From contig NC_042997.1 of NCBI RefSeq assembly GCF_006345805.1, positions 30,008,001 to 30,072,000 on the forward strand: a stretch of DNA of 64,000 nt. The letters run 5' to 3'. Made by a program: the position numbers and the translations under genes. Within the stretch, counting starts at the first letter, position 1; each line of letters begins with the position of its first letter. Of the stretch, positions 1 through 64,000 are shown in pieces. The notes beneath the pieces are model-generated. The model was not told where the DNA came from. It did not search any database and was given only the letters and a program-made list of their open reading frames with translations. The stretch comes from Octopus sinensis (Eukaryota).

Positions 1-260
1 TGGATTACAGCAGAGATTTGTATCTATGAAAGGAAGCAGACAAATTAAAACATGATTTAACTGATTAGTTGCAGTTCTACGGTAAAAACTGAACGGGAAG
101 TGAAGAAAATGTGAAGAAGAGACGAGCAGTAGTGGCTAGAAAAGATAGTATGGAAACTCAAGAAGCTGCAGGCAGAAATGACTCGCAAACCCTATGTAAG
201 ATAGTGTGCGAGTTAACAAGTGCGGAGAGTGATTCCAGTGTACTGATCAAAGCTAAGAAT
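1..260 (+). mobile_element. Degenerate RTE-clade LINE ORF2 fragment (EN-RT linker)
   Basis: Frameshifted translation WIT..ERKQTKLK..VKKR..EAAGRNDSQTLCKIVCELTS resembles the RTE linker pattern WI..T...ERK..VK..A.EAE.AA..D...LY.I...L. Confidence 0.55.
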
Positions 261-306
261 GTGTGTGAGTGCGTATGTGTGTGTTTGCGTGCCTCTGTGT
301 GTGTGT

Positions 307-349
<43 letters not shown>

Positions 350-351
<2 letters not shown>

Positions 352-545
352 GTTAAGTAATTGAGATTCTAGTGAATTCTAAAGAATTCACATGAATATG
401 GTCCTTAACTAGGATGCACCGGATATCAATATGGTGTTAGCCATACGACAAGTGGGGTGATTATAAATAGGAAAAAAGCAACAAGAATGGATTAAAATCT
501 CGGTACGATCGTTTCGTACGAGGACATCTTTAATAAGCTACAAAA
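350..545 (-). mobile_element. PLE-type terminal fragment (same family as 48698-49250) carrying an HHR 3' half
   Basis: Reverse complement matches 49075-49250 (ttcttgttgct, ttataatcacccca, ggtgcatc, accatattca); minus strand has cGAAAC-gatc-GTA; flanked by (TA)n. Confidence 0.55.
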
Positions 546-578
546 AATGCAGTGAATACAGATACATATATATATATA

Positions 579-781
579 TCTGTAAAATAATATGTTACAT
601 TACTCGATAGTCAAGATAAAACTCTGAGTTTCAGATGCCGAAGTGGGAATCCACAACGCCATCTCTTCGGTTATCTGGCTATTATTGACTATCGAGTAAT
701 GTAAATTTATTTTACAGATAAATTTCCTCTATTTACATAATATTGAGGTCTCTTTCTTTCTTTTGTTATCTTACCGTTTTA

Positions 782-785
<4 letters not shown>
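579..785. mobile_element. Fold-back PLE-like terminal fragment (related copy at ~6100-6356)
   Basis: Inverted arms tctgtaaaataa..ttacattactcgatagtcaa / ttgactatcgagtaatgtaa..ttttacaga; minus-strand HHR-like ccgaaga..gaaactcagag; (TA)n flanks. Confidence 0.45.
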
Positions 786-828
<43 letters not shown>

Positions 829-829
829 C

Positions 830-1172
830 AAAACTGGGAAGAAGGGAGGTGGAACGAAACGACGAATCCAATCGACCCTGACGCGAACGCGCTGTCAGAC
901 AATAATGTAATAAATAAGATATATGCATGCATACAAACATATATGTACGTACCTACATCTACATGTATATATACATGCATATATAAATATATATACGTGA
1001 GTACAGGACACTGCAACTAGACGTAGAACTCAACGAAAAACGAAAACGGACAAGCCATATTTTTACAACAAAAAAATAGAGACGAAACGGAAACGGGAAA
1101 AACATTATTTTTTACAACAGAAAAACAAGGTACAGGACAAACCACACAGGAAAAATCCTCAGTTCATCAGCT
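830..1172 (-). mobile_element. Partial copy of the repeat family seen at 7675-8537
   Basis: Reverse complement shares gtcctgtac..cgtatatat..atgtaggta..tgtatgcata..ttatttatta and gctga(t/a)gaa..ttcc(t)tgtgt with 8270-8500. Confidence 0.55.
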
Positions 1173-1544
1173 ATCTCTAATCAGTGGTTTCACTGCAGGT
1201 ACTCTTTCTTGTAGGTCATCTTCAACTAAACGACGAGACACAGTTTTTCGAGATAAAGTTTTCTTCAGTAAAATGCTCGTTTCCCCAGAAACAGCAGCAG
1301 CAGTTTTAAATCTGTCCTTTTTAACCAACTTTACCATAGCACGATCTTCTTTCTTGGTCGCTTTTCTTGGCCTACCTGTAGACTTTCTTGCTTCACACGA
1401 ACCACAATGATCGTAGGCCTTAAGAATACCGTGAACAACACTTTTCGACTTGTTATCAATCTTTGCAATAGACACAATACTTAAACTATCCTTCTTTCGA
1501 AGCTTAATAATCTGCTGACGAATTGGTAACGGAGTAAGTGGCAT
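1167..1544 (-). pseudogene. Truncated Tc1 transposase (DNA-binding domain only)
   Basis: MPLTPLPIRQQIIKLRKK..SKSVVHGILK..GRPRKATKKEDRAMVKLVKKDRFKTA..SRKTVSRRL; no DDE domain, cut off by the neighbouring element. Confidence 0.85.
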
Positions 1545-1878
1545 TATATTAACAAAGTACACTGCAGGTATTCTTCCTTATGTTTGGTAAACGAACCGTC
1601 ACGTAAACAAATTCAAAACATTAGAGTTCGCCTGTTAAATATACTAAAACACGGAGTAAAAGCAACCGTTTTGATCATTTTGGCCGCCATGGGTTTTGCG
1701 GTAAATCACTAAATCATCCATAACTTTTGTTTTATCCTCTCAAATTACACCAAAATCTCAGACAATAACAGATAATATTGTATTTATTGTCTGTGAAAAT
1801 TATAGAATATAAAACAACTTTGATATACCTACTTTTCTGACGAAAACAATGCCGTTCTGAACATTTTGGCCGCAACTG
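1170..1878 (-). mobile_element. Tc1-family transposon 5' part: TIR plus truncated transposase
   Basis: ORF 1167-1562 encodes paired HTH and GRPR (STGRPRKAT..EDR); terminus TA|CAGTTGCGGCCAAAA at 1878; inner repeat of this motif near 1670-1690 (IR/DR layout). Confidence 0.9.
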
Positions 1879-2961
1879 TATGTATGTATGTATGTATGTA
1901 TGTATGTATGCATGTATGCATGTATGCATGTATGCATGTATGCATGTATGCATGTATGTATGTATGTATTGCCTCAATTTTGCTATAAACGCACTGATAA
2001 ATCTATTTGTTTGAGATATAGGCTCTGAATATTTACGCAAATACTCCATATTAAGGTGAAACTCCGTGCTTCTAAGATAATTCTGACATATTTTCACCGA
2101 CGAAGCTCTACAAAACAAATATTTTGAATAAAACAAAAGCTATTCAACAAAACGTAGGCAAAATAGCTACTAGACCCAAATATGGAAGCCATATAAAGAT
2201 ATAGAATCGAATTCAGACAAGAAACTAGACATATCGCAAATAAACCATAAATGACTTATATAGCTTCAATCAATTGTATGCTCACATATGAACACATTTT
2301 CGAAAATCTCATTAATCAAACAATACAGTATTAAATGTAATAACTTTCTTATCAACAACAACACAGATGCTTAGAAAGTCGTGAACATTCTATTATCGTC
2401 AGATGTGATTCACAAATTTGACTGCAAACATAAAATTTGCGCAAATCATAATTTTAGCCGCTATACTGGCCATACAAACACTCCTTTGCCCGTCAATTAA
2501 TCATGCAGATGAAATTGCAATGTAGAGTATCAGAAAACATAAAACAAAACTTGAGAATAAATCACTTAACAATTCTAATGTTTATACTGGCCATACAACC
2601 GCACACTTGCCCGTCAGTTCATCTTGCAGACGAAACTGCGATGTAGTGCAAACAATTCTATTTCATACACAATTTGATAAGCAATTAGTAAATAAATTAT
2701 AAAAGCTCAGTACAACGCTAAAATAACCGCAGTCATATGGTGCACTGATTAAATAAAAAAAAACTGGTCTATAGCTATTCAAATAAAACAGCTTTTTCAT
2801 GCTCAGTCACGGTTGCACAATATCTCTTTTGACAAAGAATCACATCTAAGGAAACTGGTTAATAAAACATAGCAATATCTCAAACAACTGGAAGATAAAA
2901 CAGTGACAAATTTTGTTTTAAAATATAGCCATAAAAAATCCATATGAAAGTGTGAATGAAA

Positions 2962-3030
<69 letters not shown>

Positions 3031-3042
3031 TACATACATACA

Positions 3043-3112
<70 letters not shown>

Positions 3113-3235
3113 AAGTATGGGGATTTAGTTCACAGGTGATCTAAATGATTAGGTACGCTAGGTAAGTGGTGTAACGGCTCCAGGTTTATAGCCGAGACGC
3201 TAGTTATGGAGCCATTGCAGATTTTCGATATAGTA

Positions 3236-3488
3236 GATATATAATTGATAAAGAGGACAACAAGCGTTAAGTCAAGGCAAACATTTCAAGTCATATACAT
3301 TATTATTATCAGAAAAAGTTCAAAGTCTTACAGCTGTTTCTGGGATATCCCACAGTATGGGATATTCCGTTCTCGAAATCCCAGAAACAGCTGTAAGACT
3401 GAACTTTTTTCCATTAATGATAATGTATATGTCTAGAGATGTTTGTCTTGCCTAAACGTTTGTTGTCCTCTTTAACAATTGTATATAT
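3236..3488. repeat. ~110-bp-arm imperfect inverted repeat of PLE/HHR 3' ends
   Basis: aaagaggacaacaa..aagtcttacagctgtttctgggat versus atcccagaaacagctgtaagact..ttgttgtcctcttt; each arm has cccaGAAAC-agct-GTA. Confidence 0.75.
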
Positions 3489-3796
3489 CAGTGTGTGTGT
3501 AATTCCCTTACGGGACTGTCACGTCATGTTGACAGTATACAACCACTCTATCGCTCCACCACCGCTCATGTCTCTTTGAGACATTTAGAAATTCAATATT
3601 TCTAATTACGGTGACCAGTGAATAGATTTCACTGTAAATATATATATTTGCGAAGGCTAGACAGGCATCTCAACTAGCAGGTCTCACGGAAGTGTTTGTG
3701 TCGGCTTTTCGGATTTGTGGTTGTGAGTTGGATTTTGCTGATTATTGTTGTTGAAAACTGTTGCGACGTGTTGAATTGTTGAATTCTTTGTTGGGT

Positions 3797-5126
3797 ATGC
3801 AAGCCCAAACTTATGCGGGAGCAGCAGGCAAAAGCCTGGCTGCGAACGAATACAGTTAAAAGAAATAATTATCGAAAAGGAAAATCTGAGGAAATACAAC
3901 GACAGCTTCAAGAAGGAAGGAGGCTGTCTGAGGGTTACACCACCTGAAGACGAAGTGAAAAAAGCGGAGAAAAAAACCATAACATACAGAAAATGAAATG
4001 TGGTCTCAAAAAGAATAGAAGTAGCAGAAGTAGAAGAGATTGAAAAATTTCTACAAGAAATAAAAAGAAGAACTACCTTCTACAATAGAGGTAGGAAATA
4101 CGCTACGGTAAACGTTCGCTCTGAAAATGAAGATGAAGCGAAAAGGAACGCGACGACAGTATTGAGATCGGAAAAATGGGTTTTACTCCTTAGTTATTGT
4201 GGAAAAAGAGCAGTGAGGATACGAATAAGCAAAATCCCACCGGAACTTGATACCGAAAGAATAGTAACTACAATAATCTGCAACTGCAAGGAGAACGTGG
4301 ACATACTTAGGGTGCAAAAGTCGAATGAAATAAACTGGTGGGGTTATGCGGTGGAAGCCTTAGTCCACATAACCATGCCAGATTTGTATAACATACCGGA
4401 TGAGTTGGTATTCCCCGACGAGACACGACTGTGAGTCGTGGTGGAGGGGAGACCTCCGGTGTGTTATAAATGTAAGAGAAGAGGGCACATGAAGGATGTG
4501 TGTCCTGAAGGAGAAATACAAGGAAGGAAGATGACACTGGAGGAGGCAATAAGAGATTTGACAGAGGACTTAGGAGATAATATGGAAAGTGACGACGAGT
4601 TAGTGAAGGAGAAAGGAGAGGAAAGAAAAGAAGAAAAAGAGGATAGAAAGTGAACACGAGTGGAATCACCACCCAAAGACCAAAAATAACTAAAAAGAAG
4701 TATGCGGGCGAGACAGAGGATCGAACGCACGAAGGGAGAGATACGGCAACTAAAGTGAGTGAAGGTTCAAGTTGGGAGAAAGCGATAAAATGGTCAACAA
4801 GAGTGGAAGAATGTCTGAAAACGTGCAAAGAAGGAGGAAGACCCAAAGGAAAGAATCTCAGATCTGTAATATTGTACACAAAAGATAAAGAAATTGAGAA
4901 AAAATTAGCAGTAACGAAAAATCTAACGAGAGTGAAATTGAACCCGAGGATTGTCGATGACAAAACAAAGGCCGCAATAGTGGAAAGAGAGACGGTGAAT
5001 AGATTAAGAAATTTATTTTCAAAGACAGCTGTGTCCAAAGCGCATTACGTTCGATATGACAGTTTGCCCGGAGTTATAGAGCAAGATGAATTACTCGTTT
5101 ACATTACGGACGAACACCCCAGATAG
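3797..5126 (+). pseudogene. Disrupted Gag/LINE-ORF1-like (Tx1/ZCCHC3-like) protein with CX2CX4HX4C knuckle, roughly 440 aa reconstructed
   Basis: Starts MQAQTYAGAA; RRM-like VRIRISKIPPEL..IPDEL..VVVEGRPPVCYKCKRRGHMKDVCP; acidic/basic tail; in-frame TGA near 3994 and 4432; frameshifts near 3840 and 4650. Confidence 0.75.
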
Positions 5127-5316
5127 TATAACTGTAATATAAATGAAACTGCGAGCTTTGGGGGGCTCGTAAACCATTTCATTTAATTCATTGTTAATAA
5201 TTCATTTCATTTCATATCATCCTCTTTATTTTTATTATATGTACCCCATGTCCTGTATTGTATTGTTATGTCCCCTCTTCTGTCAGGCCATTGTGCCTAT
5301 AATAAAGAGAAAGGTC

Positions 5317-5374
5317 TCACTATCCTGGACTGATGACGGGTAAGACCCAGAAACATGCATGTCTTCAGATGTGA
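5317..5374 (+). ncRNA. Type I hammerhead ribozyme
   Basis: ctgga-CUGAUGA(5330-36)-c-gggt aag accc-a-GAAAC(5350-54)-atgcat-GUC(5361-63)-ttcag; stem I ctgga/ttcag extended by tcac/gtga; palindromic stem III. Confidence 0.8.
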
Positions 5375-5501
5375 ATCCTAACTGGTGGAGGTGCTTGCCT
5401 CCCCTTCGCAAATATAAGGACACAGGAAATGTGTCAAAGGGCTAAACAGCGGTGGTGTAATTCCCTTACGGGACTGTCACGTTATGTTGACAGTATACAA
5501 C

Positions 5502-5568
<67 letters not shown>

Positions 5569-6815
5569 CACACATACATGCATACATACATGCAATCATA
5601 TATAGTGTGTGCGTGTGCTGCTCCCTGATGGTAAGATAAACAAAAAAAGTACTTATTTCATCTTTAGGGTTATTATTATTTAATAAACACACTATATGTT
5701 TTTAGGTACAACTGTTAGTATCATACGATGAAAGCATCTGAGACAAATTACGCTAAGGTACCAGACGTGTTAAAGATTATCGTCTGAGATGGTTCCTTCC
5801 GAGGCTTTGCTAACTATGAAACATATGTAACCTGGATTTTATGTACTCTATTCCCCAACACTGGATTTCTATTCGCATGCACAGCAACACCTACTGCAAA
5901 CCATAAGCTATAAAACCATTTTTCAGCTTATCAAACTTCAATACGGGTAAAACTTACAACCTTATACGTTAATAAGCCACTATTGTTCCTGAAAGTTGTC
6001 TCGAAGCTTACTATCTTCCTACACCTTGATCCTTGGATCTTACATTTACTTATTGTCATATATATATATATATATATATATATACATGTGTGTGTGTGTG
6101 TGTGTAAATATAATATTTGACAATTATTCGGTAGCCATAATAAAACTCCGGGTTTCGGATGTCGGGGCAGAAACCCACGCCGCCATCTCTTCATTTATCC
6201 GGCCATCAAAAAAATGCTATGAAAATGACTGTTAAACAAAGGGAGATTACTGTGTGATTAACCGTTATTAAGACAAAAAAGCTATTAGAATGACCGTTAT
6301 ATTTACAGAATATCGAGGTCTCTTTCATTCTTTAGTTGTCTTACCATTTCTATCAATATATATATATATATATACGCACATTTAGACACACACACGCACA
6401 AACATATATATACTAACATAATAATTATATAATATATATAATTATTATGTTATAATATATATATATTATATATAAACATTATATAAATATGAAAAGAAAA
6501 AACCCTGCTCCAACAAGTAAGAATACGCCAAAGAACGTTATTAACCACCTTTAGCTCCTGCAAAAATACGGGTTATAGACGGGCAAATGAAAAATACAAG
6601 ATCAACCTCCACAGTGAATTGTGTATTGGTCCAATTTCGAGATTAAAGCAGTAACATAGCTTATTTCCCATCCTCGGCACAATATTCAAAGAAACAAATA
6701 TTTATACATAACCCCACGAAACAAATTCGTTTGATCATGTGCAAATATCCGCGCTTATGTCAAATTTTTACTTTTCATTTCAGCCGCGTATTTTTTAAAA
6801 CCTAAATAGCCTTAA

Positions 6816-7036
6816 CCCTTTAGCATTTAAACTGGCCATATCCGGCCAAAAGTATTCTGCCTGATTTATGTTCAAACTGGCCAGATCTGGTCTCTCACAC
6901 CAGCCCTACAATATTGTTTTAAAAATTAACAGCTACCTCATCAAAATCTCATAGCTACAAGATAATGCAAGATTAGTTCAAAACAATGTAGATGAAAAAG
7001 CATTAATTTTGGCAGAATAATGCGAACACTAAAGGG
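6816..7036. mobile_element. piggyBac-like MITE
   Basis: TTAA|CCCTTTAG ... CTAAAGGG|TTAA termini; 221 bp, non-coding. Confidence 0.85.
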
Positions 7037-7149
7037 TTAAAGCAATGCAATTCCGATCCGGAGTATGTTTTATAAATATATATGAACAAGGATAAAATTA
7101 TGTAAATGATAATATCAATACAGTTCTATATTTAAGAGATGAGGAATTA

Positions 7150-7420
7150 TGTATATTATTTACGTTATTTACAGTCGACGGATATTTGTCGGGCATATGG
7201 CGCGGGCTATTAACCCCAAGATTCCGAGTTAGATTCCAGGCAGTAACTTGATTAATAACAACAACAACAACATTGACAAATACCTTAGGTAGGAATGAGA
7301 ACCCAGGTTCGAAATTTCCCGAAGACACCTGATGAAGGCTGGAGAGTATGTCAGCCGAAACAATGTGTTAACAACAAACAAGAGGAGGTCAAATAACCGT
7401 CAATTGTAAATAATGTAAAT
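7150..7420 (+). mobile_element. PLE-like terminal fragment with minimal HHR
   Basis: acac-CUGAUGA(7329-35)-a-ggctg..cagcc-GAAAC(7357-61); ends inverted (ttatttacagtcgacggatatttgtc / caaataaccgtcaattgtaaataa). Confidence 0.65.
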
Positions 7421-7674
7421 AGGGATAATATCAAGTGGCCAGCATGCTATAAAAACTTGTGGTTAAATTATACTAAAATGATTTTATATATATGCATTAT
7501 ATACAATATATGTGTGTTTATATATATATATATATATATACAAACATTCACGCACACACACACACACATACACACACACACACACACCTTGGGCAAGTGT
7601 CTTCTACTATAGCTTCGGCCGACCAAAGCCTTGTGAGCGAATTTGGTAGAGAAAACTGAAGAAAACCCATCGTG

Positions 7675-8537
7675 TGTACATATATGTATGTATGCATATA
7701 TTTTATTTATTAATTTGTCATTATATGATCGAACACCACGCATCCACTTCCAAGTAAGTTTCATCATAATAATTATGATGCGCACTCTTAACTCTTAACT
7801 TGACCTTTCCTCCCTGCCTGTCTCTCTCCCTCTCTTATTTTTCATCCTTTCTGGTTTTCTCTCCCACCCTTCCCTATTCTCCTCTCTCTTACTCCTCCTC
7901 CTCCCTCTCTTCGCTGACCAGAGGGTAACTAACTTTCTTTCTCACTACTGCCTTCAACAATCTACAACGGCTTCTCCTGTCCTCGCAAGCCGTTTTCTCA
8001 ATGCGTTCACAATAATTTTTCCATCGTCTCGGCTTAAAAGCCCTTTTCTTTTGTTTTTACTGTGTTATTCTCCTTGTCCTGTCTCTTACTGTTTTTATTT
8101 GCATTGCTTTTACTGTCTTGTTTTGTTTTAACTGTTCTGTTCTTGTCACCATTTTTACCCCTCCGCAAAAAATCCCAAATTTTATTTAATTTGCTTTACG
8201 GGAAGGACTGTTTCAACCAAGCCGTGTCTTGCCCTTACCTTCGAAACACGGAGTAGTCGAAGCAGGGGCAGCTGAAGAAGGGGAATGTTCCTTGTGTTGT
8301 ATGTCTTGTAGTCTGTTTTTTCGTTGTTTGAAAAAGTCCGTTTCCATGTTTTTGCTTTTATGTTTTCGTTTCTCGTGTTCTACGTTTTTTTTTTTTTTGC
8401 TGTCCTGTACCCATATATGCACGTATATATACATATAGATGTAGGTATGTACATATATGTGTGTATGTATGCATATGTTTTATTTATTAATTTGTTATTA
8501 TATGATCGAACGCCACGCATCCACTTCCAAGTAAGTT
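7675..8537 (+). mobile_element. Non-coding ~777-bp unit with ~80-bp terminal direct repeat
   Basis: tgtatgcata..tatgatcgaac.ccacgcatccacttccaagtaagtt ends at both 7760 and 8537; pyrimidine-rich interior. Confidence 0.7.
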
Positions 8538-8541
8538 ATAT

Positions 8542-8618
<77 letters not shown>

Positions 8619-9149
8619 TTAAATAATGAGGGTAGAAATTAATATTATTAATTAAATCAATTTAAACCAGTGGCCTAACATACTTTAAAAATCCGAAGAC
8701 TATGACTTATATTACATGTATAAGAGGAATACCCACCAAGGTGGGTTCATAATATCCTAGAAGACGCCAGACCGTCTTACCACGAAGAATAAGTTCTCAA
8801 GAAATTTTAGCAAAGGCCAGAAACTGTAAGCGAGCAAGACAAATGAAAATATGGAAAATTTGGCAATAAACTCCATACCTCAGGTTTCGCTATAAACGGT
8901 CACTCTTTCGAGATCTTCTTTCAAAAGGGGCCTCCTCACTTTCAGTATAGCAAGTGTCCGTATAAACACTGCACAAAGTAAGCGCGCGCGCGTATAAGTA
9001 TGTATGTATGTTAATTACTGGTAGAGACACACTGTATTTCGTTAATCAATAACACACAGTACTACCAAATATATTAAAGGCTTATATGTCAACACTGTGT
9101 CCTACCAGTGTTAGCATTGCTATTCAATCACTTATTAAAGTTATCTGTG

Positions 9150-9284
9150 TGATAAGAAACTTGCTTCTCAACCATATGGTTCCTGGTTCAGACCCACTGC
9201 GTAGCACCTTGGGCAAGTGTCATCTACTATAGCTTCATGACAGCCAACGATTTAGTAGACGGAAACTGACAGAACCCTGTCGTA

Positions 9285-9346
<62 letters not shown>

Positions 9347-9555
9347 TGTGTGTCTCTGTGTGTGCCCAACACCACTTGACAACCGGTGTTGGTGTGTTTC
9401 CATCCTTGTAACATTAGCGGTTCTGCGAAGAGACCGACAGAATAAGTTACAGGCTTTAAAAATAAGCACTGGGTGTCGATTCATTCGACTAAATATTTAA
9501 GGCGGTGCCCCACCATGGTCGCAGTCCAATTATTGAAATAGGTAGAAGATAAAAA
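9150..9555 (+). mobile_element. tRNA-derived SINE family B, diverged copy
   Basis: B-box-like ggttcagacc, ccttgggcaagtgtc, internal (GT)n, tail ggcggtgccc..atggtcgcagtc. Confidence 0.8.
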
Positions 9556-9944
9556 GATCTATCGAAACTAGAACCAGCACTAGAAGCTTGTCAGCTAAAT
9601 CTAAACAATACGTGTATGCTGATGAAGTGACTTATAATGCCTTATAATCACCTGCCAACTTGTTATTTAAAATCAAGGAATTTATTACATACATACACAG
9701 ACACATACGCGCGCGCGGTTACGCCCACGTCATACAAGACCACGCTCAAGGTAATATACAAGGTAATATAGTGGTTTTATTTTTCTCCGTTTTATGCTTA
9801 TTAATTTATAATATTCTACTTCTAATGCTAGAACAACAATTACTACTACCACTGCTGCTACTACTACTAATGATAATAGTAACAACAACAACAACATTAA
9901 TTATAATAATGATAACAACAACAACAATAATAATAATAATTTTT

Positions 9945-10017
<73 letters not shown>

Positions 10018-10020
<3 letters not shown>

Positions 10021-10229
10021 CGTAGTTTTATTTTTATAGCGTGCTTTCATTTCACTACCGAGCGCAGCTCTGTGTGCCTTAGGTATGTGCTGTGATTTGT
10101 TGTGATGCTCTGATGGTTATTGTATGGAAAGTGTTCTGCGTAGGATGTGTGCAGTGCGTAGTAGTGCAATTTTCTGTATGTTATATGTGTTTGTAAGACC
10201 TGGTGTCTTTGTTATGTATTTGTCTGAAC

Positions 10230-10232
<3 letters not shown>
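10018..10232 (-). mobile_element. R4/Dong-clade LINE 3' end in (TAA)n
   Basis: Reverse complement of 10290-10510; encodes NIQKIALLRTAHILRRTLSIQ*. Confidence 0.75.
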
Positions 10233-10262
<30 letters not shown>

Positions 10263-10289
10263 GATCATCATTATTATTATCATTATTAT

Positions 10290-10525
10290 TAAAAAATATT
10301 CAGATAAGTACATAACAAAACACCAGGACTTACAAATATATATAACATACAGAAAATTGCACTACTAGGCACTGCACACATCCTACACAAAACACTTTCA
10401 ATACAGTAGCCATCAAAGCATCACAACAAATCACAATACATACCTAAGGCACACAGAGCTGCTTCTCGGTAGTGTAGTGAAAACACGCTATAAAAATACA
10501 ACTGCTGAATAATAATAATAATGAT
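10290..10525 (+). mobile_element. R4/Dong-clade LINE 3' end in (TAA)n
   Basis: KYSDKYIT..PGLTNIYNIQKIALLGTAHIL.KTLSIQ*, then short 3'UTR and (taa)n. Confidence 0.75.
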
Positions 10526-10904
10526 AATAATTCAGATTTTACAAGGGCAGCTTTTTGCAAGGAGAGGATCAGTTCTCAGTGTTCAACTAGTATTTATTTT
10601 ATTGAACCCGAAAGAATGAAAGGTAAAGTCGACCTCGACGGAATTTGAACTCAGAACGTAGAGACTGAGGGAATACCGCTAAGCATCTCTCCCGGCGTAC
10701 TAACGATTCTGTCAGCTCGCCGCCTTAATAATAATAATACACCTTGGGCAAGTGTCTTCCGCAACAGCCCCGGACCGACAAAAGCTTTTGAGTGGATTTG
10801 ATAAACGAAAACTGAAAAGTAATTCTTTGTGTGTGTGTGTGTGTGTGTGTTGTGTGTGTGTGTGTGTGTGCGTGTGTGTGCGCGCGCGCGCCAAAATAAA
10901 ATAT

Positions 10905-12112
10905 TCTAATATTTCGGGTCCGAGCGTTGCAATGCAATGGTAAAGGAACCACAATTATGACACTATCACAATTTTTAGATATGACCACTTCTGTTTCGAA
11001 TTACAGCCTATAGTCTAGGTACAAATAGTTCACTAGCGGCACGCACAGCTGTTCTTGGGGGATCGAAACCCATTCCTGACGCGGTTTTGCCTTCAGAACA
11101 TAGCAAAACACAAGGAGTGCTCGAGACTCTCATCTTCAAAGTAGACCAAACAGAAAAATCCAACGGATTGAGAATGGGGTTTCTTGAGGGGCCGTACATC
11201 CTTGCCTTCTTGAGGGCCATAAATACTGAATGCTTTTTCTGAACCCAGTGTTGTGTCTGTTTGGAACTGTGATATGGTGCCGAGTGCTGTTGGAAGCTCC
11301 AAAGTGCACCTTGGAAGTACTCATTTGCCCAAGGAAGCAGTTCAGCTTCCAGAATGTCGCTAATGTGCCGCTGAGTCTTTATTTTAACACTTGAGGACAC
11401 AAAAACGAGGGTACCCTTCCAGTGTCTGTCACGGCAGCCCAAACTGTAACTGACTGTGGACTTTAACGTCGATTTACGAGTCTACCCTCGACAGGAACCA
11501 GATACACTCTAAAGTCGGTCATTCTAGTGGTTTATTGTCTGTTCGATGTCAAATTTCTTTTCATTAGTGAACACCAAGTTGGTCAGTGTACCTTCAGCAA
11601 TCTGACGCGGGATAAGACGACATCTCTCCATTCTCATAGCCTTATAAACTAGCGTGAACTCAGGACGACGGATCATCTTCTGAAATAGGGGGCTTGAGAC
11701 TCTCCTTCAGAACTCGATACAGCTATGCTCGGCTTATTTTTACTGTGGCAGCCAGTTTTCCGACGGAATGACTAGAATTTCGACGTATCTTTTCGTTGGT
11801 ACTTTTGTTAAGTTGAGGGTTCGTACACTTCCTTTTCGGCCACGTCCAGGTCGATCAGCGGTGGAACCTGTCTCTTGAAATTTCTTGACCATTGTCCAGA
11901 CCGTTGTTCAATTCATCTAAGCTTTTTTGCTATAGCTGTATTACTTTCACCTCCTCTGTGGTGGGTTTGTATTTCGGTCTCTAGCCATTGTCTAAGTTAT
12001 AAATCTGAATTTATTTAATCTGAAACAAAAGGAGACACATTAAGCTTTTATAACAAATGATAGTTATTAAAGCTCGAATCTTCGGTTGCCATAATTTCCC
12101 GAACATCCTCTA
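10905..12112 (-). mobile_element. Degenerate IS630-Tc1-mariner transposon, DD37D/maT-like
   Basis: Frameshifted: TVWTMVKKFQETGSTADRPGRGRKRSVRT, LVFTNEKKF, SVTVWAAV, LVFV..ILEAELLPWA..FQQHSAPYH, P.LNPLDFSVWS.L. Confidence 0.85.
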
Positions 12113-12118
12113 TGTGTG

Positions 12119-12218
<100 letters not shown>

Positions 12219-12683
12219 GTATGTCTATGTATGTATATATATAGGTGTTTGTGTGTGTATTTATATATGTGTGCGTGTGTGTGTGTGTGTGTACATATAT
12301 ATATAGTATAGAGGAAAAGTCTTAGTCCTGGTAGAGTGTAAATTTAGGGCATTTCCAGAGAAGCATTCAGCCGTATATTGAGCAATTAACACTGCTGGAT
12401 TCCAGGCCCATACCGGAATTCCTCAACCCTAATCCTAACGACGATCACACCATAAAGTGAGAAAAATCGTACCAACCATGACGAACTACACTTTTATTTA
12501 AACTGCGTATATAAGCTGTATATTTTAAATGAGAGAGAGAGAGAAGGAGTGAGAGCGAGAGACAGACAGACAGACAGAGACAAAGACATATACATACGTG
12601 CGTGGGTGTGAGCATATTTGTGTCTGCCCAGACTTTCGAGTATATTTATGGGAATATTTCTAGAAATGTACAATATTTATCGA

Positions 12684-14762
12684 TTTCATTACTACCCACA
12701 GGAGGCTAAACACAGAGGGGACAAACAAGGATAGACAAACGGATTAAGTCGATTACATCGACTCCAGTGCGTAACTGGTACTTAATTTATTGACCCCGAA
12801 AGGATGAAAGGCAAAGTCGACCACGGCGGATTTTGAACTCAGAACGTAACGGCAGACGAAATACCTATTTCTTTATTGCCCACAAGGGGCTATATATAGA
12901 GGGGACAAACAAGGACAGACAAACGGATTAAGTCGATTACATCGACTCCAGTGGGTAACTGGTACTTTAATTTATCGACCCCGAAAGGATGAAAGGCAAA
13001 GTCGACCTCGGCGGAATTTGAACTCAGAACGTAACGGTAGACGAAATACCTATTTCTTTATTGCCCACAAGGGGCTATATATAGAGGGGACAAACAAGGA
13101 CAGACAAACGGATTAAGTCGATTACATCGAATCCAGTGCGTAACTGGTACTTTAATTTATCGACCCCGAAAGGATGAAAGGCAAAGTCGACCTCGGCGGA
13201 ATTTGAACTCAGAACGTAACGGTAGACGAAATACCTATTTCTTTATTGCCCACAAGGGGCTATATATATAGAGGGGACAAACAAGGACAGACAAACGGAT
13301 TAAGTCGATTACATCGAATCCAGTGCGTAAGTGGTACTTTAATTTATCGACCCCGAAAGGAAGAAAGGCAAAGTCGACCTCGGCGGAATTTGAACTCAGA
13401 ACGTAACGGCAGACGAAATACCTATTTCTTTATTGCCCACAAGGGGCTATATATAGAGGGGACAAACAAGGACAGACAAACGGATTAAGTCGATTACATC
13501 GACTCCAGTGGGTAACTGGTACTTTAATTTATCGACTCCGAAAGGATGAAAGGCAAAGTCGACCACGGCGGAATTTGAACTCAGAACGTAACGGTAGACG
13601 AAATACCTATTTCTTTATTGCCCACAAGGGGCTATATATAGAGGGGACAAACAGGGACAGACAAACGGATTAAGTCGATTACATCGAATCCAGTGCGTAA
13701 CTGGTACTTTAATTTATCGACCCCGAAAGGATGAAAGGCAAAGTCGACCTCGGCGGAATTTGAACTCAGAACGTAACGGTAGACGAAATACCTATTTCTT
13801 TATTGCCCACAAGGGGCTATATATAGAGGGGACAAACAAGGACAGACAAACGGATTAAGTCGATTACATCGAATCCAGTGCGTAACTGGTACTTTAATTT
13901 ATCGACCCCGAAAGGATGAAAGGCAAAGTCGACCTCGGCGGAATTTGAACTCAGAACGTAACGGTAGACGAAATACCTATTTCTTTATTGCCCACAAGGG
14001 GCTATATATAGAGGGGACAAACAAGGACAGACAAACGGATTAAGTCGATTACATCGAATCCAGTGCGTAAGTGGTACTTTAATTTATCGACCCCGAAAGG
14101 AAGAAAGGCAAAGTCGACCTCGGCGGAATTTGAACTCAGAACGTAACGGCAGACGAAATACCTATTTCTTTATTGCCCACAAGGGGCTATATATAGAGGG
14201 GACAAACAAGGACAGACAAACGGATTAAGTCGATTACATCGAATCCAGTGCGTAAGTGGTACTTTAATTTATCGACCCCGAAAGGATGAAAGGCAAAGTC
14301 GACCTCGGCGGAATTTGACCTCAGAACGTAACGGCAGACGAAATACCTATTTCTTTATTGCCCACAAAGGGCTATATATAGAGGGGACAAACAAGGACAG
14401 ACAAACGGATTAAGTCGATTACATCGACTCCAGTGCGTAACTGGTACTTTAATTTATCGACTCCGAAAGGATGAAAGGCAAAGTCGACCTCGGCGGAATT
14501 TGAACTCAGAGCGTAACGGCAGGCGAAATACCTATTTCTTTATTGCCCACAAGGGGCTATATATAGAGGGGACAAACAACGACAGACAAACGGATTAAGT
14601 CGATTATATCGACCCCCAATACATAACAGATACTTAATTTATCGACCCCGAAAGGATGAATGGCAAAGTCGACCTCGGAGGAATTTAAACTCAGAACGCA
14701 ACGGCAGACGAAATACGGCTACGCATTTCGCCCGGCATGCTAACGTTTCTGCCAGCTCGCCG
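12684..14762 (-). repeat. Tandem array of 11 x ~185-bp units of tRNA-derived SINE family A (Meta-domain-like core)
   Basis: gaaatac recurs at 12858, 13043, 13228, 13415, 13600, 13785, 13970, 14155, 14340, 14525, 14710; B-box gagttcaaattcc (or 1-nt variants) in each unit; single A-box head ggcgagctggcagaaacg at ~14745-14762. Confidence 0.92.
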
Positions 14763-15158
14763 TATATGTAACATATTTATCACGCAGAAAATATTTTCAA
14801 AACCCTCACTTCTCAAGGGGAAGTATTCAATTTTATATTCTAGAGTTATTTCCCTTGACAGTTATTCGCGAAGTGGTATTTCCTTTCTGTTATGATTATA
14901 AGCCCGTATTTTGACGGCGATTACTTTAGCGTTACACAAATTACTCCCTTCACCTTCGCATAGCAACTGTATCTAAATTCGTTTCATTATGATTAGAGAA
15001 GAACATTTTATTTGGCAGACGGTTATTATAGCGTTCCGCTTGGCAACATTCGTCTTGAAAGCAAATCATAATTATACACATCGCAAACATAATGCTTTTC
15101 AGCTTTAATAAACAGAGCATTATGTAGGGAGGTGGGAGCGTGCGAGCGCAAGTACGTG

Positions 15159-15207
<49 letters not shown>

Positions 15208-15611
15208 CTTTTACTCTCTTTTACTTGTTTCAGTCATTTGACTGCGACCATGCTGGAGCAGCGCCTTCTAGTTTAGTAAATCGACCCCAGGACTTATTCT
15301 TTGTAAGCCTAGTACTTATTCTATCAGTCTCTTTTGCTGAACCGCTAGGTTATGGGGACATAACCACACCAGCATCAGTTGTCAAGCAATGCTAGGGGGA
15401 CAAACACAGGTACACATACATATACACACATACATATATATACATATATACGACGGGCTTCTTCGAGTTTCCGTCTACCAAATCCACTCACAAGGGTTTG
15501 GTCGGCCCGAGGCTATAGTAGAAGACAGTTGCCGAAGGTGCCACGCAGTGGGAATGAACCCGGAACCATGTGGTTGGTAAGCAAGCTACTTACCACACAG
15601 CCACTCCTGCG

Positions 15612-15615
<4 letters not shown>
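15208..15615 (-). mobile_element. Full-length SINE family B
   Basis: Head ggcgcaggagtggctgtgtggtaag..gggttcattccc; tail ctccagcatgg..ctgaaacaagtaaaagagtaaaag. Confidence 0.88.
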
Positions 15616-15646
<31 letters not shown>

Positions 15647-15714
15647 TGGGCCAAATGTCACACACAAAATCGTTTGACATTTATTCATATTACGGTATCA
15701 TTATTATCATGATT

Positions 15715-16550
15715 AAGGCGGCGAGCTGGCAGAATCGCTAAGCACGACGGGGAAAATGGTTTCAGTTATTTCATCAGCTGCTACGCTCTGAGTTCAAATT
15801 CCGCACAGGTCGACTTCGCTTTTCACCCTTTCGAGGTCGATAAGTTACCTAGCAGTTGCGTACCGGGGTCGATGTAATCGACTTAACCACTCCCCCAAAA
15901 TTACTGACCTTGTGGCAAAATTTGAAATCATTATCATCATTATTAAGGCGTCGAGCTGGCAGAAACGTTAGCACGCCGGGCGAAATGCGTAGCCGTACTT
16001 CGTCTGCCGTTACGTTCTGAGTTCAAATTCCGCCGAGGTCGACTTTGCCTTTCATCCTTTCGGGGTCGATGAAATAAGTACCAGTTACGCACTGGGGTCG
16101 ATATAATCGACTTAATCCGTTTGTCTGTCCTTGTTTGTTCCCACTGTGTTTAGCCCCTTGTGGGTAGTAAAGAGATAGGTATTTCGTCAGCCGCTGCGTT
16201 CTGAGTTCAAATTCTACCGAGGTCGATATTGCCTTTCATCCTTTCAGAGTCGTTAAATTAAGTATCAGTGAAATACTTGGGACGATGTAATCGCCTATAC
16301 TCCTTCCCCGAAAATTTTGAAAAGTTTGTGCCTAAAGAAGAAATAATTATTATTATCATTATTAAGGAGTCGAAGTAGCAGAATCGTTACCGCGCCGGGC
16401 AAAATGTTTAGCGTCATTTCGTCTGTCTTTGAGTTCTAAGTTCAAATTTCGTCGAGGTCGACTTCGCATTTCATCCTTTCGGAGTCAATAAATTAAGTAC
16501 CAGTTGAGTACTGGGGTCTAATTTCAGGCTCTGTGCCTATAACAGAAAGA
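15715..16550 (+). mobile_element. Cluster of SINE family A copies (monomer, dimer, diverged monomer) in (TTA/TCA)n
   Basis: Repeated aaggcg.cgagctggcagaa..gagttcaaattcc..gcctttcatcctttcggggtcgat. Confidence 0.85.
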
Positions 16551-16752
16551 ATTATTATTATTGTTACTATTAATCATTTTGTCCATCATGTACAAGTGTG
16601 CGTGTATTCAACATTATTTTGTTTAATATATTCAGTTCTGCAAAAATGGATTTTGAAATGTGTAATATATATATTAAATATGTTTTGATCTTTTGTGCGC
16701 CCTGTACATATAAAAATATACCTAAATGAGTGTGTGTGTGTGTGGGTGTGGG

Positions 16753-16785
<33 letters not shown>

Positions 16786-17525
16786 ACATATACACACTTA
16801 AATTATTGATAACATTATCTGTTTAGATATCCACAATTCCAAAGCTTAATGACTGCACGTTCTTTCGAAGTTTGTTAATTGACGTCAACAACTTACAATA
16901 CTCGCCGGCAAGAATAAAGTTTCAAAAACGAGAAATTCAGAGGAGTATTTTGGTCCAATGGTACAACCGCTCTCATGTATGTATGTATGTATGTATGTAT
17001 GTATGTACGTATGGATGGAAGTTGGATGCATGCATGTATGTATGTATGTATGTATGTATGTATGTATGTATGTATGTATGTATGTATGTATGTGTGTATG
17101 TATGTACGTACGTATGTATGCATGTATGTACCTGTGTCTCTTCTGTATTTAATCATTTAAATTCGTCCTTTGGAGAAGGAGGAAACTATATCTGAAACTA
17201 TTCAGATATATTGAATCTATGAACGTGTGTGCCAACATTTACCTAACCAAAAGGAATTGATCACAGGAAATTATATAATTTATTTAAAGTATTATTTCTT
17301 TTGGCATTTGATTTGAAATAGCCATTTGAATCCGAAATAATTATAGTGTGATTTAAAGACACCCATTGTGTGTTATATTCATTTTGTTGTAAACTTTACT
17401 CTAAGTAATTTCGACACAGAGGTTATACCATTTATATTGAAGATAAATTATGAAATATCTAAAGCTATAAAAAATAATCAGAAAAGATAGCACTGCGTAG
17501 GAAATATAATCAAGGGCAATGTATA

Positions 17526-18404
17526 CATGGTGTGATCAATAAGTATTCGGTCAGTTGCTATAGTAACGAAGCTACAGTACAGAGAGTAGACCCGGTTGGC
17601 ACAGATTGACCTTGAACTCTGCTGTGCATGCGCACTAAGTTTTAACGTTCTGGCTTACTTCTGCTGTTTACAGCAGTGCTTGGAAAGAAAATGTGTAGCG
17701 TGTGATCGTTGTATTGACCATGACAGAAGTTGAGCAGAGAATCTGCATCAAATTTTGCCAAAAGATTGGCGATATCTACTGAGAGGTCTACACAAAGTTT
17801 TCAAAAAAGCTTTCATCGTTCTCGACACAATAAAGGAGATCTTGTGCAGCTGAAACCCGAGTGCTTTTTTGGTCAGCTGAAAACAGTTTTGGCACAAACT
17901 TGGTAGACACGCGTCTCATACCCAAATCGTCAATGTCAATGGACTGAACTGAACCGTAACTAATCTGCACATCATCTGAAATCCCAAGGATGGTTATTCG
18001 AGGACTTCTCCTTACAGCTGCACGCACATCTGCGATATTTTTCTCAGTTCTGCTGGTTGCGCCTTCCCCCCCAATATCGACATTTTTCGGCCATCTTGGA
18101 AACGTCTGAACCACTCGTACACTTGTGTGCGAATCATACACTCCCCTCCATACACTTTCTGCAACATTACATAGGCCTCTGAGCAGGTATCACCGTGACA
18201 ACTTTCTGTCATGGTCAATGCGACGATCACACGCTACACACCTTCCTTCTAAGCACTGCTGTAAACAGTGGAAGTGAGCTAGAACGTTAACATTTAGTGC
18301 GCACGCTCAGCAGAGTTTACGGTCAAACTTTCTAGGGGCTTTACGCTTCAGGCTTTAGCTTCGTTACTATGGCAACAGTCCGGACACTTTTTGATCATCC
18401 CCTG
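17526..18404. mobile_element. Fold-back mariner derivative built from two 5' ends
   Basis: TA-flanked ~270-bp inverted arms; left arm encodes MTE.VEQRICIKFCQKIGD; minus strand encodes LQKVYGGECMIRTQVYEWFRRFQDGR..DDLGMRRVSTKFVPKLFSADQK. Confidence 0.88.
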
Positions 18405-19286
18405 TATACCACACGTATATTGAATGTGTTTTAATCACTGGAGTTACATTTGAAAAGAAAAAAGAACTATGAATCCTATAACATCGAAGTATTAAAAAGG
18501 TAACAAAATTACTTGAAATCATTTTACACGTCTACAAATAAAAGTAAACAGACTTTACAAAATCGAAAATTATGTATCAATGTTGAATAAATATGATAGA
18601 AAGTATATAAATGATCATACTAAACCATGTTATAACATATGACTGCATAATTTTTAACTGGCGCTGTATTTATAGAGAGATACAAACACATTATTTAAGA
18701 CTCAAATTCATGGAAACAGAGACAGTTGGGAGAGCTAGGAAAGATTCAATCCTTTGTTGGGATTTCATCAACAAGTATTAAATGTAAGGATAACCTCTTT
18801 AGCTTAATATATTTAAAACACGTAATCCAATTCCAAATCTTCAGGTATGAACTGGTGATCTATTCGTTAGTAACAATAGTATATTGTCTCTCGATTGGGT
18901 CAGCCATTCTCACACTAAATCCTATTCTTTAAGCTGAACTGTACATTTGAACTTCTATATTTGAAACATGTGAGGATCGTAGGTTTTTTTCTCAGCAAAA
19001 CATAAATAAACAGAAGACTGGTATGTATATATTGTGACGCTGCCAAATAAATATTTTACTCAAGGTTAGTAGAAGTAAATAGAGGAAACTTAACAAAATT
19101 CAATTGTCCCAAAGATCAGGCTATCATGAGTCACATTAGAGTTAGAGCTGTTAATGAGTTCCCCACATTTTCTTTTCTCCCCACTAATATTCCTCTATTC
19201 AGCTTGTTGATTCCATTTCCGCTTTTCATTGTTTTTCTTTTTTCTATTACAACTTATCCTTTTATCAAAATATATTGTTTCGTGTA

Positions 19287-19545
19287 GAGGCGCGTGGCTT
19301 AGTGGCTTGGGTGTTAGCACCATGATCGTAAGATTGTGATTTCGATTCCTGGACCGGGCGACGCGCTGTGTTCTTGAGCAAGCCAGTTCATTTCACGCCG
19401 TTGCTCCAGTCCACTCAGCTCGCAAAAATTAGTAACGCTGCGATGGACTGGCGTCCCGTCCAGCTGGGGAACACATACGCCATAGAAACCGGAAAACCGG
19501 GCCCATGAGCCTGGCTAGGCTTTAAAAGGGCGCATTTATTTATTT
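19287..19545 (+). mobile_element. tRNA-derived SINE family C (V-domain-like tail)
   Basis: ggcgcgtggcttagtgg A-box, ttcgattcc B-box, cttgagcaag, gcgatggactggcgtcccgtccag. Confidence 0.8.
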
Positions 19546-20456
19546 TTACTATATTGTTTCATAACTAATATTTTTGAATATTCACTAAAATTTATTTGGT
19601 TGATACTTTAATGCGAACATTTTTTAAAATTATTTTTAGACTTAAAACATGACAAAATTGATTTTATGTAATATACGTTCGTCTATATATGCGCGTGTAT
19701 ATTTTCATATAGACATCGTGTATATTTTTTTTCGATGCTTCCTGTATTCGATATACATTCGCATTTATATTTTGTAATTACGTGATCATATATTTTAAAT
19801 CCGCTTTTAGATTCCATTTTCAATAAATCATTTGAGTTAGCTTCCTATTTATTTTAAAGTATATAAATAGTCTGCATTATCTTCTGTAAACAATTTTGTT
19901 ATATATAAGTAAGTATGTATGTATGTATGTATGTATGTATGTATGTATGTATGTATGTATGTATGTATGTATGTATTACACTTATTTACATCCAAGATAA
20001 TAGCACAGTTCGTTAAATTACAGAACAGTTTTCAAATTTTCAACTAAATAATTAGTCAAATGAATACAAAATGAACATTCAATTGAATTAATAAGTGATA
20101 GAAATACAACGACTCAGGCCCTTTTTACAGTGTATTGAAATTCCAGTAGTCTGTAGGTCAGTTTTACAAACAATCGATATCAAAGGTCAAATGTATTCAA
20201 GTTATTCTTACTGTTTCGATGAAAAGACTATTGAATTTCGTATTCCGGTGTATTTTATCTTATATTTTAACTGTGTAATATAATTATTCTGTGAATAAAC
20301 ATTCTATTTAAATAAAATTTGCATAGAAATTTAGCTTTGAACCAAATAGTGAAAGGACATCATTTTATAGTTTAAATTATGGACACTGATGATCAGTGAT
20401 CGAATAATTTAAAATAATTATCAACCAGTATTACCCTCTTTTTCTCTTATTTTCAG

Positions 20457-20870
20457 TTGCTGAGTCTGGGGGAAGAAGCAGCTCCTTTGGCCTTTGAAGA
20501 TGTTCTTACCCTAGTGAGTCTAGTGCCATGAATGTTTGTTTTCAGTCTTTACCAGTCAACGCATTCAGGAAAGACATGGATAGTAAGGGAATTGCAAAGA
20601 GCCAGCATTCAAAGAAGGAAGGCCCAAGCGCAGTGATTAGTGTGAGGCTATGTGAAGTTGGACACAAATGATTATTTTTAGGCGTCATGAACTCAGCCAG
20701 CTCCAAGGACCGGATCAAACTGTAGCAGTTGAAGGAGAGAGGCGGCAACGCACTCCAGTGACTGGATAGTAAATATGAGTGAATTTATACAAATCTATCC
20801 GCTGGCCCCTTTTGTGTGGGGGGTCGGGGAGGTGCTGTCTACGATGTTTTTAATCTTTAAATAATTCAAA
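20457..20870 (+). other. Possible exon, with no long ORF
   Basis: Polypyrimidine acceptor ctcttttttctcttattttcag|, donor aaa|gtaagt, GC-richer than flanks. Confidence 0.25.
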
Positions 20871-22143
20871 GTAAGTATTGTGACTATAGAATAATACTTA
20901 TTGGTATCGAAAAATTTTCATTTGGGAAAAGGCAAGTGATTCTAATCCTGAATCCTATCAATACAAATAGCTTCGTCCAAGAAGAATACGAGTAAATTAC
21001 ATATATACAATGGTTTCTTATAGAGTCAAAGTTTATTTTATGTACACAGCAGTGGATCTTATTGGCCCTCAGATAAACTCAAGTGTTACTTTCTGGCCTT
21101 TATATGGCACATAGTTAAATGTTTGAATATATATTTATGAGTGATTTATTTAAAGTTAAAGCACTAAGAGAGGTAGATAAAAAAAAAGGAGGTGAGTTTG
21201 AACCGGGAGACCAGTATGGAAGAACTACTGTCTAGAACAAGCAAAGATGGCAAAGAAACTAGGTTTAAGAATCTTCGAACACATGAAAATATTATAGCAA
21301 CCTATCAGAATAGCTTGAAGAATATATAATCAAGATAAGAAGGTAAAATCTCAATAGAGAAAGAAGTGGTTGCATCAATCACATCTAGCGAAATGGCAAA
21401 TTACACATATGGTAATAACAGGTCTAATGAGTTTGGTAAATATGTTTTGCCATCTGTGTAAATAATAAACGTTACACTCGCTGTCAACATTGAGAAAATT
21501 CTTAAACGAGAACAAGTATGAAAATATTAATTTTAGTTTTTCAGCTGAGTATTTGTGCGAAATAGCAGCAGCTGGAAATTGTAAACAAAGATCCCAGAAT
21601 TTATCAACTGGTTATTAAGTTTAACGTTTAAAATGATTTCATAGTTGTGCACTGTAGAAAATTGTCTCTTCAATGTACATATATCACACGTTGAATCTTG
21701 TTTAGGAAATAGATTTAAACATGGAAAGCTGAACAAACGAAAGCAATATTCTACTTTTAGAAAACATAAACATTTTGAGTTTCTCGATAGAAATTGGTGT
21801 TGATCGATTGCATATAACATTTGAAGGTAAAAAAAAAAAAAGCGGTCTGTGATAATTTTCCAATATATTGAATAAATATCACTATGTTCTGATGCCTCAA
21901 GCTGATACTTTCTCACGTAGTCAAGGAAGTAAAACAATAGGGAACATATTGTATTAGGTTTGCTTCTTGTTTCTTAAATGAATATAGAGTAACTAACTCC
22001 AAAAAAGGTAAAATTGTACATGGTGTTGCAATGCTTAATTATCGGAGAAAATCGAAGATATCATCTCTTTTATACACAACATTTATACATTACATAATCC
22101 ATAAATTAACTTGTATGTAACTTTTTTTAATTTTAAATGTAGT

Positions 22144-22208
<65 letters not shown>

Positions 22209-22512
22209 CTGAAACTTCAACTCCACCCCAAACCTACATCGACAAAACTTATATATAAGCGAGTGACTCCAAAGCAAAATTTCACTTTACTCTAAAACAT
22301 GGGTACAAACTGTTAATCCCCTTTTTGTTCCTCTTTGTCCTCCTAAAAGATTCTTTTTAATACTTTATGAGATGGATACATCAAAACCTGTAATATTTTA
22401 AACTACTCACTGTAACAAGAATATTAAACATTCTCTGAAATATACTTTTGTGCCTTTTTCAACTATATTTACTTTTTAACTATATATACATACATACATA
22501 TACATACATACA

Positions 22513-22546
<34 letters not shown>

Positions 22547-22553
22547 CATATAT

Positions 22554-22649
<96 letters not shown>

Positions 22650-22654
22650 CATAT

Positions 22655-23170
22655 AGGTTAAAGAATTATTAATTTAATAATTAATAAATTTTACCAGGTA
22701 GCTTCGGTATGGAAAAAAACCATTATCGGTAAAAACTTATCCAAAAAGTTTTTTTTAATAATTATAAACATAATTAAGGGATTAGCAAAACGTTGCTTCA
22801 CTACATACCGAAAAATTAGAAATAGCAATCAAAACTACTAATTCTTCTACTTCAATATATCTCTACAGACAATACTCGTAACTCACAAAGGCAAAGAGAA
22901 GAAAAAAAATAACGAAACCAACCAGCCTTCGTTAATCATGTACGGGTTTCGGGATTAGAATTGTAACATTCATTTCCTTTGTCAGCATGATATTCGAGAT
23001 TATAAATTTGAAAGTGCTAACATAATTCATGCACGTTCGATCAAGCGACATCGAACATAACATAAGATAAACAGCATTTTCGAATTTATATAGACTGCAA
23101 TTTGTAGTAGAAGAATTAGTATTTTTGACTGCTATTTCTAAATTTTCGGTATGTGGTGAAGCAACTTTTT
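22655..23170. mobile_element. PLE-like fragment with inverted ~60-bp end
   Basis: gttgcttcactacataccgaaaa.ttagaaatagca.tcaaaa.tactaattcttctac (22792-22850) inverted at 23108-23166; (TA)n flanks. Confidence 0.55.
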
Positions 23171-23218
23171 GTTATATATATAATATATATATATATATAT
23201 AATATATATATATATATA

Positions 23219-23684
<466 letters not shown>

Positions 23685-23699
23685 GTCATATGTATATAT

Positions 23700-23985
23700 A
23701 TGACTATAAGATCTGGAGGTCAATTTGTAGGAAGAATGTTAGCTTCAAGCAATCCGTAGTAAATATAAAAAGACAATGACATACATTGCTGAAAGATCTA
23801 GAAGCATTGCAAAGAGATTAAATAAACATTTCAGACAATATGACGACAAAAAACAGTCCTCCATACTCTACCAGCATGCCAAAGACCAACATGGTGGCAC
23901 ACTGGGTCGACTTGACAATCGCATTTTATCCAAGCACCCGAAGGACCCAACAGTCAAACAAAGAGGTACGCGTAGAAAGTAACGA
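23700..23985 (+). mobile_element. PLE GIY-YIG endonuclease fragment
   Basis: TYIAERSRSIAKRLNKHF..SILYQHAKDQHGG resembles YIGETSR..R..EH..L..H....H. Confidence 0.7.
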
Positions 23986-24088
23986 TATCCCAATACCTAC
24001 ATTTTATATATACACCGTTAGATTTTGTTAGTAGGATATTATGTAGGCGTATATATATATATATAAATACTAAATTTCTAAATCTCTC

Positions 24089-24138
<50 letters not shown>

Positions 24139-24619
24139 ATGCATGCATGTATGTATGTATGTATGTATGTATGTATGTATGTATGTATAGGTAGGTAGGT
24201 AGGTAGGTAGGTAAATGGATATATAGGTAAACAGATAGATAAGTAGATGGGTCCATAGTAATACGGACAGAGAAGCACACACATATACGTACACAGAAGG
24301 AGAGGAAACACATGACCATATACAGACGTCCATTTATAACGGATGAACATAAATAATCACACTAACACATACACATATACACACTCAAACACGCACTCAC
24401 AAGGAAACAAAGGTACACACATGAATGCAAACACACACATACACATACATCACACAACCATGAACACGCAAACACATGAATATATAGAATACATATATAC
24501 AAACGTACACGCATGCATATACATACATACATACATACATACATACACCCACATATCACCTACATCATAAGCAGCTGTCTGGAAATGTCATCATGTCTCA
24601 TCAACCGATGAGACATTAT

Positions 24620-25180
24620 GTTTTAGCTAGGACACTCTATAATGAAATCCCTCGGAAGGATAACCCCCGAGGATAAAGAAATAACAACCTACAGTATGGT
24701 AGAAGCCATATAGTTACTCATAATAACGGGGAGTTCTAGTAGAATATCCCAGTGAAGACCTCAATAAAATGTAAGCACAACAGACCTGATATAATGATTT
24801 GGTAAGAGAAGAGAAACTGTGCACAGTTACGGAAATTAGCTGCTCAGCGGATGTTAATATAAAGCTTAAGATCAAGGAAAAAGGAGAACACCTACGCTGA
24901 ACTATTGAGAAATCCGCAGTTACTTTATCCCTATTTTAAGTTCAGGTTTATACTTGTGATTATTGGGGCCCTGGGATATGTAACACACTGCCTAAATACC
25001 AATCTTGAGAAATTAGGCTTCTCAAAACCAGAAAGGAGAAAGCTAATTCGAAGACTACAGATCCAATCTATAATAGGAACTATAAAAATTTGTAAAACTT
25101 TCCAGAAGTTTATCAATGAAATATATATGAGCATGCCTAGATATGAAACTATACGCATGAGAATACATAAATAAAGCAAA
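24620..25180 (+). mobile_element. RLE-type (R4/Dong-like) LINE C-terminus and 3'UTR
   Basis: KCKHNRPDIMIW..CTVTEISC..D.N....KEK..YAELLRN..VIIGALGYV; ends in aataaa + (TACA)n. Confidence 0.8.
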
Positions 25181-25931
25181 ACATACATACATACATACAT
25201 ACATACATACATACATACATACATACATGCATACATACATTATTATGGCTGCTCCCTCGTTATCGAGTATGGCCATTGCACGAAGCTTAACTGTTACTGG
25301 TGGTGTGATCGAATGTGACTTTTTAGCCCAGCTAAAGATCTACAATGTCTTGTACAGGATTGGCAACTAATACCTTTACCGGTATACATACATACATACA
25401 TACATACATACATACATACATACATACATACATGCATGCATACATGCATACATGCATACAAACAAAAATACCGTTGTTGATGTTGAAATTCTAATAAAGG
25501 GGCCTTGAATCTAAGAAGGAAACCGGCTCTTTCTCTATTGGCAAGAAATTATGAAATAAAACTGCATAATGACATACATATGTGTATACACATGCATACT
25601 AACGCACACACATGTACACAAACAAACACAAACAAAGAACGCAACTCCCATAACGGACAGAGTCAACAACAATTGAAGAGTTTGCAAGAAGCAACGAAAA
25701 TTTTAGAAAATAAAATAAAATATATAAGTAAATGAGTGAAAATTGTACTTGAACTTGTGAGTGTGTTATTTAATAAGGCATTTAAAACAGACTGACTCTC
25801 CGCAGACACAGCAAAATCTTCTACAACACACGAATTCACATAAAGAATCTCGCAAACTAAATGCAAAACCAAATGTGTTTGTGTGTAAGTGTGTGTGTGT
25901 GTGTGTGTGTGCATTTGCCTATATATATAGG

Positions 25932-26148
25932 TACTCTTTTACTCTTTTACTTGTTTCAGTCATTTGACTGCGGCCATGCTGGAGCACTGCCTTTAGTCGA
26001 GCAAATCGGCTCCGGGACAAATTCTTTGTAAGCCCAGTACTTATTCTATCAGTCTCTTTTGCCGAACCGCTAAGTGACGGGGACGTAAACACACCAGCAT
26101 CGGTTGTCAAGCAATGCTAGGGAGACAAACACAGACACACAAACAAAT

Positions 26149-26208
<60 letters not shown>

Positions 26209-26372
26209 GACAGGCTTCTTTCAGTTTCCGTCTACCAAATCCACTCACAAGGCATTGGTCGGCTCGGGTCTAAAGCAGAAGACACTTGCCCAAGATGCCA
26301 CGCAGTGGGACTGAACCCGGAACCATGTGGTTGGTTAGGAAGCTACTTACCACACAGCCACTCCTGCGCTTA
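25932..26372 (-). mobile_element. Full-length SINE family B
   Basis: Same head, body and tail as 15208-15615. Confidence 0.88.
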
Positions 26373-26924
26373 GGTAGCATATGTTTTACTAAATCTATCG
26401 TTCAGTAGGGTAACTAATATACTTTGTTTACTGGAGAAGTGGAATGAAGATCAGCCGTGCATATTTCAGTTAATTTAAAGCCTTTGCAATATGTATTAGT
26501 CTTTCAACACACGTGCAATCATTTCAGTTGGTAATAGTCGCGGAATTTCCGAAAATTTTAAGCTAGTTAGAAGTCTATAAAGAAACATGATATACACACA
26601 TACAAATACACGCAGACACACACACACCCCTAATACATATGTATTAAATTGTATTTTGTTTGAAACATTTGAAACGGGTTAATGAGATGAATGGCATTCA
26701 CACCTCATATCAAGGCATTTTTCAGAAATGAAAAAGCTTGCATTAATAAAGACAATTCCGCAAAGGTTAATAAGACATTGCTTAGTGTGTTTGAAACAGA
26801 AACAGGGATATAGCCAGGGAATCTTGAAGTCTATGGTGAAAGTAGAAGTAGAAAGATAAGGGAGTAGTAGTAGTAGTAGTAGTAGTAGTGTGGCAGCAGC
26901 AGGTGCAGCAGCTGCAGCAGCAGC

Positions 26925-26984
<60 letters not shown>

Positions 26985-27006
26985 GGTGGTGGTGGTGGTG
27001 GTGGTG

Positions 27007-27053
<47 letters not shown>

Positions 27054-27479
27054 TGAGGATGATGATGTTGTTGCTGTTGTTGTGCGTGAAAATTATAGGC
27101 AGATTCGGAAGAAATTCGAAAAATTAATCGAGACCGACAAAAAAATACGTGAACAATGAAAGTCGCTAAATTTTAAAAGGAATGAAACGTGAGATTTGGT
27201 ACATCAATGAAACGATATCAAAATGAACAAGAAATTCTTTCAATAACATCAATAAGTTGTTTAGTTTATATTAACAAGGAAAATGTAATGAAACAATGCT
27301 ATGAAAATAGGTAAATTTCTGTATCGACGTAAAGCTAAGAAAATATATAAAAATGCAGTGTTCCCAAAGCGACCACTTATAACTATAAAGTCCGACCCCA
27401 CTACATATATCTCCAAAGAAAAAAAGGGCACAGCATTCGGCGTGTTTCTCTATGTTTCTGTATGATGTGTGAGCGCGTC

Positions 27480-27616
27480 TGTACACATACACATATATAT
27501 ATATATATACATATATATATATGCATACATATATATACATACATACATATATATATATATATGCATACATATATATACATACATACATATATATATATAT
27601 GCATACATATATATAC

Positions 27617-27647
<31 letters not shown>

Positions 27648-27849
27648 CATACATACATATATATATACATACATACATATATATACATACATACATATAT
27701 ATATATACATACATACATATATACATACATATATATATACATATATATATACATACATATATATATATATACCTACATATATATATACATACATATATGC
27801 ATACATACATAAATAAATATATACATATATATATACATACATATATACA

Positions 27850-27897
<48 letters not shown>

Positions 27898-28151
27898 CAT
27901 ATATATATATGTATATACATATACATACATATATATATACACATACATATATACGTACATAATATATATATATATACATACATATATACATACATATATA
28001 TATATATACATATATTCATGCATATATATATACATACATATATATATACATACATATATATATATATATACATATATATACATATATATATATACATATA
28101 TATATATACATATATATATATACATATACATATATACATATACATATATAC

Positions 28152-28208
<57 letters not shown>
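27480..28208. repeat. Long (TA)n/(TACA)n compound microsatellite (similar tracts at 22480-22645, 23493-23685, 32350-33025, 43670-44350, 56670-56930)
   Basis: Direct inspection. Confidence 0.95.
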
Positions 28209-28215
<7 letters not shown>

Positions 28216-28269
28216 GTTTGGAGAATATTATATAGTAGAAGAAATGAGGTATATATACATATATATATA

Positions 28270-28542
28270 TCAACAAACAGCTGTTCAACAAACTGCCAAG
28301 AAAACTAAGAGATCTACATGATGCGGATGTGGACATTTTCAAAAAACATCTAGACAAGCTGCTTTCCGGGATCCCAGATGAACCCACTGCAAGGTACGAA
28401 GGTAACCTAAGGGCAGCAGCTACAAACTCTCTCTTAGATCAGTGGCCAGCCACGGCAAACTGGACTTAGAGAGGGTAGCAACAAGGGCGGTGCCCCAGCA
28501 TGGCCTCAGCCGGATGGCTGAAACAAGTAAAAGAGTAAAAGA

Positions 28543-28543
<1 letters not shown>
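28270..28543 (+). mobile_element. CR1/L2-group LINE 3' end (duplicate at 33087-33360)
   Basis: [48 protein letters not shown], then tail ggcggtgccccagcatgg..aagtaaaagagtaaaagag. Confidence 0.8.
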
Positions 28544-28608
<65 letters not shown>

Positions 28609-28809
28609 TTGTGTGCATGTGTATGTGTGTCACACGCAGACATACACATAAATATATATGAATTTTATTTTACTGGCTGAGAATACTTTCGGGTTTACTT
28701 AATGATGTAGAGTTTCGTGCCAAACCCCTTTTCTAACTACATATGCGTATGTACACACAAACACACACGCACATGCACACACACACAAACACACACACAC
28801 ACGCACATG

Positions 28810-28845
<36 letters not shown>

Positions 28846-31800
28846 ATGTACATAAATACATACACAAAATGTGCTAAAAGGAGAATTTAAAGAAACACAG
28901 AGAGTGACATTAAGATAGATGGGAAAAGAAGGGATGGGCGGGGAAATGCTCGTGATAACTACAGTAGGAAGCAGAATCCAGTTAATGCAGATCTGGAATT
29001 ACCAAGGGAACAAGAGACTAAAAACCGGAAAGAACTGACAGAATACACAGACGACAAGTGGGTCGGTCGGTCGGTGAGTGGGTCTCAAATAAAAACAAAC
29101 AAAACGCAGGAGTTCCTTGGCACACTGACTTCCTCGTTTCGCAGTTAACTTTATCTGTAACTTTATCAGTAGGTTGACATTGAAGTAGACGATTTAGAGC
29201 TTCAGTTCTGTCAATGTCGATTTAGCCATCCGTCTTTAAGGAGACGAGAACATATGTTCTTTTAAAAAATGAATCCCAAGATAATTGGTTGAAATAGGTC
29301 AGGGATAAATAAGAATGATAATGGTCGTTATCATGGCCTTCCAGACGGTATTCAGTATTGAATGTGACCGACTTATTTCGACTAATTTCTAAACAAAATC
29401 GGGAGGAAAAAAAAAAGCATGTTGATAGGAAGTTTCCGGATAATCAGGTAATTGCGATCAAGGTTGAAATTTCCGTTTTAATGTAAAGGGGCGAGTTCAA
29501 ATTTCACCATGGTCGACTTTGCCCTTCATCCATTCGGGGGTCAATGAAATAAGTACCAGCTGAGCACTGGGGTCTATGTAATCGACAAGCACATTTCCAA
29601 CAAAATTTCAGGTCATGTGCCTATAGTAGAAATAATACAAATAGCTAACTTAAGGCGATGGCCTCATGGAGCTAATCAGCGACAGCTTTAGTCTTATATT
29701 TATAAGACTGCCATATTAATATGGCGATAACAATTATTTTCCAGTAACGCTGCCGTAATCTCTTTTAGAGAGACTTAGTAATTTTAATATTTCTATTAAT
29801 AATAATCATCATTATCATTTAATTTAACAGAGAATCAACTGTGACGTCAGTGGTTTAACTTAGTGATTTTGTATTGTGGTCCCGGTCAAGAGTGTTCTTA
29901 TTTAAACCAAGTTAGGAGCTATAAAAATATGCTGCAAACTAGAAACATCTCGTTGTGGTAAACAATTTAGCCTTGTTAAACTAACAACTGAATCACTACT
30001 GTATAACCCCGAATCCAAGTTTATCTCCAATAGAAGTTGAATTCCGTTTCTCATATGCTAAATAAAAACAAATGAATAAAATCTTTATATTTTCTTTCTA
30101 TTTAAATCCATTATTGGTCATCTAAAATCTTTACTGTCTATAGTAATTAATCGTTTTCATCCTAAAATTATCATCTTTTTTGTTTTTTCGTTTTTATTTC
30201 GTGTCTTCGAAAATCAACAAGAGAATTAATTTTCTAAATAGGCATAATAAGGTCACTGAGTTAAAGAATTATAGAAGAGAAAATTAAAAGGTTGTGTGAC
30301 TAACGCTCATATTATTAGCGTAGAGACTTGTAAATAAAGTGAGTCTCTACATAACAGATCTGCTTGCAAGAAATTACACCCCAAAATTACACCCCAAAAT
30401 CGCTCAGTCTGCAAAACCGAATGATCTCAAAAAAATTTCCAACGCCTATCTGTGGTCGACCACCTTTTATCTGCTTGCAAGAAATTACACCCCAAACTCC
30501 TACAAATCACAATCTAACCTCAGGAAAATTAGATTAAAATGGGCAAAAAGCGCGCGGTCTGCAAAACTGAATGATCTCAACAAGAATGCCAACTCCTATC
30601 TGTGGTCGACCAGCTTTGATTTGTAGCTAAACGGAAACAGTTCATAAAATCTCATAAAGTGAAAAGACAACAATGCAATGAACCAGAATCTCCAGCTCAG
30701 ACTAGATATATTATAGACCCTGCTGCTCTGCTGACTCGATATGTTCTGACGTCAAATTCCAGCCGGTCACCGAAAATGATGACAATTCAGACAGGAATTG
30801 CTACTGTCAGATAGCGTAAGGATTTTGTAAAGACTAAAGGAAATAATTCTCGCTTCGTTGAAAGATTGACTGCCGCCATCACCGCTATAATTTTATGTAT
30901 CCAAGACAATGAACACATACACACGCATATTTTACATTTGTGTGTGTGTTTTTATATGTATGTGTGCGTGTGCGTACGTCGGCATGTCTTTATTTCTGTA
31001 TGTGTATGCACATATGTAGTTTACTCTTCCGTTATAAGTTGCACCAATAAGAATGTAATCCATCCATTGGGCGATAAATATCATTTAATATATACAGTAT
31101 TTAAAAATGAGCTACCAATAGTTTTATGCCAAGGAAACACAATAATTCAATAGGTTTATATAAAATTGCCCTGTGTTTCCAAACAAACTTCCAGGCTCAA
31201 TACACATGGTTGGTCTTATTTGAAAAAGAGGATGCTAGTCAATTAGAAAACACGAGAAAAAACGAGGAGATTGATCCAAAAAGTAGTAGGAGAAAACAAA
31301 AGGTGAATAAAAACAGAAAAAGAAAGAATAGCAAGAGTTGTGTTCCCTTTGTTTGTCGAAGTCATAATTAAATTTTCTAGAGTAGAAAGTGGTCAAACTT
31401 TGCCAGATGACTGCTCAATCCGGAGAGCGTGGTGTCTTCCAGTTCGACAAATGAAATTTTTCCATGTGCTTGCATTTGCTACAATTTCGGATCTGGAATT
31501 AAGTAGTGAGGTGAAATTCTTGAATCTACAAAGAATGTGCGGTCTTTCAGCAACCTGGAGATACACGGCACTTTTATATAAACCTGCCGAATTATGTTTG
31601 CACAGTTTGAAACTATTAGTAGCTCATATTTAAATACTATGTATATTAAATTATACATACATGTATTGGGGGGGGGTGTACAAAAGGAAGCAGACCGAAA
31701 CTTCGAAGTCTGTCTCAGTCTCTCTTGCAAAAGTTTGATAAACCTGTATTCTAATAAAAAGTATTCAATAAATTCTAGTTTAATTTTAAATTGTTTTTAT

Positions 31801-31849
31801 AATTAAGTGTAGTAGTATTAGTAAGTAGTAGTATGTATAGTAGTAGTAG

Positions 31850-31878
31850 TGGTGGTGGTGGTGGTGGTGGTGGTGGTG

Positions 31879-31925
<47 letters not shown>

Positions 31926-32709
31926 TGAGGATGATGATGTTGTTGCTGTTTGTTGTGCGTGAAAATTATAGGCAGATTCGGAAGAAATTCGAAAAATTAA
32001 TCGAGACCGACAAAAAATACGTGAACAATGAAAGTCGCTAAATTTTAAAAGGAATGAAACGTGAGATTTGGTACATCAATGAAACGATATCAAAATGAAC
32101 AAAAATTCTTCAATAACATCAATAAGTTGTTTAGTTTATATTAACAAGGAAATGTAATGAAACAATGCTATGAAAATAGGTAAATTTCTGTATCGACGTA
32201 AAGCTAAGAAAATATATAAAAATGCAGTGTTCCCAAAGCGACCACATATAACTATAAAGTCCGACCCCACTACATATATCTCCAAAGAAAAAGGGCACAG
32301 CATTCGGCGTGTTTCTCTCTATGTTTCTGTATGATGTGTGAGCGCGTCTGTACACATACACATATATATATATATATACATATATATATATGCATACATT
32401 ATATACATACATACATATATATATATATATGCATACATTATATAACATACATACATATATATATATACATATATATATACTACATACATATATATATCAT
32501 ATACATACATACATATATATATACATACATACATATATATATATATACATACATACATATATACATACATATATATATATACATTTATATATACATACAT
32601 ATATATATATATACCTACATATATATTACATACTATATGCATACATACATAAATAAATATATACATATATAATACATACATATATAACACATACATATAT
32701 ACATATATA

Positions 32710-32754
<45 letters not shown>

Positions 32755-32924
32755 CATATACATACATATAATATACACATACATATATACGTACATATAT
32801 ATATATATATACATACATATATACATACTATATATATATATACATATATTCATGCATATATATATACATACATATATATATACATACATATATATATATA
32901 TACATATATATACAATATTATATA

Positions 32925-32969
<45 letters not shown>

Positions 32970-32973
32970 CATA

Positions 32974-33031
<58 letters not shown>

Positions 33032-33359
33032 GTTTGGAGAAATATTATATAGTAGAAGAAATGAGGTATATATACATATATATATATCAACAAACAGCTG
33101 TTCAACAAACTGCCAAGAAAACTAAGAGATCTACATGATGCGGATGTGGACATTTTCAAAAAACATCTAGACAAGCTGCTTTCCGGGATCCCAGATGAAC
33201 CGACTGCAAGGTACGAAGGTAACCTAAGGGCAGCAGCTACAAACTCTCTCTTAGATCAGTGGCCAGCCACGGCAAACTGGACTTAGAGAGGGTAGCAACA
33301 AGGGCGGTGCCCCAGCATGGCCTCAGCCGGATGGCTGAAACAAGTAAAAGAGTAAAAGA

Positions 33360-33428
<69 letters not shown>

Positions 33429-36400
33429 GTCTATATATTTGTGTGCATGTGTATGTGTGTCACACGCAGACATACACATAAATATATGAATTTTATTTTA
33501 CTGGCTGAGAATACTTTCGGGTTTACTTAATGATGTAGAGTTTCGTGCCAAACCCCTTTTCTAACTACATATGCGTATGTACACACAAACACACACACAC
33601 GCACATGCACACACACACAAACACACACACACGCACATGCACACACACACACACACACACTCATGTACATAAATACATACACAAAATGTGCTAAAAGGAG
33701 AATTTAAAGAAACACAGAGAGTGACATTAAGATAGATGGGAAAAGAAGGGATGGGCGGGGAAATGCTCGTGATAACTACAGTAGGAAGCAGAATCCAGTT
33801 AATGCAGATCTGGAATTACCAAGGGAACAAGAGACTAAAAACCGGAAAGAACTGACAGAATACACAGACGACAAGTGGGTCGGTCGGTCGGTGAGTGGGT
33901 CTCAAATAAAAACAAACAAAACGCAGGAGTTCCTTGGCACACTGACTTCCTCGTTTCGCAGTTAACTTTATCTGTAACTTTATCAGTAGGTTGACATTGA
34001 AGTAGACGATTTAGAGCTTCAGTTCTGTCAATGTCGATTTAGCCATCCGTCTTTAAGGAGACGAGAACATATGTTCTTTTAAAAAAATGAATCCCAAGAT
34101 AATTGGTTGAAATAGGTCAGGGATAAATAAGAATGATAATGGTCGTTATCATGGCCTTCCAGACGGTATTCAGTATTGAATGTGACCGACTTATTTCGAC
34201 TAATTTCTAAACAAAATCGGGAGGAAAAAAAAAAGCATGTTGATAGGAAGTTTCCGGATAATCAGGTAATTGCGATCAAGGTTGAAATTTCCGTTTTAAT
34301 GTAAAGGGGCGAGTTCAAATTTCACCATGGTCGACTTTGCCCTTCATCCATTCGGGGGTCAATGAAATAAGTACCAGCTGAGCACTGGGGTCTATGTAAT
34401 CGACAAGCACATTTCCAACAAAATTTCAGGTCATGTGCCTATAGTAGAAATAATACAAATAGCTAACTTAAGGCGATGGCCTCATGGAGCTAATCAGCGA
34501 CAGCTTTAGTCTTATATTTATAAGACTGCCATATTAATATGGCGATAACAATTATTTTCCAGTAACGCTGCCGTAATCTCTTTAGAGAGACTTAGTAATT
34601 TTAATATTTCTATTAATAATAATCATCATTATCATTTAATTTAACAGAGAATCAACTGTGACGTCAGTGGTTTAACTTAGTGATTTTGTATTGTGGTCCC
34701 GGTCAAGAGTGTTCTTATTTAAACCAAGTTAGGAGCTATAAAAATATGCTGCAAACTAGAATCATCTCGTTGTGGTAAACAATTTAGCCTTGTTAAACTA
34801 ACAACTGAATCACTACTGTATAACCCCGCATCCAAGTTTATCTCCAATAGAAGTTGAATTCCGTTTCTCATATGCTAAATAAAAACAAATGAATAAAATC
34901 TTTATATTTTCTTTCTATTTAAATCCATTATTGGTCATCTAAAATCTTTACTGTCTATAGTAATTAATCGTTTTCATCCTAAAATTATCATCTTTTTTGT
35001 TTTTTTCGTTTTTATTTCGTGTCTTCGAAAATCAACAAGAGAATTAATTTTCTAAATAGGCATAATAAGGTCACTGAGTTAAAGAATTATAGAAGAGAAA
35101 ATTAAAAGGTTGTGTGACTAACGCTCATATTATTAGCGTAGAGACTTGTAAATAAAGTGAGTCTCTACATAACAGATCTGCTTGCAAGAAATTACACCCA
35201 AAATTACACCCCAAAATCGCTCAGTCTGCAAAACCGAATGATCTCAAAAAAATTTCCAACGCCTATCTGTGGTCGACCACCTTTTATCTGCTTGCAAGAA
35301 ATTACACCCCAAACTCCTACAAATCACAATCTAACCTCAGGAAAATTAGATTAAAATGGGCAAAAAGCGCTCGGTCTGCAAAACTGAATGATCTCAACAA
35401 GAATGCCAACTCCTATCTGTGGTCGACCAGCTTTGATTTGTAACTAAACGGAAACAGTTCATAAAATCTCATAAAGTGAAAAGACAACAATGCAACGAAC
35501 CAGAATCTCCAGCTCAGACTAGATATATTATAGACCCTGCTGCTCTGCTGACTCGATATGTTCTGACGTCAAATTCCAGCCGGTCACCGAAAATGGTGAC
35601 AATTCAGACAGGAATTGCTACTGTCAGATAGCGTAAGGATTTTGTAAAGACTAAAGGAAATAATTCTCGCTTCGTTGAAAGATTGACTGCCGCCATCACC
35701 GCTATAATTTTATGTATCCAAGACAATGAACACATACACACGCATATTTTACATTTGTGTGTGTGTTTTTATATGTATGTGTGCGTGTGCGTACGTCGGC
35801 ATGTCTTTATTTCTGTATGTGTATGCACATATGTAGTTTACTCTTCCGTTATAAGTTGCACCAATAAGAATGTAATCCATCCATTGGGCGATAAATATCA
35901 TTTAATATATACAGTATTTAAAAATGAGCTACCAATAGTTTTATGCCAAGGAAACACAATAATTCAATAGGTTTATATAAAATTGCCCTGTGTTTCCAAA
36001 CAAACTTCCAGGCACAATACACATGGTTGGTCTTATTTGAAAAAGAGGATGCTAGTCAATTAGAAAACACGAGAAAAAACGAGGAGATTGATCCAAAAAG
36101 TAGTAGGAGAAAACAAAAGGTGAATAAAAACAGAAAAAGAAAGAAAAGCAAGAGTTGTGTTCCCTTTGTTTGTCGAAGTCATAATTAAATTTTCTAGAGT
36201 AGAAAGTGGTCAAACTTTGCCAGATGACTGCTCAATCCGGAGAGCGTGGTGTCTTCCAGTTCGACAAATGAAATTTTTCCATGTGCTTGCATTTGCTACA
36301 ATTTCGGATCTGGAATTAAGTAGTGAGGTGAAATTCTTGAATCTACAAAGAATGTGCGGTCTTTCAGCAACCTGGAGATACACGGCACTTTTAATAAACC

Positions 36401-36622
36401 TGCCGAATTATGTTTGCACAGTTTGAAACTATTAGTAGCTCATATTTAAATACTATGTATATTAAATGATACATACATGTATTGGGGGGGGTGTACAAAA
36501 GGAAGCAGACCGAAACTTCGAAGTCTGTCTCAGTCTCTCTTGCAAAAGTTTGATAAACCTGTATTCTAATAAAAAGTATTCAATAAATTCTAGTTTAATT
36601 TTAAATTGTTTTTATAATTAAG
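31850..36622. repeat. ~4.8-kb tandem segmental duplication, copy 2
   Basis: Near-identical to copy 1, ending at ttataattaagt. Confidence 0.92.
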
Positions 36623-36817
36623 TTGACGTAAAAGCGCACACACACACACATACACGCTCGCACACACACACTCACAAGCACACACACATACTCGCGCGTG
36701 CACACACACTAACATACAGACGCATACATATACGTATATTTCATGAACAGGGCATGCATATTGGGCTAACACTAACATAGATTATTTTTTGAGTTGACGA
36801 ATATTGTTTTCCAGTAG

Positions 36818-37378
36818 AAGGCCCGAAATTTTGGGGGAGGGGCCAGTCGATTAGATTGGCCCCAGTACGTAACTGGTCCTTAATTCATCGACTCTGAAAG
36901 GATGAAAGTCAAAGTCGACCTCGGTGAAATTTGAACTCAGAACGTAAAAACAGACCAAATACCTATTTATTTATTACCCACAAGGGGCTAAACACAGAAT
37001 GGACAAACAAGGACAGACATAGGTATTAAGTCGATTACATCGACCCCAGTGCGTAACTGGTACTTGATTTATCTACCCCGAAAGGATGAAAGGCAAAGTC
37101 GACCTCGGCGGAATTTGAACTCACAACGTAACGCAGACGAAATACCTATTTCTTTACTACCCACAAGGGGCTAAACATAGAGAGGACAAACAAGGACAGA
37201 CAAACGGATTAAGTCGATTACATCGACCCCAGTGTGTAACTGGTACTTAATTTATCGACCCCGAAAGGATGAAAGGCAAAGTCGACCTCGGCGGAATTTG
37301 AACTCAGAACGTAGCGGCAGACGAAATACCTCTAAGCATTTCGCCCGGCGTGCTAACGATTCTGCCAGCTCGCCGCCT
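36818..37378 (-). mobile_element. SINE family A trimer
   Basis: One A-box head, three B-box/core units joined at aaata|ggtatt. Confidence 0.88.
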
Positions 37379-38017
37379 TTGTGTTAATGAATATTACAGT
37401 CTGATGGAGTGAGTAAAGTTTATTAGTGAGGCAGAGTTGGCGATTATGAGTTTCAAACCATTAAGAAGGGGCCCTACCAATGATATTTTATGAAATGACC
37501 AGATGTCAGCATCCAGATAATAGTCCAAATATAAGCATTTAGACAATTTTCTATAATTGAAATTGAAAACACCTCCTCCTCCGAATTAAGTATGTAGTCA
37601 AACAAAGGCTAATCCCTCCGCGCAGAATTAATTACTCTAATCATAATATTCCCGATTTTAAGAAACCTTTACTTCCATATTTCTATTTTCTATTTTCCTT
37701 TTTCGCACTCCACAAATTTCTTTTGGTATTTTCATCCCTTTTCTCAAAAAGCTTTGATACTTTGAGTCTGTGTGATTGCTTCGAAGAGCATGGTACGCTG
37801 TATAACCTGAGCCGACCATTGTATTTTCTGGGATATGAAACTAACAGTAGCTAGTAATTAAGCCCTGTGTATATTAAATGATGCACGCATAAATACGTAC
37901 ACACACACACACGCATGATCCAAAATAATGAGACAAAGAAATACTTTATAAATATATATATATATTATCCTAAGTACTTATATACGCAGACATATATATA
38001 CAAACATACATACATAC

Positions 38018-38570
38018 ATGGTGGCTGCCCCTTCGTTATCGAGTATGGCCATTGCACGAAACTTAATCAATGTTGTTATGTGCAATGCCTGTGCAAGAAG
38101 ATTATTTTTAAAGTGAGGAAAGGCTGTGCACTGAGTCAATCCCACTCACTAAGCAACATCAGCCATAATCCGAAAAGAAGAACAACTCAACATCATCGGT
38201 AACCACTGAGCTGCAGGTTTTATGTCGGAGTCATCCAAGTTTCTAGAGTTACCTTCTCCTAGAAGGATGCCCTAACAAAGGCTAGGAGTCCTTCACTCCC
38301 AATAGTTTAACTGCGCGATCGGGTTTTCAGTCCGATTATTTCTATGTCACCGCGCATGATACAGCCTTAAGACATTTATTGGATGACCGTTGACTCTCAA
38401 GAGTTCCTCCGCCCTCTGACGGGTTTTGTTTTTCATCCCGCAGGGTGTCCAATAAACACCCTCCTCACCAAGCAAGCTTGGTTGGGTTGCCGGTTTAGTC
38501 GCCGACGACTCGACCATGCAACAGGTTGTACTGGGTTACATGTTACCAGTAGCACTCGAAAGCGACCTGA
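38018..38570 (-). mobile_element. Non-autonomous RTE-related element
   Basis: Minus strand has gggcatccttctaggagaaggtaactc (resembles the RTE 5'UTR motif); tail gccatactcgataacga.gg..cagcc is also at ~25245-25290. Confidence 0.5.
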
Positions 38571-38592
38571 CATACATACATACATACATACA

Positions 38593-38626
<34 letters not shown>

Positions 38627-38639
38627 AATGGATGTATGT

Positions 38640-39545
38640 ATTTTCCCCTTGTTTACAATTAAGACGGAAAAAATAGATAAACAGTTACCAGGGCAGCAAA
38701 AAATCACACAAGTAATAAGGACATAACACCCTGTTTGTAAATGTAGAAACACCGGGTTGATGTGAAATATTTTGTATAATATATATAAATAAATAAATGG
38801 AGTTAAACGCAGGTGTTATTCAAATTCTTTCACTTCCGACAGATGTTTCGAAGACAACATTGGTATTATTCCAAATGAATAAAATGGTGTAAAACAATGT
38901 AATCTTCTCATAAAGGAAAGAAAGAAAGAAACCGAACATCAATAAGACATTTTAACAGAATGTGAGGGATGTGAATAATGATGAACGGAACGCTATTAAT
39001 TTTTGTTAAAAAAACCGTTAGAAGATATAACGTCAAAGGTAGCCTATAAAAAGAGAAGGTGTAAAGGAAAGATATAAGCAGAAAACTAATAAAGGAAAAA
39101 TATAGAGCGATATGTGAATTAAAATAAAAGCTTAAAGGCTTGGAAAAAGATAAATCTAGCGGAAGTGAAATGTAAGAATAAAATCAATGTTCAAACTATA
39201 TATAATGGTAGATATCACTTATATGAAATAAAGGTATGTTTCTGCTCTATAACCGTGTTTAGAAGGGGATTTTTAGAAAATATAATAGAAAATAGTTAAC
39301 TATTACAGAGTTGGCAGAACTCTTTGCCTTTATCATATGGGAAAGAAATGGAGAGAATCAACCAATCTAAATTAAATTGTTTATCATGGTCTTTTAGATA
39401 CCAAATTAATTTACTAAGCCCTGCACTATCGCGGTTATCACTACACCTAAATGTAGAATAATGATTAGAAATTCTTTTAGATAACTGGGAAGACCTTGGT
39501 ACCTGAAGTAATTTTATACTAGTATATAGAGTTTTTAATCTTAGA
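38640..39545 (-). mobile_element. PLE (Naiad-like) GIY-YIG C-terminus, 3' region and degenerate HHR
   Basis: KRISNHYSTF..LSKLIWYLKD..W.IL..PY..CQLCN; downstream tttatga-gaaga..tcttc-GAAAC-atct-GUC at ~38835-38915. Confidence 0.8.
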
Positions 39546-40087
39546 ATTACTAGACATAAACTTAATTCTATTGGAATTGACTTCAGAGACAATAACCTTG
39601 TTATTAATATCGGCCAGACTGCTCGGTCTTTCGGGGTCTGACCGTGGTACGTGCAAATATCGATATTCATCCCTGTGTCTATGAAACTTTTGTATCTCTG
39701 CTGTAAGTCTTCATTTCCATACGCGCCAGCTTAATTTAATTCGTCCTTAGTCGAAAGACACCTGTTGCTATGTCCTGTTATTATTTTTATTGTATTTATA
39801 TTTGTGTAACATTGTTTTCTCCGTCCTTGTTTTTGTATACATTCGATGTTTTCTTCGAAGGAATCTAATGCTTTTAGTTTAGTTTTTCCTTGGGGCTGGT
39901 CAGATTGGAGCAATCTCAAGAATAATCAGCCGAAATTGCGAGGATAATCTGGTTCTCGACTGAAGATAGAAAACTTCGAATGACCCGTCCTTGCTTTCTT
40001 TGTATCGTCTATCTGGATGTTTTGTTGTCCCTTTTTGTAACACCTAGATGTCCAGATGTTTTGTGTTCTTGTCCCATTTTGTATTTT

Positions 40088-40152
<65 letters not shown>

Positions 40153-40285
40153 GAAATAAATGGTATATCTATCCACTTTATACAGCTCAACCAATTAGCG
40201 CTCTAATGGAGCTTAAGGAATACAAAATTAAGGAGAGAAACAAATTCCAATGGTCGGTGTATATATCCATACTCTCCTTCTTACA

Positions 40286-40338
<53 letters not shown>

Positions 40339-40406
40339 GTAGGTCCCAGGTTGAGTCGGAGTTAACCACAGTCAATAAGGTACTCAATACATAGCAGAGT
40401 AAATTA

Positions 40407-53859: not shown

Positions 53860-54440
53860 AATTTGAATGTAGATAACGAAAATATTGTCATATTTTAAAC
53901 CTGAGAAAACACTAGCAGAGTTTTACTATTCCGCTTATAGATTATATTGGTAATGTGCGAATCAGTTAGTTGATTTCTTTTTTTATTCCAAGCTTATCTA
54001 GACTGACAGTTAGGCTGTCTATGTATGCATGTATGTATGTATTTATGTATGTATGTATGTATGTATGTATGTATGTATGTATGTATGTATGTATGTATGT
54101 ATGTATGTATGTATGCATGCATGCATGTATGTATGTATGTATGTATGTATGTATGTATGTATGTATGTATGTATGCATGTATGCATGTGTGTATGTATGT
54201 TTCTCTTCTGTGTTTGATAACTTAAAATCTTCCTTTGAAGAAGGAACCGGTTTCTAACAAACATACGATACTCCATCATTGGAATGTAGATAACGAAAAC
54301 AATGTCACATTTTAAACCTGAGAAAATTCTTGCATAGTTTTACTGTCCCACTTAGAGATTGTATTTCTAATGTGCGAGACAGTTAGATGGTTTCTTTTTC
54401 TGAAAATCCAAGCTTATCCAAGCAGACAATTAATACATAA

Positions 54441-54471
<31 letters not shown>

Positions 54472-54560
54472 TGTATGTATGTATGTATGTATGTATGTAT
54501 GTATGTATGTATGTATGTATGTATGTATGCATGTATGTATGTATGTATGTACATATGTAT
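53860..54560 (+). repeat. ~418-bp tandem unit containing (TATG)n; related pieces at ~17130-17200 and 56930-57110
   Basis: gaatgtagataacgaaaa..ttttaaacctgagaaaa..ccaagcttatc occurs twice. Confidence 0.75.
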
Positions 54561-54589
54561 GTGAATATGTGCCCTTTTCTCAGCTGTCA

Positions 54590-54965
54590 TCTGTAGTTTG
54601 TTTCTTCTGAGTGATTAGATTTAATATTAGCATCCTTGCAAGTGAGTTTTCCTGGTTGTTGGCTTACTTGGAGTGCACGGGAGTTCGACATCGCTACTAT
54701 CGTCTGTACTTCTTTCCGGGACAACGGTTTGTCTGGTATCGAGCATAGTAGACTGTCAAATTGATTTTCAAGCGTATCCACTTCTACATTGTGTAGGTTT
54801 CTTAATCTATTTATGCATTTTGTTTATTTTATTTTATATCTTTGGTAGAGAATTGAAGACATCGGGGAGCTTAAACACTAAGCTTTTGCAGTACACGGCC
54901 CTCACTTTAACTGAAGTGAACTGCAATTTTGAGACTGCACAGTGGCGTCAAATACCGGGATTTGT
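54590..54965 (-). mobile_element. Older CR1/L2-group LINE 3' fragment
   Basis: VFNSLPKDIK..VDTLENQFDSLLCSIPDKPL..SNS. Confidence 0.65.
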
Positions 54966-55105
54966 ATAACTCTGGGAGTTGAAGTGGAAATTAATTTCAA
55001 CAAGAGTGTGTGTGTATGTGTGTGTATATGTGTGTGTGTGTATGTGTGTGTGTGTGTGTTTATATAATTCATATTATATTGTAAGTACTTATATACATGC
55101 ATATA

Positions 55106-55524
55106 TCTTTATATATAAAAGAGAGGTTGTGTGTCTGTCTCCTACGATTTAGATTCCTAACTACTCCCACATTTTTTGGTGCAGTTTAACCAAAACTGGG
55201 TATCTTATAGTCGTGATTCATGTCGAGCCCTTCTGGGTATTAGCGCGCGTCTACGATGAGTCTACGATTTAAAAAAAAATTTACCATCATTTTTTTCCAT
55301 TTTAATGCATTTTTTTCTCTATTATATAAGGGAAGTAACTCTCTAAAAATGTCTACGATGAGTCAACGATTTTAAAAAAAAATTACCATCATTTTTTTTC
55401 CATTTTTAATGCAATTTTTTGCTATTTTTTGCTATTTTTTGCTATTTTTTGGCTATAACTCTCTAAAAATGCTTACATAGTTATTTCCCTTACAAACCCG
55501 AGCAACGCCGGGCGATACTGCTAG
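55106..55524 (+). mobile_element. Non-autonomous Helitron
   Basis: A|TC tttatatataaaa 5' end; subterminal hairpin cccg..cggg; CTAG|T 3' end; no TSD; internal ~100-bp duplication. Confidence 0.85.
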
Positions 55525-55963
55525 TTTATATATATGTATGTGTGAAACAAAACAAAATACGCAAAAGGATATGTAGTTAAAGCATCTTTCATACTTATCT
55601 TAAACGTATTAAATACATAGTGCAAATTACATATATGTATATATTATAAAATTCCTGCGCGCCTTGGTGTTCGAACTTGGGATCCATGAAACCCAAATCT
55701 GAAATCATCCTTACTCAATAAATTTACATCCGTTGACATGTCCCACTACTTTTATACTCCCTTACTTTTCTCTCCAAGTCCCCAACCCTTCCTCTCTTCC
55801 TTTCTCTTTTCTTTCTTCCTTTCCTTCTTTCCTCTCTTTCTCTCTCCTTGCACACTAAGATAGATGTGTAAGTAAATTTATGAATACCCTTCAATATATA
55901 TATACATATGCGCGTGTGTAAGCATGTAGGCATATGCGTTTGGGTACATATTTGTGTGAATGA

Positions 55964-56024
<61 letters not shown>

Positions 56025-57454
56025 CCTTTAAAAGCTATAAATCTCCAAAGAACTGTCCAACCTCATTAGAAATTTCTCATCTTCACCGATCTTATCTTCA
56101 GCTATTTCGATATTCTTCAGTATTCCTTAAGATAACAAGAGCCTACTAAAGGCATTACCAAGATAGGGAAAATAATTATTCTAGTTATTCTTGGCAGCCC
56201 ACACCGGAAACATTACCTTTGGGGTTAGATGACAACTATATTTGATCCTCAAAGAACATCTATGTTATACACTTTGTGTGTGTTAGATTATGTGTGTTAA
56301 TGTGCATGTGTATGTATACATAATATATATATATGTATGTATGAATATATGTATATGTCTACGTGTGTGTGAATAAGTATGTGCATATGCATATGTATAT
56401 AAGTAGGTACCTATATATGTGTATATGTATATACTTACATACCTGTATGTACCCAATGAGATGTTCACATAAAAATGAAAATAGATCTATATTCATATTT
56501 GGCTGTCAATGAAGGAAGTTCACTATCAATTGTGTTCAAAAAGATTTAAAGTTCGATCTCTCTGTGTGGCAACTTAAGCAACGATCTTGAATGTTATTGC
56601 ACTTTCAGGTACTATTTACCCCTTCTGATTTATACACTCATATATAATGAGTTTGTATATTCATACTTATGTATATATGTATGTATGTATGTATGTATGC
56701 ATATGTGTATGTATGTATATGTGTATGTATGTATGTATGTATGCATGTATGTATATGTGTATGTATGTATGCATGTATGTATGTGTATGTATGTATGTAT
56801 GTATATGTGTATGTACGTATGTATATGTGTATGTAAGTATGTATATGTGTATGTATGTATGTATGTATGTATGTATATGTGTATGTATGTATGTATTATG
56901 TATGTATGTATGTATATGTGTATGTATGTGTCTTTTCTATTTCTTAATTATTATAAATTCTCTACAGAGGAGGTTGCAAGTTTCCAACAAAGATACAGAG
57001 CTCCATCTCTGGAATGTAGTTAACACAGACAAATTCACATTTTCAACTTGAGAAAAGTTCTGCATACTTTTACTCTTCCACTCACAGATTGGACTTGTAA
57101 TGTACGAATTCTAGTTCATCCGGATTCTCCTTTAGACATTAACGAACAAAACCTAGTGCTCCAATTATTGATGGTATGAATATGAATTCATAGTCTGGAT
57201 ATAGAAGCTGCACGTTTCGAAGCAGTTGTCCATAGATATCCTATTTTTCTTTTATTTCCAAAGAGATATTTATATCTTCAGGGCAGCTGACCTCTATGAT
57301 GGTACATACGTTTGCCCCTCTGTCCCAAACAATAATATCTGACCTGTTATGTTTACATTTGACAAAAGTTTTGATGGGAATATTCCACCAGTATTCCTAT
57401 GGGTGTGTGGAAGCGTAAGCGTGGCTGTGTTACGGCACAGGCGTGGTTGAGTAG

Positions 57455-57835
57455 AGGCGCAGATGTGGCTGTGAGGAAAGAAGCCTGCTTCCCAATCACA
57501 TGGCATCGGATTCAGTACCACTGCATGGAATCTTGGGCAAGTGTCTTCTACTATAGCTTCGGGTCAACCAAAGCCTTGTGAGTGGATTTGTTAGACGGAA
57601 ACTGAAAATAAACCCGTCGTATATGTGTGTATATGTTTGTGTCTTTGGATTTGTGTCCTTATTTGTCCCCCCATCACCGCTTCACAACCGGTGTTGGTAT
57701 GTTTACGTATCTGTAACTTAGCGGTTCGGCAAAAGTGACCGATAGAATATGTACTAGGCTTTAAAAAATAATAAGTCCTGGGGGTCGACTTGTTCGACAA
57801 AAATCCTTCAAAGCGATGCTCCAGCATGGCCGCAT
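57455..57835 (+). mobile_element. SINE family B, diverged copy
   Basis: cttgggcaagtgtcttctactatagc..ctccagcatggccgca. Confidence 0.8.
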
Positions 57836-57874
57836 TCAGTTGATATGTATATATAATATGTGTACATGTACGTC

Positions 57875-57950
<76 letters not shown>

Positions 57951-58473
57951 CAGATCTATGTATTATTATATGACTTATGAAGGCGGTGGGCTGGAGGAAT
58001 AGTTAGCACGCCGGACAAAATGCTTCGTGGCATTTTGTCTGTTTTTATATTCTTAATTCCAGTTCCTCTGAAGTCGACTTTGCCTTTCATCTGTTCTGGG
58101 TCGATAAAATAAATACCAGTTGCGTACTGGGGCATCGATATAATCGACTTAGTCCCTCACCCAAAATTACTGGCCTTGTGCCATAACTTGAAACTCTCTA
58201 TTATACGGTTGTATGTTTAAATTCACTTCGGAGGGCTATGGTTTCGGGCTCGAACCACATCGTGGCATCCTGAAATAGACTTTTCTCCCATATTCTTGAG
58301 TTCAGCAAAGGCGCATAAGTGAAATTTAGTAGATGGAAATCCCCAAGAGAGAAAATGTTCCTGTTCTTCAAACATAATCCGTGGCCCTTTTTTACATTAC
58401 TACCTGGTAGGAATTGCTTGAAATTATATTCATTCCTTCCTTCAGTCTCAAAGTAAGAGTCTTTGTAAATTAC

Positions 58474-58659
58474 TCATCTGTATAAAACTCCATCCACAGG
58501 GGATACCAAGGGAGAACATTTATCAACTCAAATGCTTTCTCTAAAGTGGATGATAAATAGGTAGATATATTATTTTCTCGAAGACAGGTGTTCAGTACAT
58601 GACGCCTGGTTTCAAGAGTATCTTCATAAGTTTTAAGTTGATATTTTTTGGCAATCAGT
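58474..58659 (-). CDS. Candidate internal coding exon of an unidentified host gene
   Basis: T-rich acceptor ..ttcag|, donor |gtaatt; 186 bp, phase 2-2, open: LIAKKYQLKTYEDTLETRRHVLNTCLRENNISTYLSSTLEKAFELINVLPWYPLWMEFYTD. Confidence 0.55.
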
Positions 58660-61502
58660 CTGAATTTATTAATAAGAAATAAAAGGCACCAACTTTTTTT
58701 TACTAGATGAACCCACCACGTATGACTCATGACTTATCTAATATAATACAGACATACAGACAGAAACACACGCATAGACATATGTGGGGGGGGGGGGCGT
58801 GTGTGCGTGAGTGTACGTGTGAGTGTGTAAACGTAAATTTTTTGCTTTTTTAAACCAGTAATTTGCTCATATATCTTCTTGCAACATTCCGGGTCTGAAA
58901 GTACTTGCTTACCTCGATGTGATATATGCGTGTGTATGTGTATATAAAATATATATGCGTGTGTGTATGTGTGTATGTAAGAATGTACACACTGCTTAGC
59001 CCCTAACATTTTATGGTTACCTGATAAATAAAAATAAGGAAAGAGGAAATTTTCTAATTTGGAAATCATTGCGCAGATACGTTTAATTTTATGGTTCGTG
59101 TAATCTCCTTAGTAGAGATGCATTGACAAGAAAGAGTCGAATGAGATAAATTACGATGCATGTAATTTCCTTTTAGATTATTCACTGCTTAGATTAATGA
59201 CAGAAAACTTTCATTTAATACTATGATTTATTCTTTGTTACTTGAAACATTGCTATGAATCATAGATATGTAAAAGAAACTAATCACTTGAAATGACAAC
59301 TTCCTAAGAAGTAGAAATAATAAAAATTCTTCAAGATTGATCATAGGCATGTAAAAGACGCTAATCACCTTCAAATGATAATTTGCTAAGTAGCTGTAAC
59401 AGAAAGGTGAGAAAGATGTTGGAAATGTTTTGTAGTATCAGGATTTGACACTTTGAAGAGTAACTAAGTTATCATGAATTCAAGGCAATTAGACTGTAAT
59501 TAATTTAGCATTCCTTGAAAGGTTGGGAGTTTTTCTATAACCTCAGATTTTGCACTCTTAGAACTCGCCATCAATAACGAGTAAACGTAAATCTGCTAAT
59601 GATCTTATTTTAACAATTTGCTAAACATATATGTATTAAATGGCTTACGATTTATGTAACGTTTAGTGAAACTAATAGTGATGAGCTCAATTTATCATTT
59701 TCACTTTGTAGCATCAACTCTCATTATGCAGTAATAAAATATTTAGGATTCTGTTGATAATGAGTCCTTTTTACAAAACTGAGAAAGATAAAACGAATAA
59801 AGATTTTCAAAAACGTAATATATGAATTTCAACAAGGTACACTGTAAGAAAGCGCTTGCACTGCTGGCATCTAAAAGCTATATGCTAATCTTGAAAACTA
59901 AAACAACTCAGAAAATTGTGAGTCTCACGATTCGGTGGATCGTAGGGTCAGCAACAAAGACTTCGGTTTCATGTTGTATATATAATGCTTTGCAGAATTT
60001 ATCAGGATGTTTACATTCTGAGTTCAAATTTCGCCAGGTTCAATTTAACGCTTCGTCTATATGAGATAGATCGATAAATAAAGCATCAGTTTAGAGCGGT
60101 TGACGAACGAAATTATTAGAGAATGGGAAAGGATGCTTTGCTGTTTTTATACCAGTTTTTCTGAGGATTTTTTTTTACGAGGCCTAGCCGTCCGGTTTAA
60201 TATCACCACCTGACTCTTTGGTGCCTTTAATGGAACCCAGTCTTTTACAAAATCTTACTATTGGTATCAAATTCAAGACAATTTTCTCCTTTTCTTCTTC
60301 CCACTATACTTAGAGGTCATAGCCGGGTAGTGACCATGACACTGAAAAAGATCGTGGCTTACCAATTACAAATTACCTCATGGTACCTATTTACAGATTT
60401 ACACTGTCAAAATTCTTAGCTATCAATTATTACCTGCAGATAGTATTCATTTATTCTCCTCAGTGGGAAGAATTTGGAACATGTCTGTCTTATTTGTCAT
60501 TTATTTTCTCATTTTACATTTAATGTCAATCAGGAAGACGCGATGTAATTTATATTAGTGTGTGGAATCTAGATTTTCAAAGTAATATGATACTATCTAC
60601 TTAATCATATGTCGGACTTCAAATCTGAGACAAGACTGGACAATACATTCAAGCAATTATCTTTAAAGTAATTATCTTTCCATTTTATAGGCTTATTGTA
60701 CATGGTCAGTCCTTGAATGTTTGCAGTGGCATATCAATTTTTTTTCTGTGAAGATATTGCTAGAGTTTCACCTAATCCCTATCAAATTCTGTGGTAAAAG
60801 GCATTATGAGTTCTCATGCATATATTTTATGATGAAAATGAGTCAATTTCAAAAGAGAGAGAGAAGCGAAAGAAAGAGAATGGAGAAGAATCGATCCAAT
60901 ACTGGACTAGTTCTTTATTTATCGATGCCAAAAGAATGAAAGTAGAAGAACCTACGTTTATATGACAAGGAATTTTGTCGGAGACTCTAATGATTTAGTT
61001 AATTCAATACCCTACATGAAAAATAAAAATGAAGTGTCAGAACTAACCGAAAACAACTTCAGCGCGCCGAGACTACACTCATACACAATTAACACAGCAC
61101 ACGAAACATATACGTACAAGATCAGAGAGATGCGCACACATACACAGATAAAACAAGCACACAGTACGCTGGGAATGGTTTTCAGAAACAACAATAAACT
61201 TACATATGTTTTACGAGTAAAACCACAACATATACAAGCTGCAAATATAGAAACTATTCTAATATCTTAAGTAGTCTTGTGCACAGAAAATCAAAGAGAA
61301 ACTCTCCTGAAACAAGGTTTCGGAAAAGAACGCTAAACAATTGAAGAAAAGATAAAATATATATCTTCGCAGAAAAATGTAAATTCGTTATAAGAAAATT
61401 ATATTAAAGGTGGTTATTTACAATTCTCAGGTGAGTTGCTTGAGGAGAAAGGTTCGTGTGTATGTTCTGTATGTGTGTGTATGCACACATAGAGAGAGAG
61501 AG

Positions 61503-61541
<39 letters not shown>

Positions 61542-61685
61542 AGGATAGAGCAAGAGAATGAGAAATAGAGAGAAGGGGAGAGAGATTATGTGTTTCAACC
61601 CAAACGCAGTGGCTATCACATTGTCAATGTCTTTTTTCATGAGGCTGGCTGTTCGAGATGGAAGGAGTGTAATATTGCTGCATAT

Positions 61686-62005
61686 AGGCGCGTGGCTTAG
61701 TGGTTAGGGCATTCGGCTCACGATTGCATGGTCGTGAGTTCAATTCCCGGCGACGCGTTGTGTCCTTGAGCAAGACACTTTATTTCACGTTGCTCCAGTT
61801 CACTCAGCTGGCAAAAATGAGTTGTACCTGTATTTCAAAGGGCCAGCCTTGTCACAATCTGTGTCATGCTGAATCTCCCTGGGAACTACGTTAGGGGTGC
61901 ACGTGTCTGTGGATTGGTCAGTCACTTGCACGTCAATTTCACGAGCAGGCTGTTCCGTTGATCGTATCAGCTGGGACCCTCGTTGTCGTAACCGACGGAA
62001 TGCTC
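61686..62005 (+). mobile_element. tRNA SINE family C; inverted partner with shared tail at 62590-62960
   Basis: ggcgcgtggcttagtggttaggg..gagttcaattccc..ccttgagcaagacactt; tail aatttcacgagcaggctgttccgttgat..gtaaccgacgga. Confidence 0.82.
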
Positions 62006-62589
62006 CTATATATATATATATAGCACACTCTAAGACATAGAGCAGTAATGTATTTATATGCAGTTAATTATATATTCAGTCATAGAGTGACCAATGGTTT
62101 CGCATCCATAAAGGGCTTGGCTCTCTGAATAACTCCTCAAACTCTAAAGCCGAAGGTATATAGCTCCTCCGCATTGGGAGTAGACATCCGTTAATCAGTT
62201 AGTTAGTCAGTAAACAAAGAATAAATAATCCGGCTCAGCGAGGACAGATTATCTCCCTTAGACCAGTATATATAAGCCAAAACGGTGACCGAGGAACTCC
62301 GTCTTTAGGTTGCTTTTAGTTCGTAAGGACCTTTTCGGATCTAATCGATGAATGGGGAATCCCATGCTTGAAACAGGTAGCGTTTGAAATAGATGCAGGC
62401 GCTGCAAATTTCTTGCCGGAAATTCAATAATTCCGATTCCAGAGAGACTTTGAGGATCCTTGCTCGCTCAGTTATGCAAGCTTAAAATGATTATATCCCA
62501 TATAATTTCTTGAAATCTGGAAGAGGGCAATAAAGGGGCTGAAACATCCAGTTATTCAAAATTTTATAAACACTAGACTGCTTGCATAT

Positions 62590-62960
62590 GGAAGCACTCC
62601 GTCGGTTACGACGACGAGGGTTCCGGTTGATTCGAATCAACGGAACAGCCTGCTCGTGAAATTAACGTGTAAGTGGCTGAACACTCCACAGACACGTGCA
62701 CCCTTAACGTAGTTCTCGGGGATATTCAGCGTGACACAGAGAGTGACAAGGCCGGCCCCTTGAAATACAGGTACAACAGAAACAGGAAGTAAGAGTGAGA
62801 GAAAGTTGTGGTGAAAAAGTACAACAGGGGTCGCTACCACCCCTTGCCGGAGCCTCGTAGAGCTTTAGGTGTTTTCGCTCAATAAACACTCACAACGCCC
62901 GGTCTGGGAATCGAAACCACGATCCTATGACCGCGAGTCCGCTGCCCTAACCACTGGGCC
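62590..62960 (-). mobile_element. tRNA SINE family C
   Basis: Head tggcccagtggttagggcagcggactcgcgg; same tail as 61830-62005. Confidence 0.82.
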
Positions 62961-63287
62961 ATATGCTACGTTTTACGAATATATTAGTGAAGTCACTTAA
63001 ATATTAAGTGTTGTGCACGTGGTAATTGAACGAATGTATGACATTTTTAAATATCGATAAGTTGACAAATATTTTTGAATACAAGTTTTTACGTTTTTTC
63101 CTTTTTTCAAGTAATTAACTGAATAATCAGCAGCGTCAAATTCAGAATTAAAAATCAGAAGACTTACACTACCAATGTGTGTATGTGCGTGTGTACGTGC
63201 GTGCGTGCGCGTGGGTGTGTGTGGATGTATGCATGCATGATTTTATATATGCGTGTGGTAGATAGACAGATAAAGAGAGAGATAAAG

Positions 63288-63520
63288 AAGGCGGCGAGCT
63301 GGCAGTAAAGGTTTGCACGTCGGGCGAAATGCTTTGCGGTATTTCGTCTGCCGTTACGTTCTGAGTTCAAATTCCGCCGAGGTCGACTTTGCCTTTCATC
63401 CTTTCGGGGTCGATAAATTAAGTACCAGTTACGCACTGGGGTCGATGTAATCGACTTAATACCTATGTCTGTCCTTGTTTGTTCCCTCTATGTTTAGCCC
63501 CTTGTGGGTAATAAAGAAAT
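63288..63520 (+). mobile_element. Full monomeric SINE family A
   Basis: A-box head, B-box, core, tail ending aataaagaaata. Confidence 0.88.
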
Positions 63521-64000
63521 AGATAAAGAGAGAGAGAGAGAGAGTGTGTGTGAGAGAGAGAGAGGGGGAGAGGGGGGAAGCATGAGAAAGACTGGCTAAG
63601 GAGGCTGGATGCTGTAAATTAATGTCCCTGACAGCCTGAATTTAATTTTACTATCCATTTAAATGCTCCATTGTTTTCATTAACCCTTCTTTAACATAAT
63701 TAACTTAATTTAACAATAAAACAAAACGTATGTGCGTGTGTGCGTGTGTGCGTGTGTGTGTGTGTGCGTGTAAAGAAAACAGAGAATGGAGATAATATTG
63801 GTGAACAACAGTTAATTTGCATCAATTATTATTTATTAATTATTTACAAAAAGACTGCATCCCATCTCCCTAGGGTGATGCACACGCAACATGTCTTGAT
63901 TCTCATCATTTTTCAGCCTTTTCTACTTCTCTTCTTGTGTCTTCTTTTTATTTATTTATCTATTTTCCACTCTGAAGAATCTCCTTGTTTCAAATCGGTT

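Follow-up and report, generated by a model that had tools for sequence, protein, structure and literature searches.

A predicted hammerhead retrozyme of Octopus sinensis and the ORF1-only LINE-like element inserted in it

The window analyzed here is a stretch of 64,000 nucleotides of Octopus sinensis DNA, numbered from its first letter, and the locus of interest occupies positions 3497–5505. A first-pass annotation had taken the paired sequence at both ends of this locus as the non-coding end of one element of ~2 kb (1.96 kb), a reading that did not survive comparison with other copies in the genome. Judged from their sequence, the paired arcs are the two halves of one non-coding hammerhead repeat of ~350 nt, a predicted self-cutting RNA (retrozyme), and the middle of the locus is an ORF1-only LINE-like element that is separate from the retrozyme and is bounded by a target-site duplication. 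The locus is composed of the following features:

3497–3547, + strand: terminal redundancy of 51 nt, identical to 5455–5505 except for one base, by which the copy overruns one unit
3548–3687, + strand: opening part of the family A retrozyme unit, contiguous with 5321–5505 in empty copies
3679–3687, + strand: left target-site duplication, 9 bp
3688–5311, + strand: ORF1-only LINE-like element of 1,624 bp that lacks a reverse transcriptase; at empty sites the joint skips 1,633 nt
3797–5126, + strand: broken ORF1-like frame (stops, frameshifts); natural open copies elsewhere encode 434–460 aa
4462–4503, + strand: CCHC zinc knuckle (PF00098, 21.1 bits, above cut-off)
5301–5306, + strand: 3'-terminal poly(A) signal of the ORF1-only element
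5312–5320, + strand: right target-site duplication, 9 bp
5324–5369, + strand: type I hammerhead motif, with core 5330–5336 and 5350–5353, a short palindromic helix III and a predicted cut after 5363
5506–5560, no strand: (TA)n microsatellite at the copy's 3' end, frequent at fixed ends

Elsewhere in the window, a 250-bp imperfect palindrome of MITE-like shape (3237–3486) ends 10 bp before the retrozyme copy and belongs to a separate repeat family with 1,928 first-look candidates. A fragment of a Tc1/mariner-type transposase (PF01498, E 6e-10) lies on the minus strand at 1167–1562, and a minus-strand ORF at 11008–11442 appears DDE-like by eye and has no Pfam match.

The extent of the retrozyme unit, 3548–3687 plus 5321–5505, is set by two joints that are contiguous in other loci: at empty loci, 5505 continues into 3548 and 3687 continues into 5321, with no ORF between. 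Among the loci fetched, the end-to-start junction is contiguous DNA in 55 distinct stretches. The unit measures 325 nt in the window copy and about 352 nt in other copies, the difference being a 27-nt hairpin that is complete in 19 of 22 aligned family copies and that is deleted from the window copy after 5439. Empty copies contain no ORF, that is, the unit is non-coding, and their GC content of 0.43–0.45 is at the limit of the retrozyme range (under about 45%). A genome search with 5300–5505 returned 2,226 first-look candidates of family A, of which the best 40 were scored; the related families A3 and B have 2,393 and 3,735 first-look candidates, respectively, and other related families are known here as flanks only. 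Tandem units are spaced, from hammerhead to hammerhead, by 354 nt at two loci (L015 and L049) and by 349 nt at another (L117). The window copy has one hammerhead and is 1.16 units long, so that the 51-nt repeat at both ends, which the annotation had described and which is real, can be explained as overshoot. The empty-site joint, with its 1,633-nt skip, is also present in contigs from sequencing runs presumed to be RNA, which cannot show strand, level or circles. Among the runs that contain the sequence, none is recorded as RNA.

The motif at 5324–5369, which we take to be a type I hammerhead on the strength of its known core, is present in the unit, and cleavage is predicted. In natural copies both sides change at three of the six pairs of helix I and at two of the three pairs of helix II, on the plus strand. 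Rfam left the hammerhead unscored and returned only matches below threshold, to microsatellite-driven miRNA. Around this motif, the retrozyme halves pair as follows:

3557–3566, + strand: 3' arm of the junction helix, pairs with 5448–5457
3568–3634, + strand: three hairpins (3568–3584, 3585–3605 and 3616–3634)
3643–3687, + strand: arm of the long imperfect stem, pairs with 5371–5416
5371–5416, + strand: arm of the long imperfect stem, pairs with 3643–3687
5419–5435, + strand: hairpin, followed in most copies by the 27-nt hairpin that is deleted here after 5439
5448–5457, + strand: 5' arm of the junction helix, pairs with 3557–3566
5463–5505, + strand: two small hairpins (5463–5472 and 5473–5494) and an unpaired stretch; the main fixed 3' end of copies is at 5505

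The pairings that the first-pass annotation had listed hold throughout: 5448–5457 and 3557–3566, and likewise 5403–5416 and 3643–3656, are exact reverse complements, and all of its hairpins are present in the sequence. When 5371–5505 is followed by 3548–3687 (275 nt), the folding energy is -110.7 kcal/mol as compared with -64.4 +/- 4.7 kcal/mol for shuffles (z -9.9); none of 100 dinucleotide shuffles reaches this value, and the minimum free energy structure contains the helices of the annotation, including the imperfect extension of 45–46 nt. The circular window monomer has a z of -8.0, a natural uninterrupted copy of 353 nt (L015) has the same architecture (z -8.2), and family B has the same layout (monomer z -4.2). 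The proposal of a ~275-nt nested multibranch domain in a tandem or circular unit is thus borne out as to nesting and branching; its size is not, because the family domain is about 300 nt and the window copy is without the 27-nt hairpin, and the single domain as drawn had omitted the hammerhead, although this closes the other side of the long stem.

Covariation across copies, which the annotation had proposed as a test, is present. In the long stem and hammerhead, 15 of 50 pairs have changed on both sides, a result reached by none of 500 shuffles; given that the copies are related, this control overstates significance and is not a probability. Within 36 natural empty copies of families A and A3, 94.5% of the cells of these helices are paired, as against at most 46% in controls with slid partners, and the double changes are mostly single events between subfamilies. 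(The 52 long-stem stretches divide into 35 of A or A3 and L045, which entered the count, 16 of B, which were aligned separately, and L141, which was omitted.) RNAalifold missed the junction helix in an alignment of 22 copies with ragged ends, and the counts given here come instead from natural junction-spanning copies, with 5 of 55 stretches left out as near-duplicates or deleted. The junction helix is 89.5% paired in A and A3 (49 copies), with three single-copy double changes and with the first pair broken in 23 of the 49. In family B it is paired in 174 of 184 cells (23 copies) and closes the same two small hairpins, and both of its sides differ from those of A at three of six aligned pairs, the alignment being anchored by eye. 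The junction helix is kept in family A and rebuilt from other letters in family B. Of 49 copies, 20 show a compensatory change in the hairpin at 3568–3584.

The same symmetry could in principle be maintained in the DNA, as a cruciform, as single-stranded cDNA or for protein sites, instead of in a structured RNA, and three observations would suit this explanation: the reverse complement of the 275-nt arc folds nearly as well (z -7.2; z -9.2 for the reverse strand of the circle), the hairpin at 3616–3634 and the arm from 3643 overlap promoter-like DNA motifs, and the G-U strand bias that the annotation had noted proves weak, variants found in at least three copies being five G-U versus four A-C in the long stem and two versus six in the junction part. 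We nonetheless consider it very improbable given that the commonest state is G-U in 5 of the 50 pairs and A-C in none, that helices I and II of the hammerhead covary on the plus strand, and that the long-stem arms of empty copies lie 50 nt apart with the ribozyme between them.

For the element in the middle of the locus, a protein search of the genome returned 36,698 candidates, of which 108 were scored. A protein search with a natural ORF1 found a single homologue, in Octopus bimaculoides, and the Atlas gave leads to CCHC and ZCCHC3-like clusters at 0.91–0.92. An AlphaFold model of the ORF1 has a mean pLDDT of 47.7 and no fold match at E 0.001, and profile comparison with a fish LINE protein aligns the zinc knuckle alone, with a probability of 8.5%. 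Of the best 30 loci, window copy included, 27 have sequence of an A, A2 or B retrozyme after the 3' end of the ORF1-only element and three have other sequence there; the 27 comprise 20 loci with a hammerhead core (14 by pattern, six by eye) and seven with target sequence only. The duplications consist of 9–20 bp of the hit family's own sequence and start 14–32 nt before the core. Other ORF1-only subfamilies form arrays at other targets; L161–L167, for example, are head-to-tail arrays of open elements of another subfamily, with a period of about 1.7 kb and no hammerhead nearby.

Given that most copies are empty, a "coding retrozyme" was rejected as the nature of the family. The window copy by itself could still have been made from one 1.96-kb composite RNA of a donor locus, the passenger having arisen by insertion and the pair then moving together. 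Composite RNA does get copied, since L011 and L015 each have a two-armed insertion whose arms both start in the ORF1-only 3' end, with no retrozyme upstream; both helices close across the insert, and flank family is clustered on the ORF1-only tree overall (18 changes versus 31.9 when shuffled). The closest relatives of the window element nevertheless sit in other families, its clade (support 100/98) including nine B, six A2, three A and four other flanks; the duplications vary in length and letters by locus; an empty copy, L003, is 98.7–98.9% identical in both retrozyme halves; and no near-identical composite occurs among the best 40 matches of either part, the ORF part being at most 94% identical. 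One comparison counts against later insertion, under which it would be unexpected: the window has 47–48 private differences in 1,601 columns of the ORF part versus 3 in 375 columns of the retrozyme part (p 0.011), a gap found at one of 10 composite loci tested, namely the window, and not at the other nine. On the evidence as a whole we judge it improbable that the window copy descends from a composite RNA. The private changes at 3700–5300 are skewed, with 14 A-to-G versus 3 T-to-C, on a strand that is A-rich.

In the preferred reading the ORF1-only element inserted separately into a retrozyme copy, and a full-length LINE with the same target is its likely partner. Its ORF2 (1,134 aa) has the arrangement APE-RT-zf-RVT, and APE, RT, C-terminal zinc motif and a CCHC ORF1 are all present. 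All named homologues from the protein searches are octopod sequences, with no named Tx1 reference among them. The ORF1 of the full LINE and the ORF1-only protein are 26–31% identical (E 1e-26 to 1e-33), whereas blastn of the ORF1-only element against eight full-LINE loci found no DNA similarity, a short tail around the poly(A) signal being shared. Given this lack of DNA similarity, we infer the partnership from the target, the ORF1 and the short tail; the ORF1-only element is not a simple internal deletion of the full LINE, and a closer LINE partner may exist.

The insertion sites of the two elements coincide. Of 30 full-LINE 3' ends, 23 precede a hammerhead core, variants included (14 by pattern, nine by eye), three are stacked on another copy at the retrozyme target, one is at U2 base 1 and three are elsewhere. 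The LINE and the relatives of the window's ORF1-only element land 14–39 nt before the hammerhead core of several retrozyme families. With loci taken as the best matches to one query each, flanks of one repeat type are found at 26 of 30 LINE loci and 27 of 30 ORF1-only loci, which exceeds the criterion of >20% given in the accessible part of PMC4494074. The 3' flanks of L201–L222 contain further retrozyme families whose core begins TTGACGA or TTGATAA, not CTGATGA. The full LINE at U2 base 1 (L231, 1709–7100) opens at its 5' end with about 12 nt matching the retrozyme target of other copies, and an ORF1-only copy at an unrelated site (L232) has a like retrozyme-derived head. The insertion site of Keno lies inside U2. 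At L144 (90–1370, minus strand), the 5' end of an ORF1-only element and the last kilobase of the full LINE are joined in one frame at a retrozyme A3 target; a deletion derivative was rejected in favor of a chimera because full LINEs carry a different ORF1.

Upstream of the landing site, two motifs together resemble a promoter:

3614–3620, + strand: ACCAGTG, putative snRNA-type promoter element, one mismatch to the U2 motif ATCAGT
3635–3649, + strand: TATA-like run, putative promoter part, about 25–35 nt before the usual landing site and overlapping the long stem

All 19 U2 loci that keep their native upstream DNA carry ATCAGT at -57 to -61; one further locus, the twentieth, is the copy hit by the LINE. 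At the insertion sites, A[CT]CAGT, a 6-mer found after the fact and in homologous families, lies 54–67 nt before the duplication in 20 of 31 cases, with a spacing of 54–60 nt at 14 and of 63–67 nt at six (the subfamily of the window); the 11 sites without it include stacked copies. A TATA run is placed at about -28 to -33. This pattern suggests an internal snRNA-type promoter, with the LINE landing at its start site. We are cautious as to the polymerase, given that U6 loci have TATA at -30 and no ATCAGT. Copies of a variant U6 gene are arrayed in tandem at L261–L272 (G000:C1:141.92–141.95 Mb), with TATA at -30 and, near -80, an octamer-like ATGCAAAT.

Pairing across the junction had also been put forward as support for a circular or multimeric intermediate. 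By itself it does not provide such support: the linear locus 3497–5505 folds both helices in full (10 of 10 and 14 of 14 pairs), since the arms nest in linear order too. Such an intermediate is likely all the same, on the better evidence of copy anatomy. The 51 family A loci have 71 arms, of which 52 end either at window position 5505 or at about 3605; the first 30 loci were chosen by a query ending at 5505, which favors arms reaching 5505 and does not force a stop there. These fixed ends often run into (TA)n or (CT)n, and the 5' starts vary. An arm longer than one unit is found at 19 of the 51 loci and two opposed arms at 16. Family B (24 loci) has 10 loci over one unit and 12 two-armed loci, with ends at matching places of the fold. 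Fixed ends, partial tandems and opposed arms constitute the Penelope pattern, which needs a circular or multimeric template. No Penelope element sharing the unit was found in the 50 of 87 flanking ORFs (from 104 loci) that were scanned.

As to which template, uncut linear multimers from tandem arrays would have an identical fold. Tandem arrays exist, the pairings nest in linear order, and 5' starts at unit positions 325–335, near the putative start site, are among the commonest; yet an active hammerhead would cut the RNA before copying, and 41 of the 52 fixed-end arms of family A cross the predicted cut site, and circles dominate in the coral, mussel and axolotl retrozymes covered by the accessible text of PMC7229834. 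We regard linear multimers as possible, though somewhat unlikely, and posit circles. The inferred start site is passed by 29 of the 52 arms, and the 20 that reach back to the promoter-like motif would alone regain the promoter.

We consider it very likely that the locus is a retrozyme copy, propagated by reverse copying, with a separate ORF1-only LINE-like insert placed probably at a probable transcription start. The model below starts from what is observed, namely the fold and its covariation, tandem units of 349–354 nt, fixed 3' ends, target duplications and a shared landing site. A promoter inside the unit, composed of the U2-like motif and TATA, would start RNA about 25–32 nt before the hammerhead core. 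Read-through of tandem units followed by hammerhead cleavage would release monomers to be ligated to circles, whose long stem would present the ribozyme as a protruding terminal domain. Copying would fall to a reverse transcriptase of the Penelope type. With priming at (TA)n, it would begin at either of two fixed sites, chiefly the one in the unpaired stretch that the junction helix closes, and would proceed backwards round the unit; only copies running past the start site would regain the promoter, giving rise to terminal redundancy. The APE-RT LINE and its ORF1-only passengers would cleave the DNA at the transcription start and take advantage of the promoter.

We speculate further, and with considerable doubt, that the unit is read in three ways: as DNA, it would be an snRNA-type promoter; as a circle, it would present a priming site; and to the LINE, it would be one of a set of start sites, found as such and not by sequence. 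If this is true, overshooting by one turn would rebuild the promoter, the junction helix would present a fixed priming site to a Penelope-type reverse transcriptase, and a Tx1-like LINE and its passengers would find snRNA-type starts (those of several retrozyme families and U2) and may ride in retrozyme RNA.

Animal non-LTR retrozymes are described, in the accessible portions of Cervera and de la Pena (2020, PMC7229834), as tandem units of 150–450 bp with a type I hammerhead and no protein; a second source on them is Li, Clavereau and Pollet (2026, 10.64898/2026.07.22.740005). As far as these portions of the two texts extend, the RNAs have a stable self-paired fold that leaves the ribozyme free, Penelope-like elements are proposed as mobilizers, and octopus is absent. 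The arcs 3548–3687 and 5321–5505 are, by their predicted properties, a new member of this known class: the octopus unit has a type I hammerhead, a tandem length in the 150–450-bp range, no protein and a stable fold, with cleavage and circles predicted. What sets it apart from the class as published in those portions is a fold with covariation support, a pair of fixed 3' ends that go with this fold, and its use as a landing site by LINEs. A nested target-specific passenger is a new feature on this known retrozyme class. The copies resemble Penelope-like insertions, as described in the accessible part of Craig et al. (2021, PMC8557442), in 5' truncation, partial tandems, an inverted 5'-truncated copy and (TA)n targets, and the two ends of the octopus retrozyme, about 55 nt apart, may be set beside the "tail" of 30–40 bp in that text; unlike Penelope-like elements, the octopus unit contains no RT or GIY-YIG gene.

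The insert has parallels of a different kind. Among the target-specific LINEs of the Tx1 clade, Tx1L inserts in Tx1D, Tx1-Mar in Mariner-N4_AMi and Keno in U2, according to the accessible part of Kojima (2015, PMC4494074). Compared by features with what is described there, the octopus system likewise has an APE-RT LINE that prefers another repeat, passengers that share the target and head-to-tail stacks, but the target of the octopus LINE is a hammerhead retrozyme, and one copy lies at U2 base 1. HAL1, HeT-A and Ag-Sponge are ORF1-only LINE derivatives (Kojima 2018, PMC5786205, accessible part), and like them the octopus element has one ORF1-like protein, a LINE-type 3' end, a target duplication and no RT; unlike them, as described there, it is target-specific. 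In newt satellite 2, a hammerhead repeat, Pol II transcribes from an internal promoter of snRNA type (as cited in the accessible part of PMC2220036), whereas in the octopus unit, where the promoter is putative, the U2-like motif is accompanied by a TATA run. Literature searches listed no paper on octopus retrozymes or retrozyme-targeting LINEs; these families may be included in supplements or in Repbase.

The fold itself is as expected of a retrozyme, and what the locus contributes is less a new system than support and detail. Transcription and copying of animal retrozymes have been proposed, not demonstrated, and the octopus family offers testable coordinates for both, in the form of a covarying fold, a candidate promoter with its start site, and two fixed priming sites whose position in the fold is shared by two diverged families. 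Ribozyme repeats, perhaps recognized by their start sites, would represent a new kind of target for a LINE.
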